Notes under the pieces: model-generated
Database searches by the model: none
What the model saw: the letters and a program-made list of their open reading frames with translations, nothing else
What the model was told of the DNA's origin: nothing
Shown: positions 1 through 64,000 of the stretch, piece by piece
Layout: the number at the start of each line of letters is the position of its first letter
Numbering within the stretch: position 1 is the stretch's first letter
Made by a program: the position numbers and the translations under genes
IMG/VR virus record: IMGVR_UViG_3300002143_000235
Location: 62,001-126,000 of that record
Strand: one strand, 5' to 3'
DNA length: 64,000 bases

Positions 1-1
1 A

Positions 2-1051
2 TTGGTGAAACCAACATCTCAAATTAATGAGAGTTCTGAAAATACATATGCAAAAGGTTTAAGTGATATAAATGAACCGCGTCCATCAAGGATGAAAGCA
101 CCAAGTAGTGAATATCCACATGAATTCCCACTTTTTAATAGTAGAAATCCGCGTGGTGGATTATATATTCAAGATCAAATGAATGACATGTTTATTGATA
201 AATATGGTGAAGAACGTGGAAATGCAATGTTCCAGGGTATTTTAAATGCACCTAAACATGGGGCATTTTTTCAATTAGGAGATAAGATTGCACGTGAAAA
301 ATCAACAATGATTAATGATCTTGGAATTGCATATGGTCCAGGTACAGATTTTAATGGTGATTATTTTATGTATTCATATTTTTCGCTTTGGAAGGCTTGG
401 ATGGATAAGAATGGCTACAAATATGTCATTCCAACTCCGGAGGAAACAGAAGCAAAGAAAGCAATGAAAATTGCAGCTGAAGAACTTGCTAAAGAACAAG
501 AACGTCAAGCAGAAGTAACAAGACGTAATGAGGGCAATAAAAAAATATTTGATAGTAAAATGCAAGCATTAAGACAACGTTTTGGAAAACTACTTGACAT
601 TAAACCTGATGCAAAAGATTTAGATCGCCTTAAAAATATAACTACAAAAAGTCCTTGGTCAATGGAAACTTTTGTTCAGAAGATGTCTAACTCTATTAAA
701 GATGCTACAAAAGCAGCAAGACGTGGAACAGCTATTATTTCATTAATTGGAACAAATGTATCAAAATATAATGCACTTGATCTTGCTGAAATATTTTTTA
801 AAAGAGCATTACAATTAGGAGCTGTAACAGAAGGATTAGTATATGAAGCTATCATGCAATCAACCGATGAATATGATGTAAAAACTATCAATCTTAATAC
901 ACATACCTACATGTATGGTAATTCTAAAATACAAAGAAAAATTGATTCTTATGTCAAAGCCAACAACTTAACACGTTTTGATAATGAATGGCAATATGGT
1001 GCACATCTTGATGGAACATTTAATGTTAATTTCAAAGTTTTAAAACAATGA
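2..1051 (+). CDS. Hypothetical protein, probably 5'-truncated by the window edge
   Basis: 349-codon open frame from position 2; no recognisable motif. Confidence 0.6.
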   Translation: MVKPTSQINESSENTYAKGLSDINEPRPSRMKAPSSEYPHEFPLFNSRNPRGGLYIQDQMNDMFIDKYGEERGNAMFQGILNAPKHGAFFQLGDKIAREKSTMINDLGIAYGPGTDFNGDYFMYSYFSLWKAWMDKNGYKYVIPTPEETEAKKAMKIAAEELAKEQERQAEVTRRNEGNKKIFDSKMQALRQRFGKLLDIKPDAKDLDRLKNITTKSPWSMETFVQKMSNSIKDATKAARRGTAIISLIGTNVSKYNALDLAEIFFKRALQLGAVTEGLVYEAIMQSTDEYDVKTINLNTHTYMYGNSKIQRKIDSYVKANNLTRFDNEWQYGAHLDGTFNVNFKVLKQ

Positions 1052-1332
1052 TAACCTCAATCAACGAATGGCAAAAGATAAATGAGGAATTTCCACCGAG
1101 TAATTTTGATGATGTTGAATCAATATCTGACACAAAGTGTAGTGAATTTACCCCAGAAGAATTGGATCAAGCCTTAGGTTTCTTGGTTAATTATGGAATG
1201 GATTATATTGAGAATGAAGGAAGTGTTTATGAATTTATTCAAAATAGAGATGAAGATAATCTAAATGATGAAAGTGTCAAAAAGATGCTTGACTTATTAA
1301 TACGAATTAGAGCCAAATATGAAGGATCTTAA
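1048..1332 (+). CDS. Small acidic protein with MITSINEWxKINE N-terminal motif (putative internal head protein)
   Basis: ORF overlaps upstream stop (ATGA); same N-terminus as the ORF starting at 19824. Confidence 0.6.
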   Translation: MITSINEWQKINEEFPPSNFDDVESISDTKCSEFTPEELDQALGFLVNYGMDYIENEGSVYEFIQNRDEDNLNDESVKKMLDLLIRIRAKYEGS

Positions 1333-1336
1333 ATAG

Positions 1337-1362
1337 AAAAGGAGAGCAATTGCTCTCCTTTT
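1337..1362. terminator. Bidirectional intrinsic terminator
   Basis: Perfect palindrome AAAAGGAGAGCAATTGCTCTCCTTTT between convergent genes. Confidence 0.85.
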
Positions 1363-1365
1363 TCA

Positions 1366-1743
1366 TTATAGTTTGTCTTTAGTAACATAGACAGTGATTG
1401 TCTTCTCTTTCGGAAAGACTTCAGGACCAATTGTATCAGCAGCTATACCATTATATGATGTGTAATATCCAGAAATTCTGATGAAAACATCGTGACGCTC
1501 AAAATAAAAAACCCCCCACCAATCTTCATTTTCATGAGATCCACTTGAATCCACTTCTTTGAATGGACCAAAGTCTTCAAGTTTTACTGCATTTTCGTCT
1601 TGTTCATCATCATCATCGTCATCAAAACTATGACGATCATCGTAATCTTCATCAGCAATTTCGTTTGCATCGATATCCGAGTTCCATAACAGCTCAAGGA
1701 TTTGATCCCCGGTAAGTTTTCCTTCTGGAATTTTTGTTGACAT
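1366..1743 (-). CDS. Hypothetical protein, paralogue 3 of YxSYxG family, with acidic insert
   Basis: FERHDVFIRISGYYTSYNG shared with the two neighbouring ORFs. Confidence 0.75.
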   Translation of the reverse strand: MSTKIPEGKLTGDQILELLWNSDIDANEIADEDYDDRHSFDDDDDDEQDENAVKLEDFGPFKEVDSSGSHENEDWWGVFYFERHDVFIRISGYYTSYNGIAADTIGPEVFPKEKTITVYVTKDKL

Positions 1744-1765
1744 TGTATTGTTTATTAATTGTTAC

Positions 1766-2065
1766 TTATTCATAAACTGTAATCATTACTTTTTTAGGAC
1801 GAACTTCTTCACCGTATCCATTTTCAAATTCTGCCCCTTCGTATGATGTATAATATCCAGTAGTTTTGATGTAAACATCGTGATCTTCAAAATATTTTAC
1901 AGAGTACCAGTCATCACCTTGACCTTCACCACCATACTGATCAACTTCTTCCCAAAGTCCAAGACCTTCCAGATTTTTGTTGAAATCACACCCTGCAAAT
2001 TCTCTTACAGAAATTCCTGCTTTCTCAATGAGATTAATAATCTCATTTGCTGTTAATTTATTCAT
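1766..2065 (-). CDS. Hypothetical protein, paralogue 2 of YxSYxG family
   Basis: FEDHDVYIKTTGYYTSYEG. Confidence 0.75.
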   Translation of the reverse strand: MNKLTANEIINLIEKAGISVREFAGCDFNKNLEGLGLWEEVDQYGGEGQGDDWYSVKYFEDHDVYIKTTGYYTSYEGAEFENGYGEEVRPKKVMITVYE

Positions 2066-2067
2066 GT

Positions 2068-2382
2068 TTAATTATTTACTTTTTTGTAGTTAATCACAGT
2101 TTCTTCAAATGGCTCAACTTCGTAGACATCATTAAAATTATAACCTTCATATGATGAATACCAACCATCAAATTTGATATAGACATTGTGCTCAACAAAA
2201 TGTAGAATTTTGTTACAATCGTTATCTGCATCAAAAATACTCTTTACGTTACTAACTTCCCCAAGTCCATCTACGAAATGTGAATTTCCTGGATAGATAA
2301 TAGCTGCAATCCCTTTAAGTGAATATTCATTCGGTCTTTTTTCAAAAAAAGCCAAAATTTCGTTATACGATAACTGATTCAT
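2068..2382 (-). CDS. Hypothetical protein, paralogue 1 of YxSYxG family
   Basis: FVEHNVYIKFDGWYSSYEG. Confidence 0.75.
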   Translation of the reverse strand: MNQLSYNEILAFFEKRPNEYSLKGIAAIIYPGNSHFVDGLGEVSNVKSIFDADNDCNKILHFVEHNVYIKFDGWYSSYEGYNFNDVYEVEPFEETVINYKKVNN

Positions 2383-3109
2383 ATTTTACTGTATTAATTT
2401 TTTCTATAAAGTTAAAAGGTGCTTTGTGTAATCTTTTATGATTTTCAATAGCATAAAGCGCTATGTATTCCGGAAAATGAGACATGATACATTTTTTAAG
2501 CATCTTACTAAAAGCCGGTTGATGATGCATATTTTTGTACCGTTCGTATGCCATCACCATAACTTCTTCACAAACTACACGATCTTTATCTTTATTTGAC
2601 AAAGCGTGAAATTTAGACTCGTCTAATTCAACTTCTTTTCCATCAGCAAGTACAAGTGTATAAGCTGGAATAGTATGAAGATATGTATGAAGAATATCGT
2701 GCTCATGCTCATCGTAATTGATAGCATTTGTGAAAAATTCTTCCTTATTCAATGCAAGATTACTTCTACGAACTTGTGGCAGTATTGTTTCCCAAAATGC
2801 TCTAAGTTCACGCATAATTGTAATATCAATCACACATCCTTTTTCAAGTAAAAATTGAAGATCAAATATATGTTTACTCCAATTAATATCCCAAAATAAA
2901 TGTGAAGCTTTGAGTGTTACAAGAAGATTTGGTGATAAATATCCTTCATCTTGGTATTTAAGAATAACTGGATTAAGTAAGTATTCAATTTCACGTGATT
3001 GAGGAAGATTGTCAACAGATGCAACAGCATAATCAATGTCTTTCGAGCATCGATTGAAATCTGGGAAGTAATATTTTATAGCTGTTGAACCTATGATAAC
3101 TTTCTTCAT
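2363..3109 (-). CDS. Pol-beta-superfamily nucleotidyltransferase-like protein
   Basis: N-terminal IIGS...KDID (GS + DxD) signature; helical C-terminal domain with HEHDILH and EE..V.AYER. Confidence 0.6.
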   Translation of the reverse strand: MKKVIIGSTAIKYYFPDFNRCSKDIDYAVASVDNLPQSREIEYLLNPVILKYQDEGYLSPNLLVTLKASHLFWDINWSKHIFDLQFLLEKGCVIDITIMRELRAFWETILPQVRRSNLALNKEEFFTNAINYDEHEHDILHTYLHTIPAYTLVLADGKEVELDESKFHALSNKDKDRVVCEEVMVMAYERYKNMHHQPAFSKMLKKCIMSHFPEYIALYAIENHKRLHKAPFNFIEKINTVKYESVIV

Positions 3110-3156
3110 GTTGCAAATATTCGAAAAAAAAACGTATTACAAAAATATTTATAACA

Positions 3157-3387
3157 TTAATGAATTGGTGTCTTTGAAATGTGTGTTACACTTTGATTAG
3201 AAACGTTTATTGATGTTCCTTCAGCTCGTCCTTCTTTGTTATGTTTAATTGTACAATGAGCAGACATAACACGTACATTTTTCATATGATTTGTTTTTGT
3301 CTGAATCAAATAAGTACCATCTTCTGGTATAATGTGATGATCTGCAAAAGCAACCATTTGAATTGTATAATCTGTTAGAGTTTTCAT
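3157..3387 (-). CDS. Hypothetical protein
   Basis: ORF in the minus-strand operon, start overlaps the upstream stop. Confidence 0.6.
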   Translation of the reverse strand: MKTLTDYTIQMVAFADHHIIPEDGTYLIQTKTNHMKNVRVMSAHCTIKHNKEGRAEGTSINVSNQSVTHISKTPIH

Positions 3388-3821
3388 AAAATACCGGTTG
3401 TTAAATAGTATGTAAGTACTGTTTTCTGTGTTGCATGAATCTTCTCCAATGCCTCAGTGTAATCAACCCATTTGAAATGATCAATCTCTGGAAACGGAAC
3501 CTCACGTGAAGTTACCATAGAATAACATACAGCATCATGTTCACAATTAGTATATGCAAGAAATGCACAAAGTTTTTTTTTCTTGTGTGCATAAACTTCG
3601 TAGATTGGTTCTAAAGGATGAACAGTAATTGTATGTGAATCAATATCAGTTTCTTCCTTCAATTCTCTAAGCATTGATTCAATTTCTGTTTCACCTTCAT
3701 CCATCAAACCCTTTGGAATTGACCAATCATTTTCAGTATTGGTCACATGTCCTATAAGGATCTTAGAATTACACACCAAGAATACACCACATGTCGTCTT
3801 CATTTCTACTGCTGATTCCAA
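3384..3821 (-). CDS. Nudix hydrolase
   Basis: Nudix box GLMDEGETEIESMLRELKEETDI. Confidence 0.9.
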   Translation of the reverse strand: MESAVEMKTTCGVFLVCNSKILIGHVTNTENDWSIPKGLMDEGETEIESMLRELKEETDIDSHTITVHPLEPIYEVYAHKKKKLCAFLAYTNCEHDAVCYSMVTSREVPFPEIDHFKWVDYTEALEKIHATQKTVLTYYLTTGIL

Positions 3822-4000
3822 TTATAAATGATTTTAATTTTTGTATTCTTAGGAATCATTTTCGCAACATACTCAATTGATTCACATGGTAAATATCTAC
3901 TTTCCCACTGTCGTATTGGAATGATACCAAATAAGTACTTACGTCTCTGTATCTGGTACATCTTATTGTCGAGATGAAGTAGTCTGTATTTGTATTTCAT
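3806..4000 (-). CDS. Hypothetical protein
   Basis: Small ORF in operon context. Confidence 0.5.
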   Translation of the reverse strand: MKYKYRLLHLDNKMYQIQRRKYLFGIIPIRQWESRYLPCESIEYVAKMIPKNTKIKIIYNWNQQ

Positions 4001-4003
4001 AAC

Positions 4004-4420
4004 TTATAGTTCTTTTTCTAATTCAGCAATCTTTGTGTCAATAGCATCAATCTTTTTCTGCCTGTGTTCATTCAAGCCCTTCAATGCAATCCTGATCTGT
4101 TTTTTGTAATGCGCAATACATTCCTTCTCTGTTTTAAAACAATTGATTGGAATACCTTTGTAAGATCGAAAACCAGTATTATCGTATGGAGCAATAATCT
4201 TGCTTGCCACAGGTTCACCTTTTGCATTCAACCCAACAAAATGACTATCTGAATAGTAAATAGTCTTTGAAATTGCATCGTTTGAGCGGACAAGAACCTG
4301 TGTAGGTTTTAAATATCGTGCTGGCTTATTGTCAAAGTCAGTATAACGAAAGTCACACACCCAGACAGTCTGTCCATTCATAGATCCAGATGTGATATTG
4401 TTGATGTCTATTTTACCCAT
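4004..4420 (-). CDS. Hypothetical protein
   Basis: ORF abutting the ligase stop codon. Confidence 0.7.
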   Translation of the reverse strand: MGKIDINNITSGSMNGQTVWVCDFRYTDFDNKPARYLKPTQVLVRSNDAISKTIYYSDSHFVGLNAKGEPVASKIIAPYDNTGFRSYKGIPINCFKTEKECIAHYKKQIRIALKGLNEHRQKKIDAIDTKIAELEKEL

Positions 4421-6336
4421 TATGCGTTTGCTATGATGTTAATGAAATCTTCGTATGTAACAACTTGTGTTCCGTTTTTCATTGCTTTTTGCATTTTTGT
4501 TGTCATTGATGCAAGTGAAGCAGTTACTAAGTATTGTGTTTCTTTACCAAGTGATGTGTGCAATGCTTTACCAGATGATTCGATTTCTAATTTGAACTGT
4601 CCTTTAGATGAATGTGTTGAACAATCCCCACTCATTTCAAAAGTGATAAGACCAGCTTTTGGTTGAACAGGTTCGATAACATTTACATTGTTTGCACGTA
4701 AAACGTCAATCAGTGCTTGTACTTCATCCTGAACATCTTTGTTTTGAATGAAATCCATGATAACTTGTTTCTCAAGACCTTTAAAGTCGTAAGGAATGTT
4801 TGTCATCCAATTTGCAAGTTGTTTTGAAATTGTTTTACCACAGTTTCTGTAACCCATTGCATAGATAACTTGCCATAAATCAACTTGTGTGAAAGCAAAA
4901 AGATCTTCGATAAGAACTTGAAGTTCACGACCTTGTTTGAATTCTCCACTTTGAATTAAAAGCATCTCAAGTCCAAGTGGATTTTGAGACATCAATTCTT
5001 GAAGACCAAGACCAGCTTTAGCAATACGTTCTGAAAGAGCTGGACCAACATTTTTGATTCCTAATGCTGAAATACTATTGTACAATTTCAATGCTGCAAA
5101 TTCAGGTGTTGATTCAAAATCAGCAACCATAAGTTGTACACCATCAAAAACAACAGCGTGACCGTTCCATTCAGTCATTAAATCGTATGTCTCGTTACTT
5201 GGTTCAGTAACTTCAACAATCTTTGGAATGATATCACCAGATTTGATCAAAGATACCTGAGCACCAGGATAACATTTGTTCTTTAACATCCAATCAGCAT
5301 TGTAAACTGATGCACGTTTTACTTCTGTTCCTAAAAGGTCTACAGCTTCTAACAATGCAACTGGTGCTAATTGACCACGTTTACCGAGTGTCCAATCAAT
5401 ACCAATGATACGAGTGTAAACAGCTTGTGTAATAAACTTGATCGCAAGTCCCCAGTTTGGATATTTATCAGATCCACCTAAGTAAGAACGATCTGATTCA
5501 GGCATCTTAGCAACAATACCATCTAATTGATACTTACAATTTTCACGGTAATACTTGAATTCAGCATACATTTTTTCAAATGTTTTCAAATCAAGTTCAG
5601 ATGCGTTGTAGTGTTTGATAAAATCGAGTGTGTTGAATCCCCACTTGATCAATTGATCTTGTGTATTCTCTTTAAAATTAGCAATCTGAAATGCGACAAA
5701 ATCGATATCAGCACAAACTGTTTTATCACCTTTAGTTAATGCACCAGCAACAAAGTTACGTGCATTGGCATATTTCTTAACAGCATTTGAGTTCGGTCCG
5801 TAAACCGTATCAAACAAATACGTATCGATAACAGCTTCTCCACGAATCTCACCAGTAAATCCTTTGATAAATGATGGAACGTTTTGTGCAAAGCTTGCGG
5901 TGTAATCTTGTCCTTCGTAACCATCACCACGAGAAAGGATGTGCTTCAACTCACCATCTACATAAATACAGTTGATTGCATTACCATCCAATTTTGGTGT
6001 AAACTCAACAAGTGCTGATGACAATTGATTCAACCATGCTTGAAATTCCAAGAAAGGAATGTAATCTGGTTTGAACTGAATTTTCTTTAATGATCCCATA
6101 GGAGTCACGTGTTGAACTACAGCAGTCTTACCTTTACTGATAGTTGCTTTATCACCTTTGACCTTCACAGAACCGATGATTTCAACTACGAATGAATCAA
6201 TCTTTACAAGCGTCTCTTCGATGATATCGAATTCTGCATCATCCATGATCGGATTACCATCATAATAAGCTGCTTTTGCTCTTAAGTAAAGAGCTTCATC
6301 TGCTGTGAGTGTTTTAAGATCTATCGTGTTCGCCAT
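4420..6336 (-). CDS. ligA: NAD-dependent DNA ligase
   Basis: KLDG adenylation motif, RGDG, RGEA, RNFVAG, DGIVAK, AIKF, SGDIIP OB fold, C-terminal BRCT-like segment; Zn-finger cysteines not evident. Confidence 0.95.
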   Translation of the reverse strand: MANTIDLKTLTADEALYLRAKAAYYDGNPIMDDAEFDIIEETLVKIDSFVVEIIGSVKVKGDKATISKGKTAVVQHVTPMGSLKKIQFKPDYIPFLEFQAWLNQLSSALVEFTPKLDGNAINCIYVDGELKHILSRGDGYEGQDYTASFAQNVPSFIKGFTGEIRGEAVIDTYLFDTVYGPNSNAVKKYANARNFVAGALTKGDKTVCADIDFVAFQIANFKENTQDQLIKWGFNTLDFIKHYNASELDLKTFEKMYAEFKYYRENCKYQLDGIVAKMPESDRSYLGGSDKYPNWGLAIKFITQAVYTRIIGIDWTLGKRGQLAPVALLEAVDLLGTEVKRASVYNADWMLKNKCYPGAQVSLIKSGDIIPKIVEVTEPSNETYDLMTEWNGHAVVFDGVQLMVADFESTPEFAALKLYNSISALGIKNVGPALSERIAKAGLGLQELMSQNPLGLEMLLIQSGEFKQGRELQVLIEDLFAFTQVDLWQVIYAMGYRNCGKTISKQLANWMTNIPYDFKGLEKQVIMDFIQNKDVQDEVQALIDVLRANNVNVIEPVQPKAGLITFEMSGDCSTHSSKGQFKLEIESSGKALHTSLGKETQYLVTASLASMTTKMQKAMKNGTQVVTYEDFINIIANA

Positions 6337-6481
6337 GTTCTTTTTGTTTTATTTCTAAATAAGCTAAAAGTTTTTCACCTTTTTCAATATCATCATCCCA
6401 ACCATCTTGAAACTCACCATTGAGTTCTTTAGTCGCTTCTAGTAATTCTTTGATGATATTAATTTGTTCTTGTAGTGTCAT
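6314..6481 (-). CDS. Hypothetical protein (likely start MTLQEQ at 6481)
   Basis: ATG lies just downstream of a TATATTTG promoter; the longer track ORF runs through the terminator hairpin. Confidence 0.55.
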   Translation of the reverse strand: MTLQEQINIIKELLEATKELNGEFQDGWDDDIEKGEKLLAYLEIKQKEHGEHDRS

Positions 6482-6487
6482 ACGGTA

Positions 6488-6537
6488 CAAATATAATAAA
6501 AAAATTGGTATTGCAAAACACAATACCAATTTTTTTT
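6488..6537 (-). promoter_or_regulatory. Terminator hairpin + TATATTTG early promoter cassette A
   Basis: Minus strand AAAAAAATTGGTATTG-loop-CAATACCAATTTTTTT then TATATTTG; TTTG about 18 nt upstream of the -7 box. Confidence 0.75.
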
Positions 6538-6561
6538 ATTTATTTTTTTAAAAGGTCAATA

Positions 6562-7128
6562 TTAAATAATATCTTTATATTCCTTAAGTATTTGATTTAT
6601 TTCTAAGATTGACTTATTAAATTTAAAACGTAATACCCAACCAGCTTCACTCATTTCAGTCTTAAAATCGATATTTTTATCATTTAGAAAAATTTTCATT
6701 TTTTCTAAATGATTCCTAAACTGTATTTCTGACATTATGAAAATAAATACACCTATTCCGTACAATGTTGTATAATAACCAGAATTAAAAACTCGTTCGT
6801 TTGCTTTTAACTCAGTATAACACTCTTCGCGTGTTTTATTTCGCAAATCATTTGTTATTTTGTCAAATATCAATTGCTTCATCATGAATTTTGAAATATA
6901 TTGAGAAACAAATGATTTAAAGAAACTATCTACATTTTTGCCTGTTTTGAAATCGAAATCAATTGTAGTTCCATCAATACAAATACCGTATTTTTGTTGA
7001 GGTTCAATAGTATTAAAATCTTTTGTATATTCTTGTTCATACCACTTTCCATCTTTAATTTGCAATACTACTCTTACATCCGATTCAGTTACATCTTTTG
7101 CAAATTGTATAAAATCTTCTTTTTTCAT
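6562..7128 (-). CDS. Hypothetical protein flanked by cassettes A and B
   Basis: 188-aa ORF. Confidence 0.75.
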   Translation of the reverse strand: MKKEDFIQFAKDVTESDVRVVLQIKDGKWYEQEYTKDFNTIEPQQKYGICIDGTTIDFDFKTGKNVDSFFKSFVSQYISKFMMKQLIFDKITNDLRNKTREECYTELKANERVFNSGYYTTLYGIGVFIFIMSEIQFRNHLEKMKIFLNDKNIDFKTEMSEAGWVLRFKFNKSILEINQILKEYKDII

Positions 7129-7136
7129 ATCTGTAA

Positions 7137-7201
7137 TTATTAATTGAACAATACAAATATAATAAAAAAATTGGTATCACAAAACGCAATACCAATTTTT
7201 A
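7137..7201 (-). promoter_or_regulatory. Terminator hairpin + early promoter + conserved leader, cassette B
   Basis: Near-identical to cassette A over about 48 nt; TATATTTG followed by TATTGTTCAATTAATAA. Confidence 0.75.
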
Positions 7202-7453
7202 TTAAATTTTTTTAATATCAACAATTTGTTTCCATAATGGTGATATTTGAAATTTTTCAAGAATAAAATTAAAAGCTGTACCACTTTCTATTTTAATATC
7301 AGTTTTGCTATTGTGATTCATAATAATTACATTGAAATAGGTTTCACGATTTGGTTGTAAAACAAATCGTGATTGTTTTACAATTATTGTTACACCTTCA
7401 AAAATAAATTTTTGTGTAATCTCAATATGATTTAATGTATTTTTATCAGACAT
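7202..7453 (-). CDS. Hypothetical protein
   Basis: 83-aa ORF. Confidence 0.6.
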   Translation of the reverse strand: MSDKNTLNHIEITQKFIFEGVTIIVKQSRFVLQPNRETYFNVIIMNHNSKTDIKIESGTAFNFILEKFQISPLWKQIVDIKKI

Positions 7454-7465
7454 ATAATTTTTTAT

Positions 7466-8233
7466 TTAAAAAAAATAAATTGTATGACGGTCAGAACACT
7501 CTTTGTAGCCATCAAACTGCATCAATTCCTGCCACTGTGTAGTTGAAATGTAGATTGTTTTAGTCGGAAGTGTTTGAAACAACTTGATAAATCCTTTTGT
7601 TTGTTCTACATCAAGAAGTTGTGTTTCAAATGCGATACTTCCAGCCTTTGCAATCATAGCTCCAACAAATCGTTCATCACGTGTTTTTAATTTGTTGATA
7701 GTATATGTACTCTTTGGTTGTGTCAATGTTTTTTCAGATACTTTCTTCTGAAAATTTGCATCAACTACATAACCATTCTCAAGAAACAAAAGATCAACGG
7801 CTACCGGTTCATTATCTTCAGGAAAACCTAAACCAGATTTTTCAAGTTCTTCAACAGTTTCACACTTCCACATTTTTTCAAAACCTGATACATCACAAAA
7901 TCCACCTGTTTGATTAACTTTAAGATCACCAGCACGACGGAAGAAATTGATCATGCTTACAGCTTTATTATCAAGAACTTTACCGATTTCAATAATTGGT
8001 TGAATTTTAGTTCCTTTTGGTGCAGTATGAACTGCTGTATCAATAACAGTTTTAATTAGTTTCTGTTTTGGATTTTTACTTTGTTTATCTCCATGTAACC
8101 ATTCGTTAAATGTTTCTTCATTGTCATGTTTACAATAACGGAGAATTTCTTCTTCTGACCGAAGAATAAGTGACCAATCTTCGTGTGCCGGCGTATTTAA
8201 TAGACCAGCAAATGCGTATTTTCTGAATAACAT
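7466..8233 (-). CDS. Hypothetical protein (likely start MLFRKY at 8233)
   Basis: ORF downstream of promoter cassette C. Confidence 0.7.
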   Translation of the reverse strand: MLFRKYAFAGLLNTPAHEDWSLILRSEEEILRYCKHDNEETFNEWLHGDKQSKNPKQKLIKTVIDTAVHTAPKGTKIQPIIEIGKVLDNKAVSMINFFRRAGDLKVNQTGGFCDVSGFEKMWKCETVEELEKSGLGFPEDNEPVAVDLLFLENGYVVDANFQKKVSEKTLTQPKSTYTINKLKTRDERFVGAMIAKAGSIAFETQLLDVEQTKGFIKLFQTLPTKTIYISTTQWQELMQFDGYKECSDRHTIYFF

Positions 8234-8240
8234 ATTTTTC

Positions 8241-8297
8241 TTATTAATTGAACAATACAAATATAAGAAAAAAGGTGATACGTTGTATCACCTTTTT
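8241..8297 (-). promoter_or_regulatory. Terminator hairpin + early promoter + conserved leader, cassette C
   Basis: AAAAAGGTGATAC/GTATCACCTTTTT hairpin, TATATTTG, TATTGTTCAATTAATAA. Confidence 0.75.
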
Positions 8298-8310
8298 AAA
8301 TAATTTCAAT

Positions 8311-8559
8311 TTAATTTTTTAAATCCGAATCATCAAATATGACATTTGTATTGAATAATGTTGGTCCAGTAAAACTGACAGGCATTAATTCAAATACTTG
8401 ATAACACTGTAATCGATACCATACTTCACCGTTGATCTCACATTTTCTATTTTCTATTTTCAATGCAATATAGTCTACGCCAACGGTTTCTTTCAAAAAA
8501 TTCCATCCATCTTGTGTAATTTGGATATATATATGATTGTTTATGTTAAATTTTTTCAT
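8311..8559 (-). CDS. Hypothetical protein
   Basis: 82-aa ORF. Confidence 0.65.
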   Translation of the reverse strand: MKKFNINNHIYIQITQDGWNFLKETVGVDYIALKIENRKCEINGEVWYRLQCYQVFELMPVSFTGPTLFNTNVIFDDSDLKN

Positions 8560-8567
8560 ATTAAAAA

Positions 8568-9254
8568 TTAAATTCGTTCGATTTCGTAAAGCATGTATTT
8601 AGATGATGTAAATACTGTTGCTGATTTATCACCAAGTTCTAATTTAATGTCTTCTGGTCGATCACAGTAATGATTCACATGGATCAGATCTTTGATCTTA
8701 CCATTGTCTTTGATACGGATCTTTGTATTAGACGTACGATGTGCATCGTAATAGAACTCAGCAAGAGCTTCATAAGTGATGCGTTTGCTTTGACTAGAAA
8801 GTCCCTTCTCTTCCAATTCATCAAAATCAAGATTTTTAAAATCAATCTCGTAGATATTGTGTGCATCAAGAACTTCTTTTAACATACGATGGTTGTTTTC
8901 ATTTTTTAGCTTACTATGTTCCTTGTAAAGAAATTTGAGAAGATACATAAAGAACCCATCGTAGTAGACCACAGCAATATCTAATTTCTTACCAGCTTCT
9001 GCTAATTGTAAAAATAAATTAAGGTAACTAGAGAACTGATTTTCAGCACCAACAAACGATGGTGCTGCAAACAATAGTGTATCTTCAGGAATTGAGCCCA
9101 ATCGTTTCATGTTCTCATCACGGCTGTGATAGAATAACCAGATGAAGTTGTACCAATAATCTTTTGGTACATTAACTAATTCCAAAATATGATTGATGTA
9201 TGATGGTACCTCAAGATCATTTTCAAGAACCAATATGTTGTTGAATGCTTTCAT
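8568..9254 (-). CDS. Hypothetical protein, possibly receiver-like N-terminus
   Basis: ILVLEND start loosely resembles the receiver beta1 motif; otherwise unassigned. Confidence 0.6.
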   Translation of the reverse strand: MKAFNNILVLENDLEVPSYINHILELVNVPKDYWYNFIWLFYHSRDENMKRLGSIPEDTLLFAAPSFVGAENQFSSYLNLFLQLAEAGKKLDIAVVYYDGFFMYLLKFLYKEHSKLKNENNHRMLKEVLDAHNIYEIDFKNLDFDELEEKGLSSQSKRITYEALAEFYYDAHRTSNTKIRIKDNGKIKDLIHVNHYCDRPEDIKLELGDKSATVFTSSKYMLYEIERI

Positions 9255-9427
9255 TTAATAAATTTTATAGTTGCACCGGTTAATACTAATTGTTCTAAAT
9301 CAATTGTATGTTTATTGTCATTTATTACACGAATTCCCATACGCCATGATTGACATTTATAGTCTTTATTTTCATGAAATCCAATACGAATACTACTTTC
9401 GGTAGACTCAATTATTTTAATAACCAT
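9251..9427 (-). CDS. Hypothetical 58-aa protein (absent from the track)
   Basis: MVIKIIESTESS...KFIK*; stop overlaps the next ATG (ATGA). Confidence 0.5.
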   Translation of the reverse strand: MVIKIIESTESSIRIGFHENKDYKCQSWRMGIRVINDNKHTIDLEQLVLTGATIKFIK

Positions 9428-9436
9428 CTTAGTAAT

Positions 9437-9778
9437 TTATTTGAATTTTGTAAAATCAACATCAAAATTACAGATCACACTGATCAGCATCTGTTCTAAT
9501 GCGACAGAATCATGTGAGTCACCATAACCAACAATAAATCCGTCGTCATTGTCTTCAGTGATCGGACCAAAGAGATCTACACATTTTACAGCGCAATACA
9601 TTTTAGATTCAGGATTGTTTGAATAACGTTCGATTTCATAACGATATCCATTAGCTTCAAAGATAGACCAAACATCGTCTACCCAAGTCGCATGAGTCCA
9701 GTTTGGAAACCGAGACTTGAAAAGTTTTTCCCAAGCTCGATTTACTGTAAAGTGTGCTTCAATGTGATGTGCTTCCAT
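9437..9778 (-). CDS. Hypothetical protein
   Basis: 113-aa ORF. Confidence 0.7.
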   Translation of the reverse strand: MEAHHIEAHFTVNRAWEKLFKSRFPNWTHATWVDDVWSIFEANGYRYEIERYSNNPESKMYCAVKCVDLFGPITEDNDDGFIVGYGDSHDSVALEQMLISVICNFDVDFTKFK

Positions 9779-10070
9779 AATCTAATTGTTCTTTACCAAA
9801 ATATTCTTCATATTCTTTACAGTCGCACAATGTTTTATGATACTCACGACGATATATATTTCCAGCCCAAAAATGTATATCGTGGGGTTTAAAATCTGGT
9901 GTATTGTATTTACATTCTCCAAAACTTCGACCGTGATTCAATTTTGGATTTGACCACATATAAACAGTACAGCATACTGTCAGAATAATAAAAAATAAAA
10001 GAGCTTTTATTTTCATGATTAACAATTTATATACGTGATGTAAATTGTAAACCACCAACTGACATACCAA
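9759..10070 (-). CDS. Hypothetical membrane-anchored protein (start likely MKIKALL)
   Basis: Hydrophobic segment LLFFIILTVCCTVYMW. Confidence 0.5.
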   Translation of the reverse strand: MVCQLVVYNLHHVYKLLIMKIKALLFFIILTVCCTVYMWSNPKLNHGRSFGECKYNTPDFKPHDIHFWAGNIYRREYHKTLCDCKEYEEYFGKEQLDYGSTSH

Positions 10071-10458
10071 TTGCTTGCTTCACTGAAGTAAGAGATGTGA
10101 TGTATTGTGTACCGCGTTCATTGCGAATGACAATACAATTCTTTGGTTTCTTTGGATTGATGTCCACAATTTTGAACGCAGTTCCTTGAAGAACAACATC
10201 ACGATCGAAGATATCGTCAGGAAGTCCATATGCCGAAGCTGCTCTACGAGCGACAGCGGAGATTGCTACACCGGAAACTGAAACAGTCTCAGATGCTGTC
10301 TTAGCTGTTATCTTTGTGTTGAACTCGTTTCCACTGTAACGAAGACCACCTGATTGAATGGATGCAAGACCGTACTTAGCTGCGATTGCTGCAAGAGCTG
10401 CATCAATTTCTTGGTGGATAGTTTTTACGTTTGCTGCGTTGAATGTTGTAACTTTCAT
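10027..10458 (-). CDS. Hypothetical protein (likely start MKVTTF at 10458)
   Basis: ATG just downstream of the promoter/leader element at 10467-10491. Confidence 0.75.
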   Translation of the reverse strand: MKVTTFNAANVKTIHQEIDAALAAIAAKYGLASIQSGGLRYSGNEFNTKITAKTASETVSVSGVAISAVARRAASAYGLPDDIFDRDVVLQGTAFKIVDINPKKPKNCIVIRNERGTQYITSLTSVKQAIGMSVGGLQFTSRI

Positions 10459-10466
10459 ATCTATAA

Positions 10467-10491
10467 TTATTAATTGAACAATACGAATATA
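10467..10491 (-). promoter_or_regulatory. Early promoter with conserved leader
   Basis: TATATTCG + TATTGTTCAATTAATAA. Confidence 0.65.
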
Positions 10492-10531
10492 GAATAAAAA
10501 AACCAAATATAAAAATATTCGGTATCTTTTT

Positions 10532-10897
10532 TTAGTTATTTTTTATGAACCATTCAATATCCATCACATGTGACTGATATTCAATGGCATCTTTCACCAT
10601 CTCAGCTTTTACTGGATTGAATGATAAGTTGTCAGTCCAGCTTGCTTCACGTTGATTTATGTCAGCAGTATTCGTTACTAGACAATACATACCTGGTTTC
10701 TCGTTATGTTGTATGTAGTAGCGTTCAACAATCTTACCATCGTTCTCAGCTACAGTCATACCAACTAAGACATGTTTATCTGTATTCAATTCTGGAAACT
10801 GTTGAACTAATTGATCGCGATACTGTTGAATATCACTGTAAAAAGAACAGAACGCTTTGTGTGATACACCAATTGTAAATGTGTTTGAAATCTTCAT
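10532..10897 (-). CDS. Hypothetical protein
   Basis: 121-aa ORF. Confidence 0.7.
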   Translation of the reverse strand: MKISNTFTIGVSHKAFCSFYSDIQQYRDQLVQQFPELNTDKHVLVGMTVAENDGKIVERYYIQHNEKPGMYCLVTNTADINQREASWTDNLSFNPVKAEMVKDAIEYQSHVMDIEWFIKNN

Positions 10898-10900
10898 AAC

Positions 10901-11872
10901 TTAAAATTCAGCGTATTCTGTATTTTTAACAGCATCAACACTATCAGAATCACCACCAGCAAGAATTTGATACATCAAGTTCTTGTGTTGACTTAATTTT
11001 TCAATTGATTTCTTCAATATCTGACCGATACGTTCACGTGTATAGTTCGTAACTGTTGCAAGATGCTCAGCAGATTTTGGATCATCTGTACCAATTCCAA
11101 ATGTTGAGATTACAATGAATGCTTCTTTTTCAGTAAGAATTGTTTCAATTGCTTTCTTAATTGATACTGTTCGTTCATTTGTATTTACTAATGAATCAGC
11201 TTTGTATTCAGAACCAGCTGCAAATGTTTGTTCTAAAGTAAAAGCACCCTCAGCATCACCTAATGTCATACTACTTGATACAAATCCTTGCTTTTGTGCA
11301 TTGATTTCATTTAACAAAGCAACAGTAAGTGTTGGTTTATTTTTTGCATCAATTGTTTGATATACATCAAAAATGTCTTCACTTGATGGTTCATAATTTC
11401 CTTCACTACGAAGAATATCCGTAGCAACACGAACATATTTTTTAACCATGAATCGACTTCCTGGTTGGGCAATGTCTGAACCTGTTGTATTTGAGAATTC
11501 ATTTAATTCACGACGAATATAGAATGAAGTAAAATACAAAAATCCAGCATTTTGTTCATTATTTGGATTGTATTTATCAAATGCTGTTAAAAGTGCAATG
11601 TTTCCTTCGTTGATAAGATCAGCTAATGTGATCTTTTTTGTTTCATACTGTTTCGCAACAGTTACTACCCATCTCAAATGCGCCATAATTAAACGATGTT
11701 TGATTTCAGGATTTTGAGTTAATATATATTCGTTAAACATTCTTTTTTCAACAGCTTTATCAATCGGATTACATAACGGATTTGTTCGAATCTCTGCTAG
11801 ATATAAATGCAAAGACGTTTGATCTCTTGATGTAATCTTTTGTGTGATATTAATGATTGTACTTTTTGACAT
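10901..11872 (-). CDS. Sigma70-family RNA polymerase sigma factor (RpoD/RpoH-like)
   Basis: Region 1.2 LHLYLAEIR; region 2 LIMAHLRWVVTVAKQY...DLINEGNIALLTAFDKYNP; region 4 HTH LTEKEAFIV...TRERIGQILKKSIEKL. Confidence 0.85.
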   Translation of the reverse strand: MSKSTIINITQKITSRDQTSLHLYLAEIRTNPLCNPIDKAVEKRMFNEYILTQNPEIKHRLIMAHLRWVVTVAKQYETKKITLADLINEGNIALLTAFDKYNPNNEQNAGFLYFTSFYIRRELNEFSNTTGSDIAQPGSRFMVKKYVRVATDILRSEGNYEPSSEDIFDVYQTIDAKNKPTLTVALLNEINAQKQGFVSSSMTLGDAEGAFTLEQTFAAGSEYKADSLVNTNERTVSIKKAIETILTEKEAFIVISTFGIGTDDPKSAEHLATVTNYTRERIGQILKKSIEKLSQHKNLMYQILAGGDSDSVDAVKNTEYAEF

Positions 11873-11914
11873 TATTAATTGTATTAAGTTATTGAATATT
11901 GTTTTTACTGTTAC

Positions 11915-12307
11915 TTATAGCCACTTGAAGTTGATATTTAAAGCTTTAACGATACGCAATACTTCATTATTATATTCTCCAAATGAACCCTTTGTAAGGG
12001 TTATTCCAGAACCCCAACATACAACATGTGGTTCATTATAATCGATTTCTCCACTGTAAGCCGTTGCCACAAAAGTATAAGATAACGTTCCGTTACAGAT
12101 GTTTGTGTACACATTGATAAGATCTTTAGGATTGACTGTGATGCCTGTTTCTTCTTTCAGTTCACGAACAGCACAGTCTTCAATAGTGATATCACAGTCT
12201 TCCATTTTTCCTCCCGGAATTCCTATATCTAAATGATTATTTTTTCTTGAAACTGATAAAATGAAGCCTTCGTCATTTATCACAATTATTTGTGCGGTTT
12301 TTTTCAT
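11915..12307 (-). CDS. Nudix hydrolase
   Basis: PGGKMEDCDITIEDCAVRELKEETGI. Confidence 0.9.
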   Translation of the reverse strand: MKKTAQIIVINDEGFILSVSRKNNHLDIGIPGGKMEDCDITIEDCAVRELKEETGITVNPKDLINVYTNICNGTLSYTFVATAYSGEIDYNEPHVVCWGSGITLTKGSFGEYNNEVLRIVKALNINFKWL

Positions 12308-12370
12308 AAGACAAATATAGAACTTTTTTTCAATCTTGATTTCTTTAAATGAAAAAAAATATGAAATAAA

Positions 12371-12393
12371 AAGCCGGTATTAAAAACCGGCTT
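12371..12393 (-). terminator. Intrinsic terminator
   Basis: AAGCCGGT/ACCGGCTT hairpin with T-run on the minus strand. Confidence 0.65.
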
Positions 12394-12410
12394 CAATATC
12401 AATGTGTTAG

Positions 12411-12599
12411 TTAATTAAATTTCTGTACATATGTATAAGCTGATACAGCTAAGGTGTGCTGAAAATCTTGTTTTGTTGCAGCTAATGGTAAATGAAATCC
12501 AATATTAATCCAAATAATGTCATCTTCAAAAGATAATTCACTTTGCCAATAACAAAATCCGTATAAATACCAATGATTCTTAACCAATGCACTTTTCAT
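12411..12599 (-). CDS. Hypothetical protein
   Basis: 62-aa ORF. Confidence 0.45.
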   Translation of the reverse strand: MKSALVKNHWYLYGFCYWQSELSFEDDIIWINIGFHLPLAATKQDFQHTLAVSAYTYVQKFN

Positions 12600-12602
12600 A
12601 TT

Positions 12603-12944
12603 TTACAATTTAATGAGTTCTTCATTCTTTATTGCCTTGCGTACATAACGCATAAGTGTGATTGCTTTAATTTCTGCATCAAATGAAGTAGTTCCTACGT
12701 CTTCTCTGTCATTCATATCAACAGTAAATTGATATGAACCATCAGATGTGTTGACTTGATAATAAAGTACTCCTGCAATAGCATGTGTAATCTTTGCCAT
12801 GTTACCTGCTGTAACAATGGTCTTCAAAATGGTTGTAGTTTCCATTTGGCTATATTTAAAATTTAGCGGAACACACCTGGTAATGATCCAGTTACAACTT
12901 CTCGTTGTGTATTCTATATGTTTATCTATGATAACATGTTTCAT
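12603..12944 (-). CDS. Hypothetical protein
   Basis: 113-aa ORF. Confidence 0.6.
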   Translation of the reverse strand: MKHVIIDKHIEYTTRSCNWIITRCVPLNFKYSQMETTTILKTIVTAGNMAKITHAIAGVLYYQVNTSDGSYQFTVDMNDREDVGTTSFDAEIKAITLMRYVRKAIKNEELIKL

Positions 12945-13733
12945 AAAAATCTTGCATATTTTTTTTCATGAAACGTTTTACATTAGGATGTGTAATATTT
13001 AAAATTATTGAAACTTTACACATCCAACCAATTTTTAGAAAATCAATTTTTGAATTTAAAATTAATTGAATCCTGTTATTAATTTTTTCTAGTTTATCTT
13101 GTTCTTTTTTATTTTTTTCTTCTCTAGCTTCTCTGATTTTCTGTTCTTTATAATATTGTTTTGTAAGAAATTCAGAAGGTATTTCAATTTTTTTTTTATC
13201 AAGTAATTGTAAAATTTTATTAATAGCTGTATAAATATTATTATTAATATCTTTTGCTGATATTCTTAATGTTTTCCATCCACTACCACGTAAAAAATCA
13301 TCACGTCGTTTATCAATTTCTATAACTTTTTTTTGTAAATGTGTACTTCCATCAATTTCAACACATAATTTATATTCAGGAAAAGCAAAATCAAGTTGAT
13401 ATATTGAAAATTGCATTTGATGAATCCAACCAGTTATATTATACTCTGTAAGATATTTTATCATTGTTAATTCTGGATAACTTATTTTACTACTATGATT
13501 AAGTAAATATGGAACTTTATCTGGATTGTTTTTTAAATATTCTGTCCTTGATTTTGATATTTTTTGTTTATGTTCTTCTGTTAATTTACGACCAGTATTA
13601 AAAATTCGTAATTTTTGTTTTTTTAATTCTAATTTTATAAAATAATTAGGATCACTTTTACAATTTGGTTTATGACCGCCTAATTTTTGTCCTGAAAAAA
13701 TATTAAATTACAATATTCACATATATGACTCAT
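12922..13733 (-). pseudogene. Homing-endonuclease-like gene (Zn finger + NUMOD3 + DUF559/Vsr-like nuclease) frameshifted at a T6 run
   Basis: ATG 13733 gives MSHICEYCNLIFF then stop; the -1 frame continues SGQKLGGHKPNC...GRKLTEEHKQKIS...LDFAFPEYKLCVEIDGSTH, in frame with track ORF 12922..13464. Confidence 0.7.
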
Positions 13734-13794
13734 AGTTTTTATTATTATATATCAACTATGAACTCTTTCAAAATTAATTAGTAGATTGCTTGTG

Positions 13795-13866
13795 TTCTCC
13801 CACCTGGAGTCGAACCAGGTTCCATAGATTAAAAGTCTATTGCATCACCACCAATGCTTTGAAAGA
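13795..13866 (-). tRNA. trnK: tRNA-Lys(UUU)
   Basis: Cloverleaf, ATAGA-CTTTTAA-TCTAT, T-arm CCTGG-TTCGACT-CCAGG; CCA not encoded. Confidence 0.9.
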
Positions 13867-13878
13867 TTAATATTAGTA

Positions 13879-13917
13879 GCATTGGTGCGGTGCTTTAACC
13901 AACTAAGCTACGAGGTC
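13879..13917 (-). pseudogene. 5' half-tRNA remnant
   Basis: GACCTCG-TA-GCTTAGTTGGTTAAAGC-A-CCGCAC, with no T arm or acceptor 3' strand. Confidence 0.55.
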
Positions 13918-13971
13918 ATTATAATGCCAACTCCGTAACTTAATTACTGAGCTGGCTAAATCTTATATGTC

Positions 13972-14208
13972 TTAATCTTTTTCATTTTTGTATTGTGTTT
14001 TTCTGTTGTGTTTCCAGCTTTGGTACATTCTTTGTTGCCACCGCATTAATCGTTTGTTTGAACTTTTTGCCCATCTATTTGGTATTAGTGGATAAAATGC
14101 TATACATTCATCCCAATAGATTGGATATAATTCGTCCATAAGAATACGTCTGTACTCTTTCCCATTTTGTGCCAAATCAAATTTAGCACGTCTTTTGTTG
14201 ATACTCAT
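13972..14208 (-). CDS. Basic 78-aa protein embedded in the tRNA operon
   Basis: Arg/Lys/Trp-rich, ends SWKHNRKTQYK. Confidence 0.65.
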   Translation of the reverse strand: MSINKRRAKFDLAQNGKEYRRILMDELYPIYWDECIAFYPLIPNRWAKSSNKRLMRWQQRMYQSWKHNRKTQYKNEKD

Positions 14209-14261
14209 TGTGTTGTAGGTTTAATTTACCTTACAACGCATCAAATTTCTTTTTCATCTTG

Positions 14262-14348
14262 GGTGTATAACGAGAATTGCACTCGCAAGCCCTTTCGAGC
14301 ACTTGTTTCACAGACAAGCCAGACTAACTAATATCCTGCTTATACACC
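14262..14348 (-). tRNA. trnH: Atypical tRNA-His(GUG) with long variable arm
   Basis: G-1:C73 8-bp acceptor GGTGTATA/TATACACC, CTTGT-CTGTGAA-ACAAG, 15-nt variable arm with GCTC-GAAA-GGGC, T-loop TGCAATT. Confidence 0.75.
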
Positions 14349-14358
14349 ATATATTTAG

Positions 14359-14431
14359 TGGAGAGAAATGGATTTGAACCATTGACCAGAGTCTCCACGA
14401 CTCCTGCTCTACCAGGCTGAGCTACCTCTCC
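14359..14431 (-). tRNA. tRNA with Pro(UGG)-position anticodon but atypical loop CGTGGAG
   Basis: Full cloverleaf; G33 instead of U33, G1-C72 instead of the bacterial Pro C1-G72. Confidence 0.65.
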
Positions 14432-14440
14432 AATTTAATG

Positions 14441-14513
14441 CTCCCCAAACTGGGTTCGAACCAGTGACCTTACGATTAACAGTCGCATGCTCTACCAACT
14501 GAGCTACTGAGGA
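14441..14513 (-). tRNA. trnN: tRNA-Asn(GUU)
   Basis: Cloverleaf, TGCGA-CTGTTAA-TCGTA, G73. Confidence 0.92.
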
Positions 14514-14574
14514 ATATAGCGTCTATGTAGAAGTGCACTTCTTTGTGAGCCATAGACGGCTTTGTTCACATTTG

Positions 14575-14649
14575 TGCGTCCCCAGGGAATCGAACCCTGA
14601 CCGATGGTTTTTCAGACCAACGTGCTCTACCAGTTTACACCAGAGACGC
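14575..14649 (-). tRNA. trnF: tRNA-Phe(GAA)
   Basis: Cloverleaf, TTGGT-CTGAAAA-ACCAT (one mismatch), A73. Confidence 0.88.
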
Positions 14650-14673
14650 ATTTATTATACAAAAATGTCGCGG

Positions 14674-14746
14674 CACACCAGGCAAGACTCGAACTTGCAA
14701 CCAACGGTTTTGGAGACCGTCATTCTACCGATTGAACTACTGATGT
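14674..14746 (-). tRNA. trnW: tRNA-Trp(CCA)
   Basis: Cloverleaf, ACGGT-CTCCAAA-ACCGT, G73. Confidence 0.92.
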
Positions 14747-14751
14747 GTATT

Positions 14752-14784
14752 AAAAAAAAAAATCCCAGCTTTTCGGCTGGGATT
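14752..14784 (-). terminator. Intrinsic terminator 5 nt upstream of tRNA-Trp (candidate attenuator 3:4 hairpin)
   Basis: AATCCCAGC-CGAAAA-GCTGGGATT followed by a 9-T run. Confidence 0.85.
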
Positions 14785-14817
14785 CAAATTTCTTTTAGAT
14801 GTGTTTCGTTTTCTAAA

Positions 14818-14895
14818 CTAAATTAATTCTTCCGAGCCTGAGTCGTTTGACCAGAACTTAAAATTGTTATTATTATGTTTATTAAATGTTTTCAT
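14818..14895 (-). CDS. Candidate 25-aa leader peptide MKTFNKHNNNNFKFWSNDSGSEELI
   Basis: ATG at 14895 in A-rich context (CAAAG-ATG), TAG at 14820-14818, 33 nt before the terminator. Confidence 0.6.
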   Translation of the reverse strand: MKTFNKHNNNNFKFWSNDSGSEELI

Positions 14896-14906
14896 CTTTG
14901 TAATGT

Positions 14907-14955
14907 TATATATGTAATTTTTGTTTCTCTTTCTTGTAATTATAAGACAAATATA
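14907..14955 (-). promoter_or_regulatory. Tandem promoters (TATATTTG at 14948-14955; ATATATA at 14907-14913) upstream of the leader peptide
   Basis: Match the two motif classes recurring across the window. Confidence 0.55.
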
Positions 14956-15015
14956 CAGAAAAGTTTTTAATTATAAAAATTTATTTTAAAAACTTTTCTA
15001 TAAAATGTTTTTTTG

Positions 15016-15102
15016 AAGCGCAGGGCCGAGTCGAACGTCCACAAGGGTTATAAGCCTACCATGGTTATGAGCCACGAATGTTACCAATTACATCACCGCG
15101 CA
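15016..15102 (-). tRNA. Atypical tRNA with CAU anticodon and 19-nt variable region (Met-like)
   Basis: CGTGG-CTCATAA-CCATG; 1:72 T/T mismatch; T-stem has one mismatch. Confidence 0.6.
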
Positions 15103-15212
15103 GAACATATAGAAGCAATTCCTCACATCTTTATGTTTATTTGTATGTTATATATCTTTTTTTAAAAAAAGATTAATATGTTTTAAAAAATACATTAAAC
15201 TTTTTAATTTTG

Positions 15213-15278
15213 TAGGGGTGGATGGAATTTAACCACCGACCTTTCATTCGAACACTCTAACAACTGAGCTACACCCCT
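15213..15278 (-). ncRNA. tRNA-like RNA with truncated anticodon arm
   Basis: Perfect acceptor AGGGGTG/CACCCCT, D and T arms present; anticodon arm only TTC-GAAT-GAA. Confidence 0.65.
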
Positions 15279-15355
15279 ATAATATTTTTCCTTATACGTT
15301 TGCAACCATATAAGGCGACAAGTTTTCGACCGAAGTCTTCGTATCCATTGTTACT

Positions 15356-15427
15356 AATGATAAATCAGATTCGCACTGACGTCCTCCCGCTTTCTACAGG
15401 CGCTCTACTAGACTGAGCTATTACCCC
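15356..15427 (-). ncRNA. tRNA-like RNA with 5-nt anticodon loop
   Basis: D arm GCTC/GAGC, CCTGT-AGAAA-GCGGG, T arm GTCAG-TGCGAAT-CTGAT, weak acceptor. Confidence 0.55.
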
Positions 15428-15464
15428 TCAAACATAATCAATGAACCGTTTGTTCATCCTTTTG

Positions 15465-15540
15465 GACACATGACAGGATTCGAACCTGTACTCCCTAGCC
15501 CAAATGGCGCAGAGCTCTATCCAGTTGAGCTACATGTGTC
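15465..15540 (-). ncRNA. tRNA-like RNA (Arg-type D loop) with irregular anticodon arm
   Basis: 8-bp GACACATG/CATGTGTC, D loop AACTGGATA, T arm ACAGG-TTCGAAT-CCTGT; no 5-bp/7-nt anticodon arm. Confidence 0.65.
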
Positions 15541-15665
15541 TTTTCATGTAAAAGCTATTCACATACGATTTCGATACTTACCGTGTCAGCAGTTGTCTTA
15601 ATCCGCACGAACTCTTACATTACTTTTGTATGCATACAAATTCAGATCCTGCAGGACTCTGAACA

Positions 15666-15739
15666 AAAGCAACATATGGCTCTTTACTCCATATATCTCT
15701 GACTCCACGTCAGCACTTTCCAATTTAAGCTAGATGCTT
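15666..15739 (-). ncRNA. Cryptic cloverleaf with CTGAC-GTGGA-GTCAG arm and non-canonical T loop
   Basis: Acceptor AAGCATC/GTTGCTT (6/7), D arm GCTT/AAGT, ATATGG/CCATAT T-position stem. Confidence 0.5.
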
Positions 15740-15740
15740 C

Positions 15741-15831
15741 GTGATAACAAAGGGACTCGAACCCAATTCCCCCGGCTTGCTCTCCCCTGCAAAGGGTACC
15801 ATAGCCAGTGTGCTCCATACACCACTTATCA
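15741..15831 (-). ncRNA. tRNA-like RNA with 25-nt insert in the anticodon arm
   Basis: TGATAA/TTATCA acceptor, GTGT/GCAC D stem, CTGGCT/AGCCGG stem enclosing CCCT-TTGC-AGGG, GGG-TTCGAGT-CCC T arm. Confidence 0.5.
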
Positions 15832-15884
15832 ATCCCCAGGTTTCGAACCCTGGATTATATTGGGGTAATTAGTCCCAATTTTTG

Positions 15885-15963
15885 TGGCCGGAGTAGGATT
15901 CGAACCTACGACCACAGTTCCGGAAACCCGGTAACTGTTGCTCTCCCACTGAGCTATCCAACC
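15885..15963 (-). ncRNA. tRNA-like RNA with extended anticodon arm capped by a GUUU tetraloop
   Basis: Acceptor, D and T arms canonical; ACAGT-T-A-CCGG-GTTT-CCGG-A-ACTGT. Confidence 0.7.
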
Positions 15964-15995
15964 GTTAAACACTTATTTGTGTTTGTTTGATGAAG

Positions 15996-16003
15996 CAAAT
16001 ATA
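15996..16003 (-). promoter_or_regulatory. TATATTTG promoter heading the tRNA-like array
   Basis: Matches the Bacteroidota -7 consensus, 32 nt upstream of the first element. Confidence 0.6.
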
Positions 16004-16045
16004 TGTATAATATTTGAATAATAAAAATATTTATTATTTTTTTTT

Positions 16046-16729
16046 TCATTTTCTTTTTCTAAATCCATATTTTGGATCAAAACCTTTTGCAACAACTTTC
16101 TCTTTATCAGTAAGTTGAACTTCAGACATTATTGGACGTAATTGTTCTGATATAAATGTTTGCATTTGAAGAAATGCTGCAAACGGATCTACGCATTTAT
16201 AAAAATCTATATCTTTTAAAAGCGGTTCTAATGATAAATTATGTTTTATAGAAGAAATATTATTACAAAGAATAAAAGATCCTACTTGATGTTCATGAAA
16301 TAATGTGGTAATAGATGTATTATTAAGCTGTTTGATAAATAGATCAAATGTTTCTACATTTTGTTTATTATTTAAGTATCTCCATTTGTAAATCTTTTGA
16401 CAAGTGAATAATTCACTTATAGTAGATTGATCGTAAATCCATTCATATTCAATCACATTAGTTGTTAAATTTTTACGTTCTAATCGTATTGCTGGATACA
16501 CTTTTCCAGCAAATCCAATAATATAAAAGCTACCACTATTATTATTATTAATATAGATATCATTTGGAAAATTAATATTGTTAAGATATACACTAATATT
16601 TTGGCATTCTTTCCGAGTATAAATAATATCTGAATCAATACCTAATGTATGAACTAGTCCATCATAGTAGTCTTTGTTCTTTGCTATAATTTTCATAATA
16701 CGAATATACCGATCAATTTTCAAATACAA
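16046..16729 (-). CDS. Hypothetical protein
   Basis: 227-aa ORF ending DPKYGFRKRK. Confidence 0.7.
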   Translation of the reverse strand: MYLKIDRYIRIMKIIAKNKDYYDGLVHTLGIDSDIIYTRKECQNISVYLNNINFPNDIYINNNNSGSFYIIGFAGKVYPAIRLERKNLTTNVIEYEWIYDQSTISELFTCQKIYKWRYLNNKQNVETFDLFIKQLNNTSITTLFHEHQVGSFILCNNISSIKHNLSLEPLLKDIDFYKCVDPFAAFLQMQTFISEQLRPIMSEVQLTDKEKVVAKGFDPKYGFRKRK

Positions 16730-16788
16730 AAGACCTTACATGTTTAATATATAAAGGTCAATAGAAACAAAAATAGAATACAAATAAT

Positions 16789-17277
16789 ATGACTAACGAA
16801 CAAGAAACACAAATGGATGCAGAATTTGAAAACTCTGCAGAAGAAACTGTAAACGAAAATGTTTCTGAATCAATTGAAGAGGTTCCTGTAAAAGAAGAAA
16901 AGAAACCGCGTAAACCTGCTAAGCCTCGTGCTAAAAAAGAAAAAGAAGAAACAGTTGTTGAAAAAACAGAGGTTGTTGAAACTATTGATGAAGAAGTGGT
17001 TGTTGAAACTATTGAAGAATTAGAAGTGTTTGAAACTATTGATGATGAAGAAGTGGTTGAAACTATTGATGATGAAGAAGTGGTTGAAACCACTGAACCA
17101 GAAATGTCAAAAAAAGATTGGTTTAAAAGTGAATTACTTAAAGGAGCTTATGCGATCTATCAAAATGGTATTTTAGTGACAACATCAACAAATCCTGAAG
17201 TAATTCATATTGCTGATGCATACTTTCAAGTAAACAACAAAAAATATGCTTACAACGGCATAGAGATTAAACGATAA
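16789..17277 (+). CDS. Acidic repeat protein
   Basis: Glu-rich with VVETID(D)EE repeats; ATATATA 35 nt upstream. Confidence 0.75.
   Translation: MTNEQETQMDAEFENSAEETVNENVSESIEEVPVKEEKKPRKPAKPRAKKEKEETVVEKTEVVETIDEEVVVETIEELEVFETIDDEEVVETIDDEEVVETTEPEMSKKDWFKSELLKGAYAIYQNGILVTTSTNPEVIHIADAYFQVNNKKYAYNGIEIKR
16972..17090 (+). repeat. In-frame tandem repeat, about 27-30-nt unit (GTTGAAACTATTGATGATGAAGAAGTG)
   Basis: About four to five copies, two identical. Confidence 0.8.
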
Positions 17278-17280
17278 AAT

Positions 17281-19026
17281 ATGATGAAGAACCTTCTTTC
17301 AAAAGAACGATTACTGATCCGAGAGGCTGCTGTTCACTGGGATGATTCTATAATTGGGATGTTATCAAAAGTGATAACATCCCCACTTTCTTGGTTGAAA
17401 GGTTCCATTAAAAAAGGTATCCGACGTCAACAAGTAAATAATTTGATTGTTCAATGGGGTATGGAGTATGTCAAAGCAATTAAAAATGTAGATCTTCCAG
17501 AAGAAGGTTCATCAACCGATGATCAAACTGACAATACTCAATCAACTGATGGCACTCAATCAACTGAATTGACTGCTGAAGATCGTGCAAGATATATCGA
17601 ATCTTTAAATTCTTCTTTTGAAATACTTAAAAAAATCAAACAAACAATCTCGCCAATGAGATCGTGGAGATTTCTTGATACACAAGGAGAAGCTTACTCA
17701 AAAATATATCAAACATTATCTAATATAACATTTGATGCAAGTGATCTTGCAAGTGTTCTTAAGGTTGTAAAAATTAATGAAGACATATCTAAGCTAGGTG
17801 AATATATTAGTACAATAAATTCATTTATTTCTACTATTAAGAAATCTGAAAATGTACGTGAATTTACTTTAAATATCAGAGATATTCAAAATTTTCAATT
17901 GACTATAAAAAAAATTATGTCAGTTATTCCAATACTTGAAGACATTTATGAACTTACTATTCGTGAACTTCAAGGTGATACAGAAGAAGAATTACTAGAA
18001 GAGCCTGTGCAGGAATCTATGATTTTTGAAGCAAGTGAATATTCTCTTCCTGGTAAAATTGAAGATCTATTTAATGCTGATATGTTAGAAGAAATCAAAC
18101 AAGTTGATGGTATCAAATTGAAAACTCGTAAGACAATCAATATTGTTCGACTCAATACTATTCGATATGAAGCAAATTATGTTATTGAAAAAGCTGGTAA
18201 ATCAGAAAAAGCAGATAATCAAGCTAAATTAAAAAAGATTTGGGAACAAGGAATTCTTAACACAAATGATTACTTTCAAGATGTTATAGATGTTGATTAT
18301 GTAATGGAACATGCTACTGGAAATGTTGATGCAAAAACTACAGAAACAATTCAACAACAACAAGGTACAATTGATCAAGTAATACAACTTGGGCTCAGTG
18401 AAATACTTCAAATAGGAACTAAATTTGATGTAAAGGCGATTTATGCTTTTCAAGGTGTTTTGCGTGGTCAAAACGGTAAGTCAAGTAGTCAAGTATTATT
18501 TATGTCGCCTACTGATGATTTTACAGAACAAACAAACGGAAGCAAATATTTTGTATTTAAACTTCTTGGAAGTTATAGATATAATCGCAAAACAAAACTC
18601 ATAGAACGTTTCAATACTTTTGCTGGATTAACAAGTAATGCTAAAATGATGAATAATTTTAATAATATAGAAAATAATTATTATGTAATGATGTCATCTC
18701 TTAGACCCGGAACAATGACAGATATGTTTATTTATTCCAACACTGGTAAATATTTTTTTAAGCAAGATATTGTACCAGATGTAGCAAATGTTGCAGATAG
18801 TATACGTAAGTTTAAACAAAATACTTTAGCACTTACATTAAAACAATTAGGACCAGTATCTAATGTCTTCAGATTTAAAATAAATCAAAGATTTATAGTT
18901 GATTCAAATGAAATATTAAACAAACGTTATCCAGGTGTTCAACTATCTGATGGTACAACAGATAAAGATGTTGTAACAGCTAAAACTAATCATGTTAAGT
19001 TAATGAATATCATAGGAGATGTATAA
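17281..19026 (+). CDS. Hypothetical, probable virion protein
   Basis: 581 aa in late cluster; N-terminal LLIRE resembles a protease site. Confidence 0.65.
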   Translation: MMKNLLSKERLLIREAAVHWDDSIIGMLSKVITSPLSWLKGSIKKGIRRQQVNNLIVQWGMEYVKAIKNVDLPEEGSSTDDQTDNTQSTDGTQSTELTAEDRARYIESLNSSFEILKKIKQTISPMRSWRFLDTQGEAYSKIYQTLSNITFDASDLASVLKVVKINEDISKLGEYISTINSFISTIKKSENVREFTLNIRDIQNFQLTIKKIMSVIPILEDIYELTIRELQGDTEEELLEEPVQESMIFEASEYSLPGKIEDLFNADMLEEIKQVDGIKLKTRKTINIVRLNTIRYEANYVIEKAGKSEKADNQAKLKKIWEQGILNTNDYFQDVIDVDYVMEHATGNVDAKTTETIQQQQGTIDQVIQLGLSEILQIGTKFDVKAIYAFQGVLRGQNGKSSSQVLFMSPTDDFTEQTNGSKYFVFKLLGSYRYNRKTKLIERFNTFAGLTSNAKMMNNFNNIENNYYVMMSSLRPGTMTDMFIYSNTGKYFFKQDIVPDVANVADSIRKFKQNTLALTLKQLGPVSNVFRFKINQRFIVDSNEILNKRYPGVQLSDGTTDKDVVTAKTNHVKLMNIIGDV

Positions 19027-19028
19027 AA

Positions 19029-19784
19029 ATGGATAGTAGATTAACACTTGATGAATTGATTGATGTAGTACGTAATAACGTTACTATGAACTGTCGTTTA
19101 CCATATACATTAGGAAATGAAAACATAGAACGTATTATTACTTTTGATGCACTTAGATGGTTTTATCGTAATTATAAATATGCACTACACATGACCTACT
19201 ATTACGTAGATCTAATGTCGTTCTATAAGAATGCTAAAAGTGGTGTAAAGTTCATTACACTTCCAGATGAAATTGAAGCTGTTAGATGGGTTTATATGGT
19301 GAATTACAATGATATGCGTAACCTTGGTTATATTATGCCACCAGGAACACTTGCTTTATCTAATACAGCTATGCCTTTTGTAGCATCTATTAATGTTGGT
19401 GAATATGCTCAAGCTGTAACAGTTCAGCAAGCAATGTATGATGCAATTGCAACATTTAGTAAGAATACAAAAAAATATAGATTTGATCCAAATAGTAAAC
19501 GTTTAGAAATTCAAACAGATTTACATTGTAATCTTGTTCTTGAAGTTTGGGCACAAATTCCAGCAGAAGCATTATTTGGTGATCCGTTGTTTATACGTTA
19601 TGTAACTGGAATGGCTATGTTAGATTACGCAACACATTTATCGTTTACTGATGTTACTCTTGCAGGTAATACAAAAATTAATGTTGATCGTATTTACACA
19701 CGTGGTGAAGCACTGATTACAAAAACAGAAGAAGCAATAGCAAAAATGTCGAAGACTAGCTTCTTTTTCAATAGAACAAGATAA
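19029..19784 (+). CDS. gp13: Neck protein, T4 gp13-like
   Basis: C-terminal FIRYVTGMAMLDYA...LAGNTKINVDRIYTRGEALI matches the gp13 pattern. Confidence 0.7.
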   Translation: MDSRLTLDELIDVVRNNVTMNCRLPYTLGNENIERIITFDALRWFYRNYKYALHMTYYYVDLMSFYKNAKSGVKFITLPDEIEAVRWVYMVNYNDMRNLGYIMPPGTLALSNTAMPFVASINVGEYAQAVTVQQAMYDAIATFSKNTKKYRFDPNSKRLEIQTDLHCNLVLEVWAQIPAEALFGDPLFIRYVTGMAMLDYATHLSFTDVTLAGNTKINVDRIYTRGEALITKTEEAIAKMSKTSFFFNRTR

Positions 19785-19823
19785 CATAACACATTAAATA
19801 TCAATTAATTGAGAAACAAAAAT

Positions 19824-20228
19824 ATGATAACTTCAATAAACGAATGGCGTAAGGTTAATGAAGAACTGGTAAGTCCAGATCTCAATTCTGATAAGAGTGT
19901 TAAGTTAAAAGCTTATCAGGACAATCTTGCTTACTATAATAAAAATAAAAATAGATTTGATCAAATTTTAGCTGTTGATGAAGAGAAACAGGAAGAATTG
20001 GCAAACAAACTTATAAATGGAAATGCATACCTCGGTATTGCATGGAAGATGGCAAAGATGGAACACAGTATTGAAAAAGCTGAAGAAGATATTCGTGGTG
20101 AATTAACAGAAGAGGAAAAGACTGAAATCAACAATACAAATAATGAGAATAAGAATAAACTGCGTGAATTGCAGTATGAACTGCAAAAGATGATCAAAAA
20201 AGATCTCGAGACCATAAAAAAACTATAA
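19824..20228 (+). CDS. Coiled-coil protein with MITSINEWRKVNE motif
   Basis: Likely ATG start 19824 (track starts at TTG 19809). Confidence 0.65.
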   Translation: MITSINEWRKVNEELVSPDLNSDKSVKLKAYQDNLAYYNKNKNRFDQILAVDEEKQEELANKLINGNAYLGIAWKMAKMEHSIEKAEEDIRGELTEEEKTEINNTNNENKNKLRELQYELQKMIKKDLETIKKL

Positions 20229-20231
20229 AAT

Positions 20232-20257
20232 AAAGGCTGTCATATGACAGCCTTTTT
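20232..20257 (+). terminator. Intrinsic terminator
   Basis: AAAGGCTGTC-ATAT-GACAGCCTTTTT. Confidence 0.8.
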
Positions 20258-20270
20258 CAATATATAAAGC

Positions 20271-22958
20271 ATGGCATCAGGTAAAGAGGAAGTATATATT
20301 GAATCACTACAGAATTTTTCAAAATCATTTGAAGCTGTTGTTGAAGCTATTAAAAATCAGGTTGAATCGCAAAAACAAGCATTCTCTGATGCTATTGGTA
20401 ATTCAAAAGAAGAAATAAAACATCTTGCAGAAATTGCTGTTCAACTTCAAAAAGTATCTGAAGATGTAACTACAACTAAAGACAATACAGAACAAATTCT
20501 TCAACATGTACGTGGATTAAGACGCCAAAAAGAAACCGGATTCTTTTCTAACTTATCATTCAAAAATAAACAGACAGGTGTTGCAGATGGTATCAAATCT
20601 ATGGTTCTTATGGCCGGTGCTATTATGTCTATTGGTTTGGCATTTAAAGTAGTTGGTGATGTTGATTTTAAATCAGTAATTGCATTATCAATTGCTCTAC
20701 CATTAGTTGCAATGGCTTTTAATAAAGTTGCTGAAAACAGTCTTAGTCCGAAGGAAGCATTACAAGTTGGTTTAGTTACTATTATTATGGGTGCTGCTAT
20801 GAGCGGAGCTGGTTTAATGTTATCGTTAATGCCTGAACTTTCATTAATGCAACTTATTACAACAATCGGTGTTGCCGCGGCAATGGGTATTGCAATGTAT
20901 AGTTTGGCTGAAGCCACACAAAATTTAGGACGTGGTAAGATAAAAAATCTTTATGCAATGGTTCCTATTCTACCATTTGTAGCTGCTGGTATTACTGGAG
21001 CCGGTTTTATTTTAGCTGAAATGCCTACAATTACATTCGACCAATTTATGTCAGCTTTAGGTGTTGGTGTTGCAATGGGTGCAAGTATGATACCACTTGC
21101 TCTTGCAGCAAGTTTCATGAAAGGTAAAGCAACAGATGTATTGATGCTTGCAGTATTAATGCCTGTAATAGCTGGAGCTATTCTTGCATCAGCTTACATA
21201 TTACAAGATATTCCTGATATTGATACACTAGGTGTCATTGAAACATCATTTGCTATAACTGCTGCTACCACAATTATGGGCACAGGTTTATGGGCACTTG
21301 GAAAAATGGGTCTCAGCACAAAAGATATTATTCTTGGAACACTTGGAATGATTGTTATTTCGGCTGGTATCATGGCTATTTCACACATTTTAGGATTAGG
21401 TGATTATACGAACTACCCGCCTATTGAATGGGCTAAAGGCGTTGGTATGTCATTTCTTGTATCACTTCCAGCTGTATTAATACTTGGAGCATTGGGTGCA
21501 ACAGGTTTTGGATTTCTTGTTATTGCTGCTGGTATTGCTGGTATGCTTATGATGGCTGGAGCACTTGTTGCTGTAGGTGATATTCTTTCTACCGGTAATT
21601 TTTCTGGAGGTCCAAGCGTAGAATGGGCAAGAGGTGTTGGTATATCGTTAATTGCATTTACATCAGCACTTGGAGCATTGAGTCCTGGTTTATTTGGTTG
21701 GTTGATGGGTGATACATTTGAAAGTAACTTAGCTAACATTATAAAAATTGCTGAAGCTTTAAATGATGTTGGTGAGATAGTTAGTAAAGGAACATATACT
21801 GGTGGACCAAGTCCAGAATGGGCAAGAGGTGTTGGTATGTCTATGATGTACTTTGCTGATGCTTTATCTGCATTCAAACCTGGTGTTTGGGGATTTTTAA
21901 TGGGTGATACTTTTGATAGTAATATAGCTGGTCTTATTAAATTAGCAATGCTTATGCCAAAACTTCCTAAAATTTTAGGACCAAGTTCAGATTATGATGG
22001 AACTGGACCTAAAAAAGAATGGGCTGAAGGTGTTGGTATGTCTATGAAATATTTTGCACAAGCACTTGAATCATTTAAACCTGGTGTTTGGGATTTTCTA
22101 ATGGGAACTACGTTTGATGATAATATTGAAGGAATTAAAAAACTTGCACGATTAATGCCACAATTACCAGCATTATTAGGTCCAAGTGGGATATATGAAG
22201 GAACTGGCCCAAGTAAAAAATGGGCTGAAGGTGTTGGTGCAGCATTAGTTGCTATTGGTACAACTGTTGCAACATTAGCTGATGAAGTAGATCCAGAAGA
22301 TGTATATGCTTGGATTAATCCAATTAAACACTTAAGTGCACTCATTCCATTCTTTGCAATGAAAATGAACGGAATGAAATTTGATTCATACCCATCTAAA
22401 CGTTGGTCTGAAGGTGTACTAGCATTTCTAAACGGTTTTGCAGAATATGAAGGATCAGATGGTGATGTACAACAGACAGCAAAAGACGTACGTGTACTTG
22501 CAAGTTCTTATTTTAAATTAGCAAAAGCTATAATGGCTCTTGGATCAGCACTCAGTAAATTGAAAAATGTACCAGATCTTACCAATCTTTATGGTGGTCT
22601 TGTGACATTATCTCTTATCGATAATGATAATTTATCTATTGTAATGGATAATATACATGCTCGTGATTCGGAATTTGCAGCAGTTATCAACAAGCTTAAA
22701 AGTAATACAGGAAATATAACAGCACCATCAAATAAATCATTTGGTGATAACATTCCAAAAGGTAAAGGTGGTAAAGTTATGGTTACAAATAATCAAACTA
22801 AAGGTGTAGTAAATAAACCAGCTATTCAACGAGTAAATCCAGTATATAGAACAAATGATTTACTTGCTAAACATTATTTCATTCTAAAAAATATAGAGAA
22901 GGCTATTAATGAAGTTGCAGATAATACTACAGTTAGTCGTTCGTCACACATTGGTTAA
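20271..22958 (+). CDS. Tape-measure-like protein
   Basis: 895 aa; N-terminal coiled coil, Ala/Gly-rich hydrophobic helices, 61-67-aa W(A/S)xGV repeats. Confidence 0.6.
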   Translation: MASGKEEVYIESLQNFSKSFEAVVEAIKNQVESQKQAFSDAIGNSKEEIKHLAEIAVQLQKVSEDVTTTKDNTEQILQHVRGLRRQKETGFFSNLSFKNKQTGVADGIKSMVLMAGAIMSIGLAFKVVGDVDFKSVIALSIALPLVAMAFNKVAENSLSPKEALQVGLVTIIMGAAMSGAGLMLSLMPELSLMQLITTIGVAAAMGIAMYSLAEATQNLGRGKIKNLYAMVPILPFVAAGITGAGFILAEMPTITFDQFMSALGVGVAMGASMIPLALAASFMKGKATDVLMLAVLMPVIAGAILASAYILQDIPDIDTLGVIETSFAITAATTIMGTGLWALGKMGLSTKDIILGTLGMIVISAGIMAISHILGLGDYTNYPPIEWAKGVGMSFLVSLPAVLILGALGATGFGFLVIAAGIAGMLMMAGALVAVGDILSTGNFSGGPSVEWARGVGISLIAFTSALGALSPGLFGWLMGDTFESNLANIIKIAEALNDVGEIVSKGTYTGGPSPEWARGVGMSMMYFADALSAFKPGVWGFLMGDTFDSNIAGLIKLAMLMPKLPKILGPSSDYDGTGPKKEWAEGVGMSMKYFAQALESFKPGVWDFLMGTTFDDNIEGIKKLARLMPQLPALLGPSGIYEGTGPSKKWAEGVGAALVAIGTTVATLADEVDPEDVYAWINPIKHLSALIPFFAMKMNGMKFDSYPSKRWSEGVLAFLNGFAEYEGSDGDVQQTAKDVRVLASSYFKLAKAIMALGSALSKLKNVPDLTNLYGGLVTLSLIDNDNLSIVMDNIHARDSEFAAVINKLKSNTGNITAPSNKSFGDNIPKGKGGKVMVTNNQTKGVVNKPAIQRVNPVYRTNDLLAKHYFILKNIEKAINEVADNTTVSRSSHIG

Positions 22959-23009
22959 TCATTTTTTACTTTGATCTAAACATTGATCAGCTGATCATGT
23001 ATAAGTTGC

Positions 23010-23426
23010 ATGAAGTACATTCGCAACTACATACGATACAGACGATTCTTCAAACTATACAAGACGGCAATCATTGAGAATCAAGCATACCTATTACAAA
23101 AGTATGGACTGGAATACAATTTCTGGTACGAACTATATGCCACGGTTAATTTTTCAGATGCACCTGAAGATTTAAAACGTAGTATTGGTAATACTTTTAT
23201 AGCAAAGGAATTGACAAAATACGTCAACCAGGTATTATTAGACATGGATAGATTAGATCTCAGAGAGCTTGTTAAACGCATCGATTACAAACGTATTGAT
23301 GAGAACAATTATGGTATTGCATTCGGTTTTGCACCAGCTTCTAACCGGTCTATAATTGGAACAAAAATAGGAATCATTGGTGGACTGATTACAATAGGAG
23401 CAATTCTGTTGCTTATTTTTTTATAA
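23010..23426 (+). CDS. Hypothetical protein with C-terminal transmembrane anchor
   Basis: IGIIGGLITIGAILLLIFL. Confidence 0.7.
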   Translation: MKYIRNYIRYRRFFKLYKTAIIENQAYLLQKYGLEYNFWYELYATVNFSDAPEDLKRSIGNTFIAKELTKYVNQVLLDMDRLDLRELVKRIDYKRIDENNYGIAFGFAPASNRSIIGTKIGIIGGLITIGAILLLIFL

Positions 23427-23454
23427 CATTAAAATAACAAATAAATATACATCA

Positions 23455-23955
23455 ATGGCAAATCAAGCAAACGACGCGCTTTCGGAAACAGAAAGCAAAT
23501 TTTATGACCTCGGAGAGGACACACTCGAACTCATAACAAATTTGATAGATAAGATGGCTTTACCATTTAATCTTAAGATCAAATTTATTGGAGTTACAAA
23601 ACAAAAACAACTCATCAAATTACAGAAGACAAGTGATGTCGTATCACATCTTACTAGTATTGACATGTTCATGTTCATTAATGAGGATTATCTTATTACC
23701 TTTGATGATACAAACGCTGAAATTCTTATCTACCAAGAACTCGATCGTCTTCAATTTGATATCAACAAAGGTACATTTAAGATCACAAAGTATCAATTGC
23801 AAACAAATCCTGGGGTTTTAAAGAAATACGGTATCGATGCAGTTGCTCAAGCAAATCAACTTGTTGAACTTCTTAAGGAGCAGAAAGAGGACGCAGCGGA
23901 GAATGATGAAGAAAACAAACGCACAATTAAGCGTAATACAACGTTTTTGAATTAA
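23455..23955 (+). CDS. Phage metallopeptidase-like fold, catalytic motif degenerate
   Basis: EILIYQELDRL where HELxH would be expected. Confidence 0.45.
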   Translation: MANQANDALSETESKFYDLGEDTLELITNLIDKMALPFNLKIKFIGVTKQKQLIKLQKTSDVVSHLTSIDMFMFINEDYLITFDDTNAEILIYQELDRLQFDINKGTFKITKYQLQTNPGVLKKYGIDAVAQANQLVELLKEQKEDAAENDEENKRTIKRNTTFLN

Positions 23956-24014
23956 TTCTTTAAACATTTAGCTGAGCAAGCAGTATAACTTGTATCAAAA
24001 ATAGCATTTATAAA

Positions 24015-24695
24015 ATGAGTACAAAAATTCAAGAAGAAACAGCTTTAGATTTCGTATCTAAATTGTCTGATATCACAATCGGATCACATGAACCAAATTT
24101 CGATCTACTGACAGGTGACTCGCGTGAGAAACTTGACGGAAAAGCAGAAGAAATTCGTGAATTCATGATAACAAATAAATCAATAGGGCTTACAGATACT
24201 GAGAAAACTGAACTTTTTACAACAGTTGTTGCAAAATGGAATGAATTACGTGAGCTTGTTAAAACTGCAGTATGTACAGTAAACCTTACCGGTGTTGAAC
24301 AAAAAATTCTTGATAGTAAATTACGTCAAAGTGTTGAATATAATTCAGAGACTATTTTTTACGGAATTCATATCAAGAAATATATTCTTGAAACATTGAA
24401 CCGTGATAACTTTGCAAAAACTGCAACGCAGCCAATTGAGATCTCTTTTTCACATTCAATCATCATTCACAACTTGTTGAGCACTGTAACAGTTAAAGGT
24501 TTAAATCCTGATACATTTGCATTTGGTCACTTAGTTTACAATCTTGGTGAAGTCATCAAACTTTATAGTCATTACAATGACTTAACTCAGCGTGTAAACG
24601 CTGAGATGGCACAGTGGAATATGGGACTTGATGCAGAGATTACTGAACAACTTGAAACGCTTGTTAGTGAGCAAGTTGCTCAGGAAGAAGGATAA
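24015..24695 (+). CDS. Hypothetical protein
   Basis: 226-aa ORF. Confidence 0.7.
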   Translation: MSTKIQEETALDFVSKLSDITIGSHEPNFDLLTGDSREKLDGKAEEIREFMITNKSIGLTDTEKTELFTTVVAKWNELRELVKTAVCTVNLTGVEQKILDSKLRQSVEYNSETIFYGIHIKKYILETLNRDNFAKTATQPIEISFSHSIIIHNLLSTVTVKGLNPDTFAFGHLVYNLGEVIKLYSHYNDLTQRVNAEMAQWNMGLDAEITEQLETLVSEQVAQEEG

Positions 24696-24778
24696 ACACC
24701 TAACACCTATCAAACCAACGGGATCATCTGGTAAATCGGTTGATCCCGTTCTATTTAAACATAATAATAACAAGCATA

Positions 24779-25249
24779 ATGGCAAACACAGACAACACAT
24801 GTAAAGATCTTGAGATCAAAAATCTCTATACTGAGAGTACAGACACACTTGGTGATATTTTGAACCTCCAAGCTGAAACACAGGAAAATATCTACGGATA
24901 CGATTTTAAAAATATGTCATTACGTGATGTAATGAATTTTTGGCATATGAATACACATGCAATGATTGATGAAATTCATGAGGCAACCGATGCACTTGGC
25001 GGTGTAAAAGATGGATCAGGTAGTGCAGTTTGGAAACGTTGGAAGAAAGATTTTGCATCATTCGAAAACAAAAAATTTTCAGACCTTTCAGAAGGTGATC
25101 AACTCGAATGTAAATTTGAGATCATTGATATGCTTCACTTCTTCATGAACTACGCAGCATCTATTGGTATGTCTGCTGAGGAAATGTACAACATGTACAT
25201 GGCAAAAAATGTAGAAAATAGAAATCGTCAGGCACGAGGAAATTATTAA
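24779..25249 (+). CDS. Dimeric all-alpha dUTPase/dCTPase (T4 gp56-like)
   Basis: AMIDEIHEA, WKRWK, FEIIDMLHFF, YMAKNVENRNRQ motifs. Confidence 0.85.
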   Translation: MANTDNTCKDLEIKNLYTESTDTLGDILNLQAETQENIYGYDFKNMSLRDVMNFWHMNTHAMIDEIHEATDALGGVKDGSGSAVWKRWKKDFASFENKKFSDLSEGDQLECKFEIIDMLHFFMNYAASIGMSAEEMYNMYMAKNVENRNRQARGNY

Positions 25250-25303
25250 TCATATGCTGTTAAAAAATATAAAAATCCGGCCCATGTTCGCATGGTATGA
25301 CAT

Positions 25304-25579
25304 ATGGGTCGGATTTTTATCGATAAGGCAAAGAGTACAGCTTATTTCTTTCCAATCCCAACATTGGGATTGAAGATCAAGTGGGAGAAGCCAGTCGTGA
25401 TTGAACCAGTAATTCCTATCACACCTGATGATATTCGTACCAAATTTCTTCATTATATTGAAGAAATTTCAACACGTGAAACAGACCGACCGGATGCAAT
25501 TTCTGTATCTAGTGGTGTTGGAGTAGAATTCTTTAACATGCCTGAATTTAGACATAATGGTGTATTTGGAGCAGTGTGA
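25304..25579 (+). CDS. Hypothetical protein; frame stays open to 25759 after the TGA
   Basis: Track ORF plus 59 further sense codons. Confidence 0.55.
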   Translation: MGRIFIDKAKSTAYFFPIPTLGLKIKWEKPVVIEPVIPITPDDIRTKFLHYIEEISTRETDRPDAISVSSGVGVEFFNMPEFRHNGVFGAV

Positions 25580-25768
25580 TATGCCTTAGATATACCATTA
25601 TGTCTAAATTTTGATGTGTGGCAGTTATGCGGACAGTACAAGTGTATCAATATCTATATAAATCCATACCAAATAGGTGATAGTATCATCCACGAATGGA
25701 CGGATGGAAAACATATAAATACTGTTCCAGACCTCTTCACAGAAGAAAAAAAAATATAATTTTATAAT

Positions 25769-26683
25769 ATGAACAATTCAAACGTAACCGACTGGGGCAA
25801 AGTAAGACAACTATTTGAAATTGAAGTATCAAAGCTTTTCAAACGAAACAAAGCAATAGAAGTCATTCCAGAACATTTTTATGATCTATTTGATAAAATT
25901 CAGATGTATGGAACTAAATTCACTGCCAAGTCATACAGCATGACAGTTGTAAGACTTTCTTGCACATATTATGCTGATGGTTCTGCAAATTTTGGTGAAG
26001 GTAAAACACACAGATATAATCTGTATTTTACAAATCCTGATGCTGAATTTCAACTGATGGCTGAACAGTTATCAAACGATGAATTTTATTCTACTTTTCA
26101 TCATAATTATATTGATCTATGTGATGAACCTGGAGATAATTATGGCGGAAAAACAATCACACAAGCATCAATACCCGTAGCTAATTTTGAGCTATGTACT
26201 GGTTGTATAATCAAAGATGGTAATTCTATTATAAGTGAATATCATCTATCCGATGCAGAGATTGATAAAATGAAAATTAAATATGGTGGATTTGAACAGC
26301 ATAAACAATCTGTTTATACTAAAACTATAACTGCAGAGAATATTAAACAAAAAGTTTTAGAATTATTTGAATATACATTTGGACAAAGACTTTTTGTTGA
26401 TAAATTAACTGCTAAAGTAATTAAAGAATTACCTGAATTTCATACAAATTTTTGTGAAATGGAAGGTATTGATTCTACTATGGCAGAAAATCATATAGGT
26501 TATTATAAAGATATTCGTATTTATGAATTTCTTGAAGATGATCTTCAAAATTCTACGGGTCCTGAACCATTAGGATCAGGATTTTTTAATTGGTATGATG
26601 AAAACAAAGAAGACTCACAGCAATGTTGTGGATATATATTTGATGAGGATTATACTGAAGCATTAAAATTAATTTATGAATAA
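25769..26683 (+). CDS. Hypothetical protein
   Basis: 304-aa ORF. Confidence 0.7.
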   Translation: MNNSNVTDWGKVRQLFEIEVSKLFKRNKAIEVIPEHFYDLFDKIQMYGTKFTAKSYSMTVVRLSCTYYADGSANFGEGKTHRYNLYFTNPDAEFQLMAEQLSNDEFYSTFHHNYIDLCDEPGDNYGGKTITQASIPVANFELCTGCIIKDGNSIISEYHLSDAEIDKMKIKYGGFEQHKQSVYTKTITAENIKQKVLELFEYTFGQRLFVDKLTAKVIKELPEFHTNFCEMEGIDSTMAENHIGYYKDIRIYEFLEDDLQNSTGPEPLGSGFFNWYDENKEDSQQCCGYIFDEDYTEALKLIYE

Positions 26684-26930
26684 TTTTATGATAATTAAAC
26701 CTACTTCACCTGGATGTTATGAAGTAATTTATAGTGAAGATGATACAACAATTATTGGATACCAAGCAATTGATATAAATACAATAACTTATTGGTCTAG
26801 TATTTATTTTCAATTCTGTAACAAGCCCGAACAACGTGTTTTAAAAATAAAACAAATTCTTATCATTAATGAAGATGGAACAGAATACGATCCCATTGAA
26901 GAAGAAAGAAAAGAACGTCAATTTCGTTAA
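26676..26930 (+). CDS. Hypothetical protein
   Basis: 84-aa ORF overlapping the upstream stop. Confidence 0.6.
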   Translation: MNNFMIIKPTSPGCYEVIYSEDDTTIIGYQAIDINTITYWSSIYFQFCNKPEQRVLKIKQILIINEDGTEYDPIEEERKERQFR

Positions 26931-26933
26931 ATA

Positions 26934-26964
26934 GAAAAGTCTACCAAACATTGGTAGACTTTTT
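26934..26964 (+). terminator. Intrinsic terminator
   Basis: GAAAAGTCTACCA/TGGTAGACTTTTC. Confidence 0.75.
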
Positions 26965-27001
26965 CATTATAATAAGCAATTAAAGCATTATAAGGCATCA
27001 A

Positions 27002-28489
27002 ATGATAGTAGATTACGAATACCTCAATGGCAAACTAATAGTGTCATACATTGACCCTAAAGGTAATATCAAATTCAAAAATTATCCATGGATGAATCCA
27101 ATGGATTGGAGAGTATGTTCCAATACTGATCCAGGAAGATCTGATAACTTCCGCACCTGGGATAAGAAACCAGTGAAATTAATGAGCACACGAAATCCTA
27201 CACGTTATGCTGTTTACGAATACTTCCACAAACTCAAACAAGAAGAGAAAGATGAAATATTCGCCTACAATGAGCCAAAGACTTATTTCTGTGATATTGA
27301 GGTAGAAATTACAAATGGTTTTCCTGAAGCTCATTTAGCTGAAAATAGAGTTACCGCGATCTGTTTTGTATTCGATCAGAAAATTCTATTAATGGGTATA
27401 AAAGAGATGCCTGATAGTTGGATTACTAAGATGGAAAAAGATATCAATGAATACTTTAAAGCATTTGATACCAAGTACACAATCGATTGGCAATTCTACA
27501 ATACAGAAAAAGAGATGCTTTTAGAGTTATTCAACGATCTTATTCCAAAAATGCCTGTAATTACTGGATGGAATTTCATTAACTATGACTGGGTTTATTT
27601 AGTAACACGTGCACGTAAATTAGGAATCAATCCAAACGTTGCATCACCAACCGGTAAATTGATCAAACCATGGAAAAAGAATGCTAACGAATTCAAACCA
27701 ACATTTGAAGAACTTCCTATGCATAGACTAGTAGTCGATTACATGGATATCTTTGGTAAATGGGATACATCAATCAAAATACGTGAAGCTGAAACATTAG
27801 ACTTTACCTCATCAAAAGTATTAGGAGTTAAGAAACTTGAATATAAAGGTTCACTTAAGGATTTATACGTAAACGATTACTATGGTTATATGCTTTATAA
27901 CTGTGTTGATACCGCGCTCGTACAATTGATACATAAGAAGCAACGTACATTAGATATCATGTTATCAATATCTAATCTTGCAAATATACAAATAGGCCAA
28001 TCACTTTCAGCTATTCGTGTAACCGAAGGTGTTTTCTTCCGAGAGTATTACGAACACGGAATTGTGATGTGTCGTCAAACAAGTATGTTCTCTGAATCTG
28101 GAAATGATCAAGCTGAGGAAATGGATGATTACGATGGTGGTTACGTTAAATTTCCAACTATTGGACTTTTTAGATGGATTTCAGTATTCGATTTTGCCTC
28201 GCTGTATCCTACTACTATGCGTCAGTTCAATATCGCACCTGAATCCTTCAAAGGACTCAAAATAAGCGATTCTGAGTCACTTTTAAACGGTGTGCGATAT
28301 CCATTAGAGAAAGATGATATTGTGCTCTTAAATGGAGCCGTATTCAAAAATGAAGAATCTAAAACTAAGATGAAGATTACACAAATCTTTAAAGATAGAA
28401 AAGTGAACAAAAATAGTGGTCTTGACTACAAGAAACAAGAACAACTCATGAAGATGTATCTACAAGATCGTAAAAAGAAAAGAGCATAA
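27002..28489 (+). CDS. gp43: Family B DNA polymerase, N-terminal subunit (3'-5' exonuclease + motif A)
   Basis: ExoI CDIEVE, ExoII GWNFINYD, ExoIII YNCVD, motif A DFASLYP; no NSxYG or DTDS. Confidence 0.9.
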   Translation: MIVDYEYLNGKLIVSYIDPKGNIKFKNYPWMNPMDWRVCSNTDPGRSDNFRTWDKKPVKLMSTRNPTRYAVYEYFHKLKQEEKDEIFAYNEPKTYFCDIEVEITNGFPEAHLAENRVTAICFVFDQKILLMGIKEMPDSWITKMEKDINEYFKAFDTKYTIDWQFYNTEKEMLLELFNDLIPKMPVITGWNFINYDWVYLVTRARKLGINPNVASPTGKLIKPWKKNANEFKPTFEELPMHRLVVDYMDIFGKWDTSIKIREAETLDFTSSKVLGVKKLEYKGSLKDLYVNDYYGYMLYNCVDTALVQLIHKKQRTLDIMLSISNLANIQIGQSLSAIRVTEGVFFREYYEHGIVMCRQTSMFSESGNDQAEEMDDYDGGYVKFPTIGLFRWISVFDFASLYPTTMRQFNIAPESFKGLKISDSESLLNGVRYPLEKDDIVLLNGAVFKNEESKTKMKITQIFKDRKVNKNSGLDYKKQEQLMKMYLQDRKKKRA

Positions 28490-28490
28490 T

Positions 28491-28967
28491 ATGAAAACAC
28501 AAAAAATTGCAATGAATATTGTTAATCAATTGTATGATCTTGCAGACGTATCAGTTGATAAGAGACAAGCAATAAATGATCAAGCTGATAAATTTGTATC
28601 TGAAATGCTTGTTCAATTTTTACAATCTATTGTTAGTACAAAAGAGAAACCAAAAGAAGGTAAATATACCGATGTTGAATGCGCTGAAATAATGCAATCA
28701 CGTGGTTATACAAAACACCATACAGCAGGTACCACAACCGGTTGGAGTAAGTTAGTTGGTGAAATAGATGACCTTGATAGTATGTGGATATTTGCTGATG
28801 TTAATCATATAAATTCTACCATTGAATTGTCATGTGATCCTTTTAAAGGACTAATTCATTTGCGAAGTCCAGATCTTGCATTAGATCATCCACGATTTCA
28901 TTATTTTGAAGACAAATTGATTAGTTACATGAATGCTTGCAGATCAGTTCAACATGATCGATGTTAG
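28491..28967 (+). CDS. Hypothetical protein
   Basis: 158 aa; stop lies within GTTAGGC. Confidence 0.7.
   Translation: MKTQKIAMNIVNQLYDLADVSVDKRQAINDQADKFVSEMLVQFLQSIVSTKEKPKEGKYTDVECAEIMQSRGYTKHHTAGTTTGWSKLVGEIDDLDSMWIFADVNHINSTIELSCDPFKGLIHLRSPDLALDHPRFHYFEDKLISYMNACRSVQHDRC
28850..28931 (+). repeat. 82-bp direct repeat, copy 1
   Basis: 7 mismatches versus 29783..29864 by manual alignment. Confidence 0.9.
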
Positions 28968-29014
28968 GCGATTGTGCCTTTATTTAGATTTTTAAACTTT
29001 AAATTAATATAAAA

Positions 29015-29449
29015 ATGAGTACAGAAAAACAAGATGGTGCAATTGATTTAACACCTAAAACAATTAAAGACAAGTCAAAATACAAATTGACAAATGCTGA
29101 TATTTCGGCAAATTATTTGAATGATAAATTTCATTTAATGATTAATGATTTCAAAGGCGCTTTTGTGTGTTGGGCTACAAAACAAAATCCAAATGAAACT
29201 TATGATGTAATTGCTGATGCTACACAAGCATACACAAAATACTTACAACAGCGATATTTCAAAACAAAGGATACTGTTATTGAAATGGATTGTGATTTAA
29301 TTAAAAAACTTACTGATGAAGATTTATTCATTGCTATTCCTGAAATATTAGCATTAAATGAAATGGAACCCGATTTTATTTGTTTGGGTGCTTTGTCAAG
29401 AAATGTGTTTTATGACATACTTCGCAGCCAAATCACTCAACCATTGTAG
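29015..29449 (+). CDS. Hypothetical cassette-1 protein
   Basis: 144 aa. Confidence 0.7.
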   Translation: MSTEKQDGAIDLTPKTIKDKSKYKLTNADISANYLNDKFHLMINDFKGAFVCWATKQNPNETYDVIADATQAYTKYLQQRYFKTKDTVIEMDCDLIKKLTDEDLFIAIPEILALNEMEPDFICLGALSRNVFYDILRSQITQPL

Positions 29450-29467
29450 GGTGTCGCTTGGCATATC

Positions 29468-29598
29468 GCCTAACGTTTTGCAACTTGGCTTAGTGCCGTT
29501 TAAACAGATAAATTAAATTAATAACACAAATATTATGAGTACAGAAAATGATTGCGAAAAAGAAGAAACTAAGGCATTGAGCCAAATTGCTGTTAGCG
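29468..29598 (+). repeat. attC-like site (about 131 bp)
   Basis: GCCTAAC, then GCAACTTGGCTTAGTGCC pairing with GGCATTGAGCCAAATTGC, then GTTAGCG. Confidence 0.65.
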
Positions 29599-29783
29599 GT
29601 AGTACTTGCTTTAGTAAAGATGCTTTTATGTTGGTAGAACATATTAACAACGATTCTGATGAAAAAGAATATGGCGATGTAATTGGAGAAACACAAGGTT
29701 ATTTTATTGTTAAACCACACCTAAGAAAAGAACAGAATCGTTGGTTAAAAGTGGATTGTAATGTGTTGGAGTATTACCGCTAA
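29535..29783 (+). CDS. Hypothetical cassette-2 protein
   Basis: Starts in the attC loop; TAA stop lies inside TACCGCTAAC. Confidence 0.7.
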   Translation: MSTENDCEKEETKALSQIAVSGSTCFSKDAFMLVEHINNDSDEKEYGDVIGETQGYFIVKPHLRKEQNRWLKVDCNVLEYYR

Positions 29784-29864
29784 CTAATCCATTTACGTAG
29801 TCCAGATCTTGCATTAGACCATCCACGATTTAATTATTTTGAAAACAAACTGATTAGTTACATG
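29783..29864 (+). repeat. 82-bp direct repeat, copy 2 (3' gene remnant)
   Basis: Encodes LIHLRSPDLALDHPRFNYFENKLISYM*. Confidence 0.9.
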
Positions 29865-29893
29865 TAGAACTGTTTAACATCAATAAATTTATA

Positions 29894-30301
29894 ATGCAGA
29901 TTAAAAAAGGAACAACACGGATTGTATTTCTAATTGGTAAATACGCAATCAAATTTCCACGCATTCATCATAAATATCCTGGACATCGTTACAAAATGTT
30001 TTTACGCGGATTACTAGCCAATATAGATGAAAATTTTTGGTGGAAAAGCACATACAAGCGTGATAAATTATGTCCAGTTAAATTCAAATCACCTCTTGGA
30101 TTTTTTCTTGTAATGGATAGAGCTATCCCACTTAAAGAATCGGAATACAACAAAGAACAATTTGAAAAAGATTTTTTTGGTTTACCACTTGATAACAAGA
30201 TTGTAAATTTTGGAAAGATCGATAATCGCATTGTGTTAATTGATTATGCTGATAGTCGATATATGTGTAGTGATTGTTCTATGTGTTTCAAAAATAAATA
30301 A
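29894..30301 (+). CDS. Minimal protein-kinase-like protein
   Basis: YAIKFP (VAIK), LDNKIVN (DxxxxN), LIDYA (DFG-like). Confidence 0.5.
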   Translation: MQIKKGTTRIVFLIGKYAIKFPRIHHKYPGHRYKMFLRGLLANIDENFWWKSTYKRDKLCPVKFKSPLGFFLVMDRAIPLKESEYNKEQFEKDFFGLPLDNKIVNFGKIDNRIVLIDYADSRYMCSDCSMCFKNK

Positions 30302-30306
30302 TTTTT

Positions 30307-30361
30307 AAAAAAGATGCCGCGGCATCTTTTTTTTATTATATTTGTACTGTTCAATTAATAA
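30307..30361 (+). promoter_or_regulatory. Terminator hairpin + early promoter + conserved leader, cassette D
   Basis: AAAAGATGCC/GGCATCTTTT, TATATTTG at 30337, TACTGTTCAATTAATAA. Confidence 0.75.
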
Positions 30362-30364
30362 ATT

Positions 30365-30922
30365 ATGCATATAAAAGTAGTAACACTCGATGGTATTGAT
30401 GCTGTAAAATTTCTTTACAATGGTGGAATGCCAAAAGATATATCACTAAATGATCGAATCCGTTTCTTCTCTTTTAGAGAAATGTCATGTCTAGGTAAGG
30501 ACCAAGAATTTTATTCTTTTTTGATGACTGGAAAAAAAATTATTGGTATTGCACATGTTGGTTATTATTCTATGAATGCTAAGAATAAAAATAATTGGTC
30601 TATTAGTTATCTTAGTATAGACAAAGACTATCGAATGAAAGGTTATTCTACATTGCTAGTAGAAGAAGTATTTTGTGAAGCACAAAAACGAGATTTAGAA
30701 ATATCTACTTCGTCATATACTGTTTTAGGAAAAGAACACCTTCAAAAAAGATTTAATGCTGCAGCAATTAAATTTGATGTAACATTTTATGATAAAACAA
30801 ATGAAGCTAGCCTTATAGATGCTGATTGGATGTATACTATTATTGATGGCAAAAAACTTCATAATGATGAATGTAATGGATGGGATAAGAAAAAGAAAAA
30901 GAAAATTGGTATTGTGTTTTAA
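30365..30922 (+). CDS. GNAT-family acetyltransferase
   Basis: ISYLSIDKDYRMKGYSTLL (motif A R/QxxGxG/S). Confidence 0.8.
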   Translation: MHIKVVTLDGIDAVKFLYNGGMPKDISLNDRIRFFSFREMSCLGKDQEFYSFLMTGKKIIGIAHVGYYSMNAKNKNNWSISYLSIDKDYRMKGYSTLLVEEVFCEAQKRDLEISTSSYTVLGKEHLQKRFNAAAIKFDVTFYDKTNEASLIDADWMYTIIDGKKLHNDECNGWDKKKKKKIGIVF

Positions 30923-30924
30923 AT

Positions 30925-30951
30925 AAAAAACCCACTCGAAAGAGTGGGTTT
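30925..30951. terminator. Bidirectional terminator
   Basis: AAACCCACTC-GAAA-GAGTGGGTTT between convergent GNAT and capsid genes. Confidence 0.85.
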
Positions 30952-30969
30952 CTATATTTTTGGGCCTTA

Positions 30970-32721
30970 TTAGTTAAGGATACCGTTGTTGTCTTCAACT
31001 TTGATTGCCATGTACTGTTTTTCCGGAAACCACCCGAACTCTGCGACAGCAAATCGTGAGTACATGTAAAGGTGTGGAGCCATAGTCTTTTCAGACACAA
31101 CATCAACGCTTTCTGCAAGCATATAAGCGAAGAATTTGATACCTGGTTCGTCAGCTTTACCAACACGTCCTAAGTAGATAGTTAAATCTTCTGGACGTTG
31201 GTAAGGGTCAACGTATACTTTGATACCGTTGATTGTACCAGCTGGTTGAAGTTGTCCTTCACCGAATTTCGCGTTGAATGGGTTAATGATATAACCAGCG
31301 ATGTCGTTGAAAAGAGCAGCAATACCTCCAGATGTTACGATGTAATCAGCAGTACCGATACGACCGTCAGTCTTGATGTAGAAAGAAGCTTTCGTAATCG
31401 TAGACCAGATCTTACGTGCAAGTGAAGCGTAGTTTTCACCACCAAGAGCACCAGACACAGCTGTTACAGAAACGTCATAGATCTTACCGTCAGTGATACC
31501 AGCAGCAGTTAATGCAGCTAATGAAGCACCTGTAGCAGAAGCAAGAGATGCACGGTTTTTAAGTCCGAATTCTTTTACTTTATTAACGATCTCAACAGAG
31601 ATTTTTTGTTGGATTTGGTTAACTAATTGAGCTTTTGTTTGTTCAACTAAGTCAATGTTGTACATTCTTTTGAAATCACCAAGCTCAGAAAGACGAAGTG
31701 CTCCAGATACGTGTACGTGACCAATTTGAATTGTAGCAACACGCATTTCAGGTCCAACTTTACCAGCTTGTGAAACATCCCACTCACCACGGTTCATTAA
31801 TCCGTCTTTACCTGAAGAAGTAAAGTCAAGAACTAAGTCTTCGTTAAGTGATACTGGAAGTACAGTATTAACAGCACCTACAGCGTTATCAACAAGTCCA
31901 CCATTTGTTGGAGCTTCAAAAGTTGCAGCACCAAGGTGTGTTAAGATATCACCAGTATTAGGGAATGTGTTAAGTGCAGCGTTGAATCCCCAACCACCTG
32001 ACGATGCAGAGTTTTGTTGAGTGAAGAAACGCAAGATTGGAAGACCATCGATACGAGAGAAACCTTCAAACTTAACAACTCCTGTTTTAGTAGCAGGTTC
32101 AACAGTTGGATCATAACCACCTACAGCAGCAGGTAATGCACCACCAGAAAGTTGGAAGTAAAGTCCTTTTGAAACACCACCACGTGTTTCAGTTACACCG
32201 TATGCTGTCATTGCTGTACGAATCCAAACCTTAAGGTCTGCTAAGTCAGCATCAGCTGTTGGACGGAATTTGATAACCGAACCACGTTCATCTGTTTGAC
32301 CAGTTGTAACGTTGTCATACTGCCAGTCAAAGAATGGGTAATCGATACGGTTAGAGTTTACGTTGATCACAGGAACAAGATCAAGACCTGGTGTGTGAGC
32401 AGCGATTTTTAATGATGGAGGAAGCATTTGTTGTGCCAAGTCACCTGAACCGAATGAACCATTTTGTCCTGGGATTGGGTTAACACCTGGATTAACTACA
32501 GCACCCATACCTTGTGTATTTGCACCATTAGCATACATTGCATTCTCATTTACACCACCGAAACCAGCAGCAATAGAAGTTGAGTGCATTTCAGCGTATT
32601 CACAAAGTGAACGTAATTTAGCAGGGTCAGTTAACTCAGTAACACCTAAACGTTCAACGATTGGTTTCCAACGTGTGATCGCACGATCCATGTCAACTAC
32701 CAAATTTGAATTTTTTATCAT
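30970..32721 (-). CDS. gp23: Major capsid protein, T4 gp23-like
   Basis: GLDLVPV, GTINGIKVYVDPY, FFAYM...SRFAV gp23-type motifs; adjacent to protease and portal. Confidence 0.9.
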   Translation of the reverse strand: MIKNSNLVVDMDRAITRWKPIVERLGVTELTDPAKLRSLCEYAEMHSTSIAAGFGGVNENAMYANGANTQGMGAVVNPGVNPIPGQNGSFGSGDLAQQMLPPSLKIAAHTPGLDLVPVINVNSNRIDYPFFDWQYDNVTTGQTDERGSVIKFRPTADADLADLKVWIRTAMTAYGVTETRGGVSKGLYFQLSGGALPAAVGGYDPTVEPATKTGVVKFEGFSRIDGLPILRFFTQQNSASSGGWGFNAALNTFPNTGDILTHLGAATFEAPTNGGLVDNAVGAVNTVLPVSLNEDLVLDFTSSGKDGLMNRGEWDVSQAGKVGPEMRVATIQIGHVHVSGALRLSELGDFKRMYNIDLVEQTKAQLVNQIQQKISVEIVNKVKEFGLKNRASLASATGASLAALTAAGITDGKIYDVSVTAVSGALGGENYASLARKIWSTITKASFYIKTDGRIGTADYIVTSGGIAALFNDIAGYIINPFNAKFGEGQLQPAGTINGIKVYVDPYQRPEDLTIYLGRVGKADEPGIKFFAYMLAESVDVVSEKTMAPHLYMYSRFAVAEFGWFPEKQYMAIKVEDNNGILN

Positions 32722-32924
32722 GATTGTGTTTTTTTATTTTTTTTATATATCAACTGTTTTTAGTCTTTTTTTTCCAATTTTTGAATCTTCTTGTTTTTTG
32801 TTCAAATGGATATTAAGTCCGTTAGTTACTAACCCACTCTCTCTGTTTATTAGAGTTAGATAGTTTTTTGATACAATTATATATGTATCGTAAAACGTCA
32901 AAAAAATCCAATTTTATACAAATA

Positions 32925-32951
32925 AGAAAGGGACCATTAAGGTCCCTTTCT
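32925..32951 (-). terminator. Intrinsic terminator
   Basis: AGAAAGGGACC/GGTCCCTTTCT. Confidence 0.75.
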
Positions 32952-32970
32952 ATCTGATAATCAATATTAT

Positions 32971-35340
32971 TTAGTATTGATTAATCTTGCTCATGAAAGC
33001 ATCTACGTAGTCAGTAGTGAAATCAGCCGTTGTATTTGCTGCTGATTCTTTGATTAAAACAGCATCTGTTCCTGTAACTACTTTCGCAAACGAACGCGTG
33101 TTCCAGAATGATTTAACATCTGTTTTAGAAGACAGGTGGAAATATTTTGACTCAGCAATAAGCGAAAGCTTGTTTTCCTGTGGCAAAGCATTCCATGCTT
33201 CTTTTAATGATGCAGGGATATTTTCAATAAGATTATCTTCATATGAAACATTTGTCTTATTCATCTGCTCACCAATAAGTGCAAGAACATCAGATGCAGA
33301 GAAATACTCAGCATTTTCCATCGCAAGGATGATATCGTTCTGAACCTCTGGTTCCATCAATTTGAAGTTTGTAATCTGTGCTTCATCCAAGAATGACATG
33401 AAATGCGGACGTTGATTAGCTAATGCACGTGATTTTTTAATTTCATCAAGCATAGTTGTAACAGTTTCAGTAATATTTGTATCCTCAGAATTGTTTAATA
33501 ATTCATATTCACCGTCACCAACTTCAACAGTTTCTTCAGAACCCGATTTTTGAATGATAAGTTTGTTATCTGGAGTTATTTCCATTACAATACCTGTTTC
33601 ATCAGTTGTAAGTATTTTAACAAGTTGTTGTAAAAGAGTTGCTTCAAAAGAAACATTATCAATTGGTAGTTCTGATCCTAATTCTGTATTATCCATTGCT
33701 GGATCCATTACAGGTACCATTACAGGTTCAGTTTCAGTTTCGCCTTCAACCCCCATTTCAGCACCAAAATTAGTGTCCATGCCACCATCAAGGTTTGCAG
33801 GTTCTTCTTGAACTTCTGCTGTATTATCAGTAGAATCTTCTTCTTCTTCTTCTTCTTCACCTGATGTTAAATCTTCAGCTGCCGGATCTTCTGTAATGAT
33901 GTTAGAAAATTCTTCATCATTTCCAAGGAATTCGTTGATGTCAGCAATACCGTGAATACTGTCTTCGTCAGAAACTGACTCAAGAACTGGTGTTGTTGCT
34001 TTTAAACGTGTAACCAATTCGGTATTATATCCAACAATACCATCAACTTGCTCAGCAATGTAACTTAAATAAATTTCATCTTTGTTAGATTCATTAGCAA
34101 CGTATTCAATAAAACCTTGAACTGTATGTGCTTCATTTGCAACATATTCAGCAAATTCACGTGTGTTTTTACTTTCATTTGCGATATATTCACTGAATTC
34201 ACGTGTAAGTTTAGCTTCATTTGCAATATGCTCACTAAATCCTTGTGTAATTTTAGTTTCATTTGCAACATATTCAGCAAATTTTTGTGCAATTTCAGTT
34301 TCACGTGCAACACTTTCAGTGAAAAGTATATTAGCTTGTGTATTTTCAGCAACATGTTCAACAAAACCTTCAGTATCAGAAACACGTGTTTCGATTTTAG
34401 TAAGATCTTCTTTAATGTTATTAAGTCCTGATGCAATGTGATTATTATATGCATTTGTCTCATTCAACTCAGAAGTTAATTTCTGGTTGTTATCAGAAAG
34501 TTTTTTATTTTCTTGCATGAGGTGAGTGATTTTCTTTTGAAATTCACCAAGATATTTCTTAACTTGTTCCAATTCTTCTTTCACCATAGCATGTTCGTTA
34601 ACAAGTGCTTTAACATCCTCAGGTGAAGATGTTCCTTCTTGAATAGAAGCAAAAATTTTAGCTTCCAATTTAGCCACTTCGTCAGTTAAGAGAAGACGCA
34701 TTTCGTTGATGTCCATATGTGTTCTTTGATCGTTTTTGTTGTCTTTAAACAAATTGTTTACTTGTGAATCATTCATTTCATAGATACGATAAGCAACATC
34801 GTCTCCTATTGAATGACCATATGATTCGTTAACACTCATAACAGAAGTTGCAAACCCTGGATCAAGTACAATATCGTATGTGAAAAGTTCTTTAAGTGCA
34901 ACTACACCACTAGCATTTGTTACACCAGCAGCACGAGAAGATACAAAGATTGGTTCACCATCTTCAATAATTGCTTGAGCATCTTTACCAAGTCTTGTGT
35001 TTAATAACTTAATAGTACCATCAATACAGTTGTTTGCCTCATTGTAAACAAGGTTATCAATTGTATGTGATACATTCTTACCAGCAATATCAAATACATC
35101 TGGGTGATCGAATTCACCGTATAATACACCTAAAGTTTGTTTCTTTTCGAGAAGTCTGTTCATTACAGGAACGAAGTTCTCAGCTGTATAGTAACGTTTA
35201 TTTCTGTTCTCAACATCAAATTGAGTAAAGTTACCACTAAGCTTAGGTCTGTGTCGACCGAGAGTAGCAGGTTCCTGAATACTTTCTTGAACCAGCTTAC
35301 CTCCACCTCGTTCAACTATAAGCACGTGTTTTTGTTCCAT
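32971..35340 (-). CDS. gp21: Prohead protease fused to scaffold/core domain
   Basis: NRNKRYY, GEFDHP, VSSRAAG, TYDIVLDPG; coiled coil and acidic C-terminal region. Confidence 0.9.
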   Translation of the reverse strand: MEQKHVLIVERGGGKLVQESIQEPATLGRHRPKLSGNFTQFDVENRNKRYYTAENFVPVMNRLLEKKQTLGVLYGEFDHPDVFDIAGKNVSHTIDNLVYNEANNCIDGTIKLLNTRLGKDAQAIIEDGEPIFVSSRAAGVTNASGVVALKELFTYDIVLDPGFATSVMSVNESYGHSIGDDVAYRIYEMNDSQVNNLFKDNKNDQRTHMDINEMRLLLTDEVAKLEAKIFASIQEGTSSPEDVKALVNEHAMVKEELEQVKKYLGEFQKKITHLMQENKKLSDNNQKLTSELNETNAYNNHIASGLNNIKEDLTKIETRVSDTEGFVEHVAENTQANILFTESVARETEIAQKFAEYVANETKITQGFSEHIANEAKLTREFSEYIANESKNTREFAEYVANEAHTVQGFIEYVANESNKDEIYLSYIAEQVDGIVGYNTELVTRLKATTPVLESVSDEDSIHGIADINEFLGNDEEFSNIITEDPAAEDLTSGEEEEEEEDSTDNTAEVQEEPANLDGGMDTNFGAEMGVEGETETEPVMVPVMDPAMDNTELGSELPIDNVSFEATLLQQLVKILTTDETGIVMEITPDNKLIIQKSGSEETVEVGDGEYELLNNSEDTNITETVTTMLDEIKKSRALANQRPHFMSFLDEAQITNFKLMEPEVQNDIILAMENAEYFSASDVLALIGEQMNKTNVSYEDNLIENIPASLKEAWNALPQENKLSLIAESKYFHLSSKTDVKSFWNTRSFAKVVTGTDAVLIKESAANTTADFTTDYVDAFMSKINQY

Positions 35341-35404
35341 AATAGTTAAAACATTTTTTATTATCTATATATTGAACCCAAACGACCATATTTTTCCTAA
35401 AAAC

Positions 35405-35430
35405 AAAGGGACACTAATAGTGTCCCTTTT
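35405..35430 (-). terminator. Intrinsic terminator
   Basis: AAAGGGACACT/AGTGTCCCTTT. Confidence 0.7.
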
Positions 35431-35456
35431 ATATTTTTGTTTGTTTTATATTTTGT

Positions 35457-37175
35457 TTATTGAACTGGTTCTTCAGTCGGAGCTTCTCCTTCTGGTTGCG
35501 CTCCAGCAGTGTCATCAGCACCTAAATCAGGTTGAGCTCCCATATCACCACCTTCCATATCACCAAGGTCTCCACCCATATCACCGCCGCCAAGACCGCC
35601 TCCGCCACCACTTGTATCGCCTGGTGTTCCACCACCACCTCCAGGAGATTCTTGCCACATTTTTTCATTAAGCTTAAGATCTTCTTCAGATAACCCAAGG
35701 TATTTCATAGCTAAGAAATCATGGTGAAAGAATGATTTATCTTCATCACGTTTAAATGCATTTTGTAGTTCACCAACAATGTTTACTTTAGCTTGTAAAT
35801 TTGCTAATGCTTTTGCTTCAATAATTTCCGAATTACCATAAAACGTAATGTCTACATCACTATCAAAATCTTTTTTCTTTTCAAGTTCTGGAAAATTTAA
35901 ACAAAGTTGTGTGCGTAATGGCTTTACAAGAATTTCTTTGAAAATCTCTTGAACACGGTCGATAAACTGGTCAAAGTTTTTATCATCATGTGTCATATCT
36001 CCACCAATCATGTAAATGTTACCACCACCTATTGATTTATCAAGTCTAGTTAATGGAAATTTAGTAGCATCTTTAAATGCATTCTTAAACCAATTAAGTA
36101 TATCACTTTCATTAAGATCTGCTCCACCTGGTTGTAGAATCTCCATCTCTGGTGAATTATCTTCACCTTTAGGGAACCAATACTCTTTTGAGTATGGAAG
36201 GTCCTTAGAACCGTCGATATAGATCTCTCCGGTTGTATCATCAAACACAACGTAATCTTTGTAATCTGCAATTAATGTTGCGATTTCCTGTTCTGCTTGT
36301 GCTTGACTTAAACCCGTTGTTGGAATACCGAATTTTTTATGCATTGTCGCATTAATAAGGTTGAACATCAAACGTGAGCGTTCAATACTTTTCAATTCGT
36401 TATATGGTCTAATAAGTGGTTCAACATAAGATGTTTCCATATAAGTAGATCCACCAGCATATGAAATATAAATAACTTCGGCATCAATAAGTAAACGTCG
36501 AACATTACTTTCAGGAATTGTTTGTAGCCAAAATATGATTTTTGTTTCAGGATCTGAAATAGGCATTAATGTACGTGGATCTAATTTCTGAAATCCTATA
36601 ATGTTTTTTCGCTTGTCATCATAGATAATTTCATACGATATGTAACCTTCTACAAGCCAGTCGCGGCAAATATCCCAAGCTTGTGTTTTAATATTAAAAC
36701 CAAACATATCATAAATATTATCGAAGATATCACGAGCAGATTCACGAACTGTTTCAGGATATTCTTTTGGCATATCAACCATATCACAGAAACGTTTATT
36801 TTTACCATAAACTATAAGTTCATTTGTCATTTTTGTAACAAATGTACTAATGTCACCTTTCTTAGCATATTCTTGTAAAATTGGTAACTTTGTTGCATAA
36901 TCTGCTGACAATGATGCAATAGAAGTTTTCTCTTGCATAATTGCATTCATTTTACTTGAGAAACGTGCATAACTAAAACCATCAGAATCGGTGATCATAG
37001 ATCGCTCTTCGTTAGCATGTATACCTTTAGCATTAGTCAAAATAGCATCACCGTAACGTCTACTAAATTTTGATAGTCGTGTAAGTGCATTACCAAAAAA
37101 TCCTGACCCTTGTTGTGGTACAAGACCCGCCAGCATATTTGTATTTTGTTGTCTATATGGATTATGTCCTGCCAT
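35457..37175 (-). CDS. gp20: Portal protein, T4 gp20-like
   Basis: WLVEGYISY, LDPRTL, EYWFPKGE...EILQPGG, FDQFIDRVQEIF; Gly/acidic tail. Confidence 0.9.
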   Translation of the reverse strand: MAGHNPYRQQNTNMLAGLVPQQGSGFFGNALTRLSKFSRRYGDAILTNAKGIHANEERSMITDSDGFSYARFSSKMNAIMQEKTSIASLSADYATKLPILQEYAKKGDISTFVTKMTNELIVYGKNKRFCDMVDMPKEYPETVRESARDIFDNIYDMFGFNIKTQAWDICRDWLVEGYISYEIIYDDKRKNIIGFQKLDPRTLMPISDPETKIIFWLQTIPESNVRRLLIDAEVIYISYAGGSTYMETSYVEPLIRPYNELKSIERSRLMFNLINATMHKKFGIPTTGLSQAQAEQEIATLIADYKDYVVFDDTTGEIYIDGSKDLPYSKEYWFPKGEDNSPEMEILQPGGADLNESDILNWFKNAFKDATKFPLTRLDKSIGGGNIYMIGGDMTHDDKNFDQFIDRVQEIFKEILVKPLRTQLCLNFPELEKKKDFDSDVDITFYGNSEIIEAKALANLQAKVNIVGELQNAFKRDEDKSFFHHDFLAMKYLGLSEEDLKLNEKMWQESPGGGGGTPGDTSGGGGGLGGGDMGGDLGDMEGGDMGAQPDLGADDTAGAQPEGEAPTEEPVQ

Positions 37176-37182
37176 TTATAGT

Positions 37183-37926
37183 TTAAAACAATTTGTTTAT
37201 TAACGCAAGTGATTCCTGTAGGTTCTCATTACGTTTGTCAAGTGATTCATATGTTGAATTTAATTCTTTATTCATTTTTCCATAATCATTTAATAATTCT
37301 GCTATTATTTTCTTATGACGTGCTTCTTGTTCCATTATTTTTTTCTTCCAAATCTGAACAAGTTTTCCATCATCAACACCAGTAAAACGAGATGTTGACA
37401 TAGTTAAGAATTCTGTCAAAATATTTGTTGATACATGATAAATTTTATTGACTAATTTGATATCAAATTCACGTATAGCCCATTCAAATCCAATTGCACC
37501 TAGTAGTTTATATATATTTGCAAAGTTTATTGAGTCAAGTGTTAATTCATTTTCTATTTTTCTTGTTGTATTTTTTTCAATTATACTAAGATTAAAATTC
37601 AATACATTATTAAAAAACATAACACGAATAGCTACTGGTATAAAATTGATAGATAAACCATACAATTTTCTTGTTCCATCACGATCAATCCAATCAATCA
37701 ATAAAATTGGATTAAATTTTTCCATCTTAGATGTCTTACCACTTAAATCGTAGAACATAAAATAAAAATTACCCTTTAACAATTTATTTGCACGAACTTG
37801 TTGCACAACTACACTGTTAGAATTGTTAATTTCATTTGAAAAAAACTCCATACTTTTTAAGTACAAATCTGTTCCATATTCTTTGTGTTTTTCTTTAACA
37901 CCTTTAATAAAAAAATCATTCTTCAT
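37183..37926 (-). CDS. gp2: DNA end-protector protein, T4 gp2-like
   Basis: FYFMFYD...KFNPILLID...LYGLSINFIP..IRVMF pattern; next to gp4. Confidence 0.6.
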   Translation of the reverse strand: MKNDFFIKGVKEKHKEYGTDLYLKSMEFFSNEINNSNSVVVQQVRANKLLKGNFYFMFYDLSGKTSKMEKFNPILLIDWIDRDGTRKLYGLSINFIPVAIRVMFFNNVLNFNLSIIEKNTTRKIENELTLDSINFANIYKLLGAIGFEWAIREFDIKLVNKIYHVSTNILTEFLTMSTSRFTGVDDGKLVQIWKKKIMEQEARHKKIIAELLNDYGKMNKELNSTYESLDKRNENLQESLALINKLF

Positions 37927-37927
37927 A

Positions 37928-38413
37928 TCATTGCTTGTACATGTTCAAATGTTTTTCAGTTACAAGCCAAAATTTCATATCACGTGTTTTACACCACTCA
38001 ACAGCATGTACCCATTTGTATTTATTTTTTTGCCACGTTGCTAATTGGTACTCAAGTTGCTTTAATTTTTTTTGTGATATATTTTTTGGAATCTCTGGTT
38101 CACGTATTTCCTGTTCAGGTTTAATTTCAACAATATATCGATTAATAAGATCAGGAATCTTTGTGTTACGCGTTTCAAGATAAAAATCTGGTATGTATGT
38201 ACGTCCGTGACCAACATAATCTGTATAAGGTATTTTAAATACCTCAGATCCCCAACGTAATACGTATTCATTCATATCACAATATACCATGAATTTATAT
38301 TCCCATGAAGAACGAAAAACAATATCAGTTGGATCTCCAATATATTTTTGTGGATTTTGTATTTTATACTTACCTTGGTGATACTTACCAGGATTATTTG
38401 GTTTCTGTGCCAT
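37928..38413 (-). CDS. gp4: Head completion nuclease, T4 gp4-like (TnsA fold)
   Basis: NPQKYIGDPTDIVFRSSWE, WGSE, YIPDF, VEIKP. Confidence 0.9.
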   Translation of the reverse strand: MAQKPNNPGKYHQGKYKIQNPQKYIGDPTDIVFRSSWEYKFMVYCDMNEYVLRWGSEVFKIPYTDYVGHGRTYIPDFYLETRNTKIPDLINRYIVEIKPEQEIREPEIPKNISQKKLKQLEYQLATWQKNKYKWVHAVEWCKTRDMKFWLVTEKHLNMYKQ

Positions 38414-38414
38414 C

Positions 38415-39254
38415 TTATTTTATCATGTTATTATTAATGTAGCTTTTACAAGCGTCAAGTCCCTGATCATATGTCGTAGGACCTTTTATACCCATTTTGT
38501 ATACACCTTCTTGAAGTACTGTAAAGTAAAACTTCTGCTGATCTTTCGTCTTTGCATTGATAGTGAATCCTTCATACATAATCTGTTCAACTGTAGTTTC
38601 TTCTTGAAGTTCTTTTTTTTCTTCTGAAGTAGCTGTACGAAGTTCTTCAATATAAACATCATCAGCTTTTGGTGCATGAATAGCAATTTTTTTACCATCA
38701 GCTTTAGAGTAAACCCAAATATCAATTTGTTTTTGTACTGGTGTGTCAAGTACCTTTGTATATTTCTTACCTGTACCCGATTTCATGTATGCAATCGTTT
38801 CATGTGCGTGGTATTCTGGATATTCATTTTCATTAGGAAATGTAGCAGAAATTGCTTTATTCAAGATGTTAAGAGCCGGTGATTCAATATCCCATTTCAA
38901 TACATCAAAATCATCATTTTCAAATAATGACGACTGTTTTAATACTACTTGTGGAAGAGCTAAATGAGATAAAAATTCAATCATCTCATCTTCATCAATT
39001 TCATCATCTTTAAGACCATACAAAAGAGTAACATGTGGTGCAATTTCGCGTCCAAACTCATTTTCTTCATTGTTGTAAATATCTTCTTCATCAAGCTCTA
39101 CATCAATTGTATCACCTGTGCTAAAATATCCCATTACGCAACCGTATGAATACGACTGGTCTTCAGATTTTTCGTTTATTGCTTTTGCTCTTAGTTTTGC
39201 TCTTAGTTTTGCTCTTAGTTCTTCTCTGAACTGTTCAAATGTTGGAAAATTCAT
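38415..39254 (-). CDS. 2H phosphoesterase (gp57B/Acb1-like); likely start MNFPTFEQF at 39254
   Basis: Two HxT motifs: PHVTLLYG and YHAHETIAY. Confidence 0.8.
   Translation of the reverse strand: MNFPTFEQFREELRAKLRAKLRAKAINEKSEDQSYSYGCVMGYFSTGDTIDVELDEEDIYNNEENEFGREIAPHVTLLYGLKDDEIDEDEMIEFLSHLALPQVVLKQSSLFENDDFDVLKWDIESPALNILNKAISATFPNENEYPEYHAHETIAYMKSGTGKKYTKVLDTPVQKQIDIWVYSKADGKKIAIHAPKADDVYIEELRTATSEEKKELQEETTVEQIMYEGFTINAKTKDQQKFYFTVLQEGVYKMGIKGPTTYDQGLDACKSYINNNMIK
39183..39218 (-). repeat. 12-bp tandem repeat x3 (LRAK)
   Basis: TTTTGCTCTTAG x3. Confidence 0.9.
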
Positions 39255-39273
39255 ATTTACATAGTGTGGTATT

Positions 39274-39672
39274 TTAAAGGTTGTAGAGTCCCTGACCGTT
39301 ATTCGATGAGTTAATACTAACTGTTCGAATCGTATCTTGTTCCTCTTTTTTGAGGCCTTTCTTATTATACCATGTACCAATGAATTCTGTAGTTGATCGT
39401 TTATGTACTTCGGTAATGTATGCGAAGGCACTGTTTGTTTTATCTGGATTGAACGACTGCCAGTTTTGTAGAATGTTCAGGTAAGATGTTTGGATGGAAT
39501 CTTTTTTATCGTCTTCATTGAAGAACTTACTTTCATTCTTACGAATGGCGTTTTGAACAAGCACATAAATTTGCTGTTCAGCAACTCTGGTTAATCTCCC
39601 AAGTCCTTTAGAAAGGATAATGTTATACGTCAGTTCAACATCATTAACTGGATTTTTCTTTGCTTGTACCAT
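39274..39672 (-). CDS. gp55: Late sigma factor, T4 gp55-like
   Basis: PVNDVEL...DKKDSIQ...NWQSFNPDKTNSAFAYITE matches the gp55 sigma-2 pattern. Confidence 0.7.
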   Translation of the reverse strand: MVQAKKNPVNDVELTYNIILSKGLGRLTRVAEQQIYVLVQNAIRKNESKFFNEDDKKDSIQTSYLNILQNWQSFNPDKTNSAFAYITEVHKRSTTEFIGTWYNKKGLKKEEQDTIRTVSINSSNNGQGLYNL

Positions 39673-39744
39673 CTAGGCTTCATATCTCGTGTTTTTATAC
39701 ACAGTTTATATATGAAATACACAGACTTGTTTGAGCTATATAAA

Positions 39745-39772
39745 AAAAGTGCTTGGTTAACCAAGCACTTTT
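39745..39772 (-). terminator. Intrinsic terminator
   Basis: AAAAGTGCTTGG-TTAA-CCAAGCACTTTT. Confidence 0.8.
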
Positions 39773-39795
39773 CATATTAATGTGTTATAGTGTTC

Positions 39796-41073
39796 TTAAA
39801 TGAACTTTATCTTCTCGTTTTTTACGATTTTAATTTGTTCAGAAATTTGATGACGTTTGCTTAAAAGTCCATTATAAACTTTTTGAACTTGAGTACTTTC
39901 TTTAAGAATAATTCCTTCGTTTTTGATTGCAATAATTGCGTTCTCAACGTCAGTAAGTTTTTCCATTAATACACGTTCTTGTTTTTCAAGATCTGTACGT
40001 TTTTTAAGTTCACCATCAAGTACCGATTCAAAGAAGAATGTAATATCAGCTCCAAGTTCATGCATTACATTTTCAATAAGCGGAAGTGCATTATCAAAAG
40101 TTCTGTAAGACTCACCGATGTGACGGTCGATTCTATACTGTGCAAGTTTTCCTTTATAGTTGAATACGAAACACTCGAATGCAGCATTACCAATGTTGTA
40201 GATGTGTTTCACTGTATCAACCTTCATGAACTTGTCAAGGTTGTTGTACGTCTCTTTCAAGATCGGGTAGTAAGCTTTACCCATAAAAGGGATAAGCGGT
40301 GAGTTGAAAAGTGTTTCAAGTGTTGCATCTTTGTCAGCCTCATCACCGTTCAAGAAGATCTTCTTAGTATCTGTTTCAAATGTTACAGTTAATTCTTCAG
40401 CAATTTTAAATGTAATATGATTCTCAGTAATCTTAGAACGTTTCATAGCATCTTCAAGCGTACGTATCTTACGAAGCGTATCTTGATCGTTAATATGATT
40501 TTCAAGAAGTGTTGCACCAATACCTTGGTCATTCATTAAGAACCATTTCTCAGCAATATATGTTGCATATTCACCAGCATTTACTTCTAATACAATTGAA
40601 AATACATCATCAATTTTACCACCTTTTGACAAATAGTTTTGTTTTGTTTGTGGATTTGTTGCAAGTTCACTAAGAAACATTTTAACCTCAAAGATCCACT
40701 CATACATTTTCAAATCATTAAGAATCTTGATCTTGCGATCTTCATCGTTAGTGACATTAATACACTCTATGAGAGTAGTCAATGCTGATTCATAAAGAAA
40801 ACCATTAGGCATACGATTAATTTTCGCATATAGGTCCTTTAAATTATACAATAGTGTATTATTCTTAAGTTCAGAATCAATTGATTCTAATAACACTGGA
40901 ACAGAATCATAGAATGAATACTGGTTTAATGTAGAAGAAAGTGAGTTGAATATCTCATGCTCAGAATATGAATCGCATAGATTGATGTGTTCAGATACAA
41001 TTGCATCAACTTCCGACTGTTCGTCCTTAAGACCAATACGGTATTCCAACAGTTTTAATTTTAATGATTTCAT
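39796..41073 (-). CDS. Hypothetical, probable virion protein
   Basis: 425 aa, ATATATA upstream, C-terminal coiled coil. Confidence 0.65.
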   Translation of the reverse strand: MKSLKLKLLEYRIGLKDEQSEVDAIVSEHINLCDSYSEHEIFNSLSSTLNQYSFYDSVPVLLESIDSELKNNTLLYNLKDLYAKINRMPNGFLYESALTTLIECINVTNDEDRKIKILNDLKMYEWIFEVKMFLSELATNPQTKQNYLSKGGKIDDVFSIVLEVNAGEYATYIAEKWFLMNDQGIGATLLENHINDQDTLRKIRTLEDAMKRSKITENHITFKIAEELTVTFETDTKKIFLNGDEADKDATLETLFNSPLIPFMGKAYYPILKETYNNLDKFMKVDTVKHIYNIGNAAFECFVFNYKGKLAQYRIDRHIGESYRTFDNALPLIENVMHELGADITFFFESVLDGELKKRTDLEKQERVLMEKLTDVENAIIAIKNEGIILKESTQVQKVYNGLLSKRHQISEQIKIVKNEKIKFI

Positions 41074-41131
41074 ATAACCAAAGTCGGTTTGTAATTTTTA
41101 TTATATATTAATGCTTTTCTGTAGAAAATAA

Positions 41132-41896
41132 TCACTGTACACCATTCATTCCAGGAAGATTTGGATTTGCGCCAAATTGATTGATACCTACGTCCCAGCG
41201 GTGTACATCGTTAGCAAATAATTTACTTGTTGGATCAATAATAGGAAAATATGTATTAATTTCAAAGTTATACGTTGAAACTAATAATTCCTTTTGTGTA
41301 CCATAATTTGATTCTAATACTACAGGATTATCATTTGTTCCAATGAAATTAAAGTTGGCTGTTAATGGCATTCTTTCAAAGGTATAGTTGAAGTACTTAT
41401 ACATAAAGAATACTTTCATCATATTTTGCCATGCTTTAAACACATCACCAACGTTATCCAAAAGAACATCAACTTTGATAGTCAGTTTTAATGGAACCCA
41501 TTTAATTTGTGAGGCAATCTGTATAAGTTCTTCTTCACCTTCTTCTAATTCAGGACTATCCGATAATACAAGAATGTTGTGCCAAACATTGGGATTACTA
41601 AAATCTTCATTCAAAACATCCCAATTTGTTACAGACATTACAGCACGCGGTATTTGATCGGTGTTCATATTCACACGTTTATCAGGAACATCATCAAAAA
41701 ATGCATCCAGAATATAACGTTCATCACCTAATAGTGCATAATTAACTGGTAATACTACATCATATGTTCCATTCTCTTGTGAATGATTCTTCCACGTGAG
41801 CTTATCTTTGATGAAAGCACAAAATCCTACAGCGACATTTCGCAAGTAAACATCTGAAAAATTGTATGGATCGTTAAAATTTGGTTGTTCTGCCAT
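41132..41896 (-). CDS. gp15: Tail completion / sheath stabiliser, T4 gp15-like
   Basis: LRNVAVGF, VLPVNYA, IPRAVMSV, VPLKLTIKVDV pattern. Confidence 0.7.
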   Translation of the reverse strand: MAEQPNFNDPYNFSDVYLRNVAVGFCAFIKDKLTWKNHSQENGTYDVVLPVNYALLGDERYILDAFFDDVPDKRVNMNTDQIPRAVMSVTNWDVLNEDFSNPNVWHNILVLSDSPELEEGEEELIQIASQIKWVPLKLTIKVDVLLDNVGDVFKAWQNMMKVFFMYKYFNYTFERMPLTANFNFIGTNDNPVVLESNYGTQKELLVSTYNFEINTYFPIIDPTSKLFANDVHRWDVGINQFGANPNLPGMNGVQ

Positions 41897-42013
41897 AAAC
41901 TATATACCAGAAATCTTCTTCTATACGTGCACTATGTGCTTATAATACATATGTGGCATAAAAAAATAATTAATTATTTCTAAACACTTTCTTGTTTTAG
42001 ATGTAAAAGCAAC

Positions 42014-42979
42014 ATGAGTGATACAATTGTAAAAAAATTATACTGGGCGCGTTATCGCCCAAAAACTATCGAGGCAATGATCTTATTACCTCGAATTAGA
42101 AAAGAATTGCTTGATAAAGACGAAAATGTTGTTCTTTCAGGAAATTATCTTTTTGTTGGAACTTCTGGAAATGGTAAATCATCTTTAGCTAATATTATCG
42201 CTGGTGATCATGCATTAAAAGTAAATGCTAGTTTTAACTCTTCTGTAGAAGATTTAAAAGATCGTGTTATGGATTTTTGCCGTACAGGTGATATTTTCAG
42301 CGACAATGGTACTAAGATTGTTTGGCTAGAAGAATTTGATGGTGTATCGGCAAAATATCAAGAAGCTCTTCGTGCATTCATTGAAGATCATGAAGATAAT
42401 GTACGTTTTATTGCAACATGTAATAATCTTAGCAAAATATCACCAGCAATGCTTTCACGTTTTACGACAATTAAATTTGATCCAGAAAACGAAATAGAAG
42501 CAAATTTCTTGAAAGATGAATACTTTGAACGTTGTATGCTCATTGTTGATAAAAACAACCTCGAGATCAACGAGGATCAAGTAAAATCACTGATCAATAT
42601 TAATTTTCCTGATCTTAGAAGTGTGCTCAAAGCATTGCAACGTGTGGAAAAAGTTGGAGGCTACAACCAAGGTGTAAATACATCATTGAATGTTGATTTC
42701 TATAATATTGTTTTCTCGGGTATAGATACAGAGAAAACATATAATTGGGTAATTGAATCATTCGGTGATAGTATTGATAATTTGCTCAAATTATGCGGAC
42801 GACCACTTTGTCAATATATTTTCAAAGAAAAAACAGAATATATTGGAGCAATTACAAAGCTAACAGATCTTTACAAAGAATACTCAGCATTATTTGCTTC
42901 AGGTAATATTTTAGATCCAGTTGTTCTTGCTGTTTCTTATATCTATCAGATTCAAGAAACTATTAAAAATTCAAAATAA
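42014..42979 (+). CDS. gp44: Clamp loader large subunit, T4 gp44-like
   Basis: RYRPKT, Walker A GTSGNGKS, LEEFDG, RFIATCN, FPDLRS. Confidence 0.92.
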   Translation: MSDTIVKKLYWARYRPKTIEAMILLPRIRKELLDKDENVVLSGNYLFVGTSGNGKSSLANIIAGDHALKVNASFNSSVEDLKDRVMDFCRTGDIFSDNGTKIVWLEEFDGVSAKYQEALRAFIEDHEDNVRFIATCNNLSKISPAMLSRFTTIKFDPENEIEANFLKDEYFERCMLIVDKNNLEINEDQVKSLININFPDLRSVLKALQRVEKVGGYNQGVNTSLNVDFYNIVFSGIDTEKTYNWVIESFGDSIDNLLKLCGRPLCQYIFKEKTEYIGAITKLTDLYKEYSALFASGNILDPVVLAVSYIYQIQETIKNSK

Positions 42980-42985
42980 ATTAAC

Positions 42986-43294
42986 ATGGCACACAAAGAT
43001 GCATGGACTGAAATCATCAGCACCAACGTTCAGGAATATATTAGTACTGTTAAATTTTCACATCCAGATTTTTCTGTAAAAGAATTTAAAAAAGAATTAC
43101 AAAACATTGTAGGAATGATTCCCGCTGTTGACCTTAAATGGAAAACTGAAACAGTTGTTAATGAATTAAAACGAGATGCTGGTGTAAAAGATTATACAAC
43201 AATTACAGACAAAGTGACTGATGTAAAAGTATATTTTACTTACGTTGATAATAACGGTAAAACACAACCAGTATCATTACATTATATTATTTAA
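42986..43294 (+). CDS. Hypothetical protein
   Basis: 102 aa. Confidence 0.7.
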   Translation: MAHKDAWTEIISTNVQEYISTVKFSHPDFSVKEFKKELQNIVGMIPAVDLKWKTETVVNELKRDAGVKDYTTITDKVTDVKVYFTYVDNNGKTQPVSLHYII

Positions 43295-43300
43295 GTAAGT

Positions 43301-44284
43301 ATGTGGATAATTTTTGATGGAAATTATTTGCTTATGAAGGCAGTATTTGCACTTCATAAAGCAAACCAAATATATGGTAATCTTGAACAACTGTTGACAA
43401 ACAACATTGATAAATATATTGCACTGAATAAGTGGGATAAAATCATTATTGTTTCTGATTCAAGAAAAAAATCATGGAGAAAAGAATACCTTAACAAGTA
43501 TAAAGAGAACCGTGTAAAACAAGAAGATATTGACTGGGAATATGTATTTACCATTTATGCTGAATGGAAAGCTGAAATGACTAAAAAATATTTAGTATTT
43601 GAAGGTGATAATATTGAAGGTGATGATTGGATTGCTTTTACAGCACAATATGGAAACAAACATGGAAATAACACTGTTGTTATTTCTTCTGACCAGGATA
43701 TGTATCAGCTTGTAAATTTCAAAGTAAATGACAAGCGTACAACTATTCATATTCAAGTAGCTGATACAATGGGTTCTGAACTTGTTGTTTTACCTGAAGG
43801 TTGGGAAATTTGGCGTGACGCATTTGGTAAAAATACCGGTAACGATGTATTCAAACTTGACAATTCGGTAGCAAATGTACAGTTCTTCGATCGGATAGTT
43901 GCTAATTGGCAGAATGTTGAGGTCAATCATCACCAACGATTGTTTGAGAAAATAGTTATGGGTGATAAGGGTGACAATATTGATTCAGTTTATCAAACAC
44001 TTACAAAAACTAGCAAGATTGTTGGAATTGGAAAAGCAGGAGCACGTAAGATTTGGGAATTTTACAATGCTAATGTTAATACACATTACATAATTGATGA
44101 AGAATTTTTTGATGATGTTGTGATGTGTTTAGAGCGTGTTAAAAACATTGAACTGCCTCATGGCGTTCGTAGAACAGTACGAGACAATATCAAATTAAAT
44201 TCTAAATTAATTGAACTTAAGTGGACAAATTACCCAGACTGGGTGATGAACGAAATTGTTGAAAAGATTGAAGATTATTTATAA
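43301..44284 (+). CDS. rnh: 5'-3' exonuclease / T4 RNase H
   Basis: IFDGN, SWRK..YKENR, EGDDWI, SSDQDM, MGDKGDNI. Confidence 0.9.
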   Translation: MWIIFDGNYLLMKAVFALHKANQIYGNLEQLLTNNIDKYIALNKWDKIIIVSDSRKKSWRKEYLNKYKENRVKQEDIDWEYVFTIYAEWKAEMTKKYLVFEGDNIEGDDWIAFTAQYGNKHGNNTVVISSDQDMYQLVNFKVNDKRTTIHIQVADTMGSELVVLPEGWEIWRDAFGKNTGNDVFKLDNSVANVQFFDRIVANWQNVEVNHHQRLFEKIVMGDKGDNIDSVYQTLTKTSKIVGIGKAGARKIWEFYNANVNTHYIIDEEFFDDVVMCLERVKNIELPHGVRRTVRDNIKLNSKLIELKWTNYPDWVMNEIVEKIEDYL

Positions 44285-44490
44285 TGGTTAATTTCAATCA
44301 CTCTAAACCTATTGATTTACGTAAGTCTAAACAAAGGCAGGAAAACCAAGTATATAGTACAGAGACATGGATGCTGGAACTTGTCACTTTTGATATTGTT
44401 CCAAATCGAAGTTTTTCTTCTGCAAAAATGCAAGATATGATGGATACATTTTTGAATACATACGACAGCGTAAATCGCTTTAACAAATGA
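44284..44490 (+). CDS. Hypothetical protein
   Basis: 68 aa in operon. Confidence 0.5.
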   Translation: MVNFNHSKPIDLRKSKQRQENQVYSTETWMLELVTFDIVPNRSFSSAKMQDMMDTFLNTYDSVNRFNK

Positions 44491-45155
44491 CTGAATCAGA
44501 ACTCACAGAATACGTCAGAGGTGATCTGAACGAGCTTGGATACACTACGTATGCTGAGGTTTGCATGAAAGGTGGTGGAAGCAAACGCTGCGATATGTAT
44601 GCACGTGTTGAAGATGTTAATCATCCAAATCATAATCACACAATTGTATTTGAAGCAAAGCTTTCATTTACATTTAAAGTACTTGAACAGGCTTATTACT
44701 GGAAAAATCGTGCACATGATTGTTACATTATTGTTCCAGCAACTTACAAGAACATGTCTTCACGAAAATTTGCTCGTGAAGTATGTAAATTATTAGGTAT
44801 TGGCGTAATGGAAGTCAATGTAACTCGTGGTAAATACCATGTAACTGTTAAACCAACAAGATGTGATCATCCAAAATTTCCTACATTGTATGACGAGCAA
44901 AAATTAACATTAGCATCTAATGCACAGAATGAGTATGTTACACCGTTTAAGATTACTGTTAAAAATATTAATGAATACATGGAACACAAGGATCAGGAAT
45001 ACCTGACAGCACTTGTGAAGAATATCAAACATCATTACAAAGGCGATATCGGTGCAACAAGAACAATTCGTTATTTGATTGATCAAGGCGTTATAAAAGG
45101 ATACCACATAATTAAAGAAAAGAACAAACTTTTATTAAAAAAACATGGATTTTAA
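44487..45155 (+). CDS. PD-(D/E)XK-like nuclease
   Basis: AEV...RCDMYA...FEAKL...LEQA. Confidence 0.6.
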   Translation: MTESELTEYVRGDLNELGYTTYAEVCMKGGGSKRCDMYARVEDVNHPNHNHTIVFEAKLSFTFKVLEQAYYWKNRAHDCYIIVPATYKNMSSRKFAREVCKLLGIGVMEVNVTRGKYHVTVKPTRCDHPKFPTLYDEQKLTLASNAQNEYVTPFKITVKNINEYMEHKDQEYLTALVKNIKHHYKGDIGATRTIRYLIDQGVIKGYHIIKEKNKLLLKKHGF

Positions 45156-45540
45156 AACTATAGTGAACTGTATGTTCCAAAATAAAATACAATGGAATTC
45201 ATTAAGTGATAAAGATAAAGAAGATTTTTTCTTTATTATCAATCGCTATATGTCTAAAAAATATCCAATCCATGCACAAAAATTTAATGATAAAAATATT
45301 GATAAAGCTACAGCAATGGATATATGGTTTATGTTTATGAAACGTGAATCACGTGTTCCATTTTGGTTTTGGAAAGGCCCAACAAAAAAGAAAGATCCAG
45401 AAATTAAAGGTTGGCAATCAGTAATGGAGTTCAATGATATGAATATGCAGGATATATACACATTATGTGAAATGTTTCCAAATGACGTCAAAGAAGAAGT
45501 TAAACGTATTGAACTTATTAGAAAGGAGACAGAAAAATGA
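45145..45540 (+). CDS. Clamp loader small subunit-like (gp62)
   Basis: FFFIINRYMSK; near gp44. Confidence 0.5.
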   Translation: MDFKTIVNCMFQNKIQWNSLSDKDKEDFFFIINRYMSKKYPIHAQKFNDKNIDKATAMDIWFMFMKRESRVPFWFWKGPTKKKDPEIKGWQSVMEFNDMNMQDIYTLCEMFPNDVKEEVKRIELIRKETEK

Positions 45541-45935
45541 TTATTGATTTTTGGGAAAATGTGCATCTATTTAATGATGCCAAAACATTGAAAGAAAAAG
45601 CACGCGAATACTATACAGAAGATTTTATATCTGATTATACAAAATGGAAAAAAAACTTATCAATGTTTAATTCACTTGTTTACGACGATATGCTTGATAA
45701 TGATATGGATCCTACTGTATGGGTGGATATGACATATGATGTATTCTGTCAATCTGTTAATGATGGTATTGAAGCATGTATCGAAGCTAATGGAACAATT
45801 GTTCCAACAGATGTAACAAATGTATTAAATGACATGCGTGTGAATCATCTTTACGTAATGCTTGAGGCAACAAATCATAAACGATTTACACTTGGGTCAA
45901 TCATGAGTAGTATAAAAACAGTAAAATTCTTGTAA
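45537..45935 (+). CDS. Hypothetical protein
   Basis: 132 aa. Confidence 0.65.
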   Translation: MIIDFWENVHLFNDAKTLKEKAREYYTEDFISDYTKWKKNLSMFNSLVYDDMLDNDMDPTVWVDMTYDVFCQSVNDGIEACIEANGTIVPTDVTNVLNDMRVNHLYVMLEATNHKRFTLGSIMSSIKTVKFL

Positions 45936-46279
45936 TGCCATTAATTCCTTTTAATTTAGAATTAAAACTCAAATCAGAGTTTGAAAAGTTAGAAAATAAA
46001 TTATTTGAAGCACTCAAAGATAAAGCTGACGGAATTTATCATATCCAAGAACAATTAGATAAAGTAATGTCAAAAAATATACCAAAAGGTAATTTTGATG
46101 CCGAGGCATACAAGAAAAAACTGTGGGAAGTCATTGCCCGTGAATGGGCTACAGCTCTTGCAAAACAACACACAAAAATTCTGGCTGAAGATGTATCAAA
46201 AATTCTAGCTAACGAAATAACTGCTTATATCAAAACTGCAACAGTTGCAGTTTCAGGAACTACCGGAATAATTACTTAA
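45935..46279 (+). CDS. Hypothetical protein
   Basis: 114 aa. Confidence 0.65.
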   Translation: MPLIPFNLELKLKSEFEKLENKLFEALKDKADGIYHIQEQLDKVMSKNIPKGNFDAEAYKKKLWEVIAREWATALAKQHTKILAEDVSKILANEITAYIKTATVAVSGTTGIIT

Positions 46280-47192
46280 TTGCAAGTAGCTGATCAAGTT
46301 TGACAGCAACTTTTTGACCAAATAAGAATGCTTCTTTCTTACGTCTCTTAACATGTCCTGGATAAGTAACGTTTTGTACAAGAATTTGCTTTGTAGCACC
46401 TTCAATATCGCCTGCCTTGAGTTTCTTTAAGAAATCAGATTTACGCATGTTACCGATACCCATATTGTACGTAAGCGAGATCATAGCATCATACATGTTT
46501 TGTGATACAAACACTTTACACTTTTCATCTTTCATATCACGCATAATACGGTCTACACCTTTTTGTGCATCTTTAATATCTTCTAAAAGTAAATCTAATG
46601 CTTGATCTTCTGTAATAGTTGTAACATTTGCTCGCATTTTTGTAATTGATTTACGTTCAGCATGACCATATCCAATAGTAATCATACCATCTTTAATATC
46701 GTATGCTGTAAGTACAGGTTTACCACTACGACCTTCTTCATGTTTTAGAAAATCTATAAGTGTATCAGAATATGTTGTTGGAGTTTTAAACTGTGTCATA
46801 TCTATATCTTCCATTGAACCGATCTTAAGATCACTAAATAGTGAAATTGTATCTTTTTTTAATTTTGTATAATCATTACTTGTTGCTTCTTTTGTAGAAC
46901 CAAAAGCGTAACTAATATCAGAAAGTGCAATTGATCCAGCAAAAGCTACCAAAGCATACTTCACTATATCACGTTTCATTGTGTATGGAAGCGTTACAAT
47001 CTTATCAAGTACTTCAGCAAAGACTTTCTTAAAACTTACATTCTTTTTACTTTCTTCCTGAATATCATTCTTAATCATCAATACGTCTTCACGCATACCA
47101 TATGGTAATGTATCAAGATAGCCAGTTTCAAACGATGAATTGAATTCACGGATGAGTTGATATTTTTTAAATTCAAGAAAATCTGTAATCAT
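46272..47192 (-). CDS. GH24 lysozyme with N-terminal extension of about 140 aa
   Basis: HEEG...AYDIKDGMITIGYGH, YDAMISLTYNMG, RRKKEAFLF. Confidence 0.88.
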   Translation of the reverse strand: MITDFLEFKKYQLIREFNSSFETGYLDTLPYGMREDVLMIKNDIQEESKKNVSFKKVFAEVLDKIVTLPYTMKRDIVKYALVAFAGSIALSDISYAFGSTKEATSNDYTKLKKDTISLFSDLKIGSMEDIDMTQFKTPTTYSDTLIDFLKHEEGRSGKPVLTAYDIKDGMITIGYGHAERKSITKMRANVTTITEDQALDLLLEDIKDAQKGVDRIMRDMKDEKCKVFVSQNMYDAMISLTYNMGIGNMRKSDFLKKLKAGDIEGATKQILVQNVTYPGHVKRRKKEAFLFGQKVAVKLDQLLAIK

Positions 47193-47215
47193 ACATTATA
47201 TATCCAGAATTTTTA

Positions 47216-47233
47216 CTATATTTGTAATCTAAA
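47216..47233 (+). promoter_or_regulatory. Early promoter; identical 18-mer CTATATTTGTAATCTAAA repeated at 47523..47540
   Basis: TATATTTG consensus; the two copies flank ORF 47237..47515. Confidence 0.7.
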
Positions 47234-47236
47234 CAA

Positions 47237-47515
47237 ATGTGTATGGGAACTATTTTAGTATGTCTTATCATGATTGGTGGTGGTTACAGCATGTATCGAA
47301 TAATGAAAATTGCTGAAAAAATCTTTACTACAATCAGAGATATTGAGACACGAGCAAATGCGACAAACGATCTTACCGAGCTAGAAGGATTATGGGATGA
47401 GCTGATTACTATCAGTAAAGAATCATTTCATAAAACAACTGGCGCACGAGTAAAAGAAGTCGCGGTGATGCTAAAAACAAAATATAAAGTACTAAAAGAA
47501 GTACAAGGTAAATAA
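47237..47515 (+). CDS. Small membrane-anchored protein
   Basis: N-terminal hydrophobic segment. Confidence 0.6.
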   Translation: MCMGTILVCLIMIGGGYSMYRIMKIAEKIFTTIRDIETRANATNDLTELEGLWDELITISKESFHKTTGARVKEVAVMLKTKYKVLKEVQGK

Positions 47516-47553
47516 ATTTTACCTATATTTGTAATCTAAATAAGAAACAAAAC

Positions 47554-48075
47554 ATGGAAGGTTCACAAAATGAATTTCAATCATTTAAGGATTTATGTGC
47601 TGAGATTGATTATCAATCTGTGTACACATATGAGCAGCGTGTAGATTTCTTTAATAAATATAAACTTTCAACTGCAAAAAAATTCATCAATCCTGTAATG
47701 TTACTTACAGAACACTTATTGAAAGCTGGTGGTCAATATACTGAATATTCTGGATTTGAATTCAATGGTATATCACATTCCGGTGCCGTTCAATCTGCTT
47801 TCAATAAAAAATTAGAAGAAGGTGTAAATGATTTTGTAACCATTGATCAAAAAGGTGAAACAACTTGGGTGTATCGTGTTTTCCATCATCCATATAATAA
47901 CAGTTTACAAAAAAGAGAAAAACTTGAAAGAATAATGTTTATTGAAAAAAAAACATTGGTAACTTTCAAAATTTCTAATTTTACATTTTTTCCAGTTCCA
48001 AATTATTGTTTTTATCGAGCGGCTATTGAATTTTGTAAAGATTTTGGGTTCAATATTAATTTTAAAAATTTTTAA
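47554..48075 (+). CDS. Hypothetical protein
   Basis: 173 aa. Confidence 0.7.
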   Translation: MEGSQNEFQSFKDLCAEIDYQSVYTYEQRVDFFNKYKLSTAKKFINPVMLLTEHLLKAGGQYTEYSGFEFNGISHSGAVQSAFNKKLEEGVNDFVTIDQKGETTWVYRVFHHPYNNSLQKREKLERIMFIEKKTLVTFKISNFTFFPVPNYCFYRAAIEFCKDFGFNINFKNF

Positions 48076-48089
48076 AAACAATTATAAAA

Positions 48090-49091
48090 ATGGGCGGTCA
48101 AGCACTAAAAAATACATTTACTAGACGATATCAAAAAGATGAGTTCGACAAAATCGCACCAGTGATTAAAGAGAAATTATTGAAGGTATTTCCAAAAGTA
48201 GATATGCCAAAATATTTTCGATTTAAACCTAGTTTTGGTGATGCAGATTTTGTATGTATGGCTACGGATAAAAATATAGACTTTGAGAAATTCTTTGTTG
48301 ATGAATTTCAATCGAAAGAAATTTTTAAGAATGGTCATGTTTATTCAATTGAATATAAAGAATTACAAGTAGACATTATCATAACACCAGAAAAAGCATA
48401 TGAAACATCTTTATCATATTTTGCTTGGAACGATTGTGGAAATTTAATTGGAAAGGTTGCACATCGTTTCGGTTTGAAATGGGGTTACAAGGGATTGGTG
48501 TACAAATACACAATCGATGGTAAGAAACTCGGTGAATTTGTTATCACTACTGATTACCGTAAAGCCCTTGCATTTCTTGGATTTGATGTTGCGAGATACG
48601 ATGAAGGATTCGACAATCTGCAAGAGATCTTTGACTTTGTTACATCTTCAAAATATTTCAATCCTTGGATGTTTGATTTTGAAACATTGAATCGTATCAA
48701 CCGTGAACGTGATCAGAAACGTGCAACTTATGCGGCATTCGTTGAACACGTTGCACCAATGAAAGAAATCGGTAGAGAACAATACCATTATTTCTATCAT
48801 GATAAGAAAGCGTACCTTGCACTTATTGATGCATCTTTTCCAGGGTTTTTTAGAAAATATAGAGGCCTTGAGAAAAAAGAAGAACGTAAACGTGCAGTTC
48901 ATGCTTTGTACAATGGTAGATTGATTATGGAAGCCTACCCGACATTATCAGGTAAATTTCTTGGAACAGCAATGCACGCATTTTCTGATTCATTCGCAAA
49001 CCTTGAAGCAATGGAGGATTGGATTCTTGAAACAAATGATACAGAAAAAATTCTGGAACATTTCGCAAATATTACACGACTTACGCTTTAA
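48090..49091 (+). CDS. Nucleotidyltransferase-like protein
   Basis: KPSFGDADF (G-DxD), ELQVDII third acidic residue. Confidence 0.65.
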   Translation: MGGQALKNTFTRRYQKDEFDKIAPVIKEKLLKVFPKVDMPKYFRFKPSFGDADFVCMATDKNIDFEKFFVDEFQSKEIFKNGHVYSIEYKELQVDIIITPEKAYETSLSYFAWNDCGNLIGKVAHRFGLKWGYKGLVYKYTIDGKKLGEFVITTDYRKALAFLGFDVARYDEGFDNLQEIFDFVTSSKYFNPWMFDFETLNRINRERDQKRATYAAFVEHVAPMKEIGREQYHYFYHDKKAYLALIDASFPGFFRKYRGLEKKEERKRAVHALYNGRLIMEAYPTLSGKFLGTAMHAFSDSFANLEAMEDWILETNDTEKILEHFANITRLTL

Positions 49092-49118
49092 GTCAATTAT
49101 TTTTACTATATTCGAGAC

Positions 49119-49580
49119 ATGCAAATGCAACTTCAAAAGATACAAGATATTTTAGGTAATGATTACATCGCGATCGTTATTGATGGTGATTTCATAAAAG
49201 AAATTATCACAGGACTTACTGATAAGATCTCTGATTTTGACAAGTACAATGAGAAGTTGCTTGCACGTAATCATGGAACATACCACATCACTGTGTTCAA
49301 CGTAATGGAATGTCAAAAGAATATTGATTGTTTACATTATGCTGGTACCACTATTGATGATGTAGTTTTCAAAGGTGTTGGATCAATTGAGAAGAACGAA
49401 CAGACAACAATGTTTGTCGTTGTTAATTCTGATACCATTCAGAAAATACGTTGTGATGCTGGATTTGCTGACAAAGATCTTCATATAACAGTTGGATTTA
49501 CTGACAAAGATCTATTCCATGCACGAAAAAATGAGTGCAATGTTGTAACCTTTGCTGGTTATTTACGATCGCTTGGATAA
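49119..49580 (+). CDS. 2H phosphoesterase (Swiss-army-knife type)
   Basis: YHITVF and DLHITVGF. Confidence 0.8.
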   Translation: MQMQLQKIQDILGNDYIAIVIDGDFIKEIITGLTDKISDFDKYNEKLLARNHGTYHITVFNVMECQKNIDCLHYAGTTIDDVVFKGVGSIEKNEQTTMFVVVNSDTIQKIRCDAGFADKDLHITVGFTDKDLFHARKNECNVVTFAGYLRSLG

Positions 49581-49640
49581 ATTAATTGATGTTTTTTTGA
49601 AAAAAACGCGGTAAAAGTTTTTTTATATCAAATACTTTGC

Positions 49641-49665
49641 TATCTTCGTATTGTTCAATTAATAA
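49641..49665 (+). promoter_or_regulatory. Early promoter with conserved leader
   Basis: TATCTTCG + TATTGTTCAATTAATAA. Confidence 0.6.
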
Positions 49666-49672
49666 ATACAAT

Positions 49673-50098
49673 ATGTCAGTTACTTATTTTAAAATTCAAA
49701 ATCTCGATAACAATACACAAGAAGATAAAATCTTCGCTATTGGGAAAGCTATGTTAGAGTTTTTAACTGAAGACGAAATTGATGAATTAGTATTTGATAC
49801 TTACAAAGACAATGAGATTGCAATAGCATTCTTACCTGAGTACAAAATTAATCGTCTTCGTACTGTATTTGTTGATGCAGAAATTCTTATTGAAGAAATC
49901 GATATCACTGATTTCATCTTAACTGGAGAAATTCAAAAAAACAAATTCATGAGTGATATTTTCAAAGATGAAAACGCATTGGTATCACTTGAAAAATTCT
50001 TACGTAATAATTTAACAGCTGATTTAATCTTGGATAAAATCAGTGATTTGGGTGTAGAGTTTTTAACTGAATTAGATAAAGAAATTTTAAGCGCATAA
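49673..50098 (+). CDS. Hypothetical protein (start MSVTY)
   Basis: ATG downstream of the leader. Confidence 0.7.
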   Translation: MSVTYFKIQNLDNNTQEDKIFAIGKAMLEFLTEDEIDELVFDTYKDNEIAIAFLPEYKINRLRTVFVDAEILIEEIDITDFILTGEIQKNKFMSDIFKDENALVSLEKFLRNNLTADLILDKISDLGVEFLTELDKEILSA

Positions 50099-50126
50099 AA
50101 AAAGCCGATCAAATTTGATCGGCTTT
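50097..50126. terminator. Bidirectional terminator
   Basis: AAAGCCGATCAA/TTGATCGGCTTT between convergent genes. Confidence 0.8.
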
Positions 50127-50149
50127 GCTTTTATTTAATTTTGTAGAAC

Positions 50150-50854
50150 TTACGCTCCAGCTGTTTGGCTTGTTGTACCAGCAGCAAGTTTGTTAAGACC
50201 TTTAGCACCTTCTTTGTACATTACAATAATTTTATCACCTTGATTAAATGTTGATAATGTTCCTAAATAATTATTTTTTGCTGCAACTTTGTTGACAATA
50301 TCTGCAGAGTAAGGAACTGTTTTATTATCTCCGTGTTGTTTGAAAAGAAGAGTCTTTCCAGAGAATTTACTTTCAATTTCTTTAATACGTGCATCAAATG
50401 CTGTTTTCTTTTCAGCAATTTCTTCTTTTGTACCACCTTTAAAGAATGAACCTAATCCTTCTTCAAGAGCTGTAGCATCCATTTCTTGTGCACCTGGTTG
50501 AGCATCCATACCCATACCCATACCCATACCGTCACCATCTTGAACGTCAGTTTCAGAAGTTTCTTCAAGTGAGTTCATTACATCAAAGATCATTTCTAAT
50601 TGCGCGTCGCTGAGTACTGGCTCTGCATCCTGACCTTCTTCAAGTTCAGCTGTATAGTCATTGTATTTTGCCATGTAAGCATCCTTAAACGCATCAAAAG
50701 TAAGTTCGTCAGATACTTCTTCTTCTTGTGCTCCAGGTTGTACATCAGTATCAATCGGTTGCGCTGTTGCATCACCGTCGACACCATCAAGGATGTTTTC
50801 GTTGAGACGCGCATTTTTGCGTTCAGCGATAAACTGATTAACTGTAGTGTACAT
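50150..50854 (-). CDS. Acidic putative internal head protein
   Basis: MYTTVNQF...RLNE N-terminus, LEE sites, low complexity. Confidence 0.65.
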   Translation of the reverse strand: MYTTVNQFIAERKNARLNENILDGVDGDATAQPIDTDVQPGAQEEEVSDELTFDAFKDAYMAKYNDYTAELEEGQDAEPVLSDAQLEMIFDVMNSLEETSETDVQDGDGMGMGMGMDAQPGAQEMDATALEEGLGSFFKGGTKEEIAEKKTAFDARIKEIESKFSGKTLLFKQHGDNKTVPYSADIVNKVAAKNNYLGTLSTFNQGDKIIVMYKEGAKGLNKLAAGTTSQTAGA

Positions 50855-50897
50855 ATTTTTTTGTTTTTCTTTTTATATAGTATTATTATAAACTGGA

Positions 50898-51383
50898 TTA
50901 TTGTACAGGTTGTGTCTGAACTCCTGGTTGAGCTTGAGCTTGAACTTGAACTCCTGGTTGTGCTAATGGCTCTTCAGTTTGAACAGGTACGAGAGGTTGC
51001 GCAGCTGGTTCATTTATTTCACCTGTAACAGTACCGGTATTATCTGGTTCTTCTTGTACTAATGGTTGTGCTGGTTCAATTGTGTCTGTTGCCTCACTTG
51101 GAGCTGCACTCATTTCACCTATAATTTTAGCAACAGGAATAGATTCAATATTCAAATATGTTGATTTAATAAAAGATATAAAAAGCTCAGCCATTTCCAT
51201 GTCACTAAACATTTCACGTGGATCTACACCATTTTCTTTTTTAGCTTTGCTTACGAAAGCATTAATAAGTGATCTAGGAACTTCAAATGTAGCACGGACA
51301 TTCCACATATCACCCATCTTAAATGTTGATTCGTTAATTGAACCAAGTCGTTCTACAAGGATTTGTTCTTTTGTTTTTAACAT
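50898..51383 (-). CDS. Putative internal head protein (start MLKTKEQ)
   Basis: ILVER..SINES; Pro/Gln-rich tail; ATATATA upstream. Confidence 0.6.
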   Translation of the reverse strand: MLKTKEQILVERLGSINESTFKMGDMWNVRATFEVPRSLINAFVSKAKKENGVDPREMFSDMEMAELFISFIKSTYLNIESIPVAKIIGEMSAAPSEATDTIEPAQPLVQEEPDNTGTVTGEINEPAAQPLVPVQTEEPLAQPGVQVQAQAQPGVQTQPVQ

Positions 51384-51424
51384 GATTGTTATATTTTTGT
51401 TTTTATATATCAACGGTCAATACT

Positions 51425-52159
51425 TTATTTTGCTAGACTGTAACCGGTAATACCACCACCAACAAAAATAAGTCCACCTGCAGTCATGAATATAGGTTTT
51501 TTGTTTTTTTGAAACCATTTTCCAAATTTTGACTTGGGTTGATCTGTTGGTATGATATAATTTTGCATAGAATTAATTTTTAAATCTGGATCATCAATTT
51601 TATATTTTACAAGTATTGATTTATCTTTTTGTCTTTCATATGTTGTTTGAATATTAAACCTGTAATCATAATCAAAAGTAAAAACTATAGATTCATCTAA
51701 TTTTATTGATGATTTCCATTGTAGATTCTTACTGGTGTCAGCTTCAGCAAAAGTAAGTTCAGTACCCTTTGCAAATAATATAGAGTCACCAATCATCCTT
51801 CCTGGGTTTGTTTCAAGTGTTTCAAGAATAAATCCTTGACGTTGAAGTTCTGCTTGTGATGATGCAATTAGACCTTTGATCTTTGTTAATTCATTATAAT
51901 ACGCTTGTTGTTCTTTTGATAATGTTTTAAAATAAGCGGAATTTACAAGATCATTAATATCAATCTCAGGTGACTGTTTTGACCACACTAATTTACCATC
52001 TTCAAACTCTTTATGAATTGAATCATTAAGAGCTGTGATTGTTTGTTCATATCGATCAAATCGTTCGTTCACATTATTATTGTTATTCCACATATAGGCT
52101 CCAATTAAGCCCATAACGACTATTGCAAGTATGTAGATTATTTCTCTTGTTTTGTTCAT
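51425..52159 (-). CDS. Membrane protein (N-terminal TM, coiled coil), possibly spanin-like
   Basis: IIYILAIVVMGLIGAYMW; hydrophobic C-terminus. Confidence 0.55.
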   Translation of the reverse strand: MNKTREIIYILAIVVMGLIGAYMWNNNNNVNERFDRYEQTITALNDSIHKEFEDGKLVWSKQSPEIDINDLVNSAYFKTLSKEQQAYYNELTKIKGLIASSQAELQRQGFILETLETNPGRMIGDSILFAKGTELTFAEADTSKNLQWKSSIKLDESIVFTFDYDYRFNIQTTYERQKDKSILVKYKIDDPDLKINSMQNYIIPTDQPKSKFGKWFQKNKKPIFMTAGGLIFVGGGITGYSLAK

Positions 52160-52310
52160 TGTCTGTGTTCAGTTTTTAAATTCAATTATGTATATGTTTG
52201 ACTATAGTATTTATATATCATATGTGGCACACTTTTAAGCCATTTTTATTTCAGCCTAGAAATTAGTGATACAATATATACTTTAAAGTCAATAACCAAA
52301 CAATTACACA

Positions 52311-54161
52311 ATGGCTGTTAATTCACGTTTCATACAAGTAAATCCAGATGCTCTAATTGAGTTTATTCAAGATGATCAATTATTCTACGAAGACGAGTAT
52401 TCAATTATTCGTGATGTAAAGAATAATACAACTTCTTTTGCATTTAGTGCATCAGCAACGGATCCGGATAATTATAACAAAATTCCTGATCAACTTTATT
52501 TAATTGATAGTTTAATTAATCGATATGGTGTTGCAGATCCTACAACTAAATCATTTTTACAGGAATCACAGTTTGTAAACAATCAGCCATCACGTTTTGA
52601 TAAGATCAAGATTTGGTTTCCCATTCATTATGTATTTCCAAATGCTACTGGGTTCTATTTACGTTTGTCAACAATGGATTATAGTAATCAAACGTCATAT
52701 AATCTTGCAAACTTCTTTTTAGATACATCTCTTCCTGGTTCTCAATCTAAGATTGTCAATGAAACAAAACCATTTAGATTAAATCAAAAACTTTGGGGAA
52801 AAAGTATTACACTTTATGTACCAAGTGTTTATGATGAATCACGTCTTAGAACTGGTAATTTTCCAGATCCTGGAACGATTAATACCAATTTAACATCAGG
52901 TGTTGGTTTATCACAAACAAGTCCAGTATATTTTGATTTTAGGTTTTTATCAAGTAAATCTATTATTCTTGGTGAGACAACATATATTACAACACCACAA
53001 TTGATTACAAATTTATCTCAAGCTCCTGAATATAATACATTAGGTGTTAAGATAGAACACGCAGATGATGGAGATTACTTTAAAATTAATGGACTTTACA
53101 ATGGTTCAGCTGGTGATTTTGAAGTATTTATGAATACGCTTGAAGAAAGTGGTCGTAGAAGTTATATTATGTATTCAATTACAGTATATGAAGAAAATAT
53201 TCCTCAAACACCACAAGAAATGTATGTTTATCAAGATTTTCTTCGAGGAATTGAAACATACAGACCAGTGCTTAGACATACAAATACTGTAGCAAGTATC
53301 AGAGTTGATATGAAACTTATTAATGCTGTAGATGGATCTGTTATTACAAAAACAGCAGAACTTACACTTACGGGGAATGAAGTTGCTAAATATGGTAAAT
53401 ATGTTACACCTATTAATGTAACCAATGCAATCAAACCTAAATTATATAACTCTAAACCAAGTCAACTAACATTACCAGCAAATGACGTACTTAGTGCACA
53501 TTTAAAACGTAGACCACAAAAGAAAACAGAAATCAAATTTGTTCCATATCCTGTTCTTACAGATAGAAATAATATTGTAGCACAAGAAGTCACAACATTA
53601 AAAAATGGATCTACTTTTGCTGGATTTGGTGATTTAACAATTAAGCTCACACCATTTGATAATGTGTTACGTTTTGCGATATACAAACAGGGTTCAAGTA
53701 GTGATGTTTCACCATTTGAGATTCCAATTGCTAATACAACTGTAAATTTTATCATTAAGACAACCTCTAAGGAAGTTAGAGTTCCATTGTATATCAATTC
53801 TAATGAAGTTAATTTAGGAGGTGGTGTGGTAGTCTTTAAACTCACGTCAGCTGATATGACTTTGATTAATACACTTCAGGCACAAACAAATGTATTTTAT
53901 ATAACGCTTACAACAAACGGTATTGAAACGGCTTTATATGATGGTAAGTTTGAATTATTATCTAATGCACCACGTAAACCAATTACACAAGTTCTTTCAC
54001 AAATTAATGGTAGATCACTTGTAAAACGTCCTACATTTAATAAAGGCGTAGATGATGTTAGAGTTACAAATATTGTTTCACAGTTTTCATTAAAACAAGA
54101 TGTGATATCACAGCTTAAGAATGTTAGTTTAACAACAAATCAATTAAAAAGATTAAAGTAA
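52311..54161 (+). CDS. Hypothetical virion protein
   Basis: 616 aa, beta-rich, ATATATA upstream. Confidence 0.65.
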   Translation: MAVNSRFIQVNPDALIEFIQDDQLFYEDEYSIIRDVKNNTTSFAFSASATDPDNYNKIPDQLYLIDSLINRYGVADPTTKSFLQESQFVNNQPSRFDKIKIWFPIHYVFPNATGFYLRLSTMDYSNQTSYNLANFFLDTSLPGSQSKIVNETKPFRLNQKLWGKSITLYVPSVYDESRLRTGNFPDPGTINTNLTSGVGLSQTSPVYFDFRFLSSKSIILGETTYITTPQLITNLSQAPEYNTLGVKIEHADDGDYFKINGLYNGSAGDFEVFMNTLEESGRRSYIMYSITVYEENIPQTPQEMYVYQDFLRGIETYRPVLRHTNTVASIRVDMKLINAVDGSVITKTAELTLTGNEVAKYGKYVTPINVTNAIKPKLYNSKPSQLTLPANDVLSAHLKRRPQKKTEIKFVPYPVLTDRNNIVAQEVTTLKNGSTFAGFGDLTIKLTPFDNVLRFAIYKQGSSSDVSPFEIPIANTTVNFIIKTTSKEVRVPLYINSNEVNLGGGVVVFKLTSADMTLINTLQAQTNVFYITLTTNGIETALYDGKFELLSNAPRKPITQVLSQINGRSLVKRPTFNKGVDDVRVTNIVSQFSLKQDVISQLKNVSLTTNQLKRLK

Positions 54162-54162
54162 G

Positions 54163-54750
54163 ATGAGTAATTTAACAACCCTCAATAATCAATTTGAATT
54201 TACACTCTCACCTTCTTTCATTCCAGAAAGATTAGAGAAGCGTTATCTAGGACTTCTTGGGTCTAAAAGAAAATTGTATAGAAGTGTGATTGATTATATT
54301 AATTCATCTATACTCACAATTACAATGCCATCATTTACAATGGATGTTGCAGCTAATCCACAAGTTACTAGAAGAAAAGAAATTCAATACAAGGCTGTAG
54401 GTAATGTATATGATATGTTTGACAAATCTGTCACAATAACTTTTAAAAATGTCGATTCAAATCTAAATTATTTAATGATACTTGACATATTAACAAATCA
54501 TTATCTAAATACAAAACGTGTATATGATGATAATATTGTAGTTACTGTTGTTGACGAAAACAGATCAGCATTATATCATATACAGTTCAGAGAAGTTATT
54601 TTTACTGGACTCAGTGATAATACTTTTGCATACAATGATGCGGTGATTGGATCCAAAACTTTTACAATGACCTTCACTTACAACTTCTTAGATGTTGAAT
54701 TTGTCAAAGATAAGGTCGATATTATTTCAGGAAACAATTACCAGATGTAA
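54163..54750 (+). CDS. Tail tube/terminator-fold protein (gp3/gp19-like)
   Basis: SVTITFKNVD..LNY, FREVIFTGLSD..F, TFTMTFTYNF. Confidence 0.6.
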   Translation: MSNLTTLNNQFEFTLSPSFIPERLEKRYLGLLGSKRKLYRSVIDYINSSILTITMPSFTMDVAANPQVTRRKEIQYKAVGNVYDMFDKSVTITFKNVDSNLNYLMILDILTNHYLNTKRVYDDNIVVTVVDENRSALYHIQFREVIFTGLSDNTFAYNDAVIGSKTFTMTFTYNFLDVEFVKDKVDIISGNNYQM

Positions 54751-54816
54751 ATATTTTAGTATTTTTTTAAACTTTCATTAGTTGGCACTGTATAAATCAT
54801 ACTTAAATATTTATAC

Positions 54817-55896
54817 ATGATAAACACAGCAACAGGTACAAACATTGGGTTTGAAGACGAGACGGCACAATCAATGGAATTTGCGATAGCTTATGCAACT
54901 TATAATGCAAAGAATCCATCATCAGTCGTTCTATCAGACTCAGTAGTCACAGGCATATTGGTGTCGAAAGATGGCAGATTAGCCATTATCGATATCAATA
55001 ATAAGGCACAGGTATCCGTACCAGTGGACTCAATGGAGAAGTCTATCTTAGATGGACTCGAGGTGGGTAGTTCTACTCAAGTGTACATCACATCTATTAC
55101 TGATAGTAAACGTGAGTACACTATTACTGGTTCGTTGCACCGAATCCGTATGATCGAGGTTGACAATGTGCTGCGTTCAGCATACGAAAACCGTACGATC
55201 ATGACCGGTACACCAACCGAATACAATGACGCAGGTTACACTGTCCTCGTCTATGTAAATGACGAAGAGGTGGCAATGTTTATGCCACACATTCTTACAG
55301 ATGTTAACAAATTACCAGATCCAGCATCAATCATTGGACAAGAGATCAACTTCTTCATTGAAAAATCGATTGAGAACAAGACCTCAATGCTGGCTTCCCG
55401 TAAAGCTTACCTCAAAACACTGATCTCAGCTGAAATCAAGAAACTTGTTAAAAAGGAACTTTACAACGGCCACGTAACAGGAACAGCACCATTCGGTGTA
55501 TTCGTTCAGTTCAACGAGGCACTTACAGGTATGATTCACAAATCAAATCTGTCGGCACAAGCACAGGAATTGCTTGAGAAAGGAGAGATTTCAAACGGAA
55601 CAACAATCGAATTCTTTGTAAAAGATATCGACGTTGAGAAAAAGAAAATTTTCTTGACACAAGTACTTCGTGAATCACTTTGGGATTCAATTCAAATTGA
55701 TGACATCCTTCCAGGAAAAGTTATTAGTGTTAAACAATTTGGTCTACTTGTTGAGCTTGATTACGATACAAAAGGGTTTGTATATGAAACACAATTAAAC
55801 AAACCATTATCAAGTTACAAACCAGGTATGGAATTTGATGTTTATGTTAGAAGCATAGACAAAAACAAACGCCAAATCGCTTTAGGTCTGAACTAA
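54817..55896 (+). CDS. Ribosomal protein S1-like multi-S1-domain protein
   Basis: GHVTGTAPFGVFVQF...GMIHKSNL; GKVISVKQFGLLVEL...VRSIDKNKRQIALGL; two more degenerate N-terminal OB folds. Confidence 0.8.
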   Translation: MINTATGTNIGFEDETAQSMEFAIAYATYNAKNPSSVVLSDSVVTGILVSKDGRLAIIDINNKAQVSVPVDSMEKSILDGLEVGSSTQVYITSITDSKREYTITGSLHRIRMIEVDNVLRSAYENRTIMTGTPTEYNDAGYTVLVYVNDEEVAMFMPHILTDVNKLPDPASIIGQEINFFIEKSIENKTSMLASRKAYLKTLISAEIKKLVKKELYNGHVTGTAPFGVFVQFNEALTGMIHKSNLSAQAQELLEKGEISNGTTIEFFVKDIDVEKKKIFLTQVLRESLWDSIQIDDILPGKVISVKQFGLLVELDYDTKGFVYETQLNKPLSSYKPGMEFDVYVRSIDKNKRQIALGLN

Positions 55897-55912
55897 AAAA
55901 GTTCAAAAAATT

Positions 55913-56428
55913 ATGGAACAGCACACAAACCGTTTTCATGACATCAATAAAGAAATGGCATCTTATATTAAAGGTGCCATTCATGATGTTGCTACGGAAA
56001 ATTCAGGAATTTACGAAAGACTTTTCTTCGGTGAAGGTGAAGTGCTCCAAAAGTACGCCTTCAATTTCAACTTCGGATTGAATTATAACCCACAGCTTGA
56101 TTCACTTGAAAAAGGATACGATGACATCGCTGAAGACATTAAGTTCTTTCTTGATAATATCGTAGCCAAGATCATTGAGATCAACATGAATGTGAACTAC
56201 CGCAAGACTACTCGTCTCGGTGGATCCATCAAAGTTGATGGAGTGACAATTGAAAATCATTATCTGGTTGACGATTATACTCTTGATAGCGATGCAGGAA
56301 TAGCAGATCTTGAAAATTATGTAAATGATTTACAAGTAGTTATCTCAGAATCACCTAACGGTTACCGGTACACACTCTCCTTAGAGATCCCTATATATGA
56401 CGTAAAAGAATTGTTCCTACAAGACTGA
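55913..56428 (+). CDS. Hypothetical protein
   Basis: 171 aa. Confidence 0.7.
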   Translation: MEQHTNRFHDINKEMASYIKGAIHDVATENSGIYERLFFGEGEVLQKYAFNFNFGLNYNPQLDSLEKGYDDIAEDIKFFLDNIVAKIIEINMNVNYRKTTRLGGSIKVDGVTIENHYLVDDYTLDSDAGIADLENYVNDLQVVISESPNGYRYTLSLEIPIYDVKELFLQD

Positions 56429-56448
56429 TTCTGGATTACATGTCAATT

Positions 56449-56480
56449 AAATGCCTGCTTCTTAGTTGAAGTGGGCATTT
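56449..56480 (+). terminator. Intrinsic terminator
   Basis: AAATGCCTGCTTC/GAAGTGGGCATTT + T run. Confidence 0.7.
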
Positions 56481-56517
56481 TTCATATATAATCCACACAA
56501 ACCGTATTAATTTTAAC

Positions 56518-58671
56518 ATGGCTACAAAACAGAAATTAGCCGTTCCAGATAAACAGTTTGTCTTCAACTCAGATAATATCGAAGATATCATAGATAAACA
56601 GTCGCAGGGTTTCGCACTGCCACGTTACATGAATCCATGGTTTAAGAACCAAATAGGTGTGAGAAAGGCAGGCGTTGTTTACGGATGGACACAACACGAA
56701 GTGGATGAATTCACTAAATGTGCACTTGATATACACTATTTTGCAAACACATACTGTAAAATTAAATCAGAAGATGGACAAGTCCGTCAAATGAAATTAC
56801 GTGATTATCAGTACAAAGTACTTGATACCTATACCAAGAACAGATTTACACTTAATATGTCTTCCAGACAAACAGGAAAGACTATAACCGCAGCAATTAC
56901 ATTATTACATTATTGTATTTTTAATACAAATAAAGGGGTGATGGTCGTAGCAAATAAAGGTGAAACTGTTATAGAAATTCTTGATAAAATTAAAAACATT
57001 TATAAACTACTTCCGTTCTTTCTTAAACCAGGTATTATAAACTGGAACAGTAAAGCTATTGTATTTGACAATGGATGTCGTATTAAATCACAAGCACGTT
57101 CTAAAGAACCAGCGATTGGTTTTACTATTGATTTTCTTTATATGGATGAGTTTGCACACATTCCACCTAATACAATTAATCACTATTATAAAGCAGCGAT
57201 TCCGACAGTTTCATCCATCAAAGGATCAAAGATTGTCATTACATCGACACCGAATGGTGCCAACCTTTTCAAGGATTTGGTCATGGGGGCACAACTTCCA
57301 GAAGGTCATCCGGACAAGAACATGTACAAACTTATCAAAGTATACTGGCATCAGGTTCCTGATGGTAAATTCGAAGACGGATCCTCGGGAACTAGGATGG
57401 ATGCCAAACTATATCCATCCGTATTTGAAATGCGTAATCATGACCTAACATTGCATGAGGTTTACCAAGAACTGAAATCATTTGGATTTAAGGTAGCTAA
57501 AGAATCAGAACAAACTGAAACTGGTGATAAACAACTGATTAGAATTTTTCATGAACCCAATAAAACAGATATTGAACTAATTAGAGAACTGAAGATAAAA
57601 GGTGAAATTCCTATTATTCAGTTGATGAATATTAGTAACTGGAAAGAACAAGAAGTTAAATTGATTGGTGGTGAAGAAGCATTTAATCAAGAATACAATA
57701 TTCAATTCATTGCTGGTTCAAAACGTGTACTTTCTGTAAAGAAAGCTAAAGAGCTTGAAGATCGTTGTATTAAGTATACGAATGTTGAAATTGATGCTTT
57801 TAAACGATTGAGATTTAAAACACCCGAGTTTAGATGGCATCCAGAATTTCAACCATCTCCAGAAATGTTAGGAGACTATTATTGGATGACATCTACAGAT
57901 GTTTCTGAAGGATTAGAGTTAGATGATAGTGTTATTAATGGTTTCAGACTGATGGTAAGAAGTCCTGAATGGCTTATTGAAAATAAAGTAAAATCGTTAT
58001 ATGACGCATTTTATTTAAAACAAACATTTATTTATCATACAAATTTTTTAGATCCAAAAAAAGAGCTTCCAGAGTTATTTTACATTTTACATTTTGAGGT
58101 ACTTGATCCAGAACGTGTTAAAGCTGTTGTCGAGTACAATGGACCTGGTTCCACTATGCTTGCAGCGCTTCCTGGAGTTTTTGAAAGTAACAATGATTAT
58201 GCAACACATATAATGGTTCGTTATAAACATAATAAGGAAAATAAAAAGCGTAAGATTGGTTTAAAAGTAACAAAGAACAAAAAAGAATTTGTTAAAAGTT
58301 ATATTGGCTGTGTAGATTCGGATAAGATGTATATTGATGAGGAAATGACACTAGGACAGGTTGAAAACTTTATTAAGGTTCCAACACCGTCTGGAGATAT
58401 TACTTATAAGGCTGATTCAGGTCATGATGATGTTGTGATGACATTGGTAGATGGATGTACGTTTTTTGATACACAAGAGTATAAAAATATGTGTCATTCT
58501 TATTATGAAGAACTTCCTTACGAAATACAATATTTAATAGATGGTGCAATTGATCTTGAGTATAATCCAAACGGTGTATCTTATAAAGCACTTAGTGGAA
58601 TACTTGCAAAAAATAAAGGTAACGGTGTTCGTGCAAATCGATATAGCGGCGGTCAACGCAGACATAGGTAA
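56518..58671 (+). CDS. gp17: Terminase large subunit, T4 gp17-like
   Basis: LRDYQ, SRQTGKT, Walker B LYMDEFAH, TSTPNG, DVSEG, GHDDVVM. Confidence 0.95.
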   Translation: MATKQKLAVPDKQFVFNSDNIEDIIDKQSQGFALPRYMNPWFKNQIGVRKAGVVYGWTQHEVDEFTKCALDIHYFANTYCKIKSEDGQVRQMKLRDYQYKVLDTYTKNRFTLNMSSRQTGKTITAAITLLHYCIFNTNKGVMVVANKGETVIEILDKIKNIYKLLPFFLKPGIINWNSKAIVFDNGCRIKSQARSKEPAIGFTIDFLYMDEFAHIPPNTINHYYKAAIPTVSSIKGSKIVITSTPNGANLFKDLVMGAQLPEGHPDKNMYKLIKVYWHQVPDGKFEDGSSGTRMDAKLYPSVFEMRNHDLTLHEVYQELKSFGFKVAKESEQTETGDKQLIRIFHEPNKTDIELIRELKIKGEIPIIQLMNISNWKEQEVKLIGGEEAFNQEYNIQFIAGSKRVLSVKKAKELEDRCIKYTNVEIDAFKRLRFKTPEFRWHPEFQPSPEMLGDYYWMTSTDVSEGLELDDSVINGFRLMVRSPEWLIENKVKSLYDAFYLKQTFIYHTNFLDPKKELPELFYILHFEVLDPERVKAVVEYNGPGSTMLAALPGVFESNNDYATHIMVRYKHNKENKKRKIGLKVTKNKKEFVKSYIGCVDSDKMYIDEEMTLGQVENFIKVPTPSGDITYKADSGHDDVVMTLVDGCTFFDTQEYKNMCHSYYEELPYEIQYLIDGAIDLEYNPNGVSYKALSGILAKNKGNGVRANRYSGGQRRHR

Positions 58672-58741
58672 AAATGTACTACTAACCAGCGGATTTGAGT
58701 CAGATTTGCTTAATATATAATAAAAAAGTTTTCAAAGACAA

Positions 58742-61700
58742 ATGGATTTTAACATGTCTGACTATAACCGTACAGGTGTATTCATAGAAGAAGTTAACGG
58801 TTCGCAGTTTGAAACACAGGCTCCACAGGAGACTATTATCAACTTCGTTCCAGGATTTTCTCGTAAGGGTACAGTATTTAACCGTCCGGTAGTTATTAAA
58901 AGTACTGCCGACCGCAAAAACACGTTCGGTGACATCGATCGTTTTCTTGAAAAGAAAGGTTCATACTTTCATCGAACAATAGATATTGCACTACAGACTG
59001 CGCCTGTTCAAGCTATGAACTTGCTCAAGACAACATCACTCGATCAATTAAATTATGCATCAATTTCATTATCAGCACAATATGATAATGAAGCAATTGC
59101 AACACGACAGTATGACGATTTCTTTAACAAAGCCGGTTTTTGGCAGCGTGATACGGATTCGTTCCTTGCTTTTGCTAAAGATACTGAACATATGATTCAC
59201 TTTACAAACGTATCAGACAAAAAGATTAGTTTCTTTTTGTTCAAATCAGCTGCATCAGGATTTGATATCACTGCTGAGACATGGTATGGTGGTAAAGACA
59301 ATGTTCCTACATGGATGAATTATAATGACTTAATTTCAGATTACATGGTTCGACTTGTTGTTGTTGGTGGTGACTGGTCTAATTACCCAATGCTTGGTGC
59401 AGATACTAATTGGTCTAAGTATTTTAATGGTAGTGGTCTTCGTAAGAATAAAGTTGATGATTTTATTCGTGATCGTAATGTATCGCTTCTTGCTGATTAC
59501 ACAGCATCGCTTATACCATACTTTACAGTAAATAATCGTAACATTTTCATCGAGACATTGGTGAATACACAAACTGATAAAACTGGTCTTTTTTGTTCAT
59601 TCGATATTACAGCAGTTGAAACAGATCTTCCTAATGGAAATATTGATATAATTGGTCAAACACTTGTTGGATTAGAAAAGTCTAAAATTAATTTTATGTC
59701 TTACCAAGATACAATTGAAGAAGTTGATAGCTATGAAACAACTGCGCTTGATACACTTGGAAATGTAATCGGTATCGATTCAATCTCTGGTAGAACAGCT
59801 GTTAATACAAACGGTAACATCTCAGGTATGGTGAACGTTGCTCTTGTTGGTCCAACAACTGCTACACCGTCTATGACATTTGTATCACTTGGTTCAGCAA
59901 TCATTAATAATGCATCTGTTGCAATTACTGGTACCGTAGCATTTACAGCAATCACTGGTACTGTTGGTGTTGGTAACTCATTCTATCGTATTGATACTGT
60001 GTATGTAGCTCCTACGGGTGCACTCACTGTGTTAGATGGAACTCCAGTAGAGTTTGTGTCAGGTACAGCAATTGGAGCTGTTACAGGTCTTACGTTCCCA
60101 GCTAATTACCCAAATAATTCTATTGTTCTTGGATATATTTTCCGTGAAAAAGATGATGCTGGTGTTTATTCAGCTGCTTACTCTGCTGTTGCTATTCAAA
60201 CTGGTGTATCAAACAACTTTGTACCATTGACTATTGGTACAGTTGGTACAGATATTATTGTAGCAGCAACGGCTACAAATATCTTAGATATGACATTTAC
60301 TGGTACTGCTGCGGCTACTAAAGCACAATACATTGAATATAGACGATTACAATTTTTTACGGAACTTGTTACAAAATATGTACTTGCAAATTCAATAATT
60401 ATTGGAGCTGCTGGTATTAAAGTTGATCTTACATCTGCTTCAATTACACACAATATGACTTCAATTATTGGTGATAAAAATATTGTAATTACTGTAACAA
60501 GTACAGATATCAGAACAGCTCCGGCTGCTGGTGACTTTGTATTCTACTACAACGATAACGAGTTTACAATTGGTCAACTTGGTATTGAAACACGTCAAAC
60601 AGTAACTGGTACTTCTGGTTATGGTGTTGTTTCAAAAAACTCTGAGTTCTACCAAGATTTTTACAATGGTATGATTAATACTAGCGATTATTTCTACGAG
60701 AAAGCTGCTGTTTCTACACAACCATTTACTTTTATACATTTTACAGATCTTACATATCCATTAGCTATTGGTAATTATATTGTAATGCATAACACTGATG
60801 CTGCTGCAATTGGAATTGGTGCTGGTGCAAATACATTCAATGCTCGTTTCGATGCTAATATTGTAAACAAAGGTGTATTTACAATTGGTGAAGGTTATGC
60901 AAATGGTGTTGTTGGTCCTATCCAAACAGCTCTTGGTGTAGCACTTCCACTTAACCACATTGCATTCTCTGTTACTGAGCTTGTTTCTAACGAAACTGTT
61001 GCATTAGGACTTGATATTTTTAATCAAGATCGTAAAGCATATTTGAAAATGTACAGTATTGGTAAAAATATCAAAGTAGATTTCTGTAATGATGCGACAC
61101 TTACTGCACCATTCTCAATTGCTGGTGGTCTTGCTGCTATTAACACGACTATCAATGTATATTCAGGAGAAGCTAGTTATGAACAAACACTCGAGATTGA
61201 ACAACACGTATCATATGTAATGACAGATAACAAGGCTCTTATTGATTCAGTACGTTATCCTGAAGTTAAAGTTGGATCTTATGTTCGCGCTTACTTTGAT
61301 AACTCTGAACTTGAGCCTGGTGAATATCCTAAGAAATTTGCTCGTATTATTAAAAAAACTCCGTGGTCTGGAAACGCAACAAACGGTGTTCAGTATTCTG
61401 AGATTACAACTGATGTTAAGATTGATATTGCTGATTACTCTGGTGACCTTCAAACAACTTGGTATACAACACTTGAAAGTTATGTTGATACATACAAAAC
61501 TGTAACACTTAATGGATTCAATGTTCAAGCAACTTCGGTTCCTAATAATACTGAAACACGTCAAGAAGAAATTCTTAATATTATTGCTAAAGACACACCT
61601 CTTTACAAAGCAATTACCAATAAGAATACGTTCAACTTCCGTTACCTTATTGACTCTTTTGGACTTGGTTTGTCAGAATTTTCTAAGCAACAACTTGCTG

Positions 61701-62548
61701 ATATTACAGGTAAACGTAAGAACTGTATAGCATTCTTAAATATGCCAAGTGCTAAGATGTTCCGTGATTCAAGCAATCCTTCATTCATCAATGATGATAA
61801 CACGCTTAACCTTGAATACGTTCGTTTAGGTGGTAATCCAGATCAAAACCCTGCATTCCTTTACTCGTTTGCTCAAGGTGATGGTAATGATGATGGTCGT
61901 GATACAGTTGGTTACTTCTTCCCATATGTTGGAATCAGTGACAACGGACGTCCTATGGATTTCCCACCAGCTGCTTACGTATGTAATACATACATGCGCA
62001 AAAATAACTCTGCAATCCCAGGTAAGTACAACTTTACAGTTGCTGCTGGTACTGAAGATGGACGCGTTCTTGGAATCGCTGGTACTGAAATGAACTTCAC
62101 TGAAGATGATTACGTATCAATGAATCAAATGGGATCAAACCCAATCTCTTACGCTAAGAACATTGGATGGTATATTGAAACTGAATACACAGCTTCTCAA
62201 GCACCTAAATCAGCATTGTCTTACTTACACGTACGTGAGATCTTGATTGACCTTGAGAACGAGCTTTACGCAATGTTGTTCAAGTACCAATACAAGTTCA
62301 ACATTCCAGCTGTAAGAGCTAAAATCAAACGTGAGGCTGATGACATCTGTCAGAAATACCTTGATCGTTCTGCAATCACTGCGTTCACGAACGTAATTGA
62401 TGATACGAATAACACTGCCGATCTTATCGACAACCAATTCGGTCTATTGAATACATACATCACACCGGTACGAGCTATGGCAACTATCGTCAACGTGATC
62501 GGTATCCAATCAAACGGAGCAGTTGGTACAAGTACAGGATTCAACTAA
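58742..62548 (+). CDS. gp18: Tail sheath protein, T4 gp18-like, 1268 aa
   Basis: RTGVFIEE N-terminus; C-terminal FFPYV...PPAAYV, NPI, LHVREILI, DDTNNT. Confidence 0.9.
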   Translation: MDFNMSDYNRTGVFIEEVNGSQFETQAPQETIINFVPGFSRKGTVFNRPVVIKSTADRKNTFGDIDRFLEKKGSYFHRTIDIALQTAPVQAMNLLKTTSLDQLNYASISLSAQYDNEAIATRQYDDFFNKAGFWQRDTDSFLAFAKDTEHMIHFTNVSDKKISFFLFKSAASGFDITAETWYGGKDNVPTWMNYNDLISDYMVRLVVVGGDWSNYPMLGADTNWSKYFNGSGLRKNKVDDFIRDRNVSLLADYTASLIPYFTVNNRNIFIETLVNTQTDKTGLFCSFDITAVETDLPNGNIDIIGQTLVGLEKSKINFMSYQDTIEEVDSYETTALDTLGNVIGIDSISGRTAVNTNGNISGMVNVALVGPTTATPSMTFVSLGSAIINNASVAITGTVAFTAITGTVGVGNSFYRIDTVYVAPTGALTVLDGTPVEFVSGTAIGAVTGLTFPANYPNNSIVLGYIFREKDDAGVYSAAYSAVAIQTGVSNNFVPLTIGTVGTDIIVAATATNILDMTFTGTAAATKAQYIEYRRLQFFTELVTKYVLANSIIIGAAGIKVDLTSASITHNMTSIIGDKNIVITVTSTDIRTAPAAGDFVFYYNDNEFTIGQLGIETRQTVTGTSGYGVVSKNSEFYQDFYNGMINTSDYFYEKAAVSTQPFTFIHFTDLTYPLAIGNYIVMHNTDAAAIGIGAGANTFNARFDANIVNKGVFTIGEGYANGVVGPIQTALGVALPLNHIAFSVTELVSNETVALGLDIFNQDRKAYLKMYSIGKNIKVDFCNDATLTAPFSIAGGLAAINTTINVYSGEASYEQTLEIEQHVSYVMTDNKALIDSVRYPEVKVGSYVRAYFDNSELEPGEYPKKFARIIKKTPWSGNATNGVQYSEITTDVKIDIADYSGDLQTTWYTTLESYVDTYKTVTLNGFNVQATSVPNNTETRQEEILNIIAKDTPLYKAITNKNTFNFRYLIDSFGLGLSEFSKQQLADITGKRKNCIAFLNMPSAKMFRDSSNPSFINDDNTLNLEYVRLGGNPDQNPAFLYSFAQGDGNDDGRDTVGYFFPYVGISDNGRPMDFPPAAYVCNTYMRKNNSAIPGKYNFTVAAGTEDGRVLGIAGTEMNFTEDDYVSMNQMGSNPISYAKNIGWYIETEYTASQAPKSALSYLHVREILIDLENELYAMLFKYQYKFNIPAVRAKIKREADDICQKYLDRSAITAFTNVIDDTNNTADLIDNQFGLLNTYITPVRAMATIVNVIGIQSNGAVGTSTGFN

Positions 62549-62564
62549 AAACAAATACAATGAG

Positions 62565-62588
62565 AAAGGCATCCAATTGGATGCCTTT
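62565..62588. terminator. Bidirectional terminator
   Basis: Palindrome AAAGGCATCCAATTGGATGCCTTT. Confidence 0.8.
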
Positions 62589-62590
62589 TT

Positions 62591-62782
62591 TTATGCTTCT
62601 ACTTTTTCAGTTTCAGCAGTAAGTACATGTTGAATTTGTGGAAGAATCATTTTCTGAAACTTCATACTCACAAATTTAATTCGTTGATGCTTATTATCAC
62701 CTACTGCTTGTCTAAATACAAGACCAGATAAGTGATCTGCTAATTTTGCGTAGTTCTCGTTTGTGATGAGGTATGTCAGCAT
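62591..62782 (-). CDS. Hypothetical protein
   Basis: 63 aa. Confidence 0.55.
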   Translation of the reverse strand: MLTYLITNENYAKLADHLSGLVFRQAVGDNKHQRIKFVSMKFQKMILPQIQHVLTAETEKVEA

Positions 62783-62799
62783 TTCGTTTTATATTTTTT

Positions 62800-63102
62800 T
62801 TATTTTATAGTGAATACAAAAGTAACTGTTCCAGCCATTGAACCTACGCCAGTCCATGCAAAATCAGCAAAGCTCGGTTGACCTTTTCCAGTTGTTTTGT
62901 CATAAATTTCTTTTCCAAGTCCAGCAAGAATTGCTGTTCCAAATCCTATAAATATTGCTTGTTTTTTACTTGCACCAAGTTTATACGATACAAAAGATGA
63001 TGTATAGGATATTACTGTACCTGCTACAAAATGCTTAACCTTATCTGGTTGAATTTGAGATTGTGATAAAAAAGGTATTAAAAAAAATAATAAGAATTTC
63101 AT
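62800..63102 (-). CDS. VanZ/YfiM-like small membrane protein
   Basis: DKVKHF...GKEIYD...SFADF. Confidence 0.65.
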   Translation of the reverse strand: MKFLLFFLIPFLSQSQIQPDKVKHFVAGTVISYTSSFVSYKLGASKKQAIFIGFGTAILAGLGKEIYDKTTGKGQPSFADFAWTGVGSMAGTVTFVFTIK

Positions 63103-63118
63103 AAAAAATATTTAATAG

Positions 63119-63159
63119 CAAATATAATAAAAAAAAGGACACCATTGCTGATGTCCTTT
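63119..63159 (-). promoter_or_regulatory. Terminator hairpin + TATATTTG promoter, cassette E
   Basis: AAAGGACA/TGTCCTTT hairpin, T run, TATATTTG. Confidence 0.7.
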
Positions 63160-63193
63160 AAAAATTTACCTAAAAGTATGAAAAAAGTATCTA

Positions 63194-63499
63194 TTAACCG
63201 TTTTTACGGAAAGTTGATACACGTTGTGAACGGATGTTAGAGATGTTTGTTCCTACGATTTTTGACATCGCGTTACGTACCTCGTCACGTGTGAAACTCA
63301 TAGAGAACACAAGTCCGTTTGATGTTTGACCTGCAGGGAATGCAACCCATAGGTTTTTGTTTGTACGATTAGTGATTTGACTCACTGTGTACATTGCTTT
63401 GATCGTTGCACCTTTAACAACTGCAGAGTTAACTGGAGTCTTTGGTGTTACAGATTTCGCTTTTGATGCTGTTTGTGTTTTTGATGCTTTAGTTGCCAT
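63194..63499 (-). CDS. Basic hypothetical protein (start MATKAS)
   Basis: Lys/Thr-rich N-terminus. Confidence 0.65.
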   Translation of the reverse strand: MATKASKTQTASKAKSVTPKTPVNSAVVKGATIKAMYTVSQITNRTNKNLWVAFPAGQTSNGLVFSMSFTRDEVRNAMSKIVGTNISNIRSQRVSTFRKNG

Positions 63500-63734
63500 A
63501 ATTGTAACTGTTTGATTTTGATTTGAATTATATTCTTTAGGACTATTATAGTCAGGTGTTTTAGGAAAGTTTAAACCAGTGCTTAAAATTAGTTCATGTT
63601 TCTTACGAGATGGATTTTTTTCAAAGTAATCCATAGCTTTTAGTACATTACTTTAAAAAGTACCTGTTGTAATAAATTTATCATTGATATACAAATCAGA
63701 CCATGGATAATACATTTGAATCTCAATCGTCATA

Positions 63735-63959
63735 TTATCGAATATTTGAGAGTTCAAGACCAATCATGAGCGCCACATTGTCTTCTTTAAATAAAAGAAA
63801 CTGGTCAAACATGTGAATGGTAATGTGATCCGAAGGCGTGATGCTCTTCAGGTACTTATTATTAAAAGTCCAGATTTCATCTTCAACTGTTGGAAGATCT
63901 GCAACATGTACTGACCATCTTGTATCAAAGAATTCAAGTTTACCTTTTTTTACTCGCAT
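63735..63959 (-). CDS. Hypothetical protein
   Basis: 74 aa. Confidence 0.55.
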   Translation of the reverse strand: MRVKKGKLEFFDTRWSVHVADLPTVEDEIWTFNNKYLKSITPSDHITIHMFDQFLLFKEDNVALMIGLELSNIR

Positions 63960-64000
63960 CGAGATTGTTTCACTCTTATTAAGAGCAGATAGTTTCTTGA

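Follow-up and report, generated by a model that had tools for sequence, protein, structure and literature searches.

Why should a phage place a small open reading frame and a strong transcription terminator directly in front of a block of its own tRNA genes? How phages regulate their tRNA genes is largely unknown, and why they carry them has been debated for about 50 years (codon compensation or counter-defence; PMC10264068). The locus examined here lies in a 64-kb stretch (64,000 nt; hereafter, the window) of IMGVR_UViG_3300002143_000235, a roughly 314-kb uncultivated myophage. The window has a GC content of 33% and encodes a tail sheath, a DNA polymerase and an NAD-dependent ligase. A direct DNA comparison with GenBank phages returned only generic tRNA matches, and tblastn of a 78-aa ORF embedded in the tRNA array against cultured phages, together with a scan of genome contigs, found nothing. 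Searches with the exact leader pattern and with the 227-aa upstream protein found only the same phage twice in IMG/VR. Apart from a DUF559 endonuclease and a NUDIX hydrolase, Pfam and PHROGs gave no function for the neighboring ORFs.

We first asked whether the arrangement is real. All coordinates given in the preliminary description were confirmed on the minus strand. The promoter (14948..14977) consists of TTTATA (14977..14972), 16 nt, and then TATATT, with the element TATATTTG at 14955..14948, about 50 nt upstream of the leader ATG. This element appears to be of the Bacteroidota type (TAnnTTTG at -7, with a TTTG or TTG element near -33). It is followed by an A-rich 5′ untranslated leader (14896..14947) without a Shine-Dalgarno motif; only 1 of 44 long ORFs in the window has such a motif, so the host does not rely on it. 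Both features probably point to a Bacteroidota-like host. The leader ORF (14818..14895) has 25 codons, runs from the ATG at 14895 to the TAG at 14820..14818, and gives MKTFNKHNNNNFKFWSNDSGSEELI. Window genes are intact in the standard code and no suppressor tRNA lies in the window, so read-through of the TAG by recoding was set aside. The intrinsic terminator (14752..14785) has a stem-loop at 14785..14760 with 10 pairs and a 6-nt loop (-15.5 kcal/mol, z = -4.5), followed by 11 T (14762..14752). After AATAC, that is, 5 nt after the T run, tRNA-Trp (CCA; 14672..14746; 67 bits) starts at 14746.

The block continues on the same strand with tRNA-Phe (GAA; 14574..14649; 57 bits), tRNA-Asn (GUU; 14440..14513; 65 bits), a Pro-like tRNA (UGG; 14358..14431; 52 bits) with G instead of U at position 33, and a doubtful 85-nt tRNA-His (GUG; 14261..14345) with acceptor mismatches and an extra arm, which was called only by ARAGORN and had no Rfam hit. 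The conserved 78-aa ORF (14208..13972) follows, and tRNA-Lys (UUU; 13794..13866; 49 bits) is the last gene of the block. Two features had been missed or misjudged. First, tRNA-like genes, most of them with aberrant anticodon arms, also lie upstream (15963..15016), so that the leader sits in the middle of an array; they lie behind a second TATATTTG promoter at 16003 and have no leader, and transcripts from their promoter may also enter the attenuator. Second, a further promoter motif proposed at 14913..14907 (ATATATA) lies inside the 5′ untranslated region and is not conserved in relatives. No TAnnTTTG or strong sigma-70-type site lies between the terminator and tRNA-Trp, so the block depends on read-through.

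Could the codon content of the leader be an effect of AT-richness, given that Asn, Lys and Phe codons are common in such DNA? Codons 2-15 specify Trp, Phe, Asn, His or Lys in 13 of 14 cases. Among 840 ATG ORFs of 15-60 codons on both strands of the window, the mean was 3.9 of 14, the next best ORF had 10, and this ORF alone had 13. Only 2 of 127,918 14-codon windows in six frames reached 13. The sensor codons 4-15 (14851..14886; F N K H N N N N F K F W) can all be decoded by the anticodons of the tRNAs downstream (GAA, GUU, UUU, GUG, CCA). About half of the matched codons in positions 2-7 belong to an N-terminal motif shared by all leaders (see below) and are not independent evidence of tuning, whereas positions 8-15 match in 8 of 8 cases. 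Codon 3 (Thr) has no cognate tRNA in the block. The enrichment is beyond chance.

We next tested whether leader codons co-vary with downstream tRNA content in related phages, a check suggested in the preliminary description. The 78-aa ORF gave access to 11 IMG/VR loci and 69 metagenome loci at 33-67% identity, most of which (45 of the 82 loci scanned) carry tRNA arrays on the same strand. A mechanical scan for strong terminators upstream of tRNAs together with the nearest upstream ORF, followed by a motif scan and a sensitive scan, found about 20 distinct units with the same order of promoter, small ORF, terminator and tRNA block. In these units (loci are designated by L and a number) the peptide mirrors the block that follows. 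QQQQQ precedes four tRNA-Gln in L116 (also L150 and L151), and His-rich leaders precede two tRNA-His in L132 and L135. In L110, LLLVLCVLVL precedes Cys x2, Val x3 and Leu x6, with Leu codons covering four of the five Leu anticodon types, and FEFNFDAAEAD precedes Asp, Phe, Glu and Ala. NIHTTINNTI.NTKKHN precedes Asn, His, Thr, Lys and Ile in L117 and L105, RQFQFVFFVQQ precedes Phe, Gln, Val and Arg in L119, and long leaders precede 12-15 tRNAs in L122 and L113. Two of these were confirmed directly.

Over 15 nonredundant units, the fraction of residues 8-20 whose amino acid has a tRNA in the unit's own block was 0.78, compared with 0.30 for other units' blocks (z about 8.6; 0 of 100,000 permutations reached the observed value). 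At the codon/anticodon level the fractions were 0.72 and 0.26, respectively. The units were recognized partly by eye after the mechanical scan, although the two that did not match were kept in the statistics and did not change the result. The signal was confined to the ATG frame (0.68 vs. 0.30 and 0.25), and in 12 of the 15 loci no other small ORF scored as high as the leader against its block. No such unit occurred in 94 unrelated phage tRNA loci (the control drew on 96 unrelated loci retrieved with a tRNA-Trp T-arm pattern, none of which had a unit of this kind), and the small ORFs in the tRNA region of the cultured phage T5 do not mirror their tRNAs.

The leader of the window is homologous to that of the L102 family (MKTFNKH vs. 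MRTINIH; the first 22 nt align). That family senses Arg, Thr, Ile, Asn, His, Met, Ser and Trp and precedes exactly those tRNAs. The window leader has swapped Ile/Ser/Arg/Met codons for Phe/Lys/Asn codons, in line with its different tRNA set, and has no Ile, Ser or Arg among its first 15 codons. TAnnTTTG elements (TATATTTG, TATCTTTG, TACATTTG) lie 45-60 nt upstream of most of the aligned leader ATGs, several with TTGACA about 17-20 nt further upstream, and AACTTTTCTGTATATTTG in the window closely resembles AACTTTTGTATATTTG in L102.

Do these leaders contain the alternative RNA pairings expected of an attenuator? When the terminator 3′ arm was removed, most leaders folded so that the terminator 5′ arm paired with a segment directly after the sensor codons (region 2), as in GGTCGAGCT with AGCTCGACC in L117, CCCGAGGG with CCTCGGG in L113, and GGTCAAGG with CCTTGACC in the L124 group. 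Because the alignment of the L102 leader family is too conserved for within-family covariation, we compared duplex energies between units with those of dinucleotide shuffles. Summed over 14 units, the best duplex between leader and terminator arm was -152.5 kcal/mol, compared with -90.8 ± 6.9 kcal/mol in shuffles (minimum, -114.7). In most units region 2 begins within about 20 nt after the last sensor codon, whereas in the long leaders of L113 it overlaps the end of the sensor run. It lies before or across the stop codon in all but L158, where it follows the stop by a few nucleotides. A ribosome stalled in the sensor would therefore leave region 2 free, and a ribosome running to the stop would cover it. 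Most relatives also have a 1:2 helix that sequesters region 2, in which AACATA in codons 5-7 pairs with TATGTT next to region 2; this explains the conserved N-terminus M-[KR]-[NT]-[LIF]-x-N-[IH] at the RNA level.

The window is structurally the weakest member of the family. Its region 2 (AGGCTCGGAA; 14830..14839) starts 11 nt after the last sensor codon and ends 10 nt before the stop codon, a spacing typical of the family, and forms a duplex of -9.7 kcal/mol with the terminator 5′ arm. The segments proposed to pair in the preliminary description, GGCTCGGA (14838..14831) and TCCCAGCC (14782..14775), are present, but this 8-10 nt duplex alone is within chance (P = 0.38). It becomes notable only as part of an extended hairpin (14775..14838; -13.9 kcal/mol, z = -3.1, 2 of 200 shuffles as good), which forms when the terminator 3′ arm is absent and whose 3′ strand overlaps the terminator 5′ arm. 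The competing upstream hairpin that had been proposed, CTGGTC-AAAC-GACTCAG (14854..14838), is marginal, appearing only as a 4-bp stem in the predicted folds, and the 1:2 pairing of the window is no better than shuffles (-3.1 vs. -3.6 ± 1.4 kcal/mol). This pairing is not strictly required for attenuation.

Taken together, the locus is most likely a ribosome-mediated (leader-peptide) transcription attenuator whose regulated genes are tRNA genes, an interpretation in which we have considerable confidence although translation of the ORF, termination and stalling-dependent read-through are inferred from sequence, and the coupling of transcription to translation that attenuation needs has not been shown for the unidentified host. 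In the proposed mechanism, transcription starts at the TATATTTG promoter and a ribosome translates the 25-codon ORF. If codons 4-15 are decoded quickly, the ribosome runs over region 2 to the TAG, the terminator hairpin forms and the transcript ends 5 nt before tRNA-Trp. If any of those codons is decoded slowly because its charged tRNA is scarce, the ribosome stalls upstream of region 2, which then pairs with the terminator 5′ arm in the extended hairpin; the terminator cannot form, and RNA polymerase reads into Trp-Phe-Asn-(Pro-like)-(His)-ORF-Lys. Because the products are the very tRNAs that relieve the stall, the circuit would be a closed negative-feedback loop matching phage tRNA output to decoding demand.

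The natural trigger may be the codon demand of an AT-rich phage, depletion of host tRNAs, or both. The preliminary description had suggested that the same attenuator responds to host anticodon nucleases, so that replacement tRNAs are made when those of the host are destroyed. In favor of this, the leader senses Lys, Asn and His codons, whose tRNAs appear among known nuclease targets (PrrC for Lys; colicin E5 for Tyr/His/Asn/Asp), phage tRNAs can rescue infection from tRNA-targeting defenses (PMC10264068; PMC11464382), and any depletion of the sensed tRNAs would trigger read-through. However, leaders in relatives enumerate up to 14 different amino acids and essentially every tRNA in their block, including Gln, Val, Leu, Ala, Cys and Gly, which fits general supply-and-demand control better than a response to one nuclease. 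The nuclease reading is thus possible but doubtful and, with no defense or nuclease context examined, remains conjecture.

Three further explanations are very unlikely. The terminator could be an ordinary boundary within the array, the ORF a chance product of AT-rich DNA and the tRNAs made by constitutive leak-through or processing; the low GC content, the weak alternative pairings of the window and the tRNA-like genes upstream allow this. Against it, the ORF is the single extreme among 840, leader composition tracks tRNA content across some 20 units, including GC-containing codons for Ala, Gly, Arg, Val and Gln, the ORF, its start and its N-terminus are conserved, and the promoter sits between the upstream tRNA-like genes and the terminator, which a mere boundary would not need. 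The ORF could instead encode a functional micro-protein with its own promoter and terminator, as its conservation and N-terminal motif might suggest, with a codon usage that resembles the neighboring tRNAs for unrelated reasons. However, outside the first 7 residues the peptides share no sequence and differ completely in composition (poly-Gln, Leu/Val/Cys, Asp/Phe/Glu/Ala), which is not how a protein family evolves, the conserved N-terminal codons coincide with an RNA helix, and the downstream tRNAs would be left without a promoter. A translation-independent sensor pairing with anticodons in the manner of a T-box, although compatible with the anticodon-complementary triplets and the terminator/antiterminator alternatives, is disfavored because no T-box or other such Rfam family matches the window or 8 relatives, the triplets form one uninterrupted frame that opens with a conserved ATG and closes with a stop codon at or near region 2, and up to 20 consecutive different codons are sensed, which no known tRNA-binding RNA does.

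The leader-peptide attenuators of amino-acid biosynthetic operons in Proteobacteria and Actinobacteria (trpL, hisL, pheL, leuL, thrL, ilvL) likewise have a promoter-proximal short ORF enriched in regulatory codons and an intrinsic terminator before the regulated genes; they use mutually exclusive 1:2, 2:3 and 3:4 pairings read out by ribosome position, of which 1:2 and 2:3 are weak in the window. In the present case the regulated genes are tRNA genes instead of biosynthetic enzymes, so the products act directly on the sensed step; the leaders are multi-specific (5 amino acids here, up to 14 in relatives), list the tRNAs of their own block, occur in a phage, use a start without a Shine-Dalgarno motif, and have no sequence or Rfam relationship to these families. 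The only Rfam matches in the window region (E up to 1) or in 8 relatives were to tRNA, apart from a single tmRNA in L113. In the attenuation of aminoacyl-tRNA synthetase genes (pheM-pheST in E. coli; a His-codon leader upstream of hisS paralogues in bacilli, PMC2965389), a component of the translation apparatus is also controlled by ribosome stalling at its cognate codons, but these leaders control a synthetase for a single amino acid in a cell, whereas here the tRNAs themselves are controlled, for several amino acids at once, in a virus. T-box riboswitches also sense the supply of a specific tRNA and switch between terminator and antiterminator to control translation-related genes, but they bind uncharged tRNA directly through a specifier codon and a conserved T-box sequence, without translation. 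Large phages carry tRNA arrays that supplement or replace host tRNAs (PMC10264068; PMC11464382); the abstracts of these two papers do not mention cis-regulation of the arrays. We found no description of leader-peptide attenuation of tRNA genes in the literature searched, which excluded most subscription journals.

A broader reading, which we regard as probable, is that these units form a previously undescribed class of "codon-barcode" attenuators. In a widespread group of uncultivated large phages, probably infecting Bacteroidota, each tRNA sub-operon would be preceded by its own promoter, a leader peptide whose codons list the tRNAs of that sub-operon, and a terminator, so that each group of tRNAs is transcribed only while ribosomes are short of them, and the leaders would be re-tuned codon by codon as tRNA genes are gained and lost. 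These would be the first attenuators known to regulate tRNA genes, and would extend attenuation, so far tied to amino-acid biosynthesis and a few synthetase genes, to tRNA genes and to viruses, with a multi-input (OR-gate) leader design. What the phage measures would be decoding speed at the sensor codons, and its tRNAs would be made on demand rather than constitutively. Such leaders offer compact sensors of the supply of specific tRNAs for synthetic biology and a sequence-only way to divide tRNA arrays into transcription units and to predict which tRNAs are functional. In the window, the Pro-like tRNA is not sensed at all, as the leader has no Pro codon, and the doubtful tRNA-His is matched only by a single His codon in the conserved N-terminus.

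On the minus strand of the window, five tRNA-like genes were found upstream of the leader (15016-15963), located behind their own TATATTTG promoter (16003..15996) and without a leader ORF. Most of them showed aberrant anticodon arms. One has a 14-nt hairpin in place of the anticodon loop (15963..15885), one is truncated to 66 nt (15278..15213), and one is an 88-nt "Met" scoring only 32 bits. These genes may be decoys, pseudogenes, or non-decoding tRNA-like RNAs. Downstream of the leader on the same strand, the "Pro" tRNA (14358-14431) has G instead of the near-universal U at position 33, and the absence of a Pro codon in the leader is consistent with this Pro-like tRNA not being an ordinary decoder. 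The 85-nt "His" tRNA (14261-14345) has acceptor mismatches and an extra arm and obtained no Rfam hit; similar long "His" tRNA-like genes precede tRNA-Trp in L101 (one of the related loci, numbered L101-L182). In addition, a sequence resembling the 5′ half of a tRNA (acceptor, D arm, and start of the anticodon stem) was found at 13870-13925 (minus strand), directly upstream of tRNA-Lys (13866..13794), and may be a remnant of a disrupted or split tRNA gene.

The 78-aa ORF (13972-14208, minus strand; motifs YPIYWDEC and MYxxWKHNRKT) was present in about 80 related metagenomic and viral loci (L101-L182) and, in the 45 of these loci that have tRNA arrays, it was embedded inside them. It belongs to no Pfam or PHROG family, and no match was found among cultured phages or in genome_contigs. 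Its function is unknown, but its position suggests a role connected with tRNAs. Next to the tRNA array, an ORF of 180 aa with a DUF559/Vsr-like endonuclease fold (12922-13464, minus strand) is possibly a mobile nuclease of the kind often found in phage tRNA regions. The promoter at 14948-14955 shares the extended sequence TATATTTGTCTTAT with a second promoter at 12312-12319 (both minus strand), the latter preceding a NUDIX hydrolase gene, which suggests a common promoter class, perhaps with shared timing, for tRNA and nucleotide-metabolism genes.

Several relatives carried tRNA genes with a CUA anticodon (amber suppressors, labelled Pyl by ARAGORN; L113 10374-10445, L127 1982, L145 11265, and L146 6227), and L113 also carried a tmRNA gene (15310-15729). 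Thus, some members of this phage group may recode TAG, although the window showed no sign of recoding. In two phages, Lys-rich mini-ORFs (MKFKYKYKKR and MKMKMKYKRKKKR; L117 6245-6277 and L105 4322-4363) were located about 46 nt upstream of runs of four tRNA-Lys genes, and the ORF in L117 was followed by a GC-rich hairpin without a T run. These mini-ORFs could be internal, Lys-specific control or processing elements, or could have arisen by chance in A-rich DNA. Finally, two leader-terminator units were found in tandem in the related locus L150 (2269-2391 and 3163-3306), separated by one tRNA-Met. Both had codons matching the same large Glu/Asp/Asn/Tyr/Cys/Ile block, which suggests serial attenuators.

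Follow-up and report, generated by a model that had tools for sequence, protein, structure and literature searches.

The region 28959-29784 of the window, by which we mean the whole 64,000-nt stretch analyzed here (positions 62,001 to 126,000 of IMG/VR record IMGVR_UViG_3300002143_000235), holds two small phage genes, ORF1 and ORF2, that are best explained as mobile gene cassettes of an integron-like site-specific recombination system widespread in Bacteroidota chromosomes and their phages. In the phage form of this system a hairpin of about 125 nt lies upstream of its own ORF, travels with it and often holds its start codon, while the cargo, mainly orphan DNA methyltransferases, appears to consist mostly of counter-defence genes. 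We hold this interpretation with reasonably good, but not complete, confidence, as it rests on comparative evidence and no recombination event was observed: among sequencing runs none was found to hold this phage, and only contigs of other organisms sharing single cassettes were recovered. The 314-kb genome itself has no array and encodes no recombinase (no PF00589 match), such that the two genes are orphan cassettes. The features of the region are collected in Table 1.

Table 1. Features in and around the cassette region (window coordinates).
Position	Strand	Feature	Supporting evidence
28491-28967	+	Resident phage gene ("gene A", 158 aa, unknown function), directly after the N-terminal half of a split family B DNA polymerase; its last two codons and its stop (TAG, 28965-67) now come from cassette DNA	ORF list; a 77%-identical homologue in relative L178 ends ..NACKSVQHDK*, and similarity to the window stops after CATGAT at 28958
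28850-28931	+	Copy 1 of the 82-nt direct repeat, encoding 27 residues near the C-terminus of gene A	Repeat search: 91% identity, spacing 933; differences are 5 synonymous and 2 conservative
28959-29474	+	ORF1 cassette body without its own upstream hairpin; starts CGAT plus GTTAGGCGAT (28963-72), ends with the own-end box ATCGCCTAAC (29465-74)	Similarity to loci L003, L006, L010, L016 and to contigs of four metagenomes begins at 28959 and ends 0-8 nt after TAAC
29015-29449	+	ORF1, 144 aa, Tad5-like (type I Thoeris inhibitor family)	Pfam PF25190 at 23.2 bits (E 8e-5), below the cut-off of 27; 12 of 15 homologues match at E <= 1e-3, best E 1.9e-7; 41 homologues, many with a precomputed PF25190 hit
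29471-29595	+	Hairpin element (TAACG...TGTTA), putative recombination site and 5' part of the ORF2 cassette; the loop holds ORF2's ATG (29535)	Covariance model R2, strand-specific; family covariation
29535-29783	+	ORF2, 82 aa, unknown function; codons 1-19 are encoded by the hairpin loop and 3' arm; the stop is the TAA of the terminal TAAC	41 homologues of about 80 aa; the part from VSGS to the end is conserved and the N-terminal ~18 aa vary; the GTTAGCGGTA and TACCGCTAAC boxes are kept in most homologue loci read, one has TACCACTAAC
29592-29601	+	Box after the hairpin (GTTAGCGGTA), start of the ORF2 cassette body and complementary to its end	Metagenome contigs that share the hairpin diverge right after 29595/29596
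29775-29784	+	Own-end box of the ORF2 cassette (TACCGCTAAC), marking the right end of cassette DNA; not followed by a hairpin	The deletion in near-identical relative L001 starts exactly after it; a metagenome contig diverges at 29786
29783-29864	+	Copy 2 of the 82-nt repeat, in frame with ORF2 behind its TAA, ending ..LISYM*	Absent from L001 and L178
29894-30301	+	phrog_4301 gene (135 aa), not part of the cassettes but part of the stretch that varies between relatives	PHROG hit 2.7e-20; truncated to 21 codons in L001 and absent from L178
30307-30332	+	Intrinsic terminator that closes the variable stretch	Conserved in L178, where it directly follows gene A

The original prediction had noted that each ORF is bracketed by its own exact 10-nt inverted pair, that the junction between the two forms an imperfect hairpin enclosing ORF2's ATG and first 19 codons, that ORF2 stops inside TAAC and that both ORFs begin alike, and this observation is confirmed in every particular. 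The pair around ORF2 extends to 14 of 15 positions, ATGAGTACAGAAAA starts both ORFs, and the ATG of ORF2 lies 57 nt, or 19 codons, before the GTTA box. In the hairpin TAACG 29471-75 pairs with TGTTA 29591-95, GCAA 29480-83 with TTGC 29587-90, and 29485-97 with 29573-85 (11 Watson-Crick and 2 G.T pairs), in agreement with the count of 15 Watson-Crick pairs, 2 G.T pairs and 1 mismatch given originally. The 82-nt direct repeat that brackets the whole unit had, however, been missed.

Taken alone, these features do not exclude chance. The genome contains about 440 exact 10-nt inverted pairs spaced 100-600 nt apart, against about 480 seeds in shuffled sequence, and the DNA folding energy of the hairpin has a z-score of only −0.67, so that single-sequence thermodynamics is not informative; on the other hand, the two pairs described here are the only ones of this kind in 314 kb that begin with GTTAG. 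The matter is settled by comparison. A covariance model (R2) trained on 145 hairpins from other, unrelated viral contigs scores 29468-29599 at 86.1 bits (E 3e-16), against 8.4 bits on the opposite strand. Hundreds of such hairpins separate small same-strand ORFs in arrays: model R1 finds 217 in 80 viral loci and R2 finds 157 in 80 bacterial loci. Across the family 95.2% of cells pair, as compared with 67.6% in shuffles, and there are 814 double changes against 234; of 24 pairs 17 show compensatory changes, while TAACG and TGTTA are near-invariant. With the recurring boundaries and the empty site described below, these results refute the notion of a chance pair of inverted repeats around two ordinary phage genes. 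A pattern scan of a genome collection also returned chance hits outside the Bacteroidota, as judged from our estimate of the expected number, but nearly all hits confirmed by the model were in Bacteroidota or related organisms. No relevant Rfam family was found (no match in 28000-31000).

The cassette rule of integrons, by which the two ends of each cassette are complementary to each other, is obeyed in the window (GTTAGGC..GCCTAAC and GTTAGCG..CGCTAAC) and throughout the family. When the 8 nt after each GTTA were compared with the 8 nt before the next TAAC, a mean of 5.77 of 8 positions were complementary and 67 of 141 cases reached 7, whereas comparisons within the same hairpin or between random pairs gave 2.5-2.6. 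The ORF1 unit recurs as a block of 633-637 nt with sharp ends at two TAAC boxes in L003, L006 and L016, with different neighbours everywhere, and metagenome contigs break at the same boxes. Thus two of the conditions that had been set in advance as capable of refuting the cassette interpretation, namely the absence of similar sites around other genes and an invariant cassette order, did not materialize: similar sites flank other genes in many genomes, and the neighbours of the ORF1 cassette differ from locus to locus. In L178 the site is empty, and the same comparison led us to reject the possibility that 28932-28958 is the remnant of an upstream hairpin, as this segment is the native end of gene A. 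Similarity between ORF2 and gene A beyond the repeat was also sought, and none that was significant was found. One irregularity remains at the left junction (28958/28959), which lies 4 nt before GTTA and not at a TAAC.

The interpretation offered in the original prediction, a cassette system in which the recombination site supplies translation initiation to whichever cassette follows, is only partly supported. The sites are integron-like, conserved and covarying, there is indeed no integrase in the window or the genome, and the hairpin supplies the start codon and about 19 N-terminal codons, a feature shared by 64 of 144 cassettes examined and 113 unique hairpins. It is not supported, however, that initiation is supplied to whichever cassette follows. 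A first test of which side the hairpin belongs to, based on shared bodies, yielded only 5 informative cases and was replaced by a flank test; in viral contigs there are 14 cases in which hairpin and downstream flank are shared without the upstream flank, and 0 of the reverse, so that the hairpin is linked to the ORF downstream of it, inside the same cassette, with the breakpoint at TAA|C. Nonetheless, nearly identical hairpins often sit between unrelated flanks on both sides (137 of 153 pairs), and L010 carries the ORF1 body behind a different hairpin, so breaks at GTTA, or hairpin homogenization, also occur.

Where a recombinase is present (16 of 16 loci) it lies at the TAAC end of the array, and in phage loci it is preceded by a conserved segment of ~60 nt after the last TAAC. 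It is XerA/XerC/XerD-like and lacks the insertion specific to IntI, a region held to enable single-strand attC recombination (PMC7790495): array-adjacent recombinases score 155-165 bits, in two stretches, against a cut-off of 265 for TIGR02249, and residues 180-241 of VchIntIA align to only 20 residues, about 40 being missing. In five array-bearing Bacteroidota genomes there is no match over the integron-integrase cut-off, and all matches skip profile positions ~180-237. Several nearly complete array-bearing phage records, and the genome studied here (rated 80% complete), encode no tyrosine recombinase, in which case the enzyme would have to act in trans.

These results bear on the alternative that the hairpins are canonical attC sites forming a CALIN (two or more attC sites close together without an integrase), dependent on an ordinary host IntI, and that the phage merely carries bacterial integron cassettes. 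In favour of this view, the boxes fit RYYYAAC/GTTRRRY, the cassette rule holds, bacterial arrays have the canonical ORF-then-site polarity, and CALINs with DNA methyltransferases among their cargo have been reported in virulent and temperate phages without an integrase, several having been recombined by IntI1 (Qi et al. 2023, PMC9892861). We consider it unlikely. Besides the recombinase evidence, published attC sites have an unpaired spacer of 5-6 nt on both arms and 2-3 extrahelical bases on the arm opposite the AAC of the recombined strand (PMC5027507), whereas the sites of this family have 5 unpaired nt on one arm only, directly 3' of TAACG on the strand whose AAC marks the breakpoint, plus one 1x1 mismatch. 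The published phage CALINs were called with canonical attC models and numbered only 17 in 10,705 phage genomes; the one Bacteroidota phage among them, Polaribacter phage P12002L, has no member of this family, and the phage cargo seen here is phage-serving. That study does not describe the family, its polarity, its recombinase or the hairpin-encoded start, nor did our literature searches, in a limited library that cannot exclude a prior description, find one.

Two near-invariant G.T pairs make one strand of the hairpin the better folder, and that strand is the same in phage arrays, where ORFs are on the hairpin-sense strand in 169 of 175 cases with the hairpin upstream, and in bacterial arrays, where they are antisense in 70 of 80; this argues for a role in DNA rather than in mRNA. 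The observation weighs against a second alternative, that the hairpins are RNA-level or regulatory elements (processing sites, translation control, terminators) and that genes are shuffled by ordinary homologous recombination between similar hairpins, like the promoter-early stem-loop (PeSL) cassettes of T4-type phages. PeSLs are promoter plus terminator units exchanged by homologous recombination, with a strong sigma-70-like early promoter joined to a terminator stem-loop; they are reported to separate small accessory genes in plastic regions of T4-like genomes, with small circles proposed as vectors (Arbiol et al. 2010). This view has some merit, as the genome is T4-like (gp23-like capsid), the hairpin in phage arrays is on the mRNA strand and encloses the start codon, G.U pairs are conserved, hairpin bases are similar between cassettes, which would allow homologous exchange, and the long direct repeats flanking the insert point to homologous recombination at the last step, and fit entry of a small circle. 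It does not explain, however, why the two ends of each cassette are complementary over 7-11 nt outside the hairpin, nor the fixed position of a recombinase at one end, and breaks are sharp where only TAACG is shared. Furthermore, no promoter-like site lies in 29471-29595 (those in the region number 5 against 12.3 expected) and no T-run follows the hairpin. We regard this alternative as unlikely too. Still less likely are hairpin-ended single-strand transposable units of the IS200/IS605 or REP/RAYT kind, cut next to TAAC by an HUH enzyme. Subterminal hairpins and a fixed short cleavage motif would fit, and a TnpB gene lies 1.8 kb from a Tad5 homologue in locus L018, but L018 has no hairpins of this family at E <= 0.01, this genome has no Y1 transposase (no PF01797 match), the arrays are polar with a tyrosine recombinase at one end, and own-end complementarity and tandem head-to-tail cassettes are not known as features of those elements.

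In the model that we favour, a phage-type cassette runs C, hairpin (about 120 nt inner part), GTTA plus 7-11 nt, ORF, the complement of those 7-11 nt, TAA, and joining its ends would close a long hairpin whose base is the paired TAAC/GTTA boxes. The loop would provide the translation start, and the 3' arm would be translated as a short N-terminal leader. The window would thus contain a fragment of an array: the ORF1 body, cut off from its own hairpin, and a complete ORF2 cassette. What the analysis shows is the existence of the hairpin family and its covariation, the complementarity of cassette ends, the recurrence and breakpoints of the ORF1 unit, the linkage of hairpin to downstream body, the position of the recombinase, the common strand in phages and bacteria, and the empty site. 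We infer, from sequence alone, that a tyrosine recombinase cuts the folded ORF-sense strand between A and C of TAAC and exchanges one strand with another hairpin or with a platform site next to its own gene, as integron integrases do with attC and attI; cassette excision and insertion by this enzyme, and the anti-Thoeris activity of ORF1, are likewise inferred. We also infer that the two cassettes arrived from another phage, probably as a ~933-nt circle or by unequal exchange that recombined through the 82-nt end of gene A and so duplicated it.

These results can be considered in relation to known systems. With integrons, including sedentary chromosomal ones, the arrays have in common head-to-tail cassettes, each with one imperfect hairpin site bounded by ..YAAC and GTTR.. 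boxes, one strand that folds better than the other, a tyrosine recombinase and platform site at one end (in related loci only), the order site, gene body, hairpin from the recombinase outward, and enormously diverse bodies with homogeneous hairpins, as in Vibrio VCRs. They differ in the recombinase, in the one-sided 5-nt bulge next to TAACG, in the hosts, which are Bacteroidota, and, in phages, in ORFs placed on the other strand, so that the site lies upstream rather than downstream of the gene, whereas the ORF of an integron cassette lies upstream of its attC and is expressed from a platform promoter. In Xer-dependent integration of folded single-stranded phage DNA (CTX phage and other IMEX) a Xer-type tyrosine recombinase also acts on a hairpin of one DNA strand that mimics a two-arm core site with an imperfect central region, but that case involves one attachment site per phage and integration at chromosomal dif, without arrays. 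It is possible, although we can only suggest it tentatively, that a second kind of integron exists, run by an XerA-like recombinase lacking the I2 helix domain on a distinct hairpin site and shared by Bacteroidota chromosomes and their phages, which phages use in reverse gene polarity as an exchangeable arsenal of counter-defence genes (orphan methyltransferases, Tad5-like proteins), with a site that doubles as a translation start and encodes a common N-terminal leader, and with cassettes leaking as orphans into unrelated phages such as this T4-like one.

Integrons are known as bacterial gene-capture devices, and their chromosomal arrays have recently been described as stores of anti-phage defence genes; the evidence here points to the mirror image, in which phages of Bacteroidota appear to keep cassettes loaded mostly with counter-defence genes, using the same type of site as their hosts' arrays but with genes on the other strand. 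This would give a concrete mechanism for the rapid turnover of anti-defence genes in phage accessory regions, and the hundreds of unannotated small ORFs in the arrays make them a way to find new anti-defence genes; the system also offers a test case for whether single-strand hairpin recombination needs the IntI-specific domain. For this genome, it explains a variable spot beside the DNA polymerase gene and marks ORF1 and ORF2 as candidate counter-defence genes. ORF1 and most of its homologues match the Tad5 profile over residues 42-117, the score of ORF1 itself being under the curated value; Tad3-6 are said to co-purify with ThsB (PMC13728456). A PADLOC analysis of 10 bacterial cassette proteins gave no hits.

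Finally, a scan of the genome with default filters recovered only the hairpin of the window, and a separate stem scan gave no further strong candidate except window 25534-25627, which scores only 12 bits and is not a member of the family. While the window has one complete hairpin and two further own-end boxes, two hairpins missed by the default filters are present in a second orphan locus at genome positions 273925-274350, a count that does not derive from an unfiltered scan of the whole genome; this locus is also flanked by a repeat, 99 nt long.

The record, of which the window comprises bases 62001-126000, is a viral sequence of 313,708 bp with 32% G+C. It has a gp23-like major capsid gene and a family B DNA polymerase that is split into two distant halves, and the unit studied here lies just downstream of the N-terminal half of the polymerase, after a gene of unknown function that we call gene A. 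The original prediction described two exact 10-nt inverted pairs, each bracketing one ORF, a common start shared by both ORFs (14 nt), the stop of ORF2 inside TAAC, and a hairpin containing the ATG of ORF2 in its loop and the next 19 codons in the loop and 3' arm; each of these statements is correct. Taken alone, however, this evidence is weak: exact 10-nt inverted pairs at a spacing of 100-600 nt are as frequent in the genome as in shuffled sequence, and the folding energy of the hairpin as DNA is ordinary (z-score of -0.67). Two features nevertheless stood out at once: these are the only two such pairs in the genome that begin GTTAG, and the whole unit is bracketed by an 82-nt direct repeat, which the original prediction had missed.

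Positions of the features discussed in the text
Feature	Sequence	Coordinates	Strand	Remarks
Family B DNA polymerase, N-terminal half	window	27002-28489		exonuclease and motif A half
Family B DNA polymerase, rest (C-terminal half)	genome	241565-242407		outside the window, about 150 kb away
Gene A	window	28491-28967		158 aa
gp23-like major capsid gene	window	30970-32721	minus
82-nt direct repeat	window	28850-28931 and 29783-29864		91% identical
First 10-nt inverted pair	window	28963-72 / 29465-74
Second 10-nt inverted pair	window	29592-601 / 29775-84
Hairpin	window	29471-29595		ATG of ORF2 at 29535
Cassette DNA	window	28959-29784
ORF2 cassette	window	29475-29784		complete
Terminator-like small hairpin	window	28953-28976		followed by a T-rich run
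ORF2 in frame with second repeat copy	window	29781-29866		separated by a single TAA
Near-perfect hairpin outside the family	window	25534-25627		26 bp, at the end of a 91-aa ORF
Second orphan cassette locus	genome	273925-274350		outside the window; L037:9525-9950
Extra C in ORF2 and deletion in the near-identical relative	L001	7025-7300
TnpB (OrfB_IS605) gene	L018	4423-5421
Examples of shared leaders in viral loci	L097; L107	11782-12705; 3048-4103
Cassette next to the recombinase ending in the ORF1 box	L066; L084	1547-1607; 7835-7895

ORF1 has 41 homologues, many of which carry the Pfam family Tad5, a type I Thoeris inhibitor, although ORF1 itself scores 23.2 bits, under the cut-off of 27. In IMG/VR and metagenome contigs the ORF1 DNA is 85-98% identical to that of the window while the flanks are unrelated, and the similarity stops exactly after ATCGCCTAAC on the right. 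In three of the loci that share this DNA (L003, L006 and L016) the common block is 633-637 nt long and runs from one TAAC box to the next. Contigs from four unrelated metagenomes match the window only over 28959-29482, over the ORF2 body, or over the hairpin, and their unmatched ends start at the boxes. In two phage loci (L066 and L084) the cassette next to the recombinase ends in the same ATCGCCTAAC box as the ORF1 cassette of the window, although its body is shorter. A biogas-reactor contig (L018) with a Tad5 homologue has no hairpins of the family described below; in this contig a TnpB gene lies 1.8 kb downstream of the homologue.

In the loci that share it, ORF1 sits in same-strand arrays of small ORFs separated by hairpins of 120-130 nt. 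An alignment of 14 of these hairpins gives 24 pairs, 17 of them with compensatory changes; TAACG and TGTTA are invariant, and five unpaired bases lie only on the 5' arm. A pattern scan of IMG/VR returned at least 120 stretches, and a first covariance model found 217 elements in 80 of these loci, with up to 13 per locus and always on one strand. On 145 of these elements, 95.2% of cells pair against 67.6% in shuffles, double changes number 814 against 234, and two G.T pairs are nearly invariant. A model built from these 145 elements, none of which comes from this genome, scores window positions 29468-29599 at 86.1 bits (E 3e-16), while the opposite strand scores 8.4 bits. A near-perfect hairpin elsewhere in the window (25534-25627), which is also flanked by TAAC and GTTA, scores only 12 bits with the family model and is not a member.

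The 8 nt that follow the GTTA of one hairpin are complementary to the 8 nt that precede the TAAC of the next: the mean is 5.77 of 8 positions, and 67 of 141 cases reach 7. When the comparison is made between the two flanks of one hairpin, with the next-but-one hairpin, or between random pairs, the mean is 2.5-2.6. This relationship is the hallmark of integron cassettes, and it is exactly what the original prediction had recognized in the window.

We next asked to which gene the hairpin belongs. Among 153 pairs of similar hairpins in different loci, 14 share the 30 nt after GTTA but not the 30 nt before TAAC, and none shows the reverse; thus, in viral contigs the unit consists of the hairpin plus the ORF downstream, with the break at TAA|C. 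The interpretation originally offered is therefore supported only in part: the reading as integron-like cassettes agrees with these data, but the idea that the site serves whichever cassette follows is contradicted. That hairpins are also homogenised or exchanged is shown by two observations: 137 of the 153 pairs share neither flank, and one locus (L010) carries the ORF1 body behind a different hairpin.

In 174 unique cassettes the sense ORF is longer than any antisense ORF in 170. The start codon lies in the hairpin loop in 64 cassettes and after GTTA in 78, while the stop is the TAA of TAAC in 35 of 144 and falls within 30 nt before it in 95. An in-loop ATG whose frame stays open through the box is present in 113 unique hairpins, in 105 of which GTTA is read in phase 0 or phase 2. 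Unrelated cassette proteins of the viral loci (L055-L134) share similar hairpin-encoded N-terminal leaders, with recurring motifs such as ..ALNKTDVSGS.. or ..PAFAKPVL.AV..; a role of the leader, for example in targeting, is no more than a possibility. The same is seen in the family of ORF2, whose members are about 80 aa long: the part from VSGS onward is conserved, the first ~18 residues vary, and some loci have lost the 5' arm.

Searches of this genome, whose record is rated 80% complete, returned no tyrosine recombinase, Y1 transposase or serine recombinase. Several near-complete array-bearing records also lack a tyrosine recombinase, while others have one. Homologues of a recombinase of 275-300 aa occur in 8 of 126 viral loci and in 8 of 120 bacterial loci, and in all 16 they lie beyond the last cassette at the TAAC end, with no hairpins further on. 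In six of the eight phage loci the last own-end box could be found, 60-120 nt before the recombinase and followed by a conserved segment. In the 8 phage loci the recombinase gene is always co-oriented with the cassettes, whereas in the bacterial arrays it points either way (5 opposite, in L209, L219, L267, L288 and L300, against 3 co-oriented, in L222, L256 and L286). The protein is closest to XerA, XerC and XerD; it matches the integron-integrase profile in two pieces, and lacks about 40 residues of the IntI-specific region. Five array-bearing Bacteroidota genomes have no integron integrase over the cut-off.

Arrays in genomes that were confirmed by the model are almost all in Bacteroidota, including Flavobacterium, Pedobacter, Chitinophagales and Sphingobacteriales. 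In bacteria the ORFs are antisense to the hairpin-sense strand in 70 of 80 cassettes, which is the canonical order of ORF then site, while in viral contigs they are sense in 169 of 175. Since the same strand carries the G.T pairs in both settings, the constraint appears to be on DNA rather than on mRNA. Of the 20 longest phage cassette proteins, 14 are orphan DNA methyltransferases and 3 have a PAPS-reductase domain; bacterial cargo is mixed.

These results can be interpreted by comparison with what is already known. On this comparative evidence the system works like an integron, and the bacterial arrays have integron cassette anatomy; however, it departs from integrons in two defining features, the IntI domain and the geometry of the unpaired bases of the site. 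CALINs in phages are published, but Polaribacter phage P12002L, a Bacteroidota phage with a published CALIN, has no member of this family, and we found no description of the family in the literature that could be searched. The family of sites obeys the cassette rule while differing from integrons in the associated recombinase and in the arrangement of its unpaired bases; in this window it is represented by orphan cassettes. The hairpin family, the complementarity of cassette ends, the recurring boundaries and the position of the recombinase are established by our comparisons, whereas recombination at these sites and the route by which the cassettes entered this genome are inferred.

As regards the latter, a relative (L178) has the order polymerase half, gene A, terminator, acetyltransferase gene, capsid gene, with nothing in between. 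Its similarity to the window ends at 28958, and this defines the left limit of the cassette DNA; the last two codons of gene A and its stop now come from the GTTAG box. The end of gene A and the GTTAGGCGAT box jointly form a terminator-like small hairpin. The ORF1 body has lost its own hairpin, while the TAAC that ends the ORF2 cassette is followed not by a hairpin but by the second copy of the end of gene A. ORF2 is in frame with this copy, and read-through of its TAA, for which there is no evidence, would add the 27-residue end of gene A. The near-identical IMG/VR relative L001 lacks 452 nt starting right after that TAAC and extending into the phrog_4301 gene, with TAAT microhomology; its single repeat copy is a hybrid of the two copies in the window, and its ORF2 has one extra C, which is either a frameshift or an assembly error. 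We infer entry by homologous recombination of a small circle, or by unequal exchange with a related phage, which would duplicate the shared segment. The second orphan locus of this genome is likewise bracketed by a repeat, 99 nt long, 86% identical and with a spacing of 979 nt; it has two hairpins, which score 72 and 34.8 bits with filters off and are missed with the default filters of Infernal, and one ORF of 63 aa that obeys the rule of complementary own ends.
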